Below are positions 1 through 64,000 of a DNA stretch of 64,000 nt, one piece after another. The position numbers were made by a program, and so were the translations under genes. Positions within the stretch are counted from its first letter, which is position 1, and the number at the start of each line of letters is the position of its first letter. The notes under the pieces are model-generated. The model worked only from the letters and a program-made list of their open reading frames with translations, had not been told where the DNA came from and did not search any database. The stretch lies in the IMG/VR virus record IMGVR_UViG_3300031418_000007, one strand, 5' to 3'. This DNA comes from a virus. Lineage: Duplodnaviria; Caudoviricetes.

Positions 1-1641
1 ATTAGCGCCGCCGCTTGGACCTGCGAAGTGATGCACAGACATCTCATCCAGTTCGCCCAGGTTGAACAGCTCGCCGTTGAAGCGCGCAGTACCGTCGACA
101 ACCAGGATGTTTGACGCGTGATAGATCGGCTTGGTAGGGTTCCAACCTTTGCTTTCCACACCAGAGTTGGTTGCAGCAGCTTTGGAGAACGCACCACCAG
201 AGATCGCATCAGCCGCAGTCATGATCGCTTTAACCGCATCCGCTTTCGTGGTTGGGTTATTGAGATCGATCAGCAGTTTGGTCAGTGCAGAGTTCGCGCC
301 GGTAGGCAGGATTGGCACAGTGAAGATCGCCTGCTGCATGATGTGCTGCTGGATCCAACGGTTAACCAGCTCGATATCGATGATGGTTTTGCTGTCCAGC
401 TTGGTGCTGTTCTGACCCACGATACGAGTGATATGGTTATCACCGAACAGTTTGTCCAGACGCGGTTCCAGGTTAACCAGGTTACCACGAACACCACACT
501 TAGAACGACGCAGTACGTCAGCAAAGGCGTACTTGTTGTTCGCACACATCAGAACGTACAGACCCATCAGGAACGGAATGATACCGCCGTTGGAGTTCAT
601 CTGCGGACCAGCCACTGCGTTGTTCAGGGCGATACACGGACGGAACGGACGGTAGCCATCATTCATCGGACCACCCAGACCCATTGGGTTGATGTTGGCA
701 CGACGGATGTTGACCAGGTATTCCTGATGGTTTACCGGCAGCAGTGACACGTTGGCGTGAACACGCGCAACTTCACGCGGTGTTGCATCAGCGTTCGGGT
801 TGTTCTGACCATACTGGTTCGGGTTAGTGGTAACCACAGCGACTTCCATGTTGGAAGGCAGCAGTACACCGTTTTCGCCCAGCACCGGAGAGGTGATCGC
901 AGAGATACGCGCATCAGCGGTACCGTTGGCGCCGTATGGCTGACCAGAGAAGAACGGAGATGGCAGAGACGCACCCGGCGCATTTGCAGTCTGACGAACT
1001 ACTTCAATCAGGATACCAGTTTCCCACTCGCGATCCATGTAACCCTGGATACGATCGACGATACGCTTCTCTTCGTTGCGGATGTCGCCGTACTGCTCCA
1101 GGTTGATCACGCCAGCAGCGATCTGTACCACGTTGGTGGTCTGACCGTGGTTGGATTTGAACTTCTGAATCAGTTCGTGGTTCAGACGTTTGTCGATGTA
1201 GCCAGCCGGAGTTTTCGGCACGTTTACACGATGCTGATTGTTCGCGGTGTACATCATCACTTCTTCAACGTCGACGATCATGTTCTTGGTGTAGAACAGG
1301 AACGGTGCAACGTAGATGGTGTTTTCCTGTTTCAGCCACAGCACCAGGCCCGGCAGAATCGGAGACAGGTTCGGATCGATCACGTCGATTTCCGGAACGA
1401 TCTTAGACTTCAGCGTGTTCAGACGATCTTCTTTGCGCTGCTTGAAGACTTTCTGAAGCTCTTCCTGCACGGTGGTCATCTCTGGGATAACACGGCCGGT
1501 GAAGGTTGAAGAAGTCTGTGACAGCAGACCCAGCAGGCTCGTCAGCCCAGAAGTCTGTGTGTTACGGTTTTCGTTGGTACGGCTGTTGCTGCCGTTATCT
1601 TCCCACGAATTGTTGTTACCGTTGTTGTTATTAACGCCCAT
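1..1641 (-). CDS. chmA: Chimallin, major phage nuclear shell protein (5' 547 codons; runs off the window start)
   Basis: Minus-strand frame from ATG 1641 (GGAG RBS upstream), not in the ORF track. Translates MGVNNNNGNNNSWEDNG...ENGVLLPSNMEVAVVTTN...REVARVHANVSLLP...FLMGLYVLMCANNK...AIFTVPILPTGANSALTKLL...AIMTAADAISGGAFSK...KPIYHASNILVVDG...NLGELDEMSV, colinear with chimallin motifs as recalled; lies near DNA pol and phuZ as in phiKZ-like phages. Confidence 0.85.
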   Translation of the reverse strand, partial: MGVNNNNGNNNSWEDNGSNSRTNENRNTQTSGLTSLLGLLSQTSSTFTGRVIPEMTTVQEELQKVFKQRKEDRLNTLKSKIVPEIDVIDPNLSPILPGLVLWLKQENTIYVAPFLFYTKNMIVDVEEVMMYTANNQHRVNVPKTPAGYIDKRLNHELIQKFKSNHGQTTNVVQIAAGVINLEQYGDIRNEEKRIVDRIQGYMDREWETGILIEVVRQTANAPGASLPSPFFSGQPYGANGTADARISAITSPVLGENGVLLPSNMEVAVVTTNPNQYGQNNPNADATPREVARVHANVSLLPVNHQEYLVNIRRANINPMGLGGPMNDGYRPFRPCIALNNAVAGPQMNSNGGIIPFLMGLYVLMCANNKYAFADVLRRSKCGVRGNLVNLEPRLDKLFGDNHITRIVGQNSTKLDSKTIIDIELVNRWIQQHIMQQAIFTVPILPTGANSALTKLLIDLNNPTTKADAVKAIMTAADAISGGAFSKAAATNSGVESKGWNPTKPIYHASNILVVDGTARFNGELFNLGELDEMSVHHFAGPSGGAN

Positions 1642-1748
1642 TGTACTTCTCCATTATTTACTTGTTTAAAGGTTTCTTGTTACATTCGAATGTAGAAACA
1701 CAATAAGATATCATCGCAATGAAATATCATTAAGGTTTATACAGCTTA

Positions 1749-1757
1749 GTAATGTAG
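1749..1757 (-). promoter_or_regulatory. Early (virion RNAP) promoter variant CTACATTAC
   Basis: One mismatch from the phiKZ early motif TATATTAC; ~110 nt upstream of chmA, with the same AT-rich upstream context (AAATATTTCA) as other copies. Confidence 0.6.
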
Positions 1758-1878
1758 ACTTGAAATATTTTTGGATCATGCAAAATGTTATGTGAATAAC
1801 GAAATATGCGTGGTGACCCCGAGTCCACACGGTTGCCCGCGTGTATGTACATATAATAGGTAATGCTGGTAAAAAATT

Positions 1879-2970
1879 ATGAAAACAATTCTTGTCGATA
1901 CTTCCGTGAGTTTACGACTCCCTGCTATGCGTTACCCCCAAATCAGTAACGTGCTGCGTAACAACAGCTACAACGTTAAACAAATGTGGAAACGCATCGG
2001 TGAAAAGAATCTCACCCTCTTTAACCAAAATGTCCTGGTGGGTTTGTTACAGACGCTTTCCATTGACCCAGACTGGACGCTCGAATACGTAGCCGCTTAT
2101 GCCAAACTGCGTAGCCGCTCCTTGTGTTCTGCCTTCGAGATTATCTCTCCACACAATCGCCAAGGCATTCATAAAGATACGCTTTTTTACGGCGGGTGTA
2201 CAGAATGCTTCTGTCTGTTAGAAAATAATCGTGACATCACTGAAGTCGATGCCATGAGTTTGCGGGAACTGGTGCCAATCTATTCCACGATTAATACCTG
2301 GAGCTACAACCCCAGCGCTGAAAGGGAACGTAAGTCCCAGTTTGACTACAGCAAAGACTTTGCCATGATTGGTGTTAACATCGTGGAGCTGGCAGTGGGT
2401 TGGTGGTTATATATGAAAGACCCTGCCAATGACGGTCACGGTATTCATCATTACCTGGCCACTATCGTTACGCCGAAGTTTGGTATCCTGCATAATGAGT
2501 TAGCCTACTTCAATTCCCTGTACCAACACATTGTTAACCGTGTGGGTTACAGCGAGTTGTTAGAAGGTGAAGGTCTTGACTTTAATATTGTCAAGATTCG
2601 TAACGATCTGCTGGATATGTTGACGTTCCAGGTCAAAAGCATGAAGTCCAGTTCATGGGACACTTCGCTGCTGCTGATGAGCTATCTGTCTACAGAGCTG
2701 ACCCCCAACCTCAAAGGTTTGTTTGACGCTAACAGCTACGCTTTGGAATACAACCCTAATGTCATCTGGGGCTTTGAACTCAACGCGGTGAAGTTCTATC
2801 AAATCTACCTGACGCTGTGTAATGAACTGAGCTATACACCGAGTTCTATTGCCGGTACGCTGAAACAGCACGCCCCGCTTGTGGCGAGTCGTTGGAAGTT
2901 AATAGAGGACCCTGCTTTTAAGGCGCATGCATTAGAACAGCTGAATAAACTTAACCTGATGAACGCATAG
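1879..2970 (+). CDS. Hypothetical protein between chmA and DNA polymerase (363 aa)
   Basis: Long ORF with normal codon use, ending at a bidirectional terminator; no catalytic motif recognised. Confidence 0.8.
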   Translation: MKTILVDTSVSLRLPAMRYPQISNVLRNNSYNVKQMWKRIGEKNLTLFNQNVLVGLLQTLSIDPDWTLEYVAAYAKLRSRSLCSAFEIISPHNRQGIHKDTLFYGGCTECFCLLENNRDITEVDAMSLRELVPIYSTINTWSYNPSAERERKSQFDYSKDFAMIGVNIVELAVGWWLYMKDPANDGHGIHHYLATIVTPKFGILHNELAYFNSLYQHIVNRVGYSELLEGEGLDFNIVKIRNDLLDMLTFQVKSMKSSSWDTSLLLMSYLSTELTPNLKGLFDANSYALEYNPNVIWGFELNAVKFYQIYLTLCNELSYTPSSIAGTLKQHAPLVASRWKLIEDPAFKAHALEQLNKLNLMNA

Positions 2971-2974
2971 ATAA

Positions 2975-2999
2975 TAGCTACTGGCATTGCCAGTAGCTA
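2975..2999. terminator. Bidirectional intrinsic terminator
   Basis: TAGCTACTGGC-ATT-GCCAGTAGCTA between convergent genes. Confidence 0.7.
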
Positions 3000-3019
3000 C
3001 ACATAGTATTATGTTTGTT

Positions 3020-5101
3020 TTAGTGTTCGTCTGACACCAGACGCGTGATGTTTTTGTTGGAGATATAAAGACCAGCTGACTCCAATACCGCATACACAGA
3101 TTTCAAGTTCTGCTTCACGATACGACGAGTATCTGTACCCTTAATGATCTCCTGAGGAATGGTGTGGATGGTCAACAGATTATCAACCGGTACATAGAAA
3201 GTTGTTAACTTGTCTTGACCACGTGCTTCTAAATACGCTTTCAACCGATGTTTGATTTCACAATCGCCCAACAGATCCAGGTATTCATTCAAACGTGACT
3301 TCGTGGTTAAATCGGTATTAACCTTGACACCCACATACGGAATCGGTGGTGCTGCTCCGTACTTGTCTGCAAACACGGCTTCCCACAATTCATGATACTG
3401 ATACACAGAAGCTTCAGGATCACTATACACTTCCTTGTCTTTGATGGTTGCCTTGCTCAACCAAACCCAATCCCCGCCGTTGATGCCGTCGATAACCATA
3501 CGCTCCAGTTCTGCTACGTTGTGCAGCAGGATGGTTGCATCCATCTTCTGTTTGTTATAAATCACATCCAGGATGTCACGCATGAGTTTGTGAGCGAAGT
3601 CTTTAATAACCTTGGCCACTTTAGACGAACGAAGATGAACACCCTTGATCTCCATTTTGATCTTGGAGTGCATTACGCCTTCTTGCATCAGCTGTGTCGC
3701 GTAATAGTGCTTGGACATCAGCGTGGTAACGTATGAACCGAACAGGTATTCGTTCTTCATGTTCAGGTTATACAAGTTACAGTCAGAAACGTTCATGTTC
3801 TTGCTGAGCTGTGCGTGCTGATGAATCGCCATCAAGCGAATGAAGTACGTCAACACACCGTTCAACATGATCATGACTTCTGGCGTTCCGCCGTACATAT
3901 TACAAACATCGTCAGCACTATAAATAGAGGAGTCGGTGTCTGAGGTCAGTACTGCTTCACGCACCATTTCAGTCACGGAGTAAACATCACTCACCGCTGT
4001 CTTGGTTTTAAAGAACACTTCAATAAAGTCAAACCATTTCTTCTCGAGTTCGAGGTGGTAGTGGTTTAACGCATTGATTTCAAGTTTGGATTTCTCCTGA
4101 CCAATCTTGGTAATGCACAGCGTGTAGTAGTCACCATCAGACGGCGGAGTAAAGTCGTCTTTGGTTTTCCCTTCTGGAATCTCTGGCACTTTCATCCAGT
4201 CATCCAGGTATTCGCGAATCACGCTGTAGTTAGTGGCAAACAACCCTTGCAGGTCACCAATACACAAGATCGCCGTACGCTCTTCGGGATTCAACATCTC
4301 CACGAAGTCACGCAGCTTGTCGTAGTTCTCTTTGTTGTTCCAATAATACTTGGTGCAACGGTAGATCATTTCCATGACTTGATCTACAGTGGCGTGAACC
4401 ATCTTCAACCGCTCCATTGTTGCAAGCAGTTTTGGGAAGTCCGTTGACCGCAGCACTGCCACCATATGCTGTAGCGTTTTCTTATAGTTAATGAAGAGAC
4501 GGTTACCGTTGAGCAAACGTTCATTCATTAAGTTAACGGTTGAGGTTACCGTACGGCAAGTAGAGGTCAAAGAAGTGTGACCTGACTTGTTACGAATAGG
4601 TGTACCGTTTGAAGACATCGCACCCGATTGGGCGTTGTTAAAGATCTTGAGGGCGTTCTGGATTTCGTTATACGTTTTGTACGCATAATCGTCTTTCTCC
4701 AGACTCGCCTTGCTACGCAGCTTTTTATACTTGCCACGATCTGCAATATACTTTTCCGTTCCCAGCGCATTGACCGACGGACATTCGTCGTAGTTGGTGT
4801 AGCCCACAAAAGAAGGACTTAAGTGCAGGTTCTTTTCTTCCACTGTTGCGAAGAATTCCCGCGCACCTTTTACCTTGACTTCACGATCGCCGTACTTGTT
4901 CTTCTCTAATACTTTAAATTTAACTTCATTAAAGCCGTTCTGATTAACCTTGAAGACATGCTTAACCCATTTCAACATCTTGGCCGATGAGGTCTTATAA
5001 TGATGTGAAAGGTAATAGGCTATCTGTTCATGGTAGAACTTAAGAAAATCTCGGTCTGCGGTATAGTTGGCATTTTTAAATGGATTAATAGTCGTTTCCA
5101 C
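3020..5101 (-). CDS. Family B DNA polymerase subunit (phiKZ gp50-like, split polymerase)
   Basis: Motif B-like KIFNNAQSG, motif C SDTDSS and downstream KMEIKGVHLRSS; GTG start with GAGG RBS. Confidence 0.85.
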   Translation of the reverse strand: METTINPFKNANYTADRDFLKFYHEQIAYYLSHHYKTSSAKMLKWVKHVFKVNQNGFNEVKFKVLEKNKYGDREVKVKGAREFFATVEEKNLHLSPSFVGYTNYDECPSVNALGTEKYIADRGKYKKLRSKASLEKDDYAYKTYNEIQNALKIFNNAQSGAMSSNGTPIRNKSGHTSLTSTCRTVTSTVNLMNERLLNGNRLFINYKKTLQHMVAVLRSTDFPKLLATMERLKMVHATVDQVMEMIYRCTKYYWNNKENYDKLRDFVEMLNPEERTAILCIGDLQGLFATNYSVIREYLDDWMKVPEIPEGKTKDDFTPPSDGDYYTLCITKIGQEKSKLEINALNHYHLELEKKWFDFIEVFFKTKTAVSDVYSVTEMVREAVLTSDTDSSIYSADDVCNMYGGTPEVMIMLNGVLTYFIRLMAIHQHAQLSKNMNVSDCNLYNLNMKNEYLFGSYVTTLMSKHYYATQLMQEGVMHSKIKMEIKGVHLRSSKVAKVIKDFAHKLMRDILDVIYNKQKMDATILLHNVAELERMVIDGINGGDWVWLSKATIKDKEVYSDPEASVYQYHELWEAVFADKYGAAPPIPYVGVKVNTDLTTKSRLNEYLDLLGDCEIKHRLKAYLEARGQDKLTTFYVPVDNLLTIHTIPQEIIKGTDTRRIVKQNLKSVYAVLESAGLYISNKNITRLVSDEH

Positions 5102-5130
5102 AAATACCTCAGAGAAAAAAATAAAGTTAA

Positions 5131-5160
5131 ACTGCTATTCCCTATGATGGGAATAGCAGT
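5131..5160 (-). terminator. Intrinsic terminator
   Basis: ACTGCTATTCCC-TATGAT-GGGAATAGCAGT followed by a T-rich tract on the minus strand. Confidence 0.7.
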
Positions 5161-5170
5161 AATATATTAC
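5159..5170 (-). promoter_or_regulatory. Early promoter motif TATATTAC inside the palindrome GTAATATATTAC
   Basis: Exact motif ~60 nt upstream of the DNA pol start. Confidence 0.6.
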
Positions 5171-5172
5171 CT

Positions 5173-5589
5173 TTATTTCACGTCAGTGTTGTCAAGCGAT
5201 GTGAATTTCGCACCTAAGTTACGATACGTATTTTCAATCACTGAACGCCACTCTTCTTTGAAGTTGTGAATGACGTAAGTTACTTCACGTGTGGTAACAG
5301 GTGAGTAGGTACTGTCCATTACCCAAGGCACACCAATGACTTCCATCGTTCCGTTGGCGTTTTCCACCGCAAAGTATTTGTACTTCGCCGGGTCATCCAC
5401 GTTGTCGACTTTATCACGGAAGTAAGTAAACATGTTCTTGTGTTTACTATTTAAGTTGGGATCCAGCTTCACGGCCGCACTGTAGCTCATGGGAGGTGCA
5501 ACCACAGTAACACCTGTGCGCTTGCCTCCCAGAACAGTATCGGTCATTAAACTGAAGTCAACGATGTCACCTTCGTTTACGGTGATCAT
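5173..5589 (-). CDS. Hypothetical protein, possible SH3-like beta-barrel (138 aa)
   Basis: GGAG RBS; beta-rich N-terminus (VNEGDIVDF...GVTVV); directly upstream of DNA pol. Confidence 0.7.
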   Translation of the reverse strand: MITVNEGDIVDFSLMTDTVLGGKRTGVTVVAPPMSYSAAVKLDPNLNSKHKNMFTYFRDKVDNVDDPAKYKYFAVENANGTMEVIGVPWVMDSTYSPVTTREVTYVIHNFKEEWRSVIENTYRNLGAKFTSLDNTDVK

Positions 5590-5597
5590 TGATGCTC

Positions 5598-5933
5598 CTA
5601 TTTAATAATGAGGGTGATGGTATAACGAATGTAGGGGAAATTGATGATGTCTTCACCTACCTTCAGTGGATAGGAAAGATGCAAAGATAACGTAGGCTCT
5701 ACCAGTGCCGCACCACTTTCTGCCAGGTGTCTAACCGGCATGAGAATCGCCTCATACAGAGGGGATGATTCACCGTGGTGAGTTGCACGCTCAATGGCTG
5801 CATCGAGCTTCTGGTAAAACCAATCTTCCTTAACGGACTGAATGGGCATGTCCACTAAAATGTCGTCATCTTTAAGCAACTCCCACAGCTTCAGGTAACA
5901 AAGCCCGGTGTCGTTAAGGAGAGTATATTGCAT
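5598..5933 (-). CDS. Hypothetical protein (111 aa)
   Basis: Tightly packed in the minus-strand small-gene array. Confidence 0.7.
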   Translation of the reverse strand: MQYTLLNDTGLCYLKLWELLKDDDILVDMPIQSVKEDWFYQKLDAAIERATHHGESSPLYEAILMPVRHLAESGAALVEPTLSLHLSYPLKVGEDIINFPYIRYTITLIIK

Positions 5934-5936
5934 GGT

Positions 5937-6236
5937 TTATTTTCCGAGGATAAAACTGATTCGCACAGAATTGCCAGTTACCTTCATATCCGCGACTTCA
6001 ACATCACCGTACTCGTTCTTAAACTTCCAGAGCAGGTCATTCACCTTTTGGAAATCAAGCAACAGACGATCCTGCGCTTCCTTCACGCCATTGGTGAGTT
6101 TGTTATACGGACTGGTGCAGTTAGGCAGAGAATGCTTTACACCGTGCGCGTTAAACAGCGACAGGTAATGAAACACCATGTCTTCGAGATTGGTATTAAC
6201 AGGGAAAGCGATGGAGGTGTCTTTACGAACGGCCAT
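5937..6236 (-). CDS. Hypothetical protein (99 aa)
   Basis: GGAG RBS, operon packing. Confidence 0.7.
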   Translation of the reverse strand: MAVRKDTSIAFPVNTNLEDMVFHYLSLFNAHGVKHSLPNCTSPYNKLTNGVKEAQDRLLLDFQKVNDLLWKFKNEYGDVEVADMKVTGNSVRISFILGK

Positions 6237-6540
6237 ACAACGTTGCTCCTAAATTGTTCACCGAATATGAGTTGATCGTGAAGTCACGTTTAATGTTGTT
6301 GATCTGCAATGCCAGTTTGTCCAGACGCGGATTCAACTCCATCAACAGCTTACGACGCACCCATTCAGTTTCGACCAGAGGAGCAAAGAATGCATCGTAA
6401 TCAACACTACGACTGTGCACCATTGCCCCGATCAGTTTGTTAGCTACTTCCTCCCCAATCTCTTCATCCAGCAGCATATTAAGATCGCGCACCAGATTAA
6501 GAACCGGGATTGATTTCTGTTTCATCATTTCAGTGTCCAA
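6223..6540 (-). CDS. Hypothetical protein (105 aa)
   Basis: Short overlaps with both neighbours. Confidence 0.7.
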   Translation of the reverse strand: MDTEMMKQKSIPVLNLVRDLNMLLDEEIGEEVANKLIGAMVHSRSVDYDAFFAPLVETEWVRRKLLMELNPRLDKLALQINNIKRDFTINSYSVNNLGATLYGRS

Positions 6541-6835
6541 CGAAGATCACCCCGAGATGGTTCACATTGTAGTCAAAGAATTCTCCGCGGTTGGTTTCAA
6601 CAGCCAACTCAATCCGCTTGAAATCTCGTTCGTGTCCTTCCAGGATAATATCAGCAAAGTCAACACCAGCGATGCCTGCCAGTTTTTCGTGGTAGTTCGG
6701 TGTGGTTTTTCCCATGGCGCAATCCACAGCATAACCCACCATCCACTCACCCCAATCAGGTACGTCGTTTTTATCGTCGACGAATTGATTGATGGCACTG
6801 ATAAGTTCACCTACATACAAGTTTTTAGTCAGCAT
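6530..6835 (-). CDS. Hypothetical protein (101 aa)
   Basis: TAATG coupling to the upstream gene. Confidence 0.7.
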   Translation of the reverse strand: MLTKNLYVGELISAINQFVDDKNDVPDWGEWMVGYAVDCAMGKTTPNYHEKLAGIAGVDFADIILEGHERDFKRIELAVETNRGEFFDYNVNHLGVIFVGH

Positions 6836-7281
6836 TAAGATTTCTCTACGTAATCAATTAACCACTGGTTATGCGTAATGAATTGAATTCGCACACCGTA
6901 CGTTAAACGCGGAACACCCAACAACGCACACAAACGCATACTTAATTCACAACACAGTTCATCAATAATTTCATTTTGATCTTCATAGTCGTAAGCAGCA
7001 CGGAAAGCATGAGTGAGGTAACGCTCCTGCGCGTAGATCCTTCCTTTATAGTAAGCCAGCTCATTTGCCAGTCGCTGATAAAGAGCAGGCATGAAAGAAG
7101 CCGAGGTGGTTTCTCCCAGACGCATTGGAATGTGTTTGTTTAATTCTTTTTCGACAAAGCCATCAAACGTGCGCAGATCAAGCGTTTTTTGCAGCCTTTT
7201 TAGTTTCTTTGTTGAACCAATCATTGAGTTCATCCACACTAGGGTTATCGACAATGTCCTTGTCGGTGAAGGCACTCTCAT
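6835..7281 (-). CDS. Hypothetical protein (true start probably an internal Met)
   Basis: Fills the operon; the track start overlaps the upstream gene by ~100 nt. Confidence 0.6.
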   Translation of the reverse strand: MRVPSPTRTLSITLVWMNSMIGSTKKLKRLQKTLDLRTFDGFVEKELNKHIPMRLGETTSASFMPALYQRLANELAYYKGRIYAQERYLTHAFRAAYDYEDQNEIIDELCCELSMRLCALLGVPRLTYGVRIQFITHNQWLIDYVEKS

Positions 7282-7696
7282 AAACTTCTACTTGTTCGTG
7301 CTCCTTCATTGCCTCGTGTGTGGCTTCCAGGTCCATGCTGTAGAACAAAGTTTGATAAGCTTGACCAATTCTGCGTTCAGTGACTTTAATCTTGACGCGA
7401 GGATCCCAACCATTACTAACCGCTTTCTCCCGAAGCTTGGAAATTTCGATCTCGACGTATTCGACTAAGTTACCGGCGAACCCCACTTCAGACATGACTG
7501 TAGATAGCCCGTCTAAGTGGAAACTATTCTCACTGTTAAATACTTCTTCGACAAATGCAAACGCACGTTCGACAAATGATTTTACAAACGTTTCGCTGAG
7601 TTCGTCGTCTCCTTTATCCTCATTAGCTTTTGAGTTAATGTGAACAAACATTCTTTTATAATAAAGAAGGTCAATAACGTGAATGGGATGTAGCAT
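7178..7696 (-). CDS. Hypothetical acidic protein (172 aa)
   Basis: GAGG RBS; E/D-rich composition. Confidence 0.7.
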   Translation of the reverse strand: MLHPIHVIDLLYYKRMFVHINSKANEDKGDDELSETFVKSFVERAFAFVEEVFNSENSFHLDGLSTVMSEVGFAGNLVEYVEIEISKLREKAVSNGWDPRVKIKVTERRIGQAYQTLFYSMDLEATHEAMKEHEQVEVYESAFTDKDIVDNPSVDELNDWFNKETKKAAKNA

Positions 7697-7711
7697 GTGC
7701 AGTGAAACCTC

Positions 7712-8005
7712 TTAAAATAAAAACGAGACCTTAAAGGTATTACCCAAAGGTGTTATGCGGACCAGCGCATCCGAAGGGACGCCTAGAGCTTTATCGGCAA
7801 GAACTTCCGCGAGGTTGTTTAGCGCCATCTCTTCGTTTGGCGTCAGTGTCCCCATAGAAACATTGCTTTCAATCGTAAAACCTAAATCTTCTAAACCCCG
7901 ACACAAAAGAAAACGACGTCTGTCACGTTCTAAGGGTTTATCTGATTGACTCATAGGATCACCTGGACCCAACCGAGATAATTCAACAAGGAACGATCTA
8001 GACAC
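7712..8005 (-). CDS. Hypothetical protein (97 aa)
   Basis: GAGG RBS, GTG start; first gene after the phuZ terminator. Confidence 0.7.
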   Translation of the reverse strand: MSRSFLVELSRLGPGDPMSQSDKPLERDRRRFLLCRGLEDLGFTIESNVSMGTLTPNEEMALNNLAEVLADKALGVPSDALVRITPLGNTFKVSFLF

Positions 8006-8035
8006 GTTAATGACCTCATTTGAATGAAAAAAATA

Positions 8036-8063
8036 ATACTACTAGGGCTTCCCCTAGTAGTAT
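8036..8063 (-). terminator. Intrinsic terminator after phuZ
   Basis: ATACTACTAGGG-CTTC-CCCTAGTAGTAT plus a T-run on the minus strand. Confidence 0.75.
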
Positions 8064-8085
8064 ATTCGTTTTAGTGTTTTTTTAC

Positions 8086-9066
8086 TTAGAAGTCAAAACC
8101 GTCTTCGCTGGCATTAGAAGAGAGATCTTCCTGCTTAACGAAAGTTGATTTGGCTTTCTGTTGAGCGCTTTCCAGCTCATCCAGTTCGCCCTTCAACTTC
8201 TGTACTGCTTCGCCGTGATCCAGCATCATTACAATGATGTTAGCATTAGGTGGATTGTTATCAGGATTGATAACGCCGGTTGCGCGATAAGCTGCATCTT
8301 TAAACAGTGGGCGCGCATTGTCGCGATGATCAAAGATAGAGCAGAAGGATACCGGCGGGTTACCGTTGTAGCTGGTTGCAGCATCATCAGTCAGGAAGTT
8401 GATCTCAGACAGCGCCGGCGGCAGGCCAGTGACTTTAGCGTATTGCAGGCTGTTGGCGATATCTTCAAAGTCCAGCTCTTCGTTCGACTCAGTCAGGAAC
8501 AGACTGGCGTAGTTGATGTTGAGGATCGCTTCGTCGTTGATTTCACGACGAGTACGCTCATCATTGACGATGCTGATGTGCGGGATGACTTTACCCAGGA
8601 AACGCTCTTGTACCTGGTTAGAGATCGACAGCATGATTTTCGCAGAGTTGCGACGCTCAACCAGAGAGGTGTTGTCTTTAACAAACACACCCACGGTTGG
8701 AATGTTGCGACTCAGCAGATAACGCATAACTGCAAAACCTTGACCCGAACCTGTACCGCCAGCGACCGACATGATCACAATACAGAACTTACCTGGCTTG
8801 TGAACTTTAAAAGACTCAGCGATAAACGGCGCGTGGTTCTCAAAGTTCAGCGTAACATCTTTACCAGAGCCCTGTGCTTTTTGACCCGGGTTCTTTGCCG
8901 AGTTCATGTGCAGCACTTCAAACTTTCCATCAGAACTGTTGCTTGCAGAACTGTCAAAGCCGAGGTACTTCGCTTCTTTCAGTACACGGGTGCCTGGGGC
9001 ATCAATGACATCTTTCATGATGTTGATACCAGTACCACCACAACCAATGACCATAAGTTCAGACAT
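8086..9066 (-). CDS. phuZ: Phage tubulin PhuZ
   Basis: GCGGTGINI, tubulin signature GGTGSG, 326 aa, acidic-aromatic C-terminal tail EDGFDF. Confidence 0.95.
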   Translation of the reverse strand: MSELMVIGCGGTGINIMKDVIDAPGTRVLKEAKYLGFDSSASNSSDGKFEVLHMNSAKNPGQKAQGSGKDVTLNFENHAPFIAESFKVHKPGKFCIVIMSVAGGTGSGQGFAVMRYLLSRNIPTVGVFVKDNTSLVERRNSAKIMLSISNQVQERFLGKVIPHISIVNDERTRREINDEAILNINYASLFLTESNEELDFEDIANSLQYAKVTGLPPALSEINFLTDDAATSYNGNPPVSFCSIFDHRDNARPLFKDAAYRATGVINPDNNPPNANIIVMMLDHGEAVQKLKGELDELESAQQKAKSTFVKQEDLSSNASEDGFDF

Positions 9067-9125
9067 GACACTACTCCGTTGTTAATAAAACTTTAAGTTA
9101 CGATTATTGTACTACATTCACACAG

Positions 9126-9134
9126 GTAATATAG
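9126..9134 (-). promoter_or_regulatory. Early promoter CTATATTAC for phuZ
   Basis: Exact motif 60 nt upstream of the phuZ start. Confidence 0.75.
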
Positions 9135-9189
9135 AACTGAAAAAATAACGGTGATTTAAAGATTATTTAAAAAGACAAAAAAATAAGGA

Positions 9190-10260
9190 TTGTTGCCTGA
9201 CACGCCTTTGGCGGTCAGGCTTAAATGTTATCCCCAGTCAGCACATCGATCGGAAACCCCAGATGGCAAGTTGCCACGCTATTCGGGATCTTCGCTTCGG
9301 TGCGAATGGCTGCGTCATAACTTCCGAGCCTGGGGAGTGCTCATGGGAAGGTTCTTTTACAATGTAACCTCTGATATAAGCTATCACGAGATTGAACACT
9401 GTTTGTTCCGTCAACTGGAATTTACCCAGTAAGGGTAAATAAGCTATGAAAAACATACTTACCCTTAATGAGTTGAGAAACATTGTGGAACATCCGTATT
9501 CCACTCTGTTATTACTTTGAGAGGTATAATGAACTTTCAATGAAGGTCCTGAGGTCGCCCTAACAGTTAGGGAGAACGTTCTCAACAGCAGCGCACAGCT
9601 GCAACGTTCTTCTACTCTTCCGCATATGCGATTCGCTCTCATTAGGCAATCGCACCCCCAGCTCAGGGATCGCTTAGTAGACCGGATCTGGCGGCGTGCC
9701 GCTCAGCAGTAGCCGCGCATTACCGAACCTCAGTTCGTCAAGGCGACCACAGGACTTCCATCAAAATCATGTGTTCATTACACTCTAATAATACAGAGTT
9801 GAAATAATTTAGCGTGGTCAAAAACAGAGTGGGATAAAATCCGTATTATCCCATTCGATTTGGGGTAGTGAAATTTACACGCTGAAGCACCGCGGGACAG
9901 TGGTTCGGTAAGTATTTGGATTACTTAACGTACAGCTGTCCAACAATATCTTGGTAATGCAGTTAAAAATAATAGTGTCCGCTAGAGCCATGGGCGTGAA
10001 AGTTCCCATTCTCATATTCTGTCCTTGTTATTCCCACACGGACGATGGGCAAGGAATTTTCACTTCGGGAGAAGTAAAAGGGTTTGCGACAGCAGAGTAA
10101 CCTCATCAGTGACTGTGCGATAATATCGGCTAATAATCAAAAACTGTGAATCGTTAATCAACCGTCGCAAATAACAATAACCCGAACCCACTCAGAGAGC
10201 GTCAAGGGGTAGCCCGTACAAATTGCAGTGGCTTTAGCCAGTACGTGCTTTATCTTGAAA
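9190..10260. ncRNA. Candidate large structured non-coding RNA (strand unresolved, G-U pattern leans +)
   Basis: About 1.1 kb without a credible gene in a gene-dense genome. Many nested helices, e.g. 9195-9201/9214-9220, 9257-9262/9330-9335, 9547-9559/9742-9754, 9571-9580/9603-9612, 9827-9837/9846-9856, 10083-10090/10164-10171. Confidence 0.6.
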
Positions 10261-10285
10261 TGAAGTGTTCTAGAAATACATATTA

Positions 10286-10537
10286 TTACTCAGCTGGCTG
10301 TGCAGTGGCTTTCTGTACCAGCGGAACGAGATCAGTGTAACCACCGATGTGCGCGCCATCTACGAAGATCTGAGGAACAGTATCGATGGGTTTACCCACA
10401 ACTGCTTGCAGATCAGCTTTGGTCATGCCGGCTTCAACGAAGTCAATATAGTTGTGTTCAACACCTTTGGCTTGACACAGTTCTTTTGCACGCTTGCAGA
10501 AAGCGCAACCTTCTTTGCCGTAGATAGTGACTTTCAT
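10286..10537 (-). CDS. Glutaredoxin
   Basis: CAFC active site; TVPQIFVDG..IGGYTDL. Confidence 0.92.
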   Translation of the reverse strand: MKVTIYGKEGCAFCKRAKELCQAKGVEHNYIDFVEAGMTKADLQAVVGKPIDTVPQIFVDGAHIGGYTDLVPLVQKATAQPAE

Positions 10538-10558
10538 AATATCTCGTTATGTGAAAAG

Positions 10559-10648
10559 TGGCAGAGAGTGAGGGATTCGAACCCTCGGTGGAATTACTCC
10601 CACACTTCCTTAGCAGGGAAGCGACTTCGACCGCTCATCCAACTCTCT
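10559..10648 (-). tRNA. tRNA-Ser(GCT)
   Basis: Acceptor stem AGAGAGT/ACTCTCT, discriminator G, encoded CCA; anticodon arm CTTCC-CTGCTAA-GGAAG; long variable arm; GGTTCGAATCC T-arm. Confidence 0.95.
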
Positions 10649-10656
10649 ATATAATC

Positions 10657-10714
10657 GGGCGGAGGTGTCGTGGCTCGATGTTACACCCTAAAGTGTGTTA
10701 CCACGACCCCCTCC
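10657..10714 (-). other. tRNA-minihelix-like hairpin between the two tRNAs
   Basis: GGAGG/CCTCC plus GTCGTGG/CCACGAC (12 bp) followed by a 3' GCCC. Confidence 0.45.
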
Positions 10715-10720
10715 ATAATG

Positions 10721-10796
10721 TGGCTGCCCCAACTGGACTCGAACCAGTGACATACGCATTAACAGTGCGCCGTTCTACCAACTGAACTATGGGGCA
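10721..10796 (-). tRNA. tRNA-Asn(GTT)
   Basis: TGCCCCA/TGGGGCA acceptor stem, GCCA end, anticodon arm GCGCA-CTGTTAA-TGCGT, GGTTCGAGTCC T-arm; 76 nt. Confidence 0.95.
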
Positions 10797-10837
10797 AGAG
10801 AAACATAATATACTACAAAGGTTACCCAATAAAAATA

Positions 10838-10872
10838 GGGTAGGGGAAATAGCAGTTATTGCTCCCCTACCC
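10838..10872 (-). terminator. Intrinsic terminator
   Basis: GGGTAGGGGA...TCCCCTACCC followed by a T-run on the minus strand. Confidence 0.6.
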
Positions 10873-10944
10873 AACCATCTAAAAGGATGATCATACTAAA
10901 AGTAAATAATGGGCAGTGATTGTCGGCACGGTAAAGGGACTAAA

Positions 10945-11550
10945 TCACATATAATTAACTAAGTAATCTAGAATGGCAGGATACGGGAAAACCATGTTGG
11001 CTTGATCGCCGGGTTTCATGATCGAAACGGCGTTGCCTTCTTTAGCCAAAATCTCTTTCATGGGTTCAGACAAATCAGGGTAGCGCAAAGTTGGTTTAAG
11101 GAAACCGTAGCCACCTGTGTATGGTCTGGACACATAACGACCAATAAGGCGATCTGTGCTGAAGTTTCCTTTCTCAGGATGTACGCCAGAGACATGAACT
11201 TGGAAACCCACGTCTGTTAACTGTTTACGCTGTATGGAACAGAAGAACTGGACAACCATAAAGGTCTTAACGAAATGTGCTTCGTTGGGTTTCTTCTTGT
11301 GTGTTTTACAGCACTCGACATAGATATCATAAAAGCTGCGGTCAATTGTGAGTTCTTCAATAAAGACAGTCAGCCAAGCTCCGTCATTCAGTGGTGATTT
11401 AAACTCTGACAAGGCGTAGGTGATCATCCCTCGACTAATGGGTATCTTGCCGCGGTAAGGCATGTCAGGATGACCGTCTACTGGCTTCTTGGCTTTCTCT
11501 ATCGCCCTTTTAACGATACTCCGCACATCGTTGTTAAATTCCTCTTTCAT
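10945..11550 (-). CDS. Hypothetical protein (~201 aa, start MKEEF)
   Basis: GAGG RBS before ATG 11550; the track's longer version (to 11748) crosses a terminator. Confidence 0.7.
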   Translation of the reverse strand: MKEEFNNDVRSIVKRAIEKAKKPVDGHPDMPYRGKIPISRGMITYALSEFKSPLNDGAWLTVFIEELTIDRSFYDIYVECCKTHKKKPNEAHFVKTFMVVQFFCSIQRKQLTDVGFQVHVSGVHPEKGNFSTDRLIGRYVSRPYTGGYGFLKPTLRYPDLSEPMKEILAKEGNAVSIMKPGDQANMVFPYPAILDYLVNYM

Positions 11551-11621
11551 TATCAATGCCTCATAAATAGTTATACCTAATAGCCATTCCAGTGAAAAAC
11601 AAAAAAAAAAGAAGCGTGTGC

Positions 11622-11651
11622 ATAAGTGTTCCCTTGGCGGGGAACACTTAT
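11622..11651 (-). terminator. Intrinsic terminator
   Basis: ATAAGTGTTCCC-TTGGCG-GGGAACACTTAT followed by a long T-run on the minus strand. Confidence 0.75.
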
Positions 11652-11656
11652 TTGAA

Positions 11657-12166
11657 TTAGGCCAGGATCGCTCTAGCGCGTTTGTAAGCGTGGTTGTATT
11701 TTTCTTCCAGTATGATAGGGGATACGGGAATGATTTGGTAACCTGCATTTTGATAGGTAATGAGTGTATTACGCACTCGTCCTTTCAAGACAGAAGTCGC
11801 ATAGGTCGTCAGCATGTGAAGTGCGTTCAACCACTCTGAATCAACAGTGCGGGTAGGCGCCATGCGGAAACCATAATAGTGATTCGTGTCTTTCAATTTC
11901 TGGATACATAGTATTTCATCAGAAAGACGCACCATCACCATGTCGTGCGCTTGGGTGATTTCATAGACGAAGTTTTCTTTGTCTTCATCAAAGGTTAAGA
12001 AAGTGTCGTCTTTAAAGTTAAACGGCTTTTCTTCTGTCAACGGAAACATCGCAGAAGGAATCGCACTTACAAATGCAGATTGGTTTTGTTCTAACGCCCC
12101 AAAGAACACGTTAAGGAAAGAACTGACTTTCTGGTTTAAGATTTGCTGTTGGTTGTAGTTAAGCAT
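11657..12166 (-). CDS. Hypothetical protein (169 aa)
   Basis: ORF ends immediately before the terminator. Confidence 0.7.
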   Translation of the reverse strand: MLNYNQQQILNQKVSSFLNVFFGALEQNQSAFVSAIPSAMFPLTEEKPFNFKDDTFLTFDEDKENFVYEITQAHDMVMVRLSDEILCIQKLKDTNHYYGFRMAPTRTVDSEWLNALHMLTTYATSVLKGRVRNTLITYQNAGYQIIPVSPIILEEKYNHAYKRARAILA

Positions 12167-12229
12167 TAGGCTGTACTCTGTTATAAAAACACAAGGGATG
12201 ATTGAGATAGTAAAAAATCATACATAAAA

Positions 12230-12256
12230 CTACCTACCCTTTGGAGGGGTAGGTAG
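12230..12256 (-). terminator. Intrinsic terminator
   Basis: CTACCTACCCT-TTGGA-GGGGTAGGTAG. Confidence 0.7.
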
Positions 12257-12276
12257 CGGTCGTATGACTTCTTTTG

Positions 12277-12909
12277 TTATGCTTTTGCCGAGGTACGGGC
12301 AATGATTTCGGCAGTTGCTTTTTCCAGCGCATCCGCACGGATAGCGTCGAGCTCACCAGCAACCTTGTTGATAAGGTCCTGTTGATCTTTGGTCGCTACC
12401 ACTGGCAGAACGTCAGCCGGCAGTACATCAGGGAAACGCCACACTTGCACATCACCACCTGTGAAGGCATCCAGCTTAGAGGTCAGTTTAATGACATCTT
12501 CAGCTTTCTTACCAATCGCCAGATAGGCCGTTGCGATTTCACCACCAGAACCGATAGCATACTTGGTATTTTCAGACAGGTTCACAAACAGCGCGTGTTT
12601 GCGATCGCCGAAAGTATCGAGGATGAAGATGGTTTTATCGTCAGCCACAGCGATACAGCTGATCCATGCGTCTTGTTTACCTTTGGTATCGAACATGATC
12701 CCGTTTTCGAGGTGGGACATCAGTTCGTAAATACCAGCAGCGTCGCCAGCCACACCCACTGCCAGGATACGTTTACCATTCAGAGTCCAACGCTTACCTT
12801 CAGCCGGCTCGTAGATCTTTTTCATATGAGTCGGAAGTTTAACGTTAAGGTTCTGAGTAACCTGGGAGTCGGAAGCCAGCACGCCATCAGCATAAACAAT
12901 TGTAGTCAT
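12277..12909 (-). CDS. Ntn-hydrolase, HslV/proteasome beta-like threonine protease
   Basis: M-T-T-I N-terminus (catalytic Thr1 after Met removal), ASDSQ, downstream Lys (MKK), GSGG and D..TGG motifs. Confidence 0.8.
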   Translation of the reverse strand: MTTIVYADGVLASDSQVTQNLNVKLPTHMKKIYEPAEGKRWTLNGKRILAVGVAGDAAGIYELMSHLENGIMFDTKGKQDAWISCIAVADDKTIFILDTFGDRKHALFVNLSENTKYAIGSGGEIATAYLAIGKKAEDVIKLTSKLDAFTGGDVQVWRFPDVLPADVLPVVATKDQQDLINKVAGELDAIRADALEKATAEIIARTSAKA

Positions 12910-12973
12910 GGGGATATTACCTTATTGAGTAAAAGAATTGATAAAAGTTACAAACGAGTATGGTGGGTTTTTC

Positions 12974-13636
12974 TTAAAGGTCTACACAGCCAACTGCGGC
13001 GTAACTGATAACTTCATCGTTTTCATTAACATCTAAACGGTATAAGATACCAGTCGCAGTCAGTAATCCAACATGGACGGAGCTTGGTGCTGCATTTTTC
13101 GATTTACGATGGATACAAACCAGTTTCCCCAACTTGGCGTATTCACCAAAAGTTTCACTTCTTGCACGCTCAGGATCCATAGATTCCATCGTCGTGCGTA
13201 CTTTTTTATTATCTCCAATGATAACAGAGGAGTAGTTAAGATCACCAGCGTGAAATAGGTACGCGAGATTTAAACGCTTACGTACATCCTCACTGTCCAG
13301 CAATGCATTTGCATCATCCACCAGTGTGGCATGGAAGAGCGTAGAACTGTAGCGACCGTCGAGTGCGGTTTCGCTAGGTCGTGTTACGATGTTACCAAAA
13401 CCTTCCGTGATCATCACGACCTTGTTATGGTTGCCAATAACGTTGTAGAACTGCACGGGAGGGGCCAGGAAGCGTTTGTTAACGGTAGGTAAGTACATTA
13501 CCTTGCCTGAGAATCCACCGTGAGTTTCCTGCCATACCAGGTCCACCGTAATGGCTTTGCTATGCAGGGTTGTCTTGGTGTCACGGTTTAAACGGTCAAC
13601 TTTGATCTCAGTCGCGGTTAACAGATTGATGCCCAT
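12974..13636 (-). CDS. Hypothetical protein (220 aa)
   Basis: AAGGA RBS; no motif recognised. Confidence 0.7.
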   Translation of the reverse strand: MGINLLTATEIKVDRLNRDTKTTLHSKAITVDLVWQETHGGFSGKVMYLPTVNKRFLAPPVQFYNVIGNHNKVVMITEGFGNIVTRPSETALDGRYSSTLFHATLVDDANALLDSEDVRKRLNLAYLFHAGDLNYSSVIIGDNKKVRTTMESMDPERARSETFGEYAKLGKLVCIHRKSKNAAPSSVHVGLLTATGILYRLDVNENDEVISYAAVGCVDL

Positions 13637-13758
13637 TTGGAATCCTTAAAAATGCGGTTCAGTTACAGTAAGATAAGTTGTCAGTGAAAAAAGATTAAAT
13701 AGACTATGGAAAATCTACTTATGGCTGTCTTCTCATCACTTAAACGGTTAAAAGAACA

Positions 13759-13776
13759 GGGGAGTCGAAACTCCCC
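13759..13776 (-). terminator. Intrinsic terminator (UUCG loop)
   Basis: GGGGAGT-TTCG-ACTCCCC on the minus strand. Confidence 0.7.
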
Positions 13777-13783
13777 GTATAAT

Positions 13784-15058
13784 TTACTTCGAACCCACCA
13801 GGGTCGCTTCAGCGAAGTTTCCTGAGTTGAGTTCGATGTTGGATACCACCATACGACCCGCTAACAATACCGGACCTGTGATGGCGACGTTTTCAAACAC
13901 CCAGATATCCTGCACACCCTTCTCAAGGATTTCAGAGGAGAACTTGATGTGGTTTTCACCGGTGAGAATAAGTTCCACCAGACCGCTCAAACGCTCAAAC
14001 AGTTTGTCTTTCTCTTCTGCGTTGGCGTAATAAAGCGTCAGCGTACCGCCAAACGTTTTATCCGTGACCACTGAAGAGAAGTCGTTGAGGTGTTTGATAC
14101 CGAAGCCAGGTTTCTTCACAGTGCCGGCAGATTCATTCTCCGCCCTCCTTTCATCACTCCACTGTTGGATTTGGCGGAGAACAGAAGTAAGACTAGGCTT
14201 AGGCTCCTGAGCAGAACTGAACTGCGGGAACTGAAACAGTTGTGACATCGGATGTTGGTAGTGCTCGTTACCCATGCTGCCCAGCCAGTAAGGAGACTGA
14301 CCACGACCCGACAACATCGGACCAAGCCCTGATTCTAACGTAACCTGGATTTGGCGAAGATACAGGGATTCGATCTCTTTGACGGATTCGATGATATCGG
14401 CCAGCAGAGCAGGACGGTTTTCAGTGTTGATGTCTTCGTACTCCTTTAACATCGCGGTCAGCTTACTGCGCAGCTTTGCTTCGTTGTCGTCCTTGGGTTC
14501 ACTCTGTGTAGCGTTGTCGAGTGCTTCAGCAATAGCGGTGTTATCCCAGGTTGCCTTGCTACCCGCTTTAGCCGGCATACGAGTAAGTCCCAGCGTCATG
14601 GGTAAACGTACCTGCGGATGTTGTTCAGCGGTAAAGCCCACGTAAACAGGTTCAGGTAAACTATTACGAACGCTGATCCTGGTGGCAACGGACCGGCTCC
14701 GTGCATCAGCATCTCCTAATACTTCAAAGACCTGACTTTGAGAAGCCAACTTATAGAGGACACCCGTACCAATAATTTCGACCCCCCAACGACGCTCCAT
14801 TTTGTAAATGGCATAGGCAGAGTGGTTTACCGTTGCCAATAGCTGCACGATACCCGTGTTAATGAATTGTGTAACCAGATTGCTTAACAGCTTGGGTTGA
14901 CGGTGGGTTTGTAAGTACTGTGCGACAATCTCAATGACGCCTTGGTGCGACGCTGCGGACACCAGGCCGAAGTTATCTACCAGGAACACTGGACCCAAGT
15001 TAGGCAGGTTTACGTGGCGGATAGCGAGGTTATTCAGATTAAGGGTATTACCGATCAT
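13784..15058 (-). CDS. Hypothetical protein (~424 aa, start MIGNT)
   Basis: AAGGA RBS before ATG 15058; no motif recognised. Confidence 0.7.
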   Translation of the reverse strand: MIGNTLNLNNLAIRHVNLPNLGPVFLVDNFGLVSAASHQGVIEIVAQYLQTHRQPKLLSNLVTQFINTGIVQLLATVNHSAYAIYKMERRWGVEIIGTGVLYKLASQSQVFEVLGDADARSRSVATRISVRNSLPEPVYVGFTAEQHPQVRLPMTLGLTRMPAKAGSKATWDNTAIAEALDNATQSEPKDDNEAKLRSKLTAMLKEYEDINTENRPALLADIIESVKEIESLYLRQIQVTLESGLGPMLSGRGQSPYWLGSMGNEHYQHPMSQLFQFPQFSSAQEPKPSLTSVLRQIQQWSDERRAENESAGTVKKPGFGIKHLNDFSSVVTDKTFGGTLTLYYANAEEKDKLFERLSGLVELILTGENHIKFSSEILEKGVQDIWVFENVAITGPVLLAGRMVVSNIELNSGNFAEATLVGSK

Positions 15059-15075
15059 GGTGCTTGTCCTTTTGA

Positions 15076-15489
15076 TTAAATGGAGACGATGGTTAGTAAC
15101 TGCATACAACGGTTATCCCGCTGTATGGTTATTTGATTTAGCCAGCTGAGTTCAGTCTTAAATGCGTGCTTAACGATCTCTTTCTCAATGGGTGTGTCGG
15201 TAGGGACGTGTGTGCCTATTCGATTACACTCGTACACGCTGACGTGGGGTTCGCCCTGTTGGTGGGCGTATAACTCCAGCAAAGCGTTTATGTTTTCTAG
15301 ATAAAGTTCCTGTTCTTCCTTGCCCCAGTGTTGCTGGCGGTTTATATCCGTTAAAAGCACAAACGGTTTGTGAGTATAGGGGTGAATAAAACTCAACGTA
15401 CGCACCCCTAGATCCTCATTGTAACATTCCCCTACGGTGAGATAGGGGAGTGACTTAGCTTTACCGTGTTTATTACTATCCATTATCAC
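15076..15489 (-). CDS. Hypothetical protein (137 aa)
   Basis: Operon packing. Confidence 0.65.
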   Translation of the reverse strand: MIMDSNKHGKAKSLPYLTVGECYNEDLGVRTLSFIHPYTHKPFVLLTDINRQQHWGKEEQELYLENINALLELYAHQQGEPHVSVYECNRIGTHVPTDTPIEKEIVKHAFKTELSWLNQITIQRDNRCMQLLTIVSI

Positions 15490-15501
15490 TCTTTTATATT
15501 T

Positions 15502-15945
15502 TTACGCAAGAAGCCGAATACCGTTCATGATGATTGCCACACCAGCACACACCACGGTAGTAAAGATCAGTAAACACTTCATGCTTGGCCAATTCATGAT
15601 GGGTTGTAACCAGGACTCTTCCTGTTCTTCTTCTTCACAATCCGCTACCGTAACAACCTTATCCAGCTCCATGATAGTGGTAACGCGCTGGTAAGTCTGT
15701 CCTAACCAATCTCTAAAGCGATGGAACTCCACTTTGATTTGTTCTACGTCCAAGATCTTACCCTTGAACCGTTCGATGTTCTGTACTGCGGCTTTGCAGT
15801 CCATCAACACCCCGTGTAGTTTGGCCATGGTTTTTAAGCCAATGTCCTCCGTATTGCGGATATGATTAACCTTGTTAACCAATTCCTTAATGTCCCGCTT
15901 CACCACGTCAATCAACTGCTCAGTGGTAACGATAACCTCTTGCAT
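15502..15945 (-). CDS. Coiled-coil protein with a C-terminal membrane anchor (147 aa)
   Basis: GGAGG RBS; C-terminal CLLIFTTVVCAGVAIIMNGI. Confidence 0.7.
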   Translation of the reverse strand: MQEVIVTTEQLIDVVKRDIKELVNKVNHIRNTEDIGLKTMAKLHGVLMDCKAAVQNIERFKGKILDVEQIKVEFHRFRDWLGQTYQRVTTIMELDKVVTVADCEEEEQEESWLQPIMNWPSMKCLLIFTTVVCAGVAIIMNGIRLLA

Positions 15946-16036
15946 GAACCGTTTCCTCCATTCCTTGTTAAATTGATTATCTACCCTACTCTAAATAAGC
16001 AATAGAGTTATGTTTTATTACGCTTACTACACCTTA

Positions 16037-16045
16037 GTAATATAG
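16037..16045 (-). promoter_or_regulatory. Early promoter CTATATTAC
   Basis: Exact motif heading the 15945-to-13784 gene block. Confidence 0.7.
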
Positions 16046-16312
16046 ATCTATAATCTTTTTCGTTGTAGTGTTCCCTAACCCCTTTTACGGAGTTAGGGTT
16101 AGGTATAGTTAAGTTAATTCTTTTCTCTCTTCTTACTGGTTATCACTAACCCTACCCTGTTTTCCCTTTCTTCCTACCCACGTTACTTACCCAGTGTATA
16201 TAGTTATACTTATTATAAATATATAAAGTAACGTGCCAATCCCCTCCCCCTCAGTTCCCCTTACGAAACCATAAGATTAGATAACCCAATAAAAAAATAA
16301 TAAATATGATAA

Positions 16313-16338
16313 CCTACTCCTCCTTACGGAAGAGTAGG
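16313..16338 (-). terminator. Intrinsic terminator
   Basis: CCTACTC-C-TCC-TTAC-GGA-A-GAGTAGG, with a T-run downstream on the minus strand. Confidence 0.65.
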
Positions 16339-16346
16339 ATCACGTG

Positions 16347-16625
16347 TTATGATGGATCGATAGAGGCTAATGTTTCAGCAGACAGAGAGACGATATCAAC
16401 GATCTCCCCATTCTTTTCTTTATCGTAGTTGTATTTCAGTGACCAACCCACCGCATTATCAGGAACATCCATCGTTTCTGAATACATGGTGATGTGTGCG
16501 GCTACTTCCATAGCGTCAGCTTCAGTGAGGTCTTCTTCACTGGTTACTTCCACTAACCACGCCAGTTTGCTTTTAACTAGCAAGATGTTACCTTCTTTCC
16601 AAACTTCTAATAACTTCTTAGCCAT
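16347..16625 (-). CDS. Hypothetical protein (92 aa)
   Basis: TAATG coupling to the upstream gene. Confidence 0.7.
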   Translation of the reverse strand: MAKKLLEVWKEGNILLVKSKLAWLVEVTSEEDLTEADAMEVAAHITMYSETMDVPDNAVGWSLKYNYDKEKNGEIVDIVSLSAETLASIDPS

Positions 16626-17488
16626 TAGTCTGCTTTCCTGTTGTAGAGTGTGTCTTCGAATGACTTGATGGTTTTAGTATCGGCCGGATTCACCATTACC
16701 ATAGATCCTCTACCATCAGCGACGTGCTTGAAACAAACAGATAACTGACGTACCGCGTTAGAAGGCACCTGCTCGTCCTTACTCTCATGGAAACGCCCCG
16801 CGAGCTCCTGATAACAACGACCTGCGATTATCACCGCTGTGTTATCGTGGAACTTCTTCCCACCCACGTCGATGTAAAGCGTGAACTCAGGATACTCGGC
16901 CATGATGATATTGCGAACATGGCTGATCGTAATGACAGCAGGCCTAACTTTCTTCCCTCCCGCATTCAGTACTTTGCGCATGAGGGCGTTGGTTGCTTCC
17001 AACTGTAACAACGAGGCCTTGCTACAGTCATGGCGTTCGTCTGTGCTGCGGCTACGAAGAAGGTAATCTTCTTTGACGCGGTTATAAGTTTCCTCTAACT
17101 GGAACAGTTCAAGAACATCGGATACGGAGGTCGATGATAACAACATTGCCTTACGCGTTCTATCAAGTAGATCCAGCTGTTCGGCCAACGCATCCATGTA
17201 TTCCTGATGGTGTGCGATCAAACGCTTTCTCAGTGCTTTAGAGGAAGTTTTGGTTACTTCCAATAGCTCGTAGTTTCTGGTATGTCCGAATAACCCACCC
17301 GATTGCAGATAGTCATTCAGACGTTCAGTAACCGGCGTGACCTCCGGCAGGTCATGGACACCCCAGTCTGAGGCCGTTTGCAGGTCGAGCATGATGCTTT
17401 CCACCAACATGCTTTGTTCACCCTTAACTGATTTCCTAACAGTTTCCAGGTATTGCTTAAATTCTTCTTGTGATCCGATCATTACCAT
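16625..17488 (-). CDS. Hypothetical protein (287 aa)
   Basis: Coupled to both neighbours. Confidence 0.7.
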   Translation of the reverse strand: MVMIGSQEEFKQYLETVRKSVKGEQSMLVESIMLDLQTASDWGVHDLPEVTPVTERLNDYLQSGGLFGHTRNYELLEVTKTSSKALRKRLIAHHQEYMDALAEQLDLLDRTRKAMLLSSTSVSDVLELFQLEETYNRVKEDYLLRSRSTDERHDCSKASLLQLEATNALMRKVLNAGGKKVRPAVITISHVRNIIMAEYPEFTLYIDVGGKKFHDNTAVIIAGRCYQELAGRFHESKDEQVPSNAVRQLSVCFKHVADGRGSMVMVNPADTKTIKSFEDTLYNRKAD

Positions 17489-18003
17489 TCTCCCGCGTAG
17501 AACTTGTTCATATCAATAGCTTCATTGATCATGGATTGTTTGAAGAAGAGATTTTCTCCCCCTACCCCTACATCAACCACAGAGATCTTACTGCGCACCG
17601 CATCCAACTCAATACGCAAACGTGGCACCGCCGACCAGTCGTTTGCGCGCGAGTCCAGTGCATAACGAAGCTTTCCACTTAACGTGCGTTCCTGAGCTTT
17701 CAGCGCGTTCAGGTAGTTGCAACGTTGCACCCACAGGGCTTGCTTCAGTTCACGGTTGCGATCAATCAACACATTGCGTTCGTAGCCGTTGTAAGGATTG
17801 CTCCCCTGTTGCTGTTGGATCTTCATGCTTTTCACCAACCCATCCAATTCAGGCAGGTCGACCATCTCTTTCTTCACCGCACTGCGGATTAAGCCGAAAG
17901 CTTCTTTTACAACATCTACCAGATTACCGTGCAGACCATCGACATATTGCTCGCTGTGTTGAACCCAGGTCAGGATGTCATTCAGTTTTTTGATTTGACT
18001 CAT
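17482..18003 (-). CDS. Hypothetical coiled-coil protein (start MSQIK)
   Basis: GAGG RBS before ATG 18003. Confidence 0.7.
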   Translation of the reverse strand: MSQIKKLNDILTWVQHSEQYVDGLHGNLVDVVKEAFGLIRSAVKKEMVDLPELDGLVKSMKIQQQQGSNPYNGYERNVLIDRNRELKQALWVQRCNYLNALKAQERTLSGKLRYALDSRANDWSAVPRLRIELDAVRSKISVVDVGVGGENLFFKQSMINEAIDMNKFYAGEW

Positions 18004-18034
18004 TTGTAAATTCCTCATTGAAACAAACATACAA

Positions 18035-18062
18035 ACACTACAGAGGTTTCCCCCTGTAGTGT
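18035..18062 (-). terminator. Intrinsic terminator
   Basis: ACACTACAG...CTGTAGTGT. Confidence 0.55.
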
Positions 18063-18084
18063 CAGATTATTTTTTAACTAAATG

Positions 18085-18405
18085 TTATTTAAACATTTCC
18101 TGTCGAGCAAGAAACTTCTGGTAGAGCTGGCCGTGCGCGACACGATAGCGATCTTTATAAGAACGAAGTATCATATCCAGTCGCTGTGCTTTTACAATTT
18201 CTGATCTCAGAGTTCGCAGAATCTCTTTTGATCGGGCGCGACTTCCCAGCAAGATCAACTCATTACGACTCATCTTCTTAAGATGCTTGATCAACGCCCG
18301 TTGGTTATCGACACGTATCTTCAGCGCAATAATAGTTTGCTTAAGATCTTCACAAAGTGCATCGTGGGGGATCTTTGGTTTACGACGCTTAAACATGGTA
18401 CTCAT
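18085..18405 (-). CDS. Basic coiled-coil protein (106 aa)
   Basis: GGAG RBS; K/R-rich. Confidence 0.7.
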   Translation of the reverse strand: MSTMFKRRKPKIPHDALCEDLKQTIIALKIRVDNQRALIKHLKKMSRNELILLGSRARSKEILRTLRSEIVKAQRLDMILRSYKDRYRVAHGQLYQKFLARQEMFK

Positions 18406-18429
18406 CTATTTCTCCCGAATAGAAAACTA

Positions 18430-18789
18430 CTACACGTGCAGCACACGAATGGCGTGATAGTCATTCGCGTCATTGGTGTATTCAGAGCTGATACGGAATT
18501 CGTGCTCAATGGTTTCTTTGCCTGGCTTATAAGCCAGCACAGCACGCACCACAGCGTCACCTACCATGAGCTTAATGGTTTCGTCAGGCAACCCGTGACC
18601 AAAGTTATTAAAAGGCAGTACAAAACGATACAGAGAACTTCCCCGACGCACCACCGCAGTGATGTTGGATTCACGGTTGATCTCAATTGATTTACGGATG
18701 TCGTGGTCTTCCGCCCCAACTGCCCAGAGGGAATAGCCAAAGACAGCAACAAAGAACATTAACGCTGTAACGATTAAACCAATAATCAT
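18430..18789 (-). CDS. N-terminally membrane-anchored protein
   Basis: MIIGLIVTALMFFVAVFGYSLWAV transmembrane helix; AAGGA RBS. Confidence 0.7.
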   Translation of the reverse strand: MIIGLIVTALMFFVAVFGYSLWAVGAEDHDIRKSIEINRESNITAVVRRGSSLYRFVLPFNNFGHGLPDETIKLMVGDAVVRAVLAYKPGKETIEHEFRISSEYTNDANDYHAIRVLHV

Positions 18790-18824
18790 GGTGATTTCCT
18801 TTAGGGTGGAAACCACCCTATTTA

Positions 18825-19034
18825 TTATTTTTCAGAACGGATTAGCGAGTACGACATCACTCGCGCTTTAAACGGCCAGTCATTACAATTATAAATGTAA
18901 ACGGTGGCGTCATTTTTCTTTTCAATGAACTGCCCCGTATAGTGACAGCTATGTTCAACCAGATAACCGTCACTCACACTGCGGTCACAACCTACTACTA
19001 AAAATACCCATAAAACAAGCAATAACTTTTTCAT
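18825..19034 (-). CDS. Small lipoprotein (69 aa)
   Basis: MKKLLLVLWVFLVVG-C lipobox; two further Cys in the mature part. Confidence 0.75.
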   Translation of the reverse strand: MKKLLLVLWVFLVVGCDRSVSDGYLVEHSCHYTGQFIEKKNDATVYIYNCNDWPFKARVMSYSLIRSEK

Positions 19035-19037
19035 TTA

Positions 19038-19667
19038 TTATTCCTCTGGAATGTTCAATTCGTCTAATAAGCCGTTGATATCCCACAGGATCTTTTTATT
19101 CGAGCCGTACACTGATAAGAATTCCGCAGCGTTAGTAATGTAGCCCGCTTCCAACACATCAGTAGAAACCCTGATAGGTGAAGCAAAACTCACAGAGACA
19201 AAATCAGCGGGTAAGATGGTATAGCCGAATATATGATTGTCCGTGAAGAAGCATACATCACGTCCGTCATAATCCCGGTGTATCATCACAACCACCAACC
19301 CCTTCTTGATGCGTTCATCAATTTCACTGCGGCTGAGAATACGTCCTTTTAATATTGACTTAGTGGGGTGCAATAGACGATGTCTAAAGACCTCACGTAG
19401 ATTGCTTGAGACGACCCCATAAGCGGCAAAGTTAAACTGCTCATCATATTGTGGTTTGCCCAGATTAAATGCCGCTGGTTTAAACACGTCCCCAGTTTGT
19501 TCAGCCGCAAAGCGATTGCACGACTCTGCATCTTTGAAGAAAACTGTTTTTAATTCACCGCCGCCTTCACGCTCTGGTAACTTACTCCAGTACGTTAAGG
19601 CAAAGCGACTGTCGGCCATCCGGTATACGGTGCCGTGGTACTCCTCCAGGGTATCTAGGATGCTCAT
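19038..19667 (-). CDS. Hypothetical protein (209 aa)
   Basis: GGAG RBS. Confidence 0.7.
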   Translation of the reverse strand: MSILDTLEEYHGTVYRMADSRFALTYWSKLPEREGGGELKTVFFKDAESCNRFAAEQTGDVFKPAAFNLGKPQYDEQFNFAAYGVVSSNLREVFRHRLLHPTKSILKGRILSRSEIDERIKKGLVVVMIHRDYDGRDVCFFTDNHIFGYTILPADFVSVSFASPIRVSTDVLEAGYITNAAEFLSVYGSNKKILWDINGLLDELNIPEE

Positions 19668-19672
19668 GCTTG

Positions 19673-20011
19673 TTATCTCCGGTTGCGGGTACGGTGAGAA
19701 ATGCTCGCGTATTTGTTGAATTTGTTTTGAATCAGCACCCAGCCAGCATCGAGTTCTTCGATTGGTGAGGTGCGGGTCAATCTATCGCCTACTTCATCCA
19801 TAGCGTAAAGTGCGTTATGGATTTCAGCCTTGGTGTGTCTCTTTAAGTGAGGGCGCTTTAACAAGATACGGTAAAGCGTTTTTGTGGTTTGTAAAAAATC
19901 AAGTACGTCTAAATAACGACGTTCTTGTGTAGACAGTTGTTTGGCTTCGGCAGGCAACGGAAAACCGTTCTGTAAAGCCAAATCCAACAAGACTTCGTTT
20001 AACTTATTCAT
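19673..20011 (-). CDS. Hypothetical protein (start MNKLN)
   Basis: GGAG RBS before ATG 20011. Confidence 0.7.
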   Translation of the reverse strand: MNKLNEVLLDLALQNGFPLPAEAKQLSTQERRYLDVLDFLQTTKTLYRILLKRPHLKRHTKAEIHNALYAMDEVGDRLTRTSPIEELDAGWVLIQNKFNKYASISHRTRNRR

Positions 20012-20054
20012 AATAACTCCCAACGATTAATTCAAATGTTTTATCACTACTTAG

Positions 20055-20063
20055 ATAATATAG
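20055..20063 (-). promoter_or_regulatory. Early promoter variant CTATATTAT
   Basis: One mismatch from the motif; heads the 20011-to-16347 block. Confidence 0.6.
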
Positions 20064-20120
20064 ATTTAAGATTAATTCTATTACAAATGCTATGACAGTC
20101 ATTACTGAGGATAAAAAAAC

Positions 20121-20963
20121 ATGAGTTGCGTTGAACACGCTATCAACATGGTTCAGAACTCGGATATCGACCAGTATTTGTTAGAGCTTGCCTTTGCTAA
20201 TCCCAACGGTAACTTTGCAGGCAACTGGTACGACTACGTAGATCAGACCACTGTTGAGCAAGGCATACGCGAAAAGGTTATTCATGCTTCTGTACTCCCT
20301 TCTTGCAAGATCAACGGTGGTAGAACCGAATTCATTGATCTTTACGGAAGTCGTGTGCGTGACATGGGTAACGGTTGCGTTGAAGTAAAGTGCCCGTTGG
20401 GCATCACAGGCGGACGTCATATCGTTAACGTGACCGAAGTCTATCTGGGTTCTCTGAATTCGGTCACAGGGACGCTGGGTTTAAATTCCTCTAGCTCGGC
20501 ATGCGGTCAGGGTGTGATGAACGAAATGTTGAGCGGGGTTCTGGATAGTTTGCAAAGCAGTCGCGCTATGCCAACCTCCTTTACCACCATCCACATGAAC
20601 GGCAACAACTCCTTTGTTATCGAGGGGATGACGAATCCACTGTTCTCCATGGTCGCGAAAATGATCCTGGAGTACGATGATTCACTGTCGGTAATTGATC
20701 CACGCTCGTGGGATATGTTTGGTGACCTTTGTATTCTGGCCACCAAGAACTATATCTTCCGTACCTGTAAGCGTCCTGCTGAAGAAGCGGTGCGTCGCAG
20801 TGGTGTGAGTTTGGATAACATCCGTGACGATATTTCTGAATACCGTGACGCGTGGCAGCAGTACCGCGAGCTGTTTAAAACGAGCTGGACCAAAGCCATG
20901 GGCTACTCTGATGTGCGTCGTGTCGCCAGTTCTATTGCCGCTATCGTACCAAGAAGAATGTAA
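20121..20963 (+). CDS. Conserved phiKZ-like protein, probably virion structural (280 aa)
   Basis: GAGG RBS; the MSCVEHAI N-terminus and position resemble a conserved phiKZ-family gene (recall only). Confidence 0.6.
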   Translation: MSCVEHAINMVQNSDIDQYLLELAFANPNGNFAGNWYDYVDQTTVEQGIREKVIHASVLPSCKINGGRTEFIDLYGSRVRDMGNGCVEVKCPLGITGGRHIVNVTEVYLGSLNSVTGTLGLNSSSSACGQGVMNEMLSGVLDSLQSSRAMPTSFTTIHMNGNNSFVIEGMTNPLFSMVAKMILEYDDSLSVIDPRSWDMFGDLCILATKNYIFRTCKRPAEEAVRRSGVSLDNIRDDISEYRDAWQQYRELFKTSWTKAMGYSDVRRVASSIAAIVPRRM

Positions 20964-20979
20964 ACGAAAAAGTAACTAT

Positions 20980-21007
20980 CTGATTAGGGGGCTCGCCTCC
21001 TAGTCAG
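20980..21007 (+). terminator. Intrinsic terminator
   Basis: CTGATTAGGGG...CTCCTAGTCAG-TTTT. Confidence 0.6.
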
Positions 21008-21038
21008 TTTTATGTTACTAACTTTATCTGAGGCTACC

Positions 21039-21896
21039 ATGCCAAACACAATCAAAAGTACTGTTGATCGTCTAATCGATGGGTTAGAAGATTACTGCTT
21101 GAACCGTGAAAGCTTTGATGCGCGTTATGTGTGCGGCCAACTCTTCCTCCATGGTCAAGCCTCCGCCTACGATATCGGCATGCCCGGTCGTTTTTATGGA
21201 GAAGACGCAACTCGTAAACAATACATTTTCAACTGGTTCACTGACCTCTGGACGAAAAACGTTCACCGTTATCATGAACTGGTTACACCTTATCTTACCT
21301 ACGATGCTTTTTTAAATGCCAACGTCATAAAACTCGCAAGGCTAACCCGACCTGTGAACGTGCGCGAATACGTCGCCAGCTTGACACGCTTAGTGGAAAG
21401 CCAAACCTTTGTGGATTTGCGAATAGAACGTTACCGCAATAACAGCAAGCGTTTAAACGAGCTTCTAGTCGACTCCCCAGACCTGCGCTACAAGACAGCG
21501 TCTGCTGCTTTACTAAACGCAGGAAATGATCTCGCTTTCGCTATTGAAAGATTGAAGAGAGATTACACTGGTGATTCTCTGTATCCCACAGCTACGTTGA
21601 CTTTCTGTAGCGTTGCCGATCAGCTTAACAACCAACTACATTCGTTTATTAATGTGTTGGGTCTACCCTCTATGGTTAGCTACGGGGAGGTCTGGCTAAG
21701 TGGATCCCCTGAGAATGCGTTGGTAGAAGCATTTCCTCAAACCACCTTGAAGACGTTGGTAGAAAGTCGAGCACATGAAGTACTGGTGCTGACATTAACT
21801 AATTTACAACTCATGGCTGAAGTTATCTTGTACGTCAACAATGCCGCACAAGAAATGGCCAAAGTCATTCACAACCTTACGAGTATAAATAAATGA
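21039..21896 (+). CDS. Hypothetical protein (start MPNTI)
   Basis: GAGG RBS before ATG 21039; ATGA overlap with the next gene. Confidence 0.7.
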   Translation: MPNTIKSTVDRLIDGLEDYCLNRESFDARYVCGQLFLHGQASAYDIGMPGRFYGEDATRKQYIFNWFTDLWTKNVHRYHELVTPYLTYDAFLNANVIKLARLTRPVNVREYVASLTRLVESQTFVDLRIERYRNNSKRLNELLVDSPDLRYKTASAALLNAGNDLAFAIERLKRDYTGDSLYPTATLTFCSVADQLNNQLHSFINVLGLPSMVSYGEVWLSGSPENALVEAFPQTTLKTLVESRAHEVLVLTLTNLQLMAEVILYVNNAAQEMAKVIHNLTSINK

Positions 21897-23221
21897 AATA
21901 TTTTTCTCCTGAGTATTCCCTGTTCGAAGACCAGCAGAGTGGGCTTGAAGGTTTCTTACTTCAGTTCGCTGGATTAGAAGCATTCAACGTACCTGGCGCT
22001 GGAAAGATCTTCGACATCTATTTCCAACAGGATGCCGAGGAATATGATCTGAAGTGGGCACAACGCCTGCGTCGTTATGTCTACAGCTTTACTACCCGTA
22101 AACAAGGCATGACAGATTATACTGAATTCTTTGGTTCGCCGTACCTGGGTTTGCAAAAGATCGTGTTTACCACCGCTGATCGCAACCAGTGGTTCACCGA
22201 GATCTTTGATGCAGATGAAGATCAACTGTATGAAGCATTGATCGCCACCGGTATCGTCAAGAAAGAGTGGAACGTTGTTTCTGATGTTTGGAACATGTCT
22301 GTGCCGTACCTGTTGTGCCAGGCGTATAACTCCAAGAAGCTGGATGACAAAACCAAACACCAGGCAATGGTTGATATCATTTGTATGTACCACTACAAAT
22401 GTTTAACCAGTATCATTGCCAATGACTACAAGTTCTTGGCGCGTAAAGAAGTCGTCATTGAAACGTATAATCAGTTGTCGTTGAAATATGACATTAAGCG
22501 TTACGGTAGCTGGCGCGCACTGATTGAAGCCCGCGCAGAGTTTATTCTGGATCCACGCACCGGTATTCACTATGACGCCTTTACCACCATGAAGAACGAC
22601 GCTAAAATCGTTTATATGGTGGGTGACATCCAAGACCGTCTGCGCGGTGTTATTAATGATATCAACAAAGTCTTCCATGACGTTAAGACCAAAACCGATA
22701 TCTTCAGCATCGAAGGTAACACGGTGAACCTGGAAGATGGCATCACTATCAAAAACGTCAGTAAAGAAGTTCCGCAGTACAAGAACTATATAGAAAGTGT
22801 GCTGGTATCTGAACAGGCCTTCTATAAAGAAGAACTGATCCGCTTTGCCTGTAAGATCGCAGAGTTCGGCGGAACAGATAAACTTTCTTATGTCGTGAGA
22901 GCCTTCCCAGGTATTTACAACAGCAAGAAAGGTGCGGAACCTGCCCACAAATTCGTTGATGAATTAACGGTACATCTGTTCGAATACCTGCGTGTTAACA
23001 ATATTCTGAAGACGCATGTTGTTGACGTTGCTCGAAAAATGAAGGGAGCGTACAACTCACCGCGTTCTGTTAATGAGACAGTACTGTATCTGCGACAGTT
23101 CGGTGATGAACTGGTAACCTCTCAAACGGGCATCCGAACACCCAGTACTATAATTTCACTGAGAACGGCATTTCTTGTCTATATGTGTTTACGAATTATA
23201 ACAAGAGATAATTACCAATAA
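21893..23221 (+). CDS. Conserved phiKZ-like hypothetical/structural protein (442 aa)
   Basis: Long ORF with strong codon bias; N-terminal GLE motifs resemble prohead-protease sites. Confidence 0.7.
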   Translation: MKYFSPEYSLFEDQQSGLEGFLLQFAGLEAFNVPGAGKIFDIYFQQDAEEYDLKWAQRLRRYVYSFTTRKQGMTDYTEFFGSPYLGLQKIVFTTADRNQWFTEIFDADEDQLYEALIATGIVKKEWNVVSDVWNMSVPYLLCQAYNSKKLDDKTKHQAMVDIICMYHYKCLTSIIANDYKFLARKEVVIETYNQLSLKYDIKRYGSWRALIEARAEFILDPRTGIHYDAFTTMKNDAKIVYMVGDIQDRLRGVINDINKVFHDVKTKTDIFSIEGNTVNLEDGITIKNVSKEVPQYKNYIESVLVSEQAFYKEELIRFACKIAEFGGTDKLSYVVRAFPGIYNSKKGAEPAHKFVDELTVHLFEYLRVNNILKTHVVDVARKMKGAYNSPRSVNETVLYLRQFGDELVTSQTGIRTPSTIISLRTAFLVYMCLRIITRDNYQ

Positions 23222-23231
23222 GGCGGGTTTT

Positions 23232-23864
23232 ATGATTGATCAGAATAGTGACCGGAAGAGTGACCTCACAGCGCTTCTGGCAGAGCAGTTAACTGGATAT
23301 ACCCCGGAGCAAGTCATTGAGATCCGGGAAGTGATGATGGGCAATATCGGCGCGATGGTAGATGCTCACCTTGAGAACCGTTCACTTCTGCGTCCTCCCA
23401 AGGACACGGCTGCTTTGTTCAACGGCATTCTAAACGGCACTATTGCTGAGATCCAGAACTTCACCGCAGATGGCGCGGGTCGCCGACTATTCACCAAAGC
23501 CATTCAGGGTGAAGATAAAGTCTATTATCAGCCTTACGTCCGCAACAAAGACGGCAAGGAAGAAGAATGGAATATTACCCTCAAGAACCTCAACAACGGC
23601 TTGTGGGCGGAAGTTCCTTCTGAAGAAGAACGAGTAGGCTTCGGTATCGCTTTAGATGCCTTGCTAAATGGTCAGGTTGACTTCATTCGCTGTGAAGACT
23701 GGCCAGATCATCGTCAATGTTTACGCCGCACGCTGGTGATTTGTGAAGACGGTAATTATTACGCCATCCGCAACACCGCCAATGGCGCACTGTTTTGTCC
23801 TTCTAGTTCGGTCATGGCGTCTAAGAACTGGATCATGTTCAAACTTTCTAAGGTAGCCGAATAA
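23232..23864 (+). CDS. Tandem Tad2/DUF2829-like protein (candidate anti-defence sponge)
   Basis: FGIALDALLNG..IRCEDW ... FCPSSSVMASKNWIMF matches the DUF2829 pattern; a second, more diverged copy ends in EWNITLKNLNNGLWAEV. Confidence 0.65.
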   Translation: MIDQNSDRKSDLTALLAEQLTGYTPEQVIEIREVMMGNIGAMVDAHLENRSLLRPPKDTAALFNGILNGTIAEIQNFTADGAGRRLFTKAIQGEDKVYYQPYVRNKDGKEEEWNITLKNLNNGLWAEVPSEEERVGFGIALDALLNGQVDFIRCEDWPDHRQCLRRTLVICEDGNYYAIRNTANGALFCPSSSVMASKNWIMFKLSKVAE

Positions 23865-24013
23865 TGCCAACTAAACGTATTTCTAAAAACCGTGTTAAGC
23901 GTGTGGGTCGTAAGGGTCAGATCTTGAACCAATTCTTTCGCACTCTGGTGAAAAACAAAGCCGCTCCTGAAGCCGAGGTGAAAGATGATTCCGAACTTCA
24001 ACCCCAAGGGTAA
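23864..24013 (+). CDS. Small protein with a basic N-terminus (49 aa), not in the ORF track
   Basis: TAATG coupling; MPTKRISKNRVKRVGRKGQILNQFFRTLVKNKAAPEAEVKDDSELQPQG. Confidence 0.65.
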   Translation: MPTKRISKNRVKRVGRKGQILNQFFRTLVKNKAAPEAEVKDDSELQPQG

Positions 24014-24046
24014 ACGTAAGTTGCTTCCTAAATCAAGGAGCAAATT

Positions 24047-24598
24047 ATGTACGTTGTCGTAGAAGGTATGGATCTCGCAGGTAAATCATTATATATACAA
24101 AAACTGGTAAAGCTTTACGCGAAAACCGGGAAAGAGATCCTTACTGTCAGTGAACCATTTATGGGGCATCCCACTGGTCAAAAGATCCGTGACTTCTTGA
24201 AAGCGAAATCCACCAATAGCGACGAACTGTATCGCCTTTATAAAGAGAATCGTGAATATCTCTGGCGTGCAGTTATTCGTCCTGCTCTTGAGGCTGGCAA
24301 GATTGTCATCAGTGATCGAAACTTTGTTAGTTCCATGGTCTACCAGGAATCCATGGGCATGATGTCGGTGTTAGGTCACAACGATGCCAACCACCCTGAC
24401 GTCATCTACTGGTTAAGCACTTCACACGAAACCTATGTAAAGCGTTTAGCCCGTAAAAAGAACCTCGAGGTTATCGAGATTGAATTACAAGATCGTAACC
24501 TGTTCGAGAAAAAACTGCGTCGTTATCGCGAAGCCTGTTCTTTATTGCAACGCGTTAGCAACAAAACCATGGTTATTCCTGTAGGTGAACTTGCATGA
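24047..24598 (+). CDS. tmk: Thymidylate kinase
   Basis: VVEGMDLAGKS P-loop, EP motif, SDRNFVSSMVYQ. Confidence 0.9.
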   Translation: MYVVVEGMDLAGKSLYIQKLVKLYAKTGKEILTVSEPFMGHPTGQKIRDFLKAKSTNSDELYRLYKENREYLWRAVIRPALEAGKIVISDRNFVSSMVYQESMGMMSVLGHNDANHPDVIYWLSTSHETYVKRLARKKNLEVIEIELQDRNLFEKKLRRYREACSLLQRVSNKTMVIPVGELA

Positions 24599-25038
24599 CT
24601 ACACACTTAGACACAGCTAAATATAACGTTGATTTGCCGGTTTACTCCGCCATGACCATTAACCACCTGAAAGCCTGGTTCAGTCTCCAGACTATCGCTG
24701 CGTTCAACGGCCATGTCTTTAACCTGCCGCTTCAGCGCTGGGTTAAAGATCACGAAATCAGTATGAACGACATGACGTTTAAAAGCGAAGTCGTTCTTAA
24801 TGATCAGGGTGACGGTGTTGCACTGAAGTACAGCCTGACTTCCAAAGGCCTGGACTTTACCAAACTGGCGAGCATGGGGTTGAGCATGACCAGCCTGATC
24901 AACGGTTTCATGGATTCCCTGCTGGTAGAACAACACGTGGATCGCGGACTGATTATCGGCATGAATGTAAAGGTCGATGGTAACGTGATCCTGGTGACGG
25001 TACCGCTGGCCAAGCCGTTGAAATCTTTACTGCATTAA
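24595..25038 (+). CDS. Hypothetical protein (147 aa)
   Basis: ATGA coupling to tmk. Confidence 0.7.
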   Translation: MTTHLDTAKYNVDLPVYSAMTINHLKAWFSLQTIAAFNGHVFNLPLQRWVKDHEISMNDMTFKSEVVLNDQGDGVALKYSLTSKGLDFTKLASMGLSMTSLINGFMDSLLVEQHVDRGLIIGMNVKVDGNVILVTVPLAKPLKSLLH

Positions 25039-25048
25039 GTTAATAAAC

Positions 25049-25080
25049 TAACTACTACTCCCTTGCGGGAGTAGTAGTTA
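25049..25080. terminator. Bidirectional terminator
   Basis: TAACTACTACTCCC-TTGC-GGGAGTAGTAGTTA (14 bp stem) between convergent genes. Confidence 0.8.
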
Positions 25081-25093
25081 TTATTTATGTTTA

Positions 25094-26143
25094 TCAACGT
25101 GGAGCACGAACCAAATAGTCACCTTTATAGATGCGTTCTTTGATTCTTGCAAACGAATCGGATAACTCCAGCAGACAATAGCAATCGTAATCCCATTTAC
25201 CCATACGGAACAGTAATGCGGCAAATTGAGATTTATGCTTTTCGTCTACTTTATCAATACGCGTTTTAAAACGTTTCTCGATAAATTCTTTCTTTTCCAC
25301 ATCGTTGTTGTTGGCACGAGTGTCTGTAAAGATACGAACTTTATCCAGTGAGTTGTGAATTGCCTGGCAGAGTTCTGTAATATCACGTTCGGCAATTTGC
25401 ATGACTTTCTCGCGGGTCATGGATTCCTTTTCAGATTGAGAAGGGCTAAACTTTTTCAATTTATCCTTGATCGCATTGAAAGGGCGCATGATCTCCATGG
25501 GCTCCGGTGTATGAATGTTGTTCCACACATCCCCAGGTACGTCATCTTTTAAGGCATTTACCATGCCGTAAGTAATAACGTAAGAACCATTAAGACGAGT
25601 CAGTGCCATCTCTAAGTCACGACCCACAGTAGACAGGTTCTGGAATAAACCGTCCATGTTTGTGGGAACTTCAACCAACGTTACTTCTTTCTGGGGTTCA
25701 CTTGCCGCCTTATCCGACTGTGTACCGGAGTCATCGACCTTCATAACGACCTGGTCAGATTTCTTCTGTTCAGCAGTAGGGGCGTGTGCGTTGGGCGCCT
25801 TCTCAGATTTCTTCAGCTTGGATGCAGGAACTGAAGTCACTTTGATGGTTTCCTTGGTGGGCTTGGGTAAGTTGGTTTTCATACCCACCTCCTGGGTCAG
25901 CTCACCGGTACCTTTCTTCCCCGTAAACAAACTCGCCAGCCATTTACAGAACTGCTTGATCTTTTCCCAGACCGCACTCACCAACCCTTCATTGCCGCTT
26001 AAGTGGGAAAGCGAGACAACGTCATGCGAATACAGTTGACCCTGCATATAGCGCGAAGCGTAGCTCTCATTCCCAGCAAAGACATCAGCGATGCCCTGGT
26101 CAATTAACTCATCGTGTTCCATCATTTTCCTCTTTATAATCAC
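25094..26143 (-). CDS. Internal head/ejection protein with a cleavable propeptide (349 aa)
   Basis: AGNE and SGNE protease-type sites followed by GLVSAVWEKIKQFCKWLASLF, typical of phiKZ/SPN3US head paralogues; coupled to terL. Confidence 0.7.
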   Translation of the reverse strand: MIIKRKMMEHDELIDQGIADVFAGNESYASRYMQGQLYSHDVVSLSHLSGNEGLVSAVWEKIKQFCKWLASLFTGKKGTGELTQEVGMKTNLPKPTKETIKVTSVPASKLKKSEKAPNAHAPTAEQKKSDQVVMKVDDSGTQSDKAASEPQKEVTLVEVPTNMDGLFQNLSTVGRDLEMALTRLNGSYVITYGMVNALKDDVPGDVWNNIHTPEPMEIMRPFNAIKDKLKKFSPSQSEKESMTREKVMQIAERDITELCQAIHNSLDKVRIFTDTRANNNDVEKKEFIEKRFKTRIDKVDEKHKSQFAALLFRMGKWDYDCYCLLELSDSFARIKERIYKGDYLVRAPR

Positions 26144-29100
26144 GCAGCGTGGCGATGTTTCATCAAGCGTTGGTTACGTTCTACCTTGGCTTGTTCAATC
26201 GTGGTATCAATTGTGGTAATACGTTTTGCTTCTTTTGGTAACAGCTTGGTGAGCTTGTTGATCTCGAACTCTAAGCGAGCAGCCAAGATATTGTCGTTGG
26301 TCTTGATGAACTCCTCGGTCAACTTAATAATGCGTTGACGGACTTGGTCGATCATGTCCAGGACTTTGGGATCTTCAAACACGCTCTTCTCACCGCCGTT
26401 TAACAGGTTCTTGGTGCGTGTCAACGCCAAGTGGTGATTAATGCCGTAGTAAGATTTACTGTTACCCACCTTGATAAACCAGTAACTCAACAACCACGCA
26501 ATAACCAAGTCATCGTGACCCTCGATTTCATGGTCGATACGATCGTTCTTGATTTTCAGCGCAATGATCTCGTCAATGAGTTTGTCGTAGTGCAGTCCTG
26601 CTCCGGTATTTGCTACCGCCTCTTGAATAAAGTCGTAGAGCTCTTTACGGGTAGACGCGGTAGTGTTAAAGCCAAAGAACTCCTTGAAGCGAAGATAGAA
26701 CTCTTTGGTGCGACCACCGGCACGGGTGCGTTTCACTTCTTCAAACTGCGAAGCGTACTTAACAGGATCGTTGTAGATGCGGTTAAACATCTTCTTAAAC
26801 GGATCCAGGCCTTTAGCTTGCAGCGTGATCAGCAGCTTATCAATGAAGTGGTGTGCATAGTTACGTTCAATGATCAGCATGCTGTTGTGAATCGATTCTA
26901 ACAGGTCAACCACAATGTCCGCCACATCGTCCAGGAACGCCAGGGGATAACGACCTACTCCGATGGTGTCACCGGTGACAAAGCTGCGCATCACCACGGT
27001 ACAGGCATCCTTGTTGATTGCAGACGAAGTATCCACACCGATGATAACGTGATCGTTGTGGTCAGGACTGCACATCTTCACCAACTCTTCCTTGGTGATA
27101 AAGAAGTCAACATAGAGGTTACTTTCCCGGTACTCTTTGCTCCACACCGCATCCCGCTTGTTATCACTTAACTTTTCACGGGTCACGTCATCAAACAGCC
27201 GGTCTTCACCGTCTTCCACCCACATCAACAGCAAGTCAATCTTGGCCTTGCTAAGCGTCAGCTTCAGTTGGTCAATGGTGCGTGTCACCCAGTCTTTGCT
27301 CTTCCCCAGCTTAAGGTAGTTGTAGATCATCGCCACCGAAGGAGAAGTGGTTTTGGTCGGACTGCGCTTAATGAGTTTGTGCACCAGGTGGCTTTCACTG
27401 AAACAGTCAAAGAACTTCTCACGCCACTCGGTGGAGTTCATGATGTTCTTGTACATGTAGGCGCCGCTTGGGTGTTTGATGGTGTTCGGTGTCGTGATAT
27501 AGTTGATTGCGTACGGCAAACCTTTTTCACGCATGTTCTCCATCTCTGTCAGAGCAGACGGAGTACAGCCGTTGACAATGGACTCGATGTAGTTGATATA
27601 ACCGGGTTCGTCAAAGTTAGTGGTGCCTACCGTAAGACCACGACCCAGGTCACCTGCCGCAGCTTCAGACTGCTGCGGAACCGAGATGGTCAAGACGTTG
27701 GCCTGCCCTTCACCAAAGCTACGGTACGTCAGGTAGTTACCGCTGTCCTTATCCTTGTAGGTGGGGTTAACCAGGTAGCTCGGCATCTGCGTACGGATGT
27801 TCTTGATGGCCTCAATGAACTGCGCACGGTTATCAGACTTCAGCGTCACCAGGTGCGTCTTGTAGCTACGACCCATGATGTAGGTTAACCAAAAGTCAAT
27901 GACCTGCACCGACACCGTGTTGTGTGTTACAATAAAGTCATCAGTGATATAAGTGGAATCATCGTTGTTGACCTCGATACAAACACAAGGACGATCACCC
28001 GAAAATGTCACCTTCTTGACAAACAGGCGGTTTTCATATTGGGGAACTGACTCTTTACGGAAACGGAAATAGGGAACAACATCCGGCAACGTAATGATCA
28101 ATTTCTCGATCTTCTTCTCGTAACGTGCAGTACCGCCCAGACTCCGCACCAGATACTGGAGTTGACGCATCCCCACCGTATCTTTGGATTTCAACAAGAT
28201 ACCGTCACGACCCACTTCACCCAGCGTATCCAGTACACCGTGCAGCAGCTCCTGGCGTGTTTCCAGATTGGAGTCCAACAGGTTAGTGGGCAAACCCAGA
28301 TCATTGTTGATTTCGAAGTTGACTCCATCAGTGCGGAAGATGTGAACAACACCGTCAGCCCACTTAACCTTGAAGCGATGGTCGGTATCCCGGTCTAACA
28401 GCGCCTGAATGTCCCCTACATGCTCTTCATTTACATTGGGTAATGGAATGCTTGCCACCGAACCCTCTGCGTTGAGAAACGCACCCATGAGGTATCCCAG
28501 GCGGTCACGCGCTTTGCGGCTGTTCTCTAGGTTTTCAATCAGGGGAATCTCAATAGGGTCCAGATCATACTGCTTGTTTTTCATCAGATCCAGGAAGTAG
28601 GCGGTAGTGGTTTCACTCCAGCTCTCTTCACCGCAATCTGCTTTGGTGCGGTAACGCCACACGTGGTCAGTAGCAGCACGGGTTTTACGGCCGTCACTCA
28701 TTTCCACTTCATAAGTACGGAGGTAGCCCTGTGGCCAAACACCATTAACCAGGGTTTCTTCACCATGGGGGTCAATGATGGTGTCACCGGTTTTAATGTC
28801 ACCCAGCTCTTTCCACACCGGGTCGGAATGCAACTCTTGCTTGACGCGGATCTTGCTCTTAACGTCCTGGGCTTTACCCTGCTGACGCGGCATGATGTTG
28901 TAGGTGGTGACGTGATTCAGGTAAGTCCAGATAAAGGAGACGTTACCACGGTTAGCCTTAAACGGCTGGTCAGCTTTTAACCACAACACTTCACGCAGAC
29001 AATACCAGAAGTTCTCTTTGCATTCGTTGTGAATCCAGACCTTTTGCTCATTGCTGAGATTAGCTTCATCACGGGGGTTGACACCGATCAGAGCGGGGTT

Positions 29101-29430
29101 GTTGATCTGGAGGATAAAGTAATAGTTCTTGATGCCCTGTAAGCGGAACAGGTCAGCAGTACGCCGGAAGCTTTCGTTCTTTGTTGAAATATCGGGCTGG
29201 GCTTTATAGTGAAAGAAATCTTTCAGAAAGCGAACAGTTTTAATGCCGTGCAAACTGTCTTCGCGAAAATGTTGCAATAATACATCGTCATCACTTTTCT
29301 TTTCAGTGTCAATCTCTTGACGCACATCGTCCACAAAGTACTTTGGGAGCTTTTCAATTCCCAGATACGCCTGCAAGTCTGCAGCCATCTCTAATTCTTT
29401 CATTTCTGTAGCAAACATATCTCTGTCCAT
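26140..29430 (-). CDS. terL: Terminase large subunit containing an intein
   Basis: Walker A PRQQGK|T split by the intein; Walker B-like NFDEPG; nuclease IIGVDTS, IIERN and HDDLVIA motifs. Confidence 0.9.
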   Translation of the reverse strand: MDRDMFATEMKELEMAADLQAYLGIEKLPKYFVDDVRQEIDTEKKSDDDVLLQHFREDSLHGIKTVRFLKDFFHYKAQPDISTKNESFRRTADLFRLQGIKNYYFILQINNPALIGVNPRDEANLSNEQKVWIHNECKENFWYCLREVLWLKADQPFKANRGNVSFIWTYLNHVTTYNIMPRQQGKAQDVKSKIRVKQELHSDPVWKELGDIKTGDTIIDPHGEETLVNGVWPQGYLRTYEVEMSDGRKTRAATDHVWRYRTKADCGEESWSETTTAYFLDLMKNKQYDLDPIEIPLIENLENSRKARDRLGYLMGAFLNAEGSVASIPLPNVNEEHVGDIQALLDRDTDHRFKVKWADGVVHIFRTDGVNFEINNDLGLPTNLLDSNLETRQELLHGVLDTLGEVGRDGILLKSKDTVGMRQLQYLVRSLGGTARYEKKIEKLIITLPDVVPYFRFRKESVPQYENRLFVKKVTFSGDRPCVCIEVNNDDSTYITDDFIVTHNTVSVQVIDFWLTYIMGRSYKTHLVTLKSDNRAQFIEAIKNIRTQMPSYLVNPTYKDKDSGNYLTYRSFGEGQANVLTISVPQQSEAAAGDLGRGLTVGTTNFDEPGYINYIESIVNGCTPSALTEMENMREKGLPYAINYITTPNTIKHPSGAYMYKNIMNSTEWREKFFDCFSESHLVHKLIKRSPTKTTSPSVAMIYNYLKLGKSKDWVTRTIDQLKLTLSKAKIDLLLMWVEDGEDRLFDDVTREKLSDNKRDAVWSKEYRESNLYVDFFITKEELVKMCSPDHNDHVIIGVDTSSAINKDACTVVMRSFVTGDTIGVGRYPLAFLDDVADIVVDLLESIHNSMLIIERNYAHHFIDKLLITLQAKGLDPFKKMFNRIYNDPVKYASQFEEVKRTRAGGRTKEFYLRFKEFFGFNTTASTRKELYDFIQEAVANTGAGLHYDKLIDEIIALKIKNDRIDHEIEGHDDLVIAWLLSYWFIKVGNSKSYYGINHHLALTRTKNLLNGGEKSVFEDPKVLDMIDQVRQRIIKLTEEFIKTNDNILAARLEFEINKLTKLLPKEAKRITTIDTTIEQAKVERNQRLMKHRHAA
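27919..28872 (-). mobile_element. Class 3 intein (318 aa) with a LAGLIDADG homing-endonuclease domain
   Basis: Starts with Ala (GK|AQD); block B TDHVW, block F CVCIEV, block G VTHN|T (W-C-T triad); LAGLIDADG-like LMGAFLNAEG and LLHGVLDTLG; block H LQYLVRSLG. Confidence 0.88.
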
Positions 29431-29439
29431 AAAAAGAAT

Positions 29440-29465
29440 AAGGTTACGGCGTACGCCGTAACCTT
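29440..29465 (-). terminator. Intrinsic terminator
   Basis: AAGGTTACGGC-GTAC-GCCGTAACCTT plus a T-run on the minus strand. Confidence 0.7.
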
Positions 29466-29470
29466 AGAGT

Positions 29471-31195
29471 TTAGGAAGCGAGATCTACAGTAACACCCGT
29501 CATAGCCAACTGCTTTTCACTGCCGTTAGCGTCTTTCTGTGCCCAGCAAAGCAACAGAGTCTGTCCCTTGGCCTGTGCAGCACCAATGGTAAGATCTTTG
29601 TTCCAATCTGTCAGCGACAGCGGGAAGCGCTTACCGTCCTGCAACATCACGTACACGATGTTCGGGGTAGGTGCTTTCTCTTCGTTCCAAACATCATAGC
29701 TCGGCTGAACAGACCAGTACAGCGCCTGTAACCAGTCATCGAACTTGGTATAACCGTTGGTAAGGTTAACCTTGGTCGTTGCACCTGCGTTGGTGGTTTT
29801 GGCGAACAGTGCGTCATAGACAGGTTTGTCTTGTGAGTACTGAACGCCCCAGCGCTTGTCAGGACCGTTGACATCTTTATAGAGAACGATTGACGTGTCT
29901 TGTTTATAGATCGTCGCGTTATATTCAGGGCTGACATCTTTAAGGATTAAGTTAAAGGTCAGGTCCTGTAACGTGTTGTACGACTTAGGTTTGAACGGAG
30001 GTGAACTCTCATTCAAGGTCACCACGTCGGTGACTTCCACGTATGCCTTACGCAACAGGTCATACATGAAGTGGCGCAACATCCACTGGCTGGCTTTGCT
30101 ATCCCAGCACGGATAGGTGTAGATCTTCGGCGCATACGCACCTTCAACCGCACCGGCTACCAGCTGGTACACACGGGTCTTGCGACCGTCTTGTCCAGGT
30201 TGAGCCAGATAGAACTGCTCATCATCAGACAGCGTGTAAACCAGGCTCAGTTCAGCACTCTGCCCTGGTGCATGCGGACGGTATTCATCCACGCCCAGCA
30301 GTTTGAACTTGTTGCCGTTGACGGGCAGATCAACCACATCACCGTTGCTGTAGTGCGCCAACGCACGGAACTCGATACCGTTGAGCGGAGTCGTGATCGG
30401 GATGATCATTTTGTCCGGGTCATTGATATCGGTGAACCAGGCAGACACCAGCTCGATGTCCAGCAGATAACGAATACCCTTTTCACGGTTACGCAAGTAG
30501 GAACTGTGTTGCACCACAATGCGTTGTGTAGGGGTAATCACCATGTCGCCCTGGTCAAAGAACACCAGCGTACAACGTGAGCCGTTTGGTAAGCCGTCAG
30601 CGTTACGCGTAACACTGAAGCTGTCTGTGGTCATTACCGATTTGTTGGTGTAGTTGTTGATAGCCGCCAGCATGGTAGGGATTTGATTCGATACCATGTT
30701 AGCTGACTTATCATACACCGCAGAGATGATCACACCGCCATTATCGGGATCGATGTTGTCACCCAGGAACAGCAGTGCGTAAGCCGCACCCGGACGCATA
30801 ATGGTGGAGTCGATGCGCGCACGGTTTGGACGCACGGCGTAGTCCACGCCCATGATTCCCTCGCCGTTTAACGGACCGCCTTTCTCACCAAAGATCGCAT
30901 CCTGATCTTCTGTGGTTTCACCTTCATCACTGAAGACCGTGGCTCTGCGCAATTCAGACTTGTTCTGGTAAACCTTGTAAACAAAGTACCAGACCAGCAC
31001 CGTACCTTGCAGATCCCACACTAACCAACCTTCTTTAGGAACCACGTATTTGTCAAAGTCCGCGGCAGGCATGGTGTCTGGATCCCAGACGTTGCCAATC
31101 CAGAGGATGTTTTTACGCAATCCACTGGCAGCCTCAGAAATGTCAGTCGCTCCGGCAGCACGGTTGTTTTGAGTAATAGGAGTATTATCAAACAT
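29471..31195 (-). CDS. Virion structural (baseplate) protein (574 aa)
   Basis: Beta-rich; lies between terL and the sheath as in phiKZ gp26-27 gene order. Confidence 0.65.
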   Translation of the reverse strand: MFDNTPITQNNRAAGATDISEAASGLRKNILWIGNVWDPDTMPAADFDKYVVPKEGWLVWDLQGTVLVWYFVYKVYQNKSELRRATVFSDEGETTEDQDAIFGEKGGPLNGEGIMGVDYAVRPNRARIDSTIMRPGAAYALLFLGDNIDPDNGGVIISAVYDKSANMVSNQIPTMLAAINNYTNKSVMTTDSFSVTRNADGLPNGSRCTLVFFDQGDMVITPTQRIVVQHSSYLRNREKGIRYLLDIELVSAWFTDINDPDKMIIPITTPLNGIEFRALAHYSNGDVVDLPVNGNKFKLLGVDEYRPHAPGQSAELSLVYTLSDDEQFYLAQPGQDGRKTRVYQLVAGAVEGAYAPKIYTYPCWDSKASQWMLRHFMYDLLRKAYVEVTDVVTLNESSPPFKPKSYNTLQDLTFNLILKDVSPEYNATIYKQDTSIVLYKDVNGPDKRWGVQYSQDKPVYDALFAKTTNAGATTKVNLTNGYTKFDDWLQALYWSVQPSYDVWNEEKAPTPNIVYVMLQDGKRFPLSLTDWNKDLTIGAAQAKGQTLLLCWAQKDANGSEKQLAMTGVTVDLAS

Positions 31196-33797
31196 TGTGA
31201 CTTACCTCGAAATAACCCTCAATGCTCAGCTCGCTGCGCAGGTAAAGGTCATTGACTTGTTTAAGGAACGTGAATTCATTGCTCTTCACGACCAGGGTTT
31301 CTTGATTCGCGTACGGCAAGATCCCAAAGTAACGACGATCGTAGTTCAGCACAATGGGGTCATAGGACAACCACCACTTGTAAATCCCCACGAGATCACT
31401 CACCACTTGATCACTGTAGAACTCTTGGTCCGCTGGCTTGTCCGGCACCACCAACACACCATTATTAATGGCATTGGCAACGACGTTCATAAACGGACTG
31501 TACAGCAACCATTTCTCTGGCATGTTGTAGTCCACGGAGATCGCGGGCTTTTCAGCATACTCAGTGAGGTAGTCGATGACGCGTTTGTCGGTTTCACGAC
31601 TGCGCTGGTACAGATAATGAAAGTCAAAGTCCTTGACGTTCTTCACCGGGGTATAGGTGTGTTTCACCATATACGGTAAACCGTTCAGCGGGTAGCTGTA
31701 GTCATCCGGTGTATCTGTTTCGGCTGTTTTAAGCTCGTCCAACAACATGAGTTTGCCACCCACCACGATACGCGTTGCGCGGTCCTCACGGATGTTGTAA
31801 CGTGCCTGGTTACCAATCACTCCCCCTTCTACATAACCCAGCTCTAGCTCCTGCTTAGGCTTTGTCATGTCAGCGTGTTGACCCACGCAGCGAACGATGA
31901 TCTTTTGCGGTCCCTTTACCAGGAACTGCTTGTTGTTGATAAAGATCAGACGACCACGGAACAGCCAGTCTACTTCATCAATCAACGGGTGATCGTTTAA
32001 CCATACGTCGATCTGAGCAAAGTTAATCGGAAGATTACCCAACACCTTCTCATAAAGATCGTCCAGGCTAAAGCACAGGGAATGGTCCAGATGGTCCAGC
32101 TCAAATTCGTGACACAGGAATTGGTCGTCAAACACCACGATGCCGCGCTGGTTAATCCGGTCCAGTTTATCCCACACCAGTGTCTTGCCTTCCATGTGAT
32201 AGAAGTCAGTACCGGTACGCAGTGTCAGGGGACCCACAATCTGTGCCGTGACAAAACTGTATGCCGAGGAATAGACGTGGAACTCGGCAGTAGTAGGAAG
32301 ATCAACCGGATCATTTGCGACGATGTAGTTCAAACCACGTGCCGGCTTGCCGTAGGTAAACTCCAGCTTAGCGCAGTTCGCAAACTTAGGAATCAGGTAA
32401 GAAGAACCCGACCGCCAGTAATAACCCAGCAGCTTGCCCTGAGCGTCATATTCCCACACCGTACTGGTTTCCTGATAAGTAGGAGGGATCAACACCCCAC
32501 GACTGTCAGCAGGATAATCGGCGGCAATAGGCGTCGCGCTAATGGCCAGTGTTTCGGCGTTATAACCCAGTGCCATGTTAACGCTTTCCGCAGTGATATC
32601 TTTCCACTGTGAACGCATAAACGACATCACCGGACCACTTTCCAATTCTGGTGCTGACCACTCAGGCATAACCGAACGCTCACCCGTAAACGCTTTCATG
32701 ATGTTGGCATCACTTAAACGGTACAGATGATGAAGACGCTGGTGCTCCCAAGGCAGATCAATCGTCCAGTTGGTTTTACGCTGTAACACCATGATCTTGG
32801 CAGTGCTGATATCGCGCAGCGAGGCCAGGGCTTCCATGTGACCTTTTAACTGACTCACACTGATAGCCACGTCGACATGGGTTAATTGACGACACGCCGA
32901 CTCAACGTTACGGTGGTAATAAACACCGTCGCCGTTACCGTCTACAAAGTAATAATCATTGTCATCAAACCAACGCACCTGGAAACTGCCGTCTTTCGGA
33001 GGGTGCAGAATAAACTTACGCTGCTTGTCCAAATCCGAATAGTAGTCTTTGAGATCCGCGTAGTTGTAGTAGAGCACACGTTCCACGGTAGGATCGTGCC
33101 AGAACTCAACCAAATCACCCACGCTTAATTCTGTGGGTTCGGGAAATTGTTTGCGGTAGATCCCGTTGACAAACACCCCGGTAAATCCAGCCCGCCCTTT
33201 TACGGTTGCAAAGCGCAACTTAAAGCGAGCATATTCGGTGGTGTTTTCATAGGACATGCTTTCCATGACGTAGGGATTACCTTCATCATTCATTGCCGCT
33301 TCTGACCGGGTAATATCCAGATCAGTGCTGTAGCACCGGAAGTGCATGTCGTCGTTTACCGTGATAGGAAAAACGCTCATCTGCTCGAAAGCAACCAGCA
33401 CTAATCCATCTTGCGTAAACAGTACCCAGGTTTTGGTGCGGGGGTATTGCTTGCCCAAACCCGTGTAGAAATCCAGCTGAACACCACGACGTTTGGCAAT
33501 GACCGAGGCATTGGTCCAGACGTTGAAAGGGTTCTGAGTTTTAAAACGCGCACCTAAGTTCCAGATACCAGGATGCGTGCCGGTCACTGAATAGATATGA
33601 AAGCGTTTATTCACCAGAGGTGTTTTACGCCAACTACCCATGTAGCCAAAACTGTTGATAGCGCCGATGTCAGGCGTGACCCGCCACATCTTTACCTGGA
33701 ACTGCTTGTCGTTCTCAGGGTTCGCCCACAGCGCACGCACCGCATAATCCATGGCAGGGTTAAACGGCGTAGCGCCTAAAGCAGTTGTCTGTGCCAT
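31188..33797 (-). CDS. Virion structural (baseplate) protein (869 aa)
   Basis: Size and gene order. Confidence 0.65.
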   Translation of the reverse strand: MAQTTALGATPFNPAMDYAVRALWANPENDKQFQVKMWRVTPDIGAINSFGYMGSWRKTPLVNKRFHIYSVTGTHPGIWNLGARFKTQNPFNVWTNASVIAKRRGVQLDFYTGLGKQYPRTKTWVLFTQDGLVLVAFEQMSVFPITVNDDMHFRCYSTDLDITRSEAAMNDEGNPYVMESMSYENTTEYARFKLRFATVKGRAGFTGVFVNGIYRKQFPEPTELSVGDLVEFWHDPTVERVLYYNYADLKDYYSDLDKQRKFILHPPKDGSFQVRWFDDNDYYFVDGNGDGVYYHRNVESACRQLTHVDVAISVSQLKGHMEALASLRDISTAKIMVLQRKTNWTIDLPWEHQRLHHLYRLSDANIMKAFTGERSVMPEWSAPELESGPVMSFMRSQWKDITAESVNMALGYNAETLAISATPIAADYPADSRGVLIPPTYQETSTVWEYDAQGKLLGYYWRSGSSYLIPKFANCAKLEFTYGKPARGLNYIVANDPVDLPTTAEFHVYSSAYSFVTAQIVGPLTLRTGTDFYHMEGKTLVWDKLDRINQRGIVVFDDQFLCHEFELDHLDHSLCFSLDDLYEKVLGNLPINFAQIDVWLNDHPLIDEVDWLFRGRLIFINNKQFLVKGPQKIIVRCVGQHADMTKPKQELELGYVEGGVIGNQARYNIREDRATRIVVGGKLMLLDELKTAETDTPDDYSYPLNGLPYMVKHTYTPVKNVKDFDFHYLYQRSRETDKRVIDYLTEYAEKPAISVDYNMPEKWLLYSPFMNVVANAINNGVLVVPDKPADQEFYSDQVVSDLVGIYKWWLSYDPIVLNYDRRYFGILPYANQETLVVKSNEFTFLKQVNDLYLRSELSIEGYFEVSHNV

Positions 33798-33807
33798 GGC
33801 TGATACC

Positions 33808-34692
33808 TTAGTTCACAGGAGAGAGGTCGTAGTTATACGAAATAGTCCGTAGAAATTCGTCCACTAACTCGCGGTTATATTTCGGGTCAAGCTGCGTGCC
33901 GATAGGGGTTTTGGAATACAGTTTGTTTTTGCAAGCAGCATAAACGAAACCGATCATCAGGTACGGATGCTCGAGTGCAACCGCCACAACCTTTTTACCT
34001 ACACCAATAAAGCTCAGCGTTTGACCCACAGAGATAAACTCCATCAGGGTTACGTTCTTCAGCTTAAACAGGGAAGGTTCGGTTTTAATCGCATTCACGA
34101 CCGCAGCAGAGTTGGCCAGGAAACCAATGTCATCGATGATGCGTTGACTGAAGTTATTGTCAATGCGGAACACCGTTTTAATCGCGTTGGCGCTGATGTA
34201 ACCCGTCTCGTCTGATTCACCCTCAAACAAACAGTTGATGTAGTGACCCAGTACGATTTGCAGTGTTTGACGTTCTTCAAGATCCAGGCCTTTATTAAAG
34301 CCCAGCTTATCCGCCAGTCCGCCAGCAATAGCTTTCATGCAGATGAACTTGCTAGAGAGCAGAATAGAACGACTGCCTTCAATAACATCCTGCTGAGTGT
34401 ATGCTGTCAAACGAATGATGTTCAGTTCAGTTTCGCTGATAACCTTGTTATTTTTATCGCGATAAGGACGCTCATCATAAATGGTGATGTTACGCTTGTC
34501 ATAACCTGACAAGGTAATCGGAAGAGGGAAGATAGGGATATCCATGCCGTTGGTGTTATTAATGCTAAACACATTGGGCTTGGTAGTGGGAACCAAATCA
34601 TTACGCAAAGCCAGCGTTTTGATAACGTCCTCAATACGGTCCTGGATTTTTAACGGTTTCCCTATCAGGGTATCATAACCGTTGATAGACAT
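33808..34692 (-). CDS. Conserved structural-module protein (start MSING)
   Basis: AGGAG RBS before ATG 34692; divergent from the sheath gene. Confidence 0.65.
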   Translation of the reverse strand: MSINGYDTLIGKPLKIQDRIEDVIKTLALRNDLVPTTKPNVFSINNTNGMDIPIFPLPITLSGYDKRNITIYDERPYRDKNNKVISETELNIIRLTAYTQQDVIEGSRSILLSSKFICMKAIAGGLADKLGFNKGLDLEERQTLQIVLGHYINCLFEGESDETGYISANAIKTVFRIDNNFSQRIIDDIGFLANSAAVVNAIKTEPSLFKLKNVTLMEFISVGQTLSFIGVGKKVVAVALEHPYLMIGFVYAACKNKLYSKTPIGTQLDPKYNRELVDEFLRTISYNYDLSPVN

Positions 34693-34828
34693 GGGAACTC
34701 TCCTAAATAGAATGTTATGTGCCATGAAATAACACAAGTGTAAGGTCTATAAGCTATTACATACGATTGTTTTCTGGTAAACGTCGACGCGTATTTTTTG
34801 ATCAAAAAATCCTTATGAGGTATATTCG

Positions 34829-36970
34829 ATGACTACGACTACTTCCGTCGTACCGGGTAAGGTGTTGAATAACGGCATTCGTGATATCAGTATCCCTGAT
34901 TATCAGGCCGTTTCACCATCTACCCCTATCCATCTTCCGGTGGTCCATATGGTCACACCGAAGGGTGAATTGGGTACCCAGTTCGTTCCACTTTCTCAGA
35001 TCACCAGCCGTTTCGGTAATCTGTTCAAAGATAATTCCCTGTATTACAACCCGAACGCCGTGTTGCTGAAACAGCTGGCACTGGGCGGTCAGGCACGTAC
35101 CGGTCTGCGTCGTTTAACAGCGAACACCAAAGTTGCGCGTATTCCTCTTTCCGCCTATGTGCAGAAAAAGTCTATGCCGACTTACGAGCGCGATTCCACC
35201 GGTCAGTTCAAGATCGACAAAGACGGTAACCGCATTCCGCTGGGCACGCAGGAAAAACTGTTTATCTCGATCAAGATCGACGATACCGCAGCCGCTACCA
35301 ATCCAGGTGAACTGAAAGCGCGCACCATCGCAGGTGCAACAGAAGCGGATCCAGAAACTCACGTTCTCCCGCTGTTTGAACTGCCGGCTGGCGTAGGCGA
35401 TGCCTACAACAAAAACGGTATCAACTTCGGCGTGTACGGCACTAACCTGAACTGGCAGAACATTGCAAAGTTCGTGGCAAACACCGGCGTGTATCCGTTC
35501 AACCTGCGTATGTTCGAAACCACTGATGCTGGCATCCGTGCGTATTCCAACACAGTAAACGGTGGTGACACCGCACAGCTGACTCTGTTTGATGCAGAGT
35601 ACAACGATACCAAGTATTCCCTGAAGCGCGGTGTTCAGGCGTTTACCGGTCGTATCACCAGCGACACCGATGAGCTGCGTCCTACGCCGTTCAAAGAGCC
35701 GATCGTCTATCAGGACAATATCGAGCTGCTGGCTCAGATGATGTATGCTGTTGAGAAACCGCTGAACACCAACCTGATCGACAATGGCGCATATTCGTAT
35801 CGCCAGATGAACCCGTTCACCTGCCAAGATCATACCGGTGTTCCGTACTTCGGTGCTGAAACTGATGTGGTTGTGCAGTGGGACATGAGCTTTGCTATCC
35901 AAGCCCAGTTCGGTATCTCTCCGTTCCTGGACGACGATGGTAAAGTGCCAAGCTACATCACCCAGACTAAACTGCCTGACCCGTTCAACATCCTGGGTAA
36001 TGCAGTGCAGCCAATGACTCAGGCGCAAGCCTGGGAAATCAACGACAAGTTGACGCTGGCTGACCTGACCGTGTACATCGCGTCTTCTGAACAACAGAAC
36101 GTGATGATTAACCGTCAGAGCATCTGGTGGGACGTTGGCTATTCCATGGAAGTCAAAGAAAAGGCGGCTGAACTGCTGGGTGTTCGTAAAGACATCTACG
36201 TAGCATTCTGCGGTTCTGTCTGGACTCCGGGTAGCTACAACGAAGTAGCGGATATCTATTCGCGTGTTACACAGATCACTTCCATTGCTCGTCTCTTCCC
36301 AGAGTCTGAGAAATGGGGTACGGCGTCTTGCCGCTTCTCTGTGAACAAAATCGAAGCGATTCCAAACAGCGAAGACAACGACTGGCCAATGTCTGGTAAC
36401 CTGGATCTGGCACAGAAGTGGGCGCAAGCTGGCGGTAACGAAGAAGGCATCTTCAAAGTGTCTATGTCTCCAGACCACGGTGATTACCGTATCATGGATA
36501 CCATGCACTCTCCGAACATCACGTTCGAAGAAGACCTGATTTCTGCCAACGGTCTGCTGATGGGTGCCATCACCCTGCGTCCATACGACAGCGGTCGTTT
36601 CTTCCGTCCTGCGCTGCCAACCGGCTACGCAACGTCTATCGATTCCGTGATTAAAGATCAGGTTCCTGTAATGATCTGTATCGCCATCGAAAAGATCGCG
36701 CAGAGCAAATGGGGTCTGGTGTGCAGTGACACCACTCTCAGCGAAGAGAACTACGCTGCCCTGGTGAAAGATGCCATTGAACGTGATGTCCGTGACAACC
36801 TCGGTGGTTACGTGCGCTGTAACGTGGTAGTTCAGCCTGTGGAAAATGTTCAGGGTGGCGAAGCGGTCATGAAAGTCGTTGCGTACTGTGGCTTCAACAA
36901 AGCTAAGTACATGATGGAATTCGATCTGTTCGCGGACAACGTTACCAACTTCACCGCCGACGCGGCATAA
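34829..36970 (+). CDS. Tail sheath protein
   Basis: 713 aa with very strong codon bias, followed by a ~300-aa tube gene; phiKZ gp29-like position. Confidence 0.85.
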   Translation: MTTTTSVVPGKVLNNGIRDISIPDYQAVSPSTPIHLPVVHMVTPKGELGTQFVPLSQITSRFGNLFKDNSLYYNPNAVLLKQLALGGQARTGLRRLTANTKVARIPLSAYVQKKSMPTYERDSTGQFKIDKDGNRIPLGTQEKLFISIKIDDTAAATNPGELKARTIAGATEADPETHVLPLFELPAGVGDAYNKNGINFGVYGTNLNWQNIAKFVANTGVYPFNLRMFETTDAGIRAYSNTVNGGDTAQLTLFDAEYNDTKYSLKRGVQAFTGRITSDTDELRPTPFKEPIVYQDNIELLAQMMYAVEKPLNTNLIDNGAYSYRQMNPFTCQDHTGVPYFGAETDVVVQWDMSFAIQAQFGISPFLDDDGKVPSYITQTKLPDPFNILGNAVQPMTQAQAWEINDKLTLADLTVYIASSEQQNVMINRQSIWWDVGYSMEVKEKAAELLGVRKDIYVAFCGSVWTPGSYNEVADIYSRVTQITSIARLFPESEKWGTASCRFSVNKIEAIPNSEDNDWPMSGNLDLAQKWAQAGGNEEGIFKVSMSPDHGDYRIMDTMHSPNITFEEDLISANGLLMGAITLRPYDSGRFFRPALPTGYATSIDSVIKDQVPVMICIAIEKIAQSKWGLVCSDTTLSEENYAALVKDAIERDVRDNLGGYVRCNVVVQPVENVQGGEAVMKVVAYCGFNKAKYMMEFDLFADNVTNFTADAA

Positions 36971-36988
36971 GGATAAAGGGAAACTGTT

Positions 36989-37888
36989 ATGGCAGATTCT
37001 AACTACATCCATCGCACGAACGACACGCTGCTTAGCAAGAGCGATCCGTTTGTTCAGGCGATGGGTCTGCAAAACCGCCCGGTAGTCAACCCGGGCATTG
37101 GTGACATCAGCGGCTGGACACACAACGTGTTCGACTACCTGAACGTGCAACCGCACATTCAGCAGCAGAGCTGGTGTATCGTTCTGTCAACCCCAGGCAT
37201 CTTCAGTCGCCTGCCAGGTGGAAACCGCTTGCACTCCATGTGTAAGTCTTTCTTTGAGAACCGCTCTCTGAAGTTCGAAGGCCTGAGCGACCGTACCGAG
37301 TTCGAGTTCGCCGACGTGCAGTGGACAGGTCACCGCCTGAGCTTCCCGTCTGGCGCAACCCGTACCCTGGGTCAGGTAACGCACGACACCTACGATCTTG
37401 AAGGTGAACCGTTCCGTTACATGTTCGAAGCATGGGGTAACTGGGGTATGATCAACCCAGACACCGGCATGCCGAACGCCGTAATCCTGCGTGATCCAGG
37501 CGATCTCCTGCTGGATGACATCGGTGCGAGCTGCATCTACTTCGATACCACTCGTAATGGTAAAGACATTTCTTCTGCACAGCTGATCGTGGGAATGATG
37601 CCTGAAACCAAAGTGGCTACCGAACTGCGTCGTGATAAGAACGAAGCGGGTCAGATGCGCAACATCTCCATGCCATTCCGTGGTCTGGTAGAATCAAACA
37701 CTTACGCCGTGAAAGAAATTGCGCGTAAGATGTTGTCTCGTCTGAGCTGGTACAACCCAGGTTCAGTACAGGCGCCTTCTGCGTTCATGCAGCGTACGGC
37801 TATCCTGGAGTCTATCAAAGATTCTGGCGTAATCGAACACATGCAAACTGAACAGCGCAAAGTGGTTGCCCCTAACTACATCGCGTAA
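36989..37888 (+). CDS. Tail tube protein
   Basis: 299 aa directly after the sheath; phiKZ gp30-like position. Confidence 0.8.
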   Translation: MADSNYIHRTNDTLLSKSDPFVQAMGLQNRPVVNPGIGDISGWTHNVFDYLNVQPHIQQQSWCIVLSTPGIFSRLPGGNRLHSMCKSFFENRSLKFEGLSDRTEFEFADVQWTGHRLSFPSGATRTLGQVTHDTYDLEGEPFRYMFEAWGNWGMINPDTGMPNAVILRDPGDLLLDDIGASCIYFDTTRNGKDISSAQLIVGMMPETKVATELRRDKNEAGQMRNISMPFRGLVESNTYAVKEIARKMLSRLSWYNPGSVQAPSAFMQRTAILESIKDSGVIEHMQTEQRKVVAPNYIA

Positions 37889-37912
37889 GACAGAAAAAAA
37901 AAAATAGATAAT

Positions 37913-37946
37913 ATAACTCTACTACCCGCAAGGGTAGTAGAGTTAT
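37913..37946. terminator. Bidirectional terminator
   Basis: ATAACTCTACTACCC-GCAA-GGGTAGTAGAGTTAT (15 bp stem). Confidence 0.8.
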
Positions 37947-38005
37947 TTATATTGACCAAATGTATTAAAACATTGATTAGTCACTTTTCTTACTCCGGTG
38001 AAGGA

Positions 38006-38083
38006 TTAAAGATATTTTTCAATGATGCAGTGTACAGCAAAAGCCAACACACATCCTAGTACGATACTCCAAAATATTATCAT
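38006..38083 (-). CDS. 25-aa single-pass membrane peptide, not in the ORF track
   Basis: GAGGAG RBS; MIIFWSIVLGCVLAFAVHCIIEKYL. Confidence 0.6.
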   Translation of the reverse strand: MIIFWSIVLGCVLAFAVHCIIEKYL

Positions 38084-38113
38084 ATCGGATCTCCTCTATT
38101 GATTAAAAGACAC

Positions 38114-38139
38114 GCTCACCCAAGTTTCCCTAGGTGAGC
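38114..38139 (-). terminator. Intrinsic terminator
   Basis: GCTCACC...GGTGAGC then GTGTCTTTT on the minus strand. Confidence 0.55.
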
Positions 38140-38154
38140 CCCAGAACCTTTCAA

Positions 38155-38679
38155 TTAGCGACGCACCAGCGAAGCTTTAGTAGGCACACCTAACATGTCA
38201 GGCTTAGCTACGTTTTTCAAAAGCGTCCTCAACATATGGCGGTTCTTACGAATTGCTTTCAGAACTTTCATATGGTTACAGCGTGGAGCAAACTGTTTGA
38301 ATTGCTCCAGGTCGCGAGTGTAGTAATACAGCGCCATCGCACGTAACAGCTCAATAGCGTCACGACCATGTTCTGCATACATCTCACTGATTTCCACTTT
38401 CTCCAACCAACGCATTGCATCACCATAACTCATGGTCATCGGCAACACGAAAGTGAAGTGGGTGAAGTTTTTACTAATGGTCGGCGTGTGGGCGCGTTCG
38501 GAAACGGCCACCTGCGCACGACGGGTTTTCCAACCATGTTGATAGGTTAGTCTAACAAAGGTAGGGAATTGTTCTACACTGATGCTCAGCGGTTTCCAGG
38601 TAAACTTGTGGATTAGCAGAACGATCAGTACGGCGTAGGTTACAGTTAACAGCACATTCATCAGAGTATCGTAAGTCAT
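38155..38679 (-). CDS. Membrane-anchored hypothetical protein (174 aa)
   Basis: N-terminal TM segment VLLTVTYAVLIVLLI; AAGGA RBS. Confidence 0.7.
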   Translation of the reverse strand: MTYDTLMNVLLTVTYAVLIVLLIHKFTWKPLSISVEQFPTFVRLTYQHGWKTRRAQVAVSERAHTPTISKNFTHFTFVLPMTMSYGDAMRWLEKVEISEMYAEHGRDAIELLRAMALYYYTRDLEQFKQFAPRCNHMKVLKAIRKNRHMLRTLLKNVAKPDMLGVPTKASLVRR

Positions 38680-38693
38680 AATTATTATCCTTA

Positions 38694-39179
38694 TTAACGA
38701 GGAGTACGAGGGGAAGTAAAAACAACGTCGCTTTTACGCGGTTCGTTGACAACCAATACCTGTTCTTTCAACAGATCACCGAAAGGGAATTCTGGAGCCT
38801 GATTTTTAATCTCTTCAGGCAACCCAATTTCTTGATCATAATGTCGAAGAGCGCAGGAAACCAGTGAAGTGATCCAGTCATTACGCACACGAGTAAATGA
38901 GTCATCTTGAATAGCAAAGGTGAACCCACGGTATCCGTTTGCAGGATCACGCGCTATCTCTTTACCGTAAAGCAACTCACTGACAATGTCAGGCGCCTGA
39001 GGTCCTTTAAACAGTTCTTTATAGACAACGAAGATGCATTGTGTCTGTGTGCTGTAAAGCACAACTACGTTCTTCATGTCGATTAATAAATTACCGTGCT
39101 CAGGCTCATTAAACTCAGACAGGACACTGATGCTAACAACGTCGTTTTCTACCAGTGCTTTATCAGTAACTTGTAACAT
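38694..39179 (-). CDS. Early hypothetical protein (161 aa)
   Basis: AAGGGG RBS; early promoter upstream. Confidence 0.7.
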   Translation of the reverse strand: MLQVTDKALVENDVVSISVLSEFNEPEHGNLLIDMKNVVVLYSTQTQCIFVVYKELFKGPQAPDIVSELLYGKEIARDPANGYRGFTFAIQDDSFTRVRNDWITSLVSCALRHYDQEIGLPEEIKNQAPEFPFGDLLKEQVLVVNEPRKSDVVFTSPRTPR

Positions 39180-39222
39180 ATAAACCCCTTAATTAAATAG
39201 ATTAGTTTGTTTATCTACTTAG

Positions 39223-39231
39223 GTAATATAG
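39223..39231 (-). promoter_or_regulatory. Early promoter CTATATTAC
   Basis: Exact motif. Confidence 0.75.
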
Positions 39232-39281
39232 GTCTAAGATGAAATGTATTCTAAATACAAACGAAAAATAAATACCCGCAA

Positions 39282-39305
39282 ATAAGGTGGCCGAAGCCAC
39301 CTTAT
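39282..39305 (-). terminator. Intrinsic terminator (cUUCGg loop)
   Basis: ATAAGGTGGC-TTCG-GCCACCTTAT on the minus strand. Confidence 0.8.
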
Positions 39306-39320
39306 CTGTTTCAGGTTAGA

Positions 39321-39764
39321 TTAACCGAAAAGTTTTGCAGCCGCTTCAGCGTTAGCAACCTGCATTTGGTCGTTCCACGCATTCAGGTCATCGCTCATGC
39401 CGAAGTCGGTGGCGATGGTAGACTGACCGTACAGCTGACTGTCGCCGAGATCCTGCACCATAACGTGCTGTGCGTTGATGGTGAGCTGATCGCCCAGCTT
39501 CAGGGTAGCATCGAAGTTGGTGATGTCGTTGTTGGCTTCATAAGCCTGACGACCCAGCTGGGCAGCAACCGCACCAACCTGTGAAGAAACGTTGTTGATG
39601 AAAGAGATGTGATTATCCAGAGACTGCTCGGTGATACCTTCCGGGTACAGTTCAGCTGGCAGGCTCAGCGTGGCGTGAGCAGAGACATCAGAGACTTCAG
39701 CAGTATCGAACAGATTAGTGATACCGGCTTCCATCATTTCGTCAAAGTTTACAATTGAAGACAT
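39321..39764 (-). CDS. Highly acidic early protein (147 aa)
   Basis: 21 D/E versus 3 K/R by hand count; strong codon bias; own promoter and terminator. Confidence 0.8.
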   Translation of the reverse strand: MSSIVNFDEMMEAGITNLFDTAEVSDVSAHATLSLPAELYPEGITEQSLDNHISFINNVSSQVGAVAAQLGRQAYEANNDITNFDATLKLGDQLTINAQHVMVQDLGDSQLYGQSTIATDFGMSDDLNAWNDQMQVANAEAAAKLFG

Positions 39765-39846
39765 CGTTATTTCCTATTGTTGAGTAAGGACTAAAGAAAG
39801 GAGTAGCAGTTGCATCTCCTAGAACTGGGGTTCTTGTTTCAGTTAA

Positions 39847-39855
39847 GTAATATAG
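39847..39855 (-). promoter_or_regulatory. Early promoter CTATATTAC
   Basis: Exact motif. Confidence 0.75.
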
Positions 39856-39919
39856 GTGTGAAATATTTTTAGCATAACGGAACAATAGATGGATCATACA
39901 GCAAAAAATAAATAAAGAG

Positions 39920-39945
39920 ACACCTCTGCCCGAAGGCAGAAGTGT
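39920..39945 (-). terminator. Intrinsic terminator (cUUCGg loop)
   Basis: TCTGCC-TTCG-GGCAGA core on the minus strand with a downstream T-rich tract. Confidence 0.75.
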
Positions 39946-39951
39946 TCTTGG

Positions 39952-40380
39952 TTACGGACGGAAGATACCAGCAGTGGATGCAACGTCATCGAGATTATTA
40001 ACGGTATCTTTAATGATACAGTTATAGGTGTCACCTTCTTCATTGTCAGTCATGATCAGGAACTGAGCACGATCAACCAGTTTGCCATGCAGGTAACTGA
40101 TGGAATACTGAGTGTCGCCCTGGAGGATATCCAAGCCATCCACTACGGTACCATCAACCGCCTGCACATTGCTCACGCCGGTTTCCTGTAATGAGCTTTC
40201 AACTTTCTCTTTCTTGCCATCAGCAGTTGTGAAAGTGAATTTCACATTCTGCGCATCACGCGTTGCTTTAACACTGCCGCCATTATCAAACTTGCACTGG
40301 AACAGTACCAGGTCTTTAGCCATAGCACTGCCCATGAACATTGCGGAACACAGCAGACCGATAAAGAGAGACTTACGCAT
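39952..40380 (-). CDS. Secreted/periplasmic protein (142 aa)
   Basis: Sec signal ending SAMA|K; LFQC near the mature N-terminus and a second Cys near the C-terminus. Confidence 0.75.
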   Translation of the reverse strand: MRKSLFIGLLCSAMFMGSAMAKDLVLFQCKFDNGGSVKATRDAQNVKFTFTTADGKKEKVESSLQETGVSNVQAVDGTVVDGLDILQGDTQYSISYLHGKLVDRAQFLIMTDNEEGDTYNCIIKDTVNNLDDVASTAGIFRP

Positions 40381-40422
40381 TTTAAAACCCCTTGATTAAA
40401 TTAACTAAGTTTATTCACTCAG

Positions 40423-40431
40423 GTAATATAG
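40423..40431 (-). promoter_or_regulatory. Early promoter CTATATTAC
   Basis: Exact motif. Confidence 0.75.
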
Positions 40432-40557
40432 AGCTGAGATAAACTGTATTAGAAAATGCAGAAGATCTCTACAACAGTACAAAAGAAGCTTTTGACTTTG
40501 CCCGGCTGTTTGCAACTGGGCATCATCAGAGCTATCTCTTCATCGGTAAGTGGTCTG

Positions 40558-41226
40558 TCACTGTCCTTGCAGCTTAACGATTGCGTCGTTGACGAGCTGG
40601 TAGATTTCGACACCGTATTCTTTTCCGATGCTGTTCTCGAGACATGCATTAATCAGCTCCTCACGTTTTTCGTGGAAGTCAATTGTCATTAAGTTCTCAC
40701 GAAGTTCTTCGTGCGTCGGATTCCAATCATCCTCTGCAACGTAGTCGCCGTTGGCGCTGGCAATGAATTTCGTCAGGAACTCAGCCTTCTCCTCCTTTGA
40801 ACTGGTGAGCGCCATGGATGTAACGAACGGATCGAAACACAGCAGGTCAGCAACCACGGCACGGAACAGTTCCACGTTGTTAGAGAAACGCAGAGCAGCC
40901 ATGCGATAGATCACGCTTTTGCGGTGTTCGATGTTCAGAGAGAATGCACGCTTGGTCATCAGCGCCATGGTAGGGTGACGGCTGGTGATAAACATGTTGG
41001 TAATTTGCAAAGCGTAGTCGCCAATGGCGGTGGCCTTGCTGTCGTTGTTCATAACCACACCTTCAATGAGGTGCGCACCAGATATGCTATCAACTGCGGC
41101 ATTCCAGAATTTCCGTGACTCGTCAAACATGGCGGACAACAGATCAGCGTTACCGATAGCAGAACCGATTTGCGTGATCTGATACAGCTCTTGATGTTTA
41201 ACAACGGAAAGTTGTGGAAGTTTCAT
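40558..41226 (-). CDS. Hypothetical protein (222 aa)
   Basis: AAGGA RBS. Confidence 0.7.
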   Translation of the reverse strand: MKLPQLSVVKHQELYQITQIGSAIGNADLLSAMFDESRKFWNAAVDSISGAHLIEGVVMNNDSKATAIGDYALQITNMFITSRHPTMALMTKRAFSLNIEHRKSVIYRMAALRFSNNVELFRAVVADLLCFDPFVTSMALTSSKEEKAEFLTKFIASANGDYVAEDDWNPTHEELRENLMTIDFHEKREELINACLENSIGKEYGVEIYQLVNDAIVKLQGQ

Positions 41227-41244
41227 ATTTTTGTCCTTTTATCA

Positions 41245-41625
41245 TCATTGGGGGTTATCAAAGACGTGATCAACAACGGAAGCCTTTTTGCAAATATGCT
41301 GAATGCGATTTCCTTCAGTGAATTGCACTACAGAATATTGTTGCATATTGCCGTTGTCGATGAACTCTATAGCATAAGAGCACAGTTGCGGATTATTTCC
41401 CAACGGTAACTCCCAGCTATCATAACCCTGTCCTCTGTTTACTATGGGTTCGAGCTTTTGCACAGTGGATGTGCAGGTGGAACTCTGGAGGCTGAATGTG
41501 TGCTCACCACCAGCAATTGTTTCCAACACTGCCACACCCGCTGCGGTTTCGCATTTGAATATGGTGTCGGCAATAGAAGAGCTTGAAAAGCAAAGTAATA
41601 GCAATACGATTATTACATTCTTCAT
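41245..41625 (-). CDS. Secreted/periplasmic protein (126 aa)
   Basis: Signal peptide ending SIA|D; IFKC near the mature N-terminus; four Cys in the mature part. Confidence 0.75.
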   Translation of the reverse strand: MKNVIIVLLLLCFSSSSIADTIFKCETAAGVAVLETIAGGEHTFSLQSSTCTSTVQKLEPIVNRGQGYDSWELPLGNNPQLCSYAIEFIDNGNMQQYSVVQFTEGNRIQHICKKASVVDHVFDNPQ

Positions 41626-41663
41626 GATGTCCTCGATCGTTTAATTGTAGGTTATACAATCAA

Positions 41664-41672
41664 ATAATGTAG
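41664..41672 (-). promoter_or_regulatory. Early promoter variant CTACATTAT
   Basis: Two mismatches from the motif, but same position and context as the other copies. Confidence 0.45.
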
Positions 41673-41703
41673 ACCCATAAAGCTTTTTATTGTAATTGGC
41701 TAA

Positions 41704-41736
41704 AATTAAGTTGTGGCGCAAAGCCACAACTTAATT
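41704..41736 (-). terminator. Intrinsic terminator of the vRNAP/protease operon
   Basis: AATTAAGTTGTGGC-GCAAA-GCCACAACTTAATT. Confidence 0.75.
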
Positions 41737-41740
41737 GAGT

Positions 41741-42640
41741 TTAGAACAAGTTAAAGCAGCCGCTGTTAACGGCAGTTACTGTTTTAGAACCTTTGCTGTT
41801 ACGCTTGATCGTTGCAATCACATTATCCATGTCATTGAAGCTTTCCATACCGGCGAAGCGAGCAATAACGTCTGGGTTGTTGCGATGTGTTTCCCAAGCA
41901 TCTACCAGAGTATCAACAGTGAAGCTGATAGATCCCGCAGAGGAGGCGTCGAAACTGTTCCCCATACCGGACAGCAGATCTTCCAAACCAGCAGTGAGAT
42001 GTTTGCATGCTTCTGCTGCACCTGGTTCAAAGACCAGATCAAAGTTACAGAAGTATTCAATCATACGCGTTTTGTCACCCATCTTCTGAGGTGCGGTTAC
42101 CGTTCGCATACTCAGGGCGGTGTTGATATCTGGATTAACCAGGCTATCAGCAGCCAACTGTTTGTGGGTACCAAAAGGAATGATCTCTGCACGCATCATC
42201 ACCGGGTCATAACGACCACCTGTCATATCAAAGTGAATACGACGAATGTGCAAGCACACGTTGTCCATCACAATGGTACGCAGGCGCATGACCCACTCAA
42301 ACGCTTCAGTGATTGGTGTACGAACCACCATACCGTTGACACGCTCAAGGTAGAACGGTTGTGGATGGCCCAGCTCAGCATACACTTCGCCACGCGCGAC
42401 ACGACGCATCAGGTCACTATTGGGATCCATACACTCCATGATGTATTCATTCACGGGATAAGAATGCCCAAGACGAAGTGGGGCGTTTAATTTCCCCGCG
42501 TTCATCATGTAGTAACCGGAATCGTCCATGGGTTTCAATACCCCACGTTTTCCACTTCCAGCCAGTAGTGTGTTCTCAAAGGTCAATGTCTGACCCTGTT
42601 GATTCACCAACTGACGAGAAGGCATTAAGATATTACTCAT
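41741..42640 (-). CDS. Prohead protease (phiKZ gp175/SPN3US gp245-like)
   Basis: YAELGHP and ALSMR catalytic His/Ser motifs; C-terminal AGLE and AGME possible self-cleavage sites. Confidence 0.85.
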   Translation of the reverse strand: MSNILMPSRQLVNQQGQTLTFENTLLAGSGKRGVLKPMDDSGYYMMNAGKLNAPLRLGHSYPVNEYIMECMDPNSDLMRRVARGEVYAELGHPQPFYLERVNGMVVRTPITEAFEWVMRLRTIVMDNVCLHIRRIHFDMTGGRYDPVMMRAEIIPFGTHKQLAADSLVNPDINTALSMRTVTAPQKMGDKTRMIEYFCNFDLVFEPGAAEACKHLTAGLEDLLSGMGNSFDASSAGSISFTVDTLVDAWETHRNNPDVIARFAGMESFNDMDNVIATIKRNSKGSKTVTAVNSGCFNLF

Positions 42641-43364
42641 CGGTTGGAATACCCCTGATCATTTTATCCAGTCCAGTTACTTTATCACTTGGCTTAATGA
42701 TGCTGGACAGAAGGTTATCGTTTAAATAGCCACCAATGTAACGGGAGAAGCTGTCAGTGATCAGCATGCTTGGGTTGTTCAAACCTACAATCACTGGATC
42801 CCTGCCTTCCTTCATGGCTTTGCTGCCACGATACGGTTTCTCTAAATCATCTGGGTCACGATAGATGATCGAGAACAAGGTGCGCATTACCTGAGGTGAC
42901 GAACCTACTTTCTTGCCTAACTCTTCCAAGGCCGAGTCAAACAGAGTACTGTGAACTTTCCAGTCCATATACCATGGAATCTTCGCGTAGTTCACGAACT
43001 CCATGAAGTAGTAGTACGGCATGTTGGGGTCAATCGAGCTACGGACATTTTCAAATACCGTGTCACCCTTGAAGAACTCCATATTGACGTACTTGTCTCC
43101 GTTGATGCTGACGTCCGTCATATCCGTGGGATACAAGTTCATGTTCAGCATCGACAGGAAACAGCAATAACAGTCACCCGGTAAGATGATGCCCAGCACA
43201 GGCGCCGTGGTCACGTAGTCTGTGATTTCAGCTAACCCGTTCTGGGTAAAACGACGAGGAATCTGAATAAACAAATTGCGGTTGGCTATAACCGAACCGT
43301 CCTCCAGGATAGTCAACGCCTTTTCAACTTTCTCAGGATTCTTAACCAGTCCAGTTATATCCAT
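42633..43364 (-). CDS. Virion RNA polymerase beta' C-terminal subunit (phiKZ gp176-like)
   Basis: Size, position upstream of the protease, and N-terminal pattern (LVKNPEKVEKAL...IQIPRRF) as recalled. Confidence 0.65.
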   Translation of the reverse strand: MDITGLVKNPEKVEKALTILEDGSVIANRNLFIQIPRRFTQNGLAEITDYVTTAPVLGIILPGDCYCCFLSMLNMNLYPTDMTDVSINGDKYVNMEFFKGDTVFENVRSSIDPNMPYYYFMEFVNYAKIPWYMDWKVHSTLFDSALEELGKKVGSSPQVMRTLFSIIYRDPDDLEKPYRGSKAMKEGRDPVIVGLNNPSMLITDSFSRYIGGYLNDNLLSSIIKPSDKVTGLDKMIRGIPTDE

Positions 43365-43367
43365 TTG

Positions 43368-44894
43368 TTATTTCACCGTAAAGAGTTTATTAACGAAGTG
43401 TTGGATTACCGCAACATGCAGGTTTTCACGTTTAGTCACTTCACAGTCGCCAGCATTGCCCAGATCAATGGTCATGCCCAGCACAGCTTGCGCGTCTTTA
43501 CAACCGATGAAGCCCAGGAAGTCAACAGGCAGGCCAGTGGCGAACACGGCGTCTTCCACAGACAGTTTACGGTTGTCCAGATTATGGGCCAGGCTTGAAC
43601 CCACGTTACGGTTACCCAGGAACCCGGTTACCGCACGTTGAATCTCATCCACGTTATTAGTAGAAGAGAAGCGCTCTGACAGCTCAGGACAACCACAGAT
43701 GAACTTCACCACTTCTTGCATGATCACGCGGTTGTAGACCTGTGCAGACGCACCGTGGGCGATATGAACCACTGATTCGCACAGAGAGTGCAGATACACC
43801 AGTGCTCCTTCCAAATTGCTTGGGTAAGAGCTGGCAATCGACGGATCCAGGTTAACGTACTTGCGATAGAAATACGCCAGTGCGACATCAGAGAAGCTCA
43901 TGCCTTTATCCAGACACATGTCGAGCCCCGTGGTGTTGTAATACACCGTGGCTTTAACACGAACACGTTTAAAGACCTTGGCGCCTTCAACTGGGCTTGC
44001 ATCACGCACAGCAACTTCAGTGCGCTCTACGATACGAATTGGGAAAGACAACAGGCTAACTGCCGCGGTTTTCAATTCGATCAACGCTTTCTGGTAAGCG
44101 CAGTGCAGGAAGCGAACGTGCTGACGGTAATCTTCCAGACCACCCACGGTCAGACCTTCAAACGGTGCGTCTTCCGCAACCATCTTACAGAGAATGACGT
44201 ATTGGATAAACAGCGTTTCAGCGCGATCCAGACGTGGACGAGTAAAGTCAACGCTCTTGCCTTCTTCATCGAAGTGGAACGGCAGACCCCAAACACGCGC
44301 CAGTGAACTCAGTGCTTCAGAGAGATCAACGTTTGAGCTCATCATCAGTTCATTGATTTCTGGATTGTCGATGTTCAGCCAACCGGCAACCTGAGAACTG
44401 TCCCAACGAGCAAACTGAACCTTTTCCAGAGAGTCCAAGCTGATGTTGGCGTAGTCAGCAACCAGCTTTGGTGCAGTCAGTGGATAGAACAGTGAGCTGT
44501 AGAAAGGGTGATCGGTACGAATGAACTCAAGGTCCATCTGACCCAGCAGGAAGTTCTTTGCCATGCGGTTGGTGTCTGACATGTCCAGATCAGTGGCCAT
44601 CAGTGCAGAAGCCACTTGGCCTGACAGACCACGACCGTAGATACGGATCTGTTCAAAAGTCCCGCGTAGGTTTTCTGCCAACGCCGTGGTGACTTCATCA
44701 CTGATTACTGCGTATTCAGGAGAAGTAGCACTGAGCTCAGGAACACGCGCTGCGTAATCTTCAGGCGTCAGCGGCAGCGCACCTTCCAGGCTGTCGGTCA
44801 ACGCAACAACTACCGGACTTGCATTAGCAGCAATATCAAGATCAGTGCTGACAGCAAGCGCTTCGGCAATTGCTAAAGTCTTTTTAGTTAACAT
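43368..44894 (-). CDS. Virion head protein (phiKZ gp177-like, 508 aa)
   Basis: Position in the vRNAP operon; strong codon bias. Confidence 0.6.
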   Translation of the reverse strand: MLTKKTLAIAEALAVSTDLDIAANASPVVVALTDSLEGALPLTPEDYAARVPELSATSPEYAVISDEVTTALAENLRGTFEQIRIYGRGLSGQVASALMATDLDMSDTNRMAKNFLLGQMDLEFIRTDHPFYSSLFYPLTAPKLVADYANISLDSLEKVQFARWDSSQVAGWLNIDNPEINELMMSSNVDLSEALSSLARVWGLPFHFDEEGKSVDFTRPRLDRAETLFIQYVILCKMVAEDAPFEGLTVGGLEDYRQHVRFLHCAYQKALIELKTAAVSLLSFPIRIVERTEVAVRDASPVEGAKVFKRVRVKATVYYNTTGLDMCLDKGMSFSDVALAYFYRKYVNLDPSIASSYPSNLEGALVYLHSLCESVVHIAHGASAQVYNRVIMQEVVKFICGCPELSERFSSTNNVDEIQRAVTGFLGNRNVGSSLAHNLDNRKLSVEDAVFATGLPVDFLGFIGCKDAQAVLGMTIDLGNAGDCEVTKRENLHVAVIQHFVNKLFTVK

Positions 44895-44903
44895 GCGGGT
44901 TCC

Positions 44904-45077
44904 TTACTCTGACAGGGTTTTGATACGGCTGTTGATGGATTTGCTGATCTTCTCATCCTGAATAGCAGGATCCAGCGGTGCGATGTGCTCAAGGCCCAGT
45001 TTAGCGATGCCTGTTTTAACCAGCTGTGTGATCACAGCAATGGCGACAACGTTTCTTACAAAAGAGGGGTTGCTCAT
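44904..45077 (-). CDS. Small protein (57 aa), not in the ORF track
   Basis: ATGA coupling to the endolysin; MSNPSFVRNVVAIAVITQLVKTGIAKLGLEHIAPLDPAIQDEKISKSINSRIKTLSE. Confidence 0.7.
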   Translation of the reverse strand: MSNPSFVRNVVAIAVITQLVKTGIAKLGLEHIAPLDPAIQDEKISKSINSRIKTLSE

Positions 45078-45943
45078 TGTTTAATCTTCCTGTTGTTGAG
45101 CTGCATGCCTTCATAATAAGAGGCATAGATGCGCGCAGAGATTTCACCGATCGTGATGATGCCATCGCGGTTGATATCCAGGCCGTTGTTCTGAGTATAA
45201 CCTTTGGTGCCTTTCTCAAAGATTTTCTCATTCGGTGCATGACCGATGGCTTTTGGATAGAACACACTCAGATAAAAATCATCCAGACGTCTAAAGATGC
45301 CGTAAGAGCGCTGACGCATGTCAAAGTATTTGAACACGTATTGCAGCTGTTGCATCTGGGTCATTGACGCCAAGGCCTGTACAGTGGTGTTTAAGTCACT
45401 GGCAGCCGGCGCCATGAATTGCAGCAAACCAAAAGCTTGCGCACCCGCCATGTTTTGGATATCAGGACGGAATGTACCTGCTGACTCAAAGCCCATGCAA
45501 CCCATTGCACAGTGCGCACCGCGCCAGCCCAGAGTGGCTTTATCCGCCCAGTCTTTTACTGCTTGAGTAAACTCAGTTGAAACACGGGCGCTCCAACAGA
45601 TGTCCCACTCAGGCAGACCTTTATCCTGACGGTACTCTTTGTTGATGGTAAAGAAAGCGAAAGAAGTGCCATCGCCATATAAACCATCTGGACGTCCAGT
45701 GTAAAGACCGAGAGCGGTGAGAGCACGTTGAACGGACATGAGAATAGCTTCTGGGGAAGAGGAGGGGACGAGCCCCTCCATCGTTGCCGTGATACCGCGC
45801 TTCTTAGCAGCAGTAGCGATCAGCAAGTTGACAGCATCCGTGCTGCCTTGCCCCCAGACGCCATCAATACGACCGTTGTACAAACGTGACTCAGCAAGTC
45901 CCACTTGTAGGTCTTTAATTGCATTGACGCCGGAATTGATCAT
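45074..45943 (-). CDS. Modular endolysin: two peptidoglycan-binding repeats plus a lysozyme/SLT-like domain
   Basis: LQVGL..LYNGRIDGVWGQGS and VQRAL..LGLYTGRPDGLYGDGT repeats; catalytic MGFESAGTF...AFGLLQFM. Confidence 0.85.
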   Translation of the reverse strand: MINSGVNAIKDLQVGLAESRLYNGRIDGVWGQGSTDAVNLLIATAAKKRGITATMEGLVPSSSPEAILMSVQRALTALGLYTGRPDGLYGDGTSFAFFTINKEYRQDKGLPEWDICWSARVSTEFTQAVKDWADKATLGWRGAHCAMGCMGFESAGTFRPDIQNMAGAQAFGLLQFMAPAASDLNTTVQALASMTQMQQLQYVFKYFDMRQRSYGIFRRLDDFYLSVFYPKAIGHAPNEKIFEKGTKGYTQNNGLDINRDGIITIGEISARIYASYYEGMQLNNRKIKQ

Positions 45944-48900
45944 TATTTATTACCTCTGTAGATGTTGATGAACTGGTCTTTAACTCCATAACTAAACTCG
46001 GTTAAGCACGCTTTGTTCCGCAAGCTGATAACCATACGTTTAAACATTGACTTGAAGCTGAACTTAAGAGGAACAGGACGACCATCCTCAGTGTGCATTT
46101 GGCGCTCGACAATGTGCCCCACAGTCCCCTTCATCTGGTTACCGTAAACAAATTTATCTGATACCGTTGCCGCACTCAGACCTTCAACGTAGATGCTCAC
46201 ACGAATACGACCATAAGGTATACTCGGTTGCTTCACGTTGATGCCGGTTCCCACTCGCATGCTGGTAGCCCCTTTACCCAAGAAGGTAGAAAGGTCACGC
46301 TGCTTCTTGTCATGCTCACGCACCAGTTTCTTCACAGAGTCGCTCATGTCCTCTTCCACAGCGTTATACGCAATTTCAATTGCGATAACTTCTCCGGCGT
46401 AGGAAGATTTAATTTGCTTGATGCCCGCTCGGTTAATTTCGTGAAGGATATCGTCATCACTTTCAAAGTTGTCGACATAACTATCCAAAACTTCGCATAA
46501 AATCGAGTCGAACTCAACCTTGTCACCAACCTTGCGACGGATCTTAATAGTTTCATCTGCATTAATGAAGAAGGTGAACTCTTTTGGTACCGGTGTAACG
46601 AACTCTTGTGCCAGTCCGCTCCAGAATTCCATGGAGTCCTCATAGACCGTTTGGTCTTCCATAAAGGCAGCGCGTGTCATGCGACCGGTCTTCACCGATA
46701 CCTGACCAGGACAATACGGGTCTTTAGCAAACCACTCATCATCCCACGCCAACACTTCACCTTCAGTAAACGTCTTACCTTCTTTCATATCCGAAATCAA
46801 CGTGTGACGATAGACCTCACCATCAGCACGACCTAATTTCAGACCCAGCTGGCAACTGTCAGTTGTACCATCGTCATACAACACGGTGATACCCTCTGAA
46901 GTAACCTTCGTAACCTTACCACCTTTCTTGGCCACCTTGGCAAAGGTTGGACCCAGGCGATGAGCAAAGAGGTTATCCTGCCCGGTACGAACAATGTTCG
47001 GAGTATAGTTCCTTGCAGAGATTGCATGGCTACTCTGAATACTGGCGAAGGAAGAACGTTTCGGGTCATCAAGACAAGTCCCGTACTTCAAGTTACCGAT
47101 CGAAGAAAGCAACTGGCTGTGTTCGGAATTTTCCTTGGTATCAACTGCACCACGGAAATCAGCAACGCGAGGATCACTTACGGTGTAGCCTACAAAGCCT
47201 ACCTTACCGTTATCCTTGTTTGCTTCAGCGATCACACCTTTATAAGACTTCAGCTGAGCACGCGTACGTTTCAGCATGGTCTGTTCGTCACGACCTTTGA
47301 AACCACCAAAGGTAATGTCTTCTTGAGACTTCGCAACGTGGAAAGGTGACATCTCTTTTACCAGGGCGGCAGAACTGTCGGTAATAATGTTGGTGATCAC
47401 TGCCTGTGGGTTAAGGTCAAACGTCTGGTTGCCTGTCTCGGTCTTGTTCTTGAACTGGCGGTTACTCTTACACAGCTCAGAATAGATGTGACTGACAAAA
47501 CGTTCGTAACCCACGATCAGCTGTTCCTCAATCTCAACCTCATGGGTTGTGAAGTCGGTTAACAACAGTTTGATCGCGTCGATTAACAGGTAATGGAAAC
47601 TGACGCTGTAGCCCATGTTCCGCAGGCGCACTTTGGTGATTGGATCAATGAAGAGGTCAAACATGTTCTTCATTTCGTTGAAGTGCTGCGGACGCACTTT
47701 TGGATCCGCCATCAACGGAACCCACACGCCACGACTGTTTAAGTCACTGCGCGAGAAGTTCATCATTCCGCCAAGCTTGGCCATACCGCCGAATACCAAA
47801 GCCGCAATCCCTTCACGTTTGCTAAAGATCAGTTGCTCATCGTTGAAGGTTAATGCGAACTCATCACCCGCCAGTTTATAACGTTGACCGGCTGGAATTG
47901 TGCGGTAAGTGGGTTTCAAGACCTTAAGGAGTTTATCGATGCCGAAGTAATAGCACAGCACCACACCCGCTGGAAACTTGTAACCGCCTACGTTGATCAC
48001 TGCGTGTTCAATCGGCGACTTACGCATGTCTACACCAATGAGCTCTTCAAACGACCCCATAGCGGTACCGTCAAGATAGACGACACCAAAGGTATCGATA
48101 GTCATTGGTTTACCGCGGTATTCACCCACCGGCCAGCTGTTTTCCTTTTGCAGAGATTTCCACTCAGGATGCAGCTTAATCAACGCGTCGGTATCGAAGT
48201 TGAACTCCAAACCAAACGGATCATCGTTGACTTTGATTAAACGGTATTTGCGGTTAAGCATGGTGACATAACGCGGGCACTTGATACTGCGATCAATCAG
48301 GTTGGCGTTGCTCACGGTAAGTTGCTTGGCTTCAGAACGCAAAGCGATCTGTCGGATCAACCACTGACCATAATCGTCCACAACCATTTCACTGCGGGTG
48401 ACGTTGACTTTCTTATCGTAATAAGAGGTCAGTACCACGCGGCGTTCATTGATCTTACGAATCGGCTTTTCGATACGTTGGAACTGGAAGTACTGCTTCA
48501 CGCCATCAACCAGAAACTCACCGTTTTCATCTACGGTAGGAATCGGGAAGGTACGTACAGCAGGTTTGCCTTTAACAGGCATCAGTTGCATGCGCAGAAC
48601 CTGATAGCTACCCTCAATGTCTTCTACTTGATCAATAGCGTAGTCACTGAGGATAATGCCGGCGTTCTGTAAGTTCAGTACCGCGGCTGCGATATCCTTG
48701 TGCATGAACTTCTTGGCGTAATCGTTACGCAGAGCCACCACACGTTGACGTAACATGGTTTTGTCACGCACCGTAGGGAAGTTACCCTTGATGTGTCCAC
48801 CGATATCCTTGAGTTCGTCTTCAGGGATCTGGATGAACTCTTCCAGTGTCTGACCATTTGGCATGACGATCTTCTGGAAGCTTTTGGCTTTCTCTTCGTA

Positions 48901-50313
48901 ATAGGCTTTCTGACGTACAGTCAGTGTGCCTTCACGCGCCATCTCTTCCAACGCAAGATTGATCCCCGCGGTAGGGGTTTCAAAGACGTCCTTGATCGTA
49001 CTGATCGCCTCACTGACCACCGCTGGCTCTAGCGCATAGTCATTGATCGGACTTAGCCAATCGAGTTCTACCGACTCACCTTCTCCGCTTCCAGCTTCAG
49101 TGCCGGGTTCTGTTCCATCAGCTTCAGGCGACGTTGCTGTTCCTCCCGGTACTCCCACTGAGCCTGTTGCATCATGCGGGCTTCCCGTAGCTCCATCGGT
49201 TCCTGATGACTTAGAAGTATCTTCTTTATTAGTCCGGAAAAGATCGACAAGATCAACATGGTTAGAAGAAGTTTCTTCAGACTCATCCTTGCCAGCTTGG
49301 CCTTGGCCAGGGCGTCCGGATTGTGTTTGATTTTGTCCAGTGCGATCGTTCGGAGTGTCTCCCTCTCCTTCAACCAGTTCTCCACTGACTTGTTCTTCAT
49401 TGCTCTGCTCCAGCGCAGCATCTGACGAAGAACCGTTAACCAAGTTAATAAGGTTAAGATAAATACGCTTAACGGCGTTCTCAACTTTAGCAGGCTTAGT
49501 CCAAATCGGTTCCAGCCACGATAACAATAGACCTGCATTAATAATCCACACACGGCTATTGGAGCAGAACATGAATTGAACACTGTTTAACGTGTCGCGA
49601 TCCAAGTGTGCAAACTGTGTGTGTTCCTTGTCACCCCGTAACCACATCAGTAAATCTAACAGCCAGTAGCAGTTCTCTGCCTTGGTTGCACGAAGTACTG
49701 TGTTGTCGACGTTTGGTTTTCCATCCTTGAAAGATTTCTTATAACGTGCTGAATCTTCGGTCAGCATCTTAAAGCTCGGCATGTTCACCGGAAGATCAAA
49801 GCGAACAAACTGCTGCCGTTGGCTGTGATTCTTGCCCGTTTCATTAACACTGTTAATAAGCAGGTTAAAGGCGTTGTAAGCTTTAATGAATTGCAGGAAC
49901 AGGTTAGCCGTGTAGCGAAAGGTGCGGAATGCCATGGCGTGGTTCTGCACAACCAGGTTTCTTTCCATGCGATACGCAAAACCCAGATCCTTGGCCCACT
50001 TGTACTGATAGAAACGGTTACGGTAAAACTTGATCGCCGGCTGTGGATTAAACACCACGTTGTGACCTGCACCCAGTACAGGAGAGAAGCCCAGCTGGAA
50101 ATCAATGTAAACGTCGCCCGGATAGTTACTGATAAACGCTTCAGGGTACCCAGGACCTTCATCCTGATCATGCGTTGGCATGTAGTGGATAACCGCACCC
50201 TTTGGCAGTACGACGTCACCTACAGCGTGATAGCGCGGTGCAAGGAGGTCGTTCTTTTTACGTAGAACAAAGGCTTTGTAAAACTCGTTGTACGTGTGTA
50301 AACGTTGGGTCAT
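45943..50313 (-). CDS. Virion RNA polymerase beta subunit, N-terminal part (phiKZ gp178-like)
   Basis: FLVDGVKQYFQFQ, EANKDNGKVG, DDPKRSSFASIQSSH and DKFVYGNQMKG beta-like motifs. Confidence 0.9.
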   Translation of the reverse strand: MTQRLHTYNEFYKAFVLRKKNDLLAPRYHAVGDVVLPKGAVIHYMPTHDQDEGPGYPEAFISNYPGDVYIDFQLGFSPVLGAGHNVVFNPQPAIKFYRNRFYQYKWAKDLGFAYRMERNLVVQNHAMAFRTFRYTANLFLQFIKAYNAFNLLINSVNETGKNHSQRQQFVRFDLPVNMPSFKMLTEDSARYKKSFKDGKPNVDNTVLRATKAENCYWLLDLLMWLRGDKEHTQFAHLDRDTLNSVQFMFCSNSRVWIINAGLLLSWLEPIWTKPAKVENAVKRIYLNLINLVNGSSSDAALEQSNEEQVSGELVEGEGDTPNDRTGQNQTQSGRPGQGQAGKDESEETSSNHVDLVDLFRTNKEDTSKSSGTDGATGSPHDATGSVGVPGGTATSPEADGTEPGTEAGSGEGESVELDWLSPINDYALEPAVVSEAISTIKDVFETPTAGINLALEEMAREGTLTVRQKAYYEEKAKSFQKIVMPNGQTLEEFIQIPEDELKDIGGHIKGNFPTVRDKTMLRQRVVALRNDYAKKFMHKDIAAAVLNLQNAGIILSDYAIDQVEDIEGSYQVLRMQLMPVKGKPAVRTFPIPTVDENGEFLVDGVKQYFQFQRIEKPIRKINERRVVLTSYYDKKVNVTRSEMVVDDYGQWLIRQIALRSEAKQLTVSNANLIDRSIKCPRYVTMLNRKYRLIKVNDDPFGLEFNFDTDALIKLHPEWKSLQKENSWPVGEYRGKPMTIDTFGVVYLDGTAMGSFEELIGVDMRKSPIEHAVINVGGYKFPAGVVLCYYFGIDKLLKVLKPTYRTIPAGQRYKLAGDEFALTFNDEQLIFSKREGIAALVFGGMAKLGGMMNFSRSDLNSRGVWVPLMADPKVRPQHFNEMKNMFDLFIDPITKVRLRNMGYSVSFHYLLIDAIKLLLTDFTTHEVEIEEQLIVGYERFVSHIYSELCKSNRQFKNKTETGNQTFDLNPQAVITNIITDSSAALVKEMSPFHVAKSQEDITFGGFKGRDEQTMLKRTRAQLKSYKGVIAEANKDNGKVGFVGYTVSDPRVADFRGAVDTKENSEHSQLLSSIGNLKYGTCLDDPKRSSFASIQSSHAISARNYTPNIVRTGQDNLFAHRLGPTFAKVAKKGGKVTKVTSEGITVLYDDGTTDSCQLGLKLGRADGEVYRHTLISDMKEGKTFTEGEVLAWDDEWFAKDPYCPGQVSVKTGRMTRAAFMEDQTVYEDSMEFWSGLAQEFVTPVPKEFTFFINADETIKIRRKVGDKVEFDSILCEVLDSYVDNFESDDDILHEINRAGIKQIKSSYAGEVIAIEIAYNAVEEDMSDSVKKLVREHDKKQRDLSTFLGKGATSMRVGTGINVKQPSIPYGRIRVSIYVEGLSAATVSDKFVYGNQMKGTVGHIVERQMHTEDGRPVPLKFSFKSMFKRMVISLRNKACLTEFSYGVKDQFINIYRGNK

Positions 50314-51935
50314 GATTTCAATCCACTTGTTGCAGCTTTCAACAAGAACACCACTGGCTCGGATAGCGGGTCATACAAGAACTCACCGCTGCCGTCGATG
50401 TAATAGTCACGACGACTGAATAACTGCCTTACCTCTTCCTTGCTCTCTTCCGTACACAAGCCGTTACAACCTAACTGGTCACCATCGTGGTCACCATCCA
50501 GTCCCGAGATACGGGTGGGGTCAACGGACAACGAGTCAAAGAAGTCGACCCGTTCTGCTTTGTGGGGATAGTTGTTAACCTTGGTGATTACTTCACCATA
50601 AGGCGAAACAATAAGGCGGGACTTCGCACCTTGAATCGTCTTTAAATTAACGTAGCTTGGATAGATAGAGCCGATACCGATAATGGGGTAACGTGTCTGC
50701 TGTATCATGTTGGAAACAATGGCGTCATGACAGTAAATATAGAAGAGCTCCACGTAGGTCAGTGGAGTAACGTATTTACGATCACGATCTGCCGGTAATT
50801 CTTCAATATCAAACAACACCATAACTTCCTTGCCGTCATCATAGACCAGGGCGAGGTAGCATTTATTAATGGTGATGGGTTTGAAACGAAGGTCTTGAGC
50901 TTTGAAGCCGTTGAAGAGTTTCACCAAACCTTCTACTGTGGTCCACTTATCGATCACCGCAGGGTTCAGTTCTTCATAGGTATAACTCAAGGTTTTCGGA
51001 TCGATCAACTTGACGTTGTTGGATCCCAGAGTAAACACGTGCTCAATAAAGTTCTTCATGAGAGAGTGAATACAGGAATACTGGAAGTTCATCAAACCCT
51101 GATACAAGCCAATGTCTGATGAGTTAGGGTTTACACCGTCGTCTTCATCCAGGTCACTACGTGATACTTTTCGCGCCGTCAGAATGTTACGTACACCGCC
51201 AACCACACCACGGGTTGCTAACTTGCCTTGAAGAATACCACCCTTGCCATCCAGCGTGTCAAAGAGATAGTCATCAATAGTGTTAACCGCACTTTGAATA
51301 CCCCAGCGTACGTTGTCATACAGCGGGTTAGTTTCATCGCCAGCAGGAATATTTTGAACCGCACGCGTTTTAAACATCAACTTACGGTAGAGTTCGTTGA
51401 TCTCGGGTTCAGTGACTTTGGTAGAATCGCCAGAAGGGGTAAACTCGACGTCTCGCAGTCCAGCAGGAATAACCAACATGCGAGTGTGAAGAGCGTAGTC
51501 GAATTTCTCTTTTACAATGGTGATACGTTGCTTACGGCGGGACGAGGCATTCTCTTTCGGATCCAGTTCACCGAAGTGTTGCATAAAGAAAGCGAAACCC
51601 GTTTCACCGTCCAGGATGTTGGATTTTATGAAGTCTTTCTCGCCAGCGTCCCATACGGCATATGTCGCTCCTTTGATAATCCCTAAGTAAAGGGATTTAA
51701 GCTTAACCAGAGCATCAAAGTACGTGGGGTTAAAGATAGGTAAGTAGGTTCTGATAAACGCTTCCGTTGTGTCACGTTTATCAGTGCCTACCCGCCCGAA
51801 GATTTCCACAGAGTACAATCCATCAGGATTCAGGTTCTGTGTCATCCCTTCAAAGCTGTCCGTGGACGATACCTCTCCGTACAGTCCGGGAACGATGCTT
51901 TTCGGGTCTAATAAAGACACGTTAGTGGGTTTCAT
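50310..51935 (-). CDS. Virion RNA polymerase beta' catalytic subunit (phiKZ gp180-like)
   Basis: DGDHDGD Mg-binding motif; GLYSVEIFG; TRYP. Confidence 0.9.
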   Translation of the reverse strand: MKPTNVSLLDPKSIVPGLYGEVSSTDSFEGMTQNLNPDGLYSVEIFGRVGTDKRDTTEAFIRTYLPIFNPTYFDALVKLKSLYLGIIKGATYAVWDAGEKDFIKSNILDGETGFAFFMQHFGELDPKENASSRRKQRITIVKEKFDYALHTRMLVIPAGLRDVEFTPSGDSTKVTEPEINELYRKLMFKTRAVQNIPAGDETNPLYDNVRWGIQSAVNTIDDYLFDTLDGKGGILQGKLATRGVVGGVRNILTARKVSRSDLDEDDGVNPNSSDIGLYQGLMNFQYSCIHSLMKNFIEHVFTLGSNNVKLIDPKTLSYTYEELNPAVIDKWTTVEGLVKLFNGFKAQDLRFKPITINKCYLALVYDDGKEVMVLFDIEELPADRDRKYVTPLTYVELFYIYCHDAIVSNMIQQTRYPIIGIGSIYPSYVNLKTIQGAKSRLIVSPYGEVITKVNNYPHKAERVDFFDSLSVDPTRISGLDGDHDGDQLGCNGLCTEESKEEVRQLFSRRDYYIDGSGEFLYDPLSEPVVFLLKAATSGLKS

Positions 51936-51959
51936 TAAAAACTCCTAAGAGGTTTTAGT

Positions 51960-54900
51960 ATGAGTGATAATTTTGAGTTTGACGACCCCTTTGATGGAGA
52001 TCTTAATTTCGATTCTGACTTTGATTCTGGTAAAAAAGGGTCCAAGTTAAAATCGTTCGCCATAGGATTTCTGGGTGGGGCAAAAGATGCACTCGTCGGT
52101 AGCACAGATGCGAAACTGAAAACAGTTAAAATGGCACTTCCCGAGTCGTTTAACGGGACGTTTCAATTCATCAATGACACACGACGAATCTACTCAGATA
52201 TCAAGGAAGAAGTCAAAAAGGGTACTGCGGACTCGATGAGAGACTTGCAGTACCTGGTGGGTCAGAAAGAGGACGCTATAAAGTCTAAGCTTCCTAGTAG
52301 CCTGTCTAACAAAATTGACGAGTTCTCGAAATACGACTTCTCTAACTGGGATAACAGTAGTTCGAGTGGCTCAAGTGACAAAGATGGGATGGAACAAACA
52401 TCCGATCAAGACGTCACCGATGTGGTAGAGGCTACACGCGCCAGCAGCATGATGACGATGACCGGACTCCGCTCATTGGGTCGTGAGATCACTGACGCGT
52501 TAATAGTCACAGGTGGAGCGCAGAACGCCAACTTGCAGGGTATCGCAGTAGGTATTGCCAAAACCAACGGCTACTTGAAACAGATGGTGGATTATCAGGT
52601 CAAAGTGCAGTCGCGCAATGACGCAATGAAAATCAACCTCCTTGCCCGTATCCATCTCACCAATGCCAAGTTCTACAAATTCATGGAAGCGGCTAACCAT
52701 CGGTTAATCACTGAAGTGAAGGATGTGGCGAAGTTCAGCAGAATGCCTGACTTCCAGAAGATGTCCATGGGTGATGAAGTTCGTAAACGCATCCGGGGTT
52801 CTTTCTTTAATACCATGCGTGGTGGTGCCGGCGGGATCATGGGACTCATCAATGACCGCGTGGGTGCAGCAGCCCGTCAAAACGGTTATTACGGTTTAAA
52901 CAATCTCACCAGCCAGTTATCCATGGTGGGGGGAATGACCGACGGGATGAGCTCACGTGACTTGTCTGAGATGATGGGGAGCATGGTAGGTGGCAGCATG
53001 ATTGATGCTTTACCTCGCCTGTTAAAAGGCAAAGGTGGGGACAAACTGCGTGCCCGTTTCGCCAAAGCTTTCCCAGAGTTCTCCAAGAAGGTAGGGGGGC
53101 AGTACGACAAGCTCAACACCATGGGTCATCAGATGTCGTACGGTCTGAATAACCTGGAGGGTTTGTTCAACACGCTGAGCGCTAACTATCAGGGCGGTAG
53201 CCTGTTTGGTGACGATGACGAGACGCAGACTTATGCGGACTACAAGGCGTCATTGCCGCAGGGTGAAAAGCCCGTGCCTGAGTTCGTGTGGAAATCACAA
53301 CGCTGGCTGAAGAAGAACGCGAACAAAGGTTTAGGGGTCGTACTGGATAACACGTACGGTTCCAACAAAACCAAGTATGACCTCAAAGGCCGTACTTACG
53401 CGGACGGTGCTGAAGCCCACGTCTATACCCGTCAAACCGACCGCAGTATCAATGAGATCTTCCCTGCCTGGTTCTCTCGTATTCACCTCTCCTTAGAGAA
53501 AATGCGTACCGGCAATAACAACCTGCAACCAGAAACCTACGACTGGACTAAAGGCAAGTTCATCACGGCCAAAGGTGCCAAGGCTATGGCGCTGCGTGAG
53601 GTCTACGGATCTCAGGTGTTGGGAAGTGCGGTGTACAGTTCCAAAGCAGCGGCTGATGTAGTAGATGAAAAGGGTGTGTTAACTGACAAAGCCAAACAGG
53701 AGTTAGGTTTCCAGTTAGCCAAAAAGTCTGATTCTGGTATGGGGTTCTCACCGTATCATTTATTAAACCTGGAGAAGGATGGGGTTGATCCCAAGATTGC
53801 TGAAGAGATCCGTGCGATGACACTGGAGAACTTCGGCATCTCGCCTGAACAGATTGATCGTTTCCAAAACGGTAACGATGCAGACCGTGCTAAGTTGTTG
53901 GCGGTAATGACAGGTAAAGGTGCAGCACTGGCCAACAAAGCCCTGCCATTTGTCCAGGATATCAAACGTGGTATCTATGACACCAACGACAACATCGATC
54001 GGTTACGTAACTCAGGTCACTACCAGGCGTTGCGTGATGCTGGCGTCATCATCACTAGGAATGGGCGCGAAGAGATTGATGATGAGAAAATGTGGAAGAT
54101 GTTCCGCATGCAGCAAACCGACGAGAACTTCGACAAGAAGCTGCGCGGAGAGCAAGAAAAAGGTTATGACGTTGAACAAGGTGAAACCGTTAACCAACGC
54201 GGCGGTGTTACCAACAACAACGTTAATAACAACTTCGGCGACCTCACCACAACCTTAACTGAACTCAACCAAACCATTAAGAATGGTTCAGGTGGTGTCA
54301 GCGGGGGCGGTGTTAACTATTCCCAGAGCTTGAGCATGGTCAATACCCAGCTCGATAAACTCATCGGAATACAAACCAGTCACACCGACCTGTTCCAAAA
54401 GATCCTGGAAAAACAACCTGGGATTATCCGTCGCTCTAAACGTGAGCAGAAGGAAGAGGAGCAGGGTAAGAAATCACTGTTGGATCGTATCAAGGGTATC
54501 TCGCCTCGGAACCTGTTTAATAAAGGTGTTGAAACCTTGTTGAATAATGAGCCGTTGATCTTGGGTGGTTTGTTAGGTGGCTTGGGCGCATATGCGTTAC
54601 ATGATCCCAAAGCAGCAGCGCTGGTAGGTGCAGGTGGTCTGGCCATGGCGGGTTACTCCAAACTCCGTTCAATGAATGCCAACCGCTTCGCGGATACCGA
54701 AGACCTGTATGAAAACCCGGGTGATGAAGAACCGTTGCTCAGCGGCGAACGTCTGCGGAAAGGGGACTACTTCGACAGTGCCACCCGTAAGGTATTGAAA
54801 ACCTGGAATGACGTGAGTTCGGCAGTGATCGATGCAGCTGGAAACGTTGTTGCCTCTGCGCGTCAGTTAGCTCAGAAACTGTTTGGTGTTGATGGTCGTG

Positions 54901-57900
54901 CGCGTCTGCTGCGTGGCTTAAACAAAATGCGTGAACTCGGCATGAAGCTGTTTAACGCAATTGACCCGTTTGGTCGTGCATCTAAAGCCGGCAAAGCAGT
55001 GATGACCCGCTTCTATCAGATGGATGTATTCCGTCAGGGTGAAAAGTCTCCTGTGCTGTTAGGCAAGAAGATGGGTAAAGGCTGGTATTACAAGCTGGAT
55101 GCCAACGGCAAAGCTGAAGAGATCAAAGGCTGGAATGAGATTGATGGCCCGGTCTATGATAAGGAAGGCGAATGCTTGATTACCCAAGATGACTACGATC
55201 GCGGTCTGGTCACCTCTATGGGTACCAACATCAACAAACTGGGTGAGTTAAGCAAACGTGCCGGAATCTTTGGTCTAGACCTGTTAGGCAAAGCCAAGGA
55301 CCGTGCTGTTGCCGGTGGCAAGAAAGCCTACGACAAAACAGCCAGCATGATCAAAGCCGACTATTCTCCGATCGTGAACTCGGTGGACCGTATCTATCAT
55401 TTACTGTGCCAGAAGTTTGGTATGGAACCGCAGGACATTGGTCTGCTTGAAAAGATGGATGTGGTGAAACACCTGCAAGATCAACACGCGCCGAAAGAAG
55501 ATGAAGAAGCCAAGAAAGATGGCATTCGTCTGAACTCACTGGAAGATGAGAAACGTCAGGCCAAGGAGAAGAAATCCGAGGCGGTTCAAGACGCTATCAT
55601 TAATATCAGTGATTCTCTCGGCGGTATCGCGAACAAGAAAGAAGAGAAGAAGAAACCCAAAGGTCTTCTCGGCTTGCTGTTTGGTGGTGTGGGTCTGGTT
55701 AAAGGGTTTATGGAGAAACTGTTTGGCAAAACCCTGATGAACGGTTTAGGAACACTGTTTAAGTTTGCAGGCGTGGGCTTGAAATCACTGCCGTTGATTG
55801 GTGGCGGCATTACCAAGCTGGCAAGCTTCTTCACGGGCGGGGGTCGAGATCCAGGTGTCGAGGATCTGATCAACGAAGGTGGAGAGGGAGCAGGTTCTGG
55901 TGAGCGTGAAGGTGAAACCCGCAAAGAGCGCAAGGAACGTGAGCGCAAGAAGAAAGCCAACCGTGAACGGCGTGAACGTGAACGTGCTGATCGCTTACGT
56001 GGCGGCGGTGGTACGGATGAGGATCTTGAGCGTGATCTGCGCAACCAGGGTCGCCGTCGCCGTGTGCGTCGTGGTCGTCGCTTTGGCGGACTGCGCAATG
56101 CTGCGCGCGGACTGGGTGCGATGAATCCCCGTACTGCAATCTTGAAAGCCGGTTTGTTGTATGCCGGGGGTCAAGCAGCAGGTGAACTGATGGACAACGA
56201 CACGCTGAGTACCGCAGGGAATGTCTTGGCGGGTTATTCAGTGGCTTCTTCTCTGGCAGGGGCGGTGGGTGTTGACATCGGTGTGGGTGCATTGGCTAGC
56301 GCCGCAGGTACAGGCTTGGCTGCTGCGGGTACCGCTGCTGCAACAGTGCTGGCGTCACCGGTGGTGTTGGCAGGGTTAGCCGTTGCCGGTGCGGGTCTGG
56401 CGGGCTACGGGATCTATAAGTGGTATACCAAAGGCAAGTACCGTCAGGTTGATATTCGTTTTGCCCAATACGGTCTTGAAGATCCAGACTGTGACTTAGG
56501 TAAAAAGATCTTCTCGATTGAACAGCTGCTGGTCAAGCACGTCGTGATCAACAACGGGTCTGCTTCTTTCTCCACGGATACACCGATTCAACAGGTGTTC
56601 CAGTTACTGCAAGCCGGCACCGATGGCAAGCAGAACGGTGAGATGGGAGATATCTTTAGTTGGTTCAATGGTCGTTTCAAACCGGTGTTCCTGACGTACA
56701 TGTCGTGTCTTGACACCTTGCGCATCAAGAGCCTGGAAGAGTTCGACAAGCTTACTGATAAGAAAGCCTATGACATCGCCTATCAGGCATCACAGGCCAT
56801 TGCGGCAATTCAACCGTCTCCTTATGTGGTTACGCCGAGCATTGATCCACACGATAAGCTCATGGCGCAGGATGAAACCGTGGCAACCGTGGGCAAATAC
56901 CTTCAGGAACTCAAGAAGTATTTGAGCAGCAGCGATGACGCTACCGTCAGAGATGTTGCCTTGAAAGTAGAGAGCAAAGAGGGACTGGAGAAAGAGAAAA
57001 CCGCTCTCCAGGAGAAACTCAAGAACACCAGCTTCTGGGGTCTTGATGGTAAAACTGGCTTTATGGAACAGCGCCAGGCCAAGTCTCGCCTCAAAGAGAT
57101 TGATGAAGAAGTCAGTAAGATGAACGACGCTTACGGACAGGGCAAAGTTGCCGGTACTGTTGATGTCAAGGACCTGATCCCTGAAAACGGCATTATCGAT
57201 CCATTCACGTTGATTCGTTTCAACGCCTATGGTGTATCGCTGAGCTTTGGCAAAGAGTTTGGTGTGGAAACATTCCCGACGTGGAAGTTCCAGGCTATTG
57301 CTCACCTTGAACGTCGTGTCGAAGGCATGATTAAAATCATTGGTAAAGATGCACGCTTCCTGGGTAAAACCGGTGACCTCTTTAATGAGTTCAAAGCGGC
57401 CTTCCGAATCAAAGATGACAAAGCCAACGACTGGTGTCTGTGGTTCCGTGATCGCTTCCTGCCGGTGCTTATGAACTACTATAAGCTCTACAACGGATAC
57501 GGTAACGGCGCGCCAGGCACGGGCTGGATGAACCTCACAGCCACGGCGAAGTATCAGATTGTTCTGGGACTTATCGACACCCGCATTGTTACACCAAAGA
57601 AAACCTTTATCCCGATCTGGAGTGTGCGCACTTCTCCGTTCAGTGAAGGTATCTCTGTAGGTAAACTGCCGGAAGTTGATAAGCTTGTTAATGCGCTGCA
57701 AGAACTGAGTAACCGGGCTAAACTCCGTAACCCTATTCTTGAAGCACAACAGACCAGTGCCAAACAGTTGGTGAACCAAACTACTGCTCACGCCGTAGGG
57801 GGTGCATCTACTGATAAACTCAGTGCGGGCGGTAATCCTCAGAACCGCAATGATCTGGCAATGGATACCCAGTTCACCATGCCACAGCAGAACTATGCGC

Positions 57901-59594
57901 CAGTGCGTGGAAATGCTGATACCAGCAAGGTCAACCTGAGTGGTGTTAAACCGTCTGCGGGCGGTAATGACACCGGCGTCAGCGTGCCGCGCAATGCGGC
58001 TGAACAGCTGATCATCAAAGAGATGTTAGCACAGGGCTTAACTGATCCACGCTTGATTGCTGAAGCGTTGGCATTAACGAACTACGAATCACAGGGCTAC
58101 TCTCAAACCACCGAGAACATGCGCTACCGTGATCCGGGTCGTTTAATGGAGCTGTTCAAAAATGTCACCGACATGGGAACGGCCCAGCAGTTAGTTCAGG
58201 CAGGTCCGCAGGCTATCGCTAACTTTGTTTACGGCGGCGGCAAGGGCGTGTCGTTGGGCAACGTCAACGAAGGCGATGGGTGGATGTACCGTGGACGTGG
58301 ATTTATCCAGTTAACGGGTCGTGCCAACTATCGTAAGTTCGGTAAGATGATCGGTGTTGATCTTGAGAAGAACCCTGAACTGGCTTCAACTGACCCACGG
58401 GTTATGGCGAAGCTGGCAGTGGCGTTTATCAAGGACAACAAACAGCTGATGTCAATTACCAGCACCAACAACTTCGGTCACGCTGCGCGCGGATTGAATG
58501 GCGGTAACGCGCTGCCGGGCATGGAGAAACGTTTTGCGATGTTCAAGGACTACCTTGCGCGTCTCAGCAACGGTTCTCTCACGGCAGACGGTGCAGGTGA
58601 CCCAGGCAACGATCTGGCAGCTAAAGGTCGGGCTGAAACGGAAGCGGCTACTGGCGGTATGGATCAACCTGCATTGCCAGCGCCGAAGCCTACAGGCAAT
58701 GACGCTAGCGTTAACGTGGGTACTACACCGGTATCGATTCCACAGAACCCAGGCTTGGGTGGCGGTAAACTGCCACCGATGTCGGGCTTTGGTTTAGGTG
58801 GCGGTTCGCCTAACGGTGGAGCAGGGGCAGGTTATCAGCAAGTCGGAGACACCACGGCAGTTGCGTCGGGTAACCGCACTACTGATTACAAAGACCTTAA
58901 GCTGAAGTCATCTGAAACCACAGGCGGTGGTCCTGTTCATCCAGGTATCGTTCGCTTGTGTCAGGAGATCCAAGCACGGGTTCAGGACTTCATTCGCTTC
59001 ACTGCGTTGAATGACGAATACCACCACAAGGCCAATCCACGGAGCAAACACGCTGTGGGTCTGGCATTGGACTTCACGGTCACAGGTGGTGTGGGTACTT
59101 CTGACTCTGCGGCAAGCATTGTCCAGCAGATCATGGCCAGTGCAGGCATGACGGCTGCGGAATACAAAGTCATCAACGAGTACCGTGTGAAAACAGCAGC
59201 CGGTACCGGCGGTCACATTCATTTCAACTTTGAAAGTGATACCGCGGCTGATAAGTACATGCGGATGGCGGGTCCAGCTTCTGCGGCTCAAATGGGTCGT
59301 GTGGCAACGGATGCAGCAACGGCGGCACCAGATGGCAATGCAGCCGCACCTGCGGCAGCGCCTCAACGTGCAGCACCTACTGCGTCTCCTGCACCACAAC
59401 AGACACCAGCACCAACGCCTACAGCGGCACCAGCAGCTACGCCACAGGCGACCTCTCAGGAAGCCCCACTGGATCCACAAGTATTGGCGTCAGCCATGAA
59501 AGCGGGTTCAGGTGGTGTAGAAGAACTGTTGAAGCAGTTGATCGATGTGGTCAAGCGACAAAACACGACTACACCTTCGGTAATACCGAAATAA
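51960..59594 (+). CDS. Tail tape measure protein with C-terminal GH19-like and peptidase M15-like domains
   Basis: 2544 aa, helical, with TM segments; YRGRGFIQLTGRANY (GH19); SKHAVGLALDF...GHIH (M15); divergent from vRNAP beta' as for phiKZ gp181. Confidence 0.88.
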   Translation: MSDNFEFDDPFDGDLNFDSDFDSGKKGSKLKSFAIGFLGGAKDALVGSTDAKLKTVKMALPESFNGTFQFINDTRRIYSDIKEEVKKGTADSMRDLQYLVGQKEDAIKSKLPSSLSNKIDEFSKYDFSNWDNSSSSGSSDKDGMEQTSDQDVTDVVEATRASSMMTMTGLRSLGREITDALIVTGGAQNANLQGIAVGIAKTNGYLKQMVDYQVKVQSRNDAMKINLLARIHLTNAKFYKFMEAANHRLITEVKDVAKFSRMPDFQKMSMGDEVRKRIRGSFFNTMRGGAGGIMGLINDRVGAAARQNGYYGLNNLTSQLSMVGGMTDGMSSRDLSEMMGSMVGGSMIDALPRLLKGKGGDKLRARFAKAFPEFSKKVGGQYDKLNTMGHQMSYGLNNLEGLFNTLSANYQGGSLFGDDDETQTYADYKASLPQGEKPVPEFVWKSQRWLKKNANKGLGVVLDNTYGSNKTKYDLKGRTYADGAEAHVYTRQTDRSINEIFPAWFSRIHLSLEKMRTGNNNLQPETYDWTKGKFITAKGAKAMALREVYGSQVLGSAVYSSKAAADVVDEKGVLTDKAKQELGFQLAKKSDSGMGFSPYHLLNLEKDGVDPKIAEEIRAMTLENFGISPEQIDRFQNGNDADRAKLLAVMTGKGAALANKALPFVQDIKRGIYDTNDNIDRLRNSGHYQALRDAGVIITRNGREEIDDEKMWKMFRMQQTDENFDKKLRGEQEKGYDVEQGETVNQRGGVTNNNVNNNFGDLTTTLTELNQTIKNGSGGVSGGGVNYSQSLSMVNTQLDKLIGIQTSHTDLFQKILEKQPGIIRRSKREQKEEEQGKKSLLDRIKGISPRNLFNKGVETLLNNEPLILGGLLGGLGAYALHDPKAAALVGAGGLAMAGYSKLRSMNANRFADTEDLYENPGDEEPLLSGERLRKGDYFDSATRKVLKTWNDVSSAVIDAAGNVVASARQLAQKLFGVDGRARLLRGLNKMRELGMKLFNAIDPFGRASKAGKAVMTRFYQMDVFRQGEKSPVLLGKKMGKGWYYKLDANGKAEEIKGWNEIDGPVYDKEGECLITQDDYDRGLVTSMGTNINKLGELSKRAGIFGLDLLGKAKDRAVAGGKKAYDKTASMIKADYSPIVNSVDRIYHLLCQKFGMEPQDIGLLEKMDVVKHLQDQHAPKEDEEAKKDGIRLNSLEDEKRQAKEKKSEAVQDAIINISDSLGGIANKKEEKKKPKGLLGLLFGGVGLVKGFMEKLFGKTLMNGLGTLFKFAGVGLKSLPLIGGGITKLASFFTGGGRDPGVEDLINEGGEGAGSGEREGETRKERKERERKKKANRERRERERADRLRGGGGTDEDLERDLRNQGRRRRVRRGRRFGGLRNAARGLGAMNPRTAILKAGLLYAGGQAAGELMDNDTLSTAGNVLAGYSVASSLAGAVGVDIGVGALASAAGTGLAAAGTAAATVLASPVVLAGLAVAGAGLAGYGIYKWYTKGKYRQVDIRFAQYGLEDPDCDLGKKIFSIEQLLVKHVVINNGSASFSTDTPIQQVFQLLQAGTDGKQNGEMGDIFSWFNGRFKPVFLTYMSCLDTLRIKSLEEFDKLTDKKAYDIAYQASQAIAAIQPSPYVVTPSIDPHDKLMAQDETVATVGKYLQELKKYLSSSDDATVRDVALKVESKEGLEKEKTALQEKLKNTSFWGLDGKTGFMEQRQAKSRLKEIDEEVSKMNDAYGQGKVAGTVDVKDLIPENGIIDPFTLIRFNAYGVSLSFGKEFGVETFPTWKFQAIAHLERRVEGMIKIIGKDARFLGKTGDLFNEFKAAFRIKDDKANDWCLWFRDRFLPVLMNYYKLYNGYGNGAPGTGWMNLTATAKYQIVLGLIDTRIVTPKKTFIPIWSVRTSPFSEGISVGKLPEVDKLVNALQELSNRAKLRNPILEAQQTSAKQLVNQTTAHAVGGASTDKLSAGGNPQNRNDLAMDTQFTMPQQNYAPVRGNADTSKVNLSGVKPSAGGNDTGVSVPRNAAEQLIIKEMLAQGLTDPRLIAEALALTNYESQGYSQTTENMRYRDPGRLMELFKNVTDMGTAQQLVQAGPQAIANFVYGGGKGVSLGNVNEGDGWMYRGRGFIQLTGRANYRKFGKMIGVDLEKNPELASTDPRVMAKLAVAFIKDNKQLMSITSTNNFGHAARGLNGGNALPGMEKRFAMFKDYLARLSNGSLTADGAGDPGNDLAAKGRAETEAATGGMDQPALPAPKPTGNDASVNVGTTPVSIPQNPGLGGGKLPPMSGFGLGGGSPNGGAGAGYQQVGDTTAVASGNRTTDYKDLKLKSSETTGGGPVHPGIVRLCQEIQARVQDFIRFTALNDEYHHKANPRSKHAVGLALDFTVTGGVGTSDSAASIVQQIMASAGMTAAEYKVINEYRVKTAAGTGGHIHFNFESDTAADKYMRMAGPASAAQMGRVATDAATAAPDGNAAAPAAAPQRAAPTASPAPQQTPAPTPTAAPAATPQATSQEAPLDPQVLASAMKAGSGGVEELLKQLIDVVKRQNTTTPSVIPK

Positions 59595-59600
59595 AAAACG

Positions 59601-59622
59601 GGTGGGGTGAAATATCCCCACC
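59601..59622 (+). terminator. Intrinsic terminator
   Basis: GGTGGGG...CCCCACC-TTTTT. Confidence 0.65.
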
Positions 59623-59641
59623 TTTTTCTTTGGAGTTAAAC

Positions 59642-61882
59642 ATGGCTAATAAAGTGGCAGTTAAGGACAAGGACATTCTTGCCCGTTCTTTTAGAATGCT
59701 GTCGTCCGAGTTAAATAACCGTCCTTTGTTGGACAACTTTAACTGGAGCAATTACTTTAACGTATTTAGTAGTGCCACGGGAGATAACCGCTTTGTTAAT
59801 CCGGTGAGCCAATTCTCACCTGCAACTGATCCACGTTATGACCGCTATCAACAAAGCTCTGAAGGCGGCATGGGTCCTATCTATAAAGAGCTTTACGACG
59901 ACAACGCAACCATATTGACATTGGTGCCGGGTGTGCCTGAGTTTGCGGGCCTGTTGAGTTTCATTACCAACATGTTTGACCCCGTGTCAGCGATCATGGC
60001 AAACAAGGGGCGTCGACCTCATCTCTCTTTCTATATTGGGCAGGCGGCGGGTTCTATCGCATTCTGGCCAATGCAGTTAGCCAGCGTGGGCTTGCAGTTC
60101 TTGCAGTTCTTAATGGACAGTCCCAAGAACCGCTTCTACACGGTGAAGTCTGCGATGCCGGAATACATCCAGATGTCCACGGGTGTGTTAAACGACATCA
60201 TGGTAAAACTGGGTTACATTGATCCTGTGTTACCAGCCAATAACAAAACCCAGACTGACTCACTGCACGGCATCTCTCCTGGAGACACCAACAAGAACAA
60301 GATCGCCATGCTGAACCGTCTGTACAGTGACGTTGTGTATGCAGATGGTACGATTGACTTGTTCCGATTGATTACCCGCGGTGCACGTAAACACCGCTAC
60401 CAGATTCAGGCATTGAAAGATGCTGATGAGAACTGGCCAGAGGGTAATACCTTAACGGTGAAAGAAAAGAGCACGTTGGTGCGTAACCTCATGGCGCGTG
60501 CGGCGCAGGAGATTGGTTCTAACCCCAGCGTGGTCAGCGGTAATCCTACTCAGAAACAGATTCAGAAGTATTATGAAACGGTGGGTGCGTACCGTGAAGG
60601 TGAAGGCCTCTATCCAGAAGGTCAGTCGAGCTACCTTAACCAAAACCTCTATGCCAACCCCAATACCACAGCGTACGGGGCAACAGGTGTGGGCGGAGGA
60701 AGTTCTCCTACCGACACAGGCTTAGCGGGCACGGTTAACAAACTCATGACCGAGGTGGGAAGTTCAGATCCGTCTCAAACACCGTCAGCACCGGTTATCC
60801 AGGGTTCCTACAGCTCTACCACGGTGACACAGGCGAACCCCAACGAGCAGGGTAAGGCGGTTAACCTGGATCAGAGCTTAGCAGACTATCCTACGCCGTC
60901 TAACACACCGTACAAGGACGACACTAACTTAGAGAGCAGTTGGGCAGGTGGTGTTGTAGACTACCTTAAAACCGCGCTCAATGGCGGATTAGACGCTATC
61001 TCGTTTCGTGTGGAAGGCGGTGGCGGTCCAACCTCAGATACCTTCAGTAACTCAGCGGGTCCTTCCCCGATTGCCGATAAGTTTAACAGTGTGGTGCGTG
61101 CAGCACATGACTTGAACTTTGACATGGCGGGTGGGGCAACGGGCATTGGAATTATCGACGGTATCGTTGAACGTTTAAAGGATGGTGTGCAGGGTGTACT
61201 AGCAGGATCGGTATTGGGTAACATCCCACTCGCACTGGCCAACAACAGCTACATCAAGGTACCTGACCACTGGCAGAGTTCGTCAGTGAGCCTGCACCGT
61301 GAGTCATACGAGATCGCCAGTTACTGTAACTACGCGCATCCTTATGAGCAGGTCATGAAAATCTGGGTGTTGTTCTCTCTGCTGTTGCCACTGGTTGCAC
61401 CAATCTCAGCGGGTGGTTCTGCATATACCTCTCCACCACTGGTGAAGTCGTTTTGTCAGGGTCGTCAGTTTATTCGTGTGGGCATGGTGGAATCGATTCG
61501 TTTCCAATTCGGAGAAGGTGAAACCGGTTGGACGCGCGACAAGAAACCGCTGAACTTCAAAGCGCAGATCGAGATCGTGGATTTAGAACCACTGGTGTCT
61601 GTACCGATTAACCGTTCTCTTACCGTTATGGACCTCACTAACCCAGCCGCGGCCGTTAAGCGTATTCTCTCGGATGACTCGGCGTACAATGACTACTTGG
61701 GACGTGTGACCGGCATGACCTATTTAGACACGGTGCTGCGTTATCGTCGACTGAACCGCATGATTACCACTGCAGGTTTAAACGTGAAGTCTTCTTTCCG
61801 TGCCGACAACGTGGGCGCAATGCTCAGTGACAACTTGGTGGGAGATATTCTGAAATCTTTCTCTCATCCGTTGGAACGTTAA
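59642..61882 (+). CDS. Tail/baseplate-associated structural protein (phiKZ gp182-like)
   Basis: GGAG RBS before ATG 59642; follows the tape measure gene. Confidence 0.65.
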   Translation: MANKVAVKDKDILARSFRMLSSELNNRPLLDNFNWSNYFNVFSSATGDNRFVNPVSQFSPATDPRYDRYQQSSEGGMGPIYKELYDDNATILTLVPGVPEFAGLLSFITNMFDPVSAIMANKGRRPHLSFYIGQAAGSIAFWPMQLASVGLQFLQFLMDSPKNRFYTVKSAMPEYIQMSTGVLNDIMVKLGYIDPVLPANNKTQTDSLHGISPGDTNKNKIAMLNRLYSDVVYADGTIDLFRLITRGARKHRYQIQALKDADENWPEGNTLTVKEKSTLVRNLMARAAQEIGSNPSVVSGNPTQKQIQKYYETVGAYREGEGLYPEGQSSYLNQNLYANPNTTAYGATGVGGGSSPTDTGLAGTVNKLMTEVGSSDPSQTPSAPVIQGSYSSTTVTQANPNEQGKAVNLDQSLADYPTPSNTPYKDDTNLESSWAGGVVDYLKTALNGGLDAISFRVEGGGGPTSDTFSNSAGPSPIADKFNSVVRAAHDLNFDMAGGATGIGIIDGIVERLKDGVQGVLAGSVLGNIPLALANNSYIKVPDHWQSSSVSLHRESYEIASYCNYAHPYEQVMKIWVLFSLLLPLVAPISAGGSAYTSPPLVKSFCQGRQFIRVGMVESIRFQFGEGETGWTRDKKPLNFKAQIEIVDLEPLVSVPINRSLTVMDLTNPAAAVKRILSDDSAYNDYLGRVTGMTYLDTVLRYRRLNRMITTAGLNVKSSFRADNVGAMLSDNLVGDILKSFSHPLER

Positions 61883-61912
61883 TGTTTAATCACTAAAGTC
61901 ATAATTCCTTGC

Positions 61913-61938
61913 CTACTGCCTCCGCAAGGAGGTGGTAG
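61913..61938 (+). terminator. Intrinsic terminator (GCAA loop)
   Basis: CTACTGCCTCC-GCAA-GGAGGTGGTAG. Confidence 0.65.
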
Positions 61939-62027
61939 TGTGAGGGGAATTGTATGCATTTATTAATGCACAACCACTTAGCAAATTTGCTCGGTGAACC
62001 TTTATTGATTAATACAAGGCTTTTATT

Positions 62028-62948
62028 ATGTCAAATGTACATACCCAAACTATCCCGCTCTATAACAAAGGTGCATTGTCCGCTACAGGTTACCGTATCG
62101 GTTCGGGTTACAACGTCAAGCTGAACTACGGGACTATCGAGCTGGCGTCTAAACCGTCTCTTTACGATTGCATTCTGCACTCTTATATCGGGATTCGTTT
62201 GAAGTCACCCAAGTTCCACGATTGGTTGACTGAAGATCTGCGTACGCAAATACTGAGAGAGCTGGGCGAAATGGACACGTTGATTGACGGTCGCATCACC
62301 AGTTATCGCAATGAGGGACTCAAAGAGATCTTGAGCAAGGGCATGAAGTGGGAAATCAACAATACCCTTCAGCTCAATATCGACCAAGATGATCTTCAGC
62401 CTGAAGAACGAATTCGTGAAGCCAAAGAACTCTTCTTTAACGATTTCCTTAAGGCGCCTAAACTCGTTGTGCATATTCGCATGACCTCACCGTTCAGAGA
62501 CAAAGAAGACCTGTTCGAAGTCTCGCTGTTCGAAGACAAACAGCACGATAAACCTTACATGAGTGTGATGGAAAGCAACCTTCCTTCTTCACTCTTTAAC
62601 AGAGAGTGGATTGATAATGCTCAAAATTCTTTTAACGCTTACCGTCGGGCTAGTGCTCCAGTTCAGCGTGAATTCAACCCAGCAGTGTACCATCCCCTCG
62701 CGCCGCTTCACCCCGGGGTTCAAATGCCAGCACAACAGTTTGGTGTAGAGATCAGCCCCTACACTAATAAGCCCTATCTCCCCGGCACGGGAACACCTGC
62801 TCAGTTCAAGCTCTACGGCAAGACAGGCGACGTTGACATCACGCTCAATGGAAGTACAGTGAGTTTCCAGCCTTCTAATGAAGTGTCCGTTGAAGCGCCC
62901 CAGATCAACATCACGGGCGGTCAGACAGGTTTCGCACCACCGTTATAA
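62028..62948 (+). CDS. Hypothetical protein (306 aa)
   Basis: Isolated ORF between two terminators; Pro/Gly-rich C-terminal part. Confidence 0.7.
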   Translation: MSNVHTQTIPLYNKGALSATGYRIGSGYNVKLNYGTIELASKPSLYDCILHSYIGIRLKSPKFHDWLTEDLRTQILRELGEMDTLIDGRITSYRNEGLKEILSKGMKWEINNTLQLNIDQDDLQPEERIREAKELFFNDFLKAPKLVVHIRMTSPFRDKEDLFEVSLFEDKQHDKPYMSVMESNLPSSLFNREWIDNAQNSFNAYRRASAPVQREFNPAVYHPLAPLHPGVQMPAQQFGVEISPYTNKPYLPGTGTPAQFKLYGKTGDVDITLNGSTVSFQPSNEVSVEAPQINITGGQTGFAPPL

Positions 62949-62979
62949 CTGAACGAGTAACAAAAAAATAAAGTAATGC

Positions 62980-63007
62980 CTACTCCTACCCGCAAGGGTA
63001 GGAGTAG
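62980..63007. terminator. Bidirectional terminator
   Basis: CTACTCCTACCC-GCAA-GGGTAGGAGTAG between convergent genes. Confidence 0.8.
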
Positions 63008-63011
63008 TTAC

Positions 63012-63986
63012 TTATGCTTCGGTTAAAATAGGAACATCCGGGAAATGACCTTTGAACACCTCAATCGCAGGCTGATCAGAGAACACACCCACGCACGCCA
63101 TTAACACCACTAACTCGGGCGCCGTGTTATCGCTGATCAACACCTTCTTCATGTCTTCACTCACTGAGGAGATCAGACCCATGTTCAACACCATACCGAA
63201 CATAGTGGGAGACTTGTACCAGCTGTCACCAAAGATAGAAGTGACCACGCGCAGGAACATCGCCTTGATAGCGGGATATTCACCAGGAGAAGTGTCGTTG
63301 TCCAACACAAAGCTTTGGAACAAGTTAGATGCCAGCCCAGGATACTTGGCGTTGATTGTTGCTTTGCCTTTTGCACTGACCAGATCCAGGACTTTGTTCA
63401 TGCTGACCAGATCGCCGTTTTGCATCATCTGCGGGATAGCGTTAAGCAGGGCAGCTTCGGCATCTTCTGGACTGTTGTACTTGTCCATGATCTTTTCATA
63501 CGCATCACTCATGCCGTACTGTGCGCTCATTTTCATCAATGAGTTATAGTACGAGGCGTTGAAGGTATAATCGGTCAGGGTATTAATACCGGTAGTGCGA
63601 CCCAGCAACGTCAGGAAGCCACTACCCATCTGGTCACGCCAGTTCTTGGTAATACGGAAACCATTGCCATCATTGGTAACCATGTTGCCGAAGTAACCGC
63701 CAGTCAGGTCATTGAACTCACTGTTGGCCATGTCACTGAGTTGATACATCAAGGCATCTTTGCTGCTCAGGTCGATACCAATCTTGTTACCCAGCGAACT
63801 CACCAGCTGATCTTTGTTGAAGCTTACCCCATTGGGTCCCACAGAGAAATACTGCGAGGCGTCTTTGAAGTCTAACAGACCCCCGCTCAACGCACCCACG
63901 ATACTGTCTAGTCCCGAGATAACTTCATCCTTGTAGCCCGAGATAATCCCCGAGACTTTGACTTCACCGGCTTTCAGTGACGCCAC
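63012..63986 (-). CDS. Probable virion structural protein (324 aa)
   Basis: GTG start with AAGGAAGG RBS; phiKZ-like tail-region position. Confidence 0.6.
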   Translation of the reverse strand: MASLKAGEVKVSGIISGYKDEVISGLDSIVGALSGGLLDFKDASQYFSVGPNGVSFNKDQLVSSLGNKIGIDLSSKDALMYQLSDMANSEFNDLTGGYFGNMVTNDGNGFRITKNWRDQMGSGFLTLLGRTTGINTLTDYTFNASYYNSLMKMSAQYGMSDAYEKIMDKYNSPEDAEAALLNAIPQMMQNGDLVSMNKVLDLVSAKGKATINAKYPGLASNLFQSFVLDNDTSPGEYPAIKAMFLRVVTSIFGDSWYKSPTMFGMVLNMGLISSVSEDMKKVLISDNTAPELVVLMACVGVFSDQPAIEVFKGHFPDVPILTEA

Positions 63987-64000
63987 ACCTTCCTTGAGCT

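Follow-up and report, generated by a model that had tools for sequence, protein, structure and literature searches.

Separate sense-strand RNA units and a small open reading frame in the grx–phuZ spacer of an uncultured nucleus-forming jumbo phage

GOLLD and ROOL, structured non-coding RNAs found in phage DNA adjoining tRNA genes, are single units of 500–800 nt. The locus reported here, the gene-poor spacer of 1.2 kb between a glutaredoxin gene (grx) and the tubulin gene phuZ, resembles them in its location, as an earlier note on this DNA had pointed out: tRNA-Ser and tRNA-Asn lie 270–500 nt upstream, and in relatives a tRNA-Leu lies inside the spacer itself. It is unlike them in that it divides into units of ~120, 125 and 300 nt, is interrupted by an insertion hot spot and contains terminator-like hairpins in its interior. 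The stretch comprises several separate sense-strand RNA units together with a probable small protein gene, and is not one giant RNA. Three RNA families absent from Rfam are described, each with boundaries, a strand and covariation support.

The giant phages 201phi2-1 and phiKZ produce small RNAs which are derived from 5' UTRs by premature termination (PMC11512511). These are shorter than 250 nt, and the conserved example has a simple fold and lies upstream of a tail gene (PMC11512511). The central unit of our spacer, RNA-B, shares several properties with them: the phage is of the nucleus-forming jumbo type, the element is conserved in related phages, and a putative phage-polymerase promoter is closely followed by a terminator ahead of a gene. 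This layout (a paralogue of the phuZ promoter, a terminator and then the start of an open reading frame at 9456) consists of sequence signals only. RNA-B, likewise predicted from sequence, differs from the small RNAs of 201phi2-1 and phiKZ in its length of ~300 nt, its multibranch fold, its closing stem of 40–50 bp and its lack of sequence similarity to them.

More distant likenesses are found outside the phages. 6S RNA forms a single rod of ~180 nt interrupted by a central bubble; Y RNAs depend on Ro60 as their partner. As in these RNAs, the ends of RNA-B pair in a long irregular stem, which could protect the RNA and present a protein-binding surface; unlike 6S RNA, RNA-B is multibranch in its predicted fold and has no match to the Rfam 6S family. 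The long imperfect duplex flanking a structured core also recalls, as an analogy only, the RNase III stalks of rRNA operons and T7 early mRNAs, but the conserved bulge typical of T7 RNase III sites was not identified in the RNA-B stem.

A cmscan of 9067–10285 against Rfam 15 gave no match at the gathering score or at E <= 10; GOLLD, ROOL, OLE, tmRNA, RNase P and group I and II introns, the families raised in the earlier note, are all without a match. The same search of five relatives gave no match at E <= 0.5 other than tRNAs, and searches for tmRNA and self-cleaving ribozymes with ARAGORN (tmRNA) and Rfam returned tRNAs only.

Setting of the spacer and its relatives

The window, the whole stretch of 64,000 nucleotides that was analysed, is a piece of a 106.5-kb IMG/VR viral contig which is 46% complete. 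Pfam, PHROG and ARAGORN place phuZ on one side of the spacer and grx with two tRNA genes on the other, in agreement with the earlier assignment (Table 1). Because the nearest named PhuZ proteins, those of Shewanella phage FishSpeaker and Erwinia phage RisingSun, are merely 36–40% identical, we regard the phage as a member of an uncultured chimallivirus-like clade. The sequencing runs containing the stretch derive from phyllosphere, seed, soil, plant and dairy metagenomes.

Table 1. Features of the grx–phuZ spacer and its flanks, in the order of transcription of the neighbouring genes
Feature	Position	Strand	Basis or remark
tRNA-Asn	10721–10796	-	Upstream of grx; ARAGORN and Rfam tRNA
tRNA-Ser	10559–10648	-	Upstream of grx; ARAGORN and Rfam tRNA
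Glutaredoxin gene (grx)	10286..10537	-	Upstream flank by transcription; Pfam PF00462, E 5e-13
Module 0, structured spacer	10089..10285	-	Clade A, partly L030; conserved in five-way alignment
Module 1a, ~120-nt element	9970..10088	-	Model R1, covariation
Insertion hot spot	9966..9974	.	Between modules 1a and 1b
Module 1b, hairpins H4 and H5	9820..9945	-	Model R3, covariation, terminator scan
Early-promoter-like motif	9788..9812	-	TTTCA-N4-TGTATTAT; paralogue of phuZ promoter TTTCA-N4-TATATTAC
RNA-B, ~300-nt multibranch RNA	9476..9787	-	z-score, compensated pairs, G-U:A-C ratio
RNA-B terminator hairpin	9485–9504	-	Terminator scan match 9504–9485(-)
72-codon ORF	9238..9456	-	Open frame in ten lineages; spans Domain 1 of the earlier note
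Intrinsic terminator of small-ORF unit	9176..9221	-	11-bp G+C-rich hairpin 9197–9221, then U runs; read from sequence
phuZ early promoter and 5' UTR	9067..9140	-	TATATTAC at 9126–9133
phuZ	8086..9066	-	Downstream flank; PHROG 4733 tubulin PhuZ, E 4e-59

Relatives of the spacer were gathered as four IMG/VR contigs, as seven metagenome records identified by a conserved hairpin pattern, and as Logan and ENA contigs found through PhuZ homologues (34–90% identity) and the small ORF. They comprise clade A (the window, L003/L006, L004/L005/L024–26 and L031/L032), clade B (L011–13 and L015), the L030 group (L030 with L020), the L016 group (L016/L021/L022) and the single lineages L014, L017 and L018. 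All carriers are uncultured and come from seed, phyllosphere and other metagenomes; blastn with the spacer and its L016 version and tblastn with the small ORF found no cultured relative.

Within clade A the spacers are 88–91% identical, with very rare indels, and in comparisons made column by column across clade A and close relatives the spacer is conserved at least as well as phuZ. Third codon (synonymous) positions of phuZ differ by 34–35% between close relatives; the identity of 88–90% that the spacer retains in spite of this divergence indicates that constraint acts on the nucleotides themselves.

Outside these groups, a poorly coding stretch of 1.3 kb precedes phuZ in RisingSun, with one hairpin similar to H3 of module 1a and modest z-scores, and the covariance models R1 and R3 have no match in this phage. 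L033, with a PhuZ of 42% identity, has a gene-free and sense-structured 1 kb upstream of phuZ which also contains an H3-like hairpin and has no match to R1 or R3, and L034 has a short structured gap only.

Structured units along the spacer

Folding was assessed in 300-nt sliding windows as z-scores against dinucleotide shuffles. Most of the neighbouring coding windows gave values of about 0, and the minus strand of the spacer gave -3 to -6 over 9150–9750 and -2 to -3.6 over 9750–10350. The earlier note had read the region as structured RNA without a credible gene, and our analysis supports a region that is for the most part non-coding, conserved and structured. The helix arms that it had picked out by eye are all present where it placed them (GCAC 9241/GTGC 9337, CCCCAG 9257/CTGGGG 9330, TTCGGGA 9282/TTCCGAG 9322, 9547–9559/9742–9754, TAGCGTG 9810/CACGCTG 9878 and TTTGCGAC 10083/GTCGCAAA 10164). 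Its nested domains fared unevenly: Domain 2 is supported by the comparison with shuffles, and Domain 3 and the TCCTTG/CAAGGA helix by covariation, but Domain 1 does not fold better than shuffled sequence. Covariation across the related spacers is strong in modules 1a and 1b and in RNA-B. It should be borne in mind that all covariation counts given below come from alignments that were fitted to a structure, or from RNAalifold structures drawn from the same sequences.

The units occur in varying combinations and downstream of differing genes. Module 0, which contains the predicted helix 10083–10090/10164–10171, folds on the minus strand with z-scores of about -2 to -2.7; the 25 nt directly after the grx stop codon are fully conserved. 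L030 retains the proximal part of this module. In L011 and L015 of clade B it is missing, and module 1a begins 2 nt past the grx stop codon. Module 1a also follows differing genes in L014, L018 and L021.

Module 1a is made up of three hairpins and ends in a U-rich tract. H1 has the form CUUC-UCCC-GAAG, with a UCCC loop. H2 is a two-step hairpin; its GUCCG loop forms a pseudoknot with a CGGAC that lies some 60 nt further downstream. H3 has a stem that varies beneath a conserved CUUUCAC loop; no second copy of the CUUUCAC hairpin was found within the window. The covariance model R1 matched 14 loci, with scores from 138 down to 28 bits. In the alignment 96% of the cells are paired, compared with 80% in shuffles and 43–51% when the pairing partners are slid, and 15 of the 25 pairs have changed on both sides (7.8 ± 1.6 in shuffles), a count matched in 0 of 500 shuffles. 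The arms of the pseudoknot, whose pairs were left outside model R1, covary in four versions: GUCCG/CGGAC, GUCUG/CAGAC, CCCGU/ACGGG and CCCGA/UCGGG.

The junction between modules 1a and 1b is a site of insertion. L005 and L015 carry an insertion of 330–360 nt with an ORF of 88–92 residues exactly at ~9970, L014 carries at this point an ORF of 88–92 residues together with tRNA-Leu(UAA), and L017 an HNH-like ORF. In L016 and L018 a tRNA-Leu sits upstream of module 1b, and in L031 and L032 about 40 nt remain of an inserted gene at ~9970.

Module 1b consists of H4 (9895–9941), with an inner stem UAAGUA/UACUUA, and H5 (9830–9853), in which an N-GGA-U loop is conserved on a stem that covaries in about eight versions. 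The stem and U-rich tail of H5, which coincides with a terminator scan match at 9853–9830(-), suggest that it is the terminator-like end of the upstream unit. Model R3 matched 11 of 12 loci on the sense strand with 86–124 bits, and L030 with 45 bits. The paired fraction of cells is 94% (80% in shuffles), half of the 20 pairs have changed on both sides (0 of 500 shuffles) and the covariation score is 0.34 against 0.12. A kissing interaction between the H4 and H5 loops (AAUCC/GGAUU) was considered and set aside, as the pairing is kept in neither L003 nor L015.

High-affinity CsrA/RsmE hairpins show GGA loops of the type seen in H5, and the sponges CsrB and RsmZ carry 7–20 of them. The A/C/U-GGA-U loop of H5, presented on a short covarying stem, is similar to those of CsrB and RsmZ, and the loop of the RNA-B terminator in clade A (ACGGAUG or AAGGAUG) also resembles the high-affinity hairpins. 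We nevertheless rejected a CsrA sponge, since the GGA loop of H5 is the only one common to all lineages, the second being confined to clade A. By a rough hand count GGA shows no overall enrichment, with about 12 triplets in ~800 nt where base composition would predict about 11.

RNA-B corresponds in its core to Domain 2. Its closing stem of 40–50 bp is formed by a 5' arm at 9728–9786 and a 3' arm at 9520–9571, and encloses a multibranch core with several inner hairpins. Compared with dinucleotide shuffles, the unit in the window (9478–9790) has a z-score of -7.1, which upholds the earlier claim of structure for Domain 2; seven further lineages give values of -4.9 to -8.4. The closing stem occurs in five clade-level sequence versions whose arms have co-evolved: cognate arms pair with -32 to -59 kcal/mol, compared with -8 to -41 kcal/mol for arms taken from different clades, and the cognate combination is the best in every lineage. 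Compensated pairs exceed those in slid controls within clade A (5 versus 0–2), when L030 is added (21 versus 1–6) and between L011 and L015 (12 versus 0–2, with no broken pairs), although the structures came from the same alignments and the contrast is somewhat inflated by this. The core keeps the motifs GUCU-R-C-Y-A-R-GC and UAUGCGGAAG, the peripheral hairpins come and go, and the overall size is about 240–440 nt, L016 having a short version of ~245 nt and L030 a long one of 440 nt.

Phages similar to phiKZ use an extended -10 early promoter (PMC8244752, PMC11512511), which the TATATTAC sites resemble. The window contains six sites of the TATATTAC type on its minus strand, and the motif is also found ahead of phuZ in RisingSun. 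The motif preceding RNA-B can be aligned with the phuZ promoter as far as the first transcribed bases, and has the same spacing as the site at 9133. Its -10-like element departs from TATATTAC at two positions in the clade of the window, is a perfect TATATTAC in L015 and reads TATATAAC in L030, and the motif is recognisable in all clades. The U tract of the terminator at the other end of RNA-B is weak in clade A and strong (U7) in clade B and L014.

The small open reading frame

The earlier note had found no credible gene in the spacer. This view passes over a 72-codon frame downstream of RNA-B that is open in ten lineages. A Shine–Dalgarno-like AAGGG lies 8 nt upstream of the ATG, both elements are conserved, and gene callers predict a gene of 71–73 codons at this position in relatives. 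In the predicted product the N-terminal half is hydrophobic; a variable linker and a basic C-terminus follow, the last residues being W-Q-x-A-I-W-G-F-R. Across the ten lineages indels are in-frame, replacements are conservative (I/V/L, F/Y and S/T), and the codons for the C-terminal Gly and Arg change synonymously. Differences are most frequent at the third codon position and least frequent at the second, with a weak bias (for example 8/4/14 and 24/21/35 for positions 1, 2 and 3), and between close relatives the third positions of this frame diverge less than those of phuZ. The product has no Pfam or PHROG family, a poor AlphaFold model (pLDDT 59, two helices) and a low protein-atlas recognition score. 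We consider that the frame is probably a real gene for a small protein, with an mRNA that is itself structured to some degree.

Domain 1 lies within this frame and is most likely coding sequence. Folded as minus strand, 9236–9345 gives a z-score of -0.8; folded as plus strand, it gives -0.3. The segment has local hairpins at fixed places with differing stems and a z-score of only about -1, and a covariance model for Domain 1, R2, captured too few pairs to be useful. The terminator hairpin at 9197–9221 that follows the frame is conserved; the copy in L004 is inverted with its structure retained.

Interpretation of the spacer and its strand

In our view, to which we assign a probability of roughly 0.6, the spacer is a string of minus-strand units in which RNA-B would be a leader RNA made early, ended by premature termination and building up as a stable, structured molecule. 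The order along transcription would be module 0, module 1a, the hot spot, module 1b, RNA-B, the 72-codon ORF and a strong terminator. RNA-B would be made by the early polymerase soon after infection, from an early promoter of the virion-RNA-polymerase type. Most transcripts would halt at the RNA-B terminator and build up as stable RNA with the ends shielded by the closing stem, and a minority would read through to give the mRNA for the small protein. As the 72-codon ORF is without a promoter of its own, it would be reached only by such read-through. In trans, the RNA might have a protein partner or serve as a decoy, and RNase III might cut the long closing stem and free the core. The role of RNA cage, scaffold or sponge suggested in the earlier note would be a conjecture at this stage. 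In a seed metatranscriptome, contigs of a relative of ~90% identity cover phuZ, 9238–9716 and 10034–10755, with uneven depths and with other parts of the window lacking contigs. This is compatible with transcription, but these are assembled contigs and DNA carry-over is possible.

A more far-reaching proposal, which we put forward only tentatively, is that RNA-B represents a new class of early ornate RNA of nucleus-forming phages which acts in trans as an RNP scaffold or decoy. In such a scheme the injected virion polymerase would make RNA-B within minutes, and the 45-bp stalk would close or process it. RNA-B, possibly with the basic 72-residue protein, might then be directed against a host RNA-binding factor or an RNA-targeting defence. 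Independently of this, the pseudoknotted module 1a might serve the tRNA/early operon of the phage as a new element that processes itself or forms 3' ends.

Somewhat less probable is a role for RNA-B as a cis-regulatory leader, either a riboswitch or an attenuator, which senses a ligand, a protein or a tRNA and controls the 72-codon ORF. The arrangement of a promoter, a structured leader of 300 nt, an intrinsic terminator, about 25 nt, a Shine–Dalgarno sequence and an ORF with no separate promoter is what such a leader would show, and conservation is found in the junction motifs but not in the peripheral hairpins. However, the closing stem far exceeds the P1 helices of known riboswitches and no Rfam aptamer was matched. 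No antiterminator pairing was noticed in an unsystematic search, and the product supposedly regulated is a tiny protein whose reality is uncertain.

It is also unlikely, and a little more so, that the modules are domains of a single ornate sense transcript of ~1.1 kb, such as the 3' UTR of the tRNA–grx operon. In clade A the modules follow one another in the same order and show equal conservation, the internal terminators have weak U tracts and the promoter motif is imperfect. Against this, genes and tRNAs are tolerated at ~9970, clade B is without module 0, module 1a stands behind a different gene in each of several lineages, and the interior of RNA-B ranges from ~240 to 440 nt. The predicted fold has no long-range pairing between modules, and strong terminators follow RNA-B in clade B and L014. 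The insertions, the varying combinations of the units, the internal terminator-like hairpins and the early-promoter-like motif together speak against the single RNA of about 1.1 kb that had been envisaged for this region.

The same early description had assigned the G-U pairs, and with them the RNA, to the plus strand, antisense to every neighbouring gene. Four independent measures indicate instead that the units are read on the minus strand, in the sense of these genes. The minimum free energy of the whole stretch is -378 kcal/mol on the minus strand and -349 kcal/mol on the plus strand, and for the central unit the minus-strand fold is more stable by 6–37 kcal/mol in every lineage tested. 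The closing stems of ten lineages contain 65 G-U pairs and two A-C single mismatches on the sense strand; because an A-C mismatch would read as G-U on the opposite strand, this ratio favours the minus strand. U-G pairs are conserved on the sense strand within modules 1a and 1b. Antisense matches to model R3 reach at most 28 bits, against the much higher sense scores given above, with 124 bits in sense and 25 in antisense as one such comparison. All of the terminator tails and the promoter-like motif are also oriented on the minus strand. What can be said for the plus strand is that TTCGGGA/TTCCGAG contains G-U pairs there, that some Domain 1 helices have G-U pairs on that strand only, and that a GGGA (GNRA) loop in H1 and the CUUCGG sequence both lie on it; in view of the evidence above we regard a plus-strand RNA as very improbable. 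Least probable of all is that the stretch is non-functional, made up of decaying tRNA or gene remnants or of palindromes in the DNA of a variable region, for instance sites bound by proteins or scars left by recombination: a hot spot of gene gain and loss does border tRNA genes and remnants of an inserted gene occur in L031 and L032, but conservation at least equal to that of phuZ, frequent compensatory changes and an asymmetry of G-U over A-C that would be meaningless in double-stranded DNA all argue against it.

Nucleus-forming phages have to begin gene expression ahead of the compartment that protects them, and the defences they face are mainly those that target RNA. Given this exposure, a structured RNA that is abundant early on could plausibly be a new participant in this phase. 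As all of the carriers are uncultured, the practical value of the work at present lies in the models, which can be used to find a cultured carrier. More generally, the locus indicates that phage tRNA regions can house stacked RNA modules, each of which evolves independently.

Accessory gene and GGA loops of the RNA modules

At the insertion spot between two structured RNA modules (1a and 1b) of the grx–phuZ spacer, three lineages that differ in depth carry a small accessory gene, its position being identical in each. The gene has its own Shine–Dalgarno sequence and its own terminator, and the encoded proteins have in common a C-terminal SAYL-N-x-x-GKTIQ motif. It has been lost from other lineages, in which remnants of about 40 nt remain.

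The loop of H5, the terminator-like hairpin of module 1b, retains A/C/U-GGA-U in the homologous hairpins of all lineages, while the stem is wholly changed. In this pattern of a constant GGA loop on a changing stem, H5 is similar to CsrA/RsmA binding hairpins. The terminator loop of RNA-B, the multibranch RNA of about 300 nt, likewise bears GGA, reading ACGGAUG or AAGGAUG in clade A (the window and its nearest relatives).

Features in the window and related loci
Feature	Location	Remarks
Accessory gene	L005:4734-5096; L015:3779-4045; L014:3693-3962	88-92 aa
Accessory-gene remnant	L031:~320-360	~40 nt
H5 hairpin	window 9830-9853(-)	
RNA-B terminator loop	window 9485-9504	
Structured zone, phuZ 3' end	window 7950-8400	both strands
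Hairpin in that zone	window 8036-8063	perfect, 12 bp
Small-ORF terminator hairpin	window 9195-9220; L004:5846-5871	26-nt perfect reverse match
RisingSun stretch upstream of phuZ	L029:2675-4000	1.3 kb, cultured phage
RisingSun CUUUCAC hairpin	L029:~2747-2768	
Stretch before phuZ	L033:1-990	gene-free 1 kb; PhuZ identity 42%
L033 CUUUCAC hairpin	L033:~48-70	
HNH-like ORF	L017:1894-2745 region	243 aa; tRNA-like 3' half immediately downstream

Structure around phuZ and in distant relatives

Marked excess folding over dinucleotide shuffles surrounds the 3' end of phuZ (z -3.5 to -5.5), and a hairpin within this zone scores as a terminator in either direction. Relative to the window, L004 has the small-ORF terminator hairpin in inverted orientation, an inversion that preserves the structure.

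In Erwinia phage RisingSun, the only ORFs annotated in the stretch upstream of phuZ are two small ones on the opposite strand (gp15 and gp16). The stretch contains a hairpin whose CUUUCAC loop is identical to that of hairpin H3 in module 1a, and also a strong terminator, and phuZ is preceded by the same TATATTAC promoter as in the window. It could be a distant, experimentally accessible analogue. The L033 stretch, which has a CUUUCAC-loop hairpin as well, shows excess folding confined to the sense strand (z to -5.1).

A tRNA-like half and the probable phage host

The tRNA-like 3' half in L017 possesses a T arm, an acceptor strand and CCA; neither ARAGORN nor Rfam returned a tRNA call for it. 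Together with the HNH-like ORF, it may represent a tRNA-Leu gene split or invaded by an intron or mobile element.

Near-identical or related sequence was present in phyllosphere and seed metagenomes and, at high depth, in a seed metatranscriptome (runs X1-X4 and X18), which points to a plant-associated bacterium as the host of this phage.
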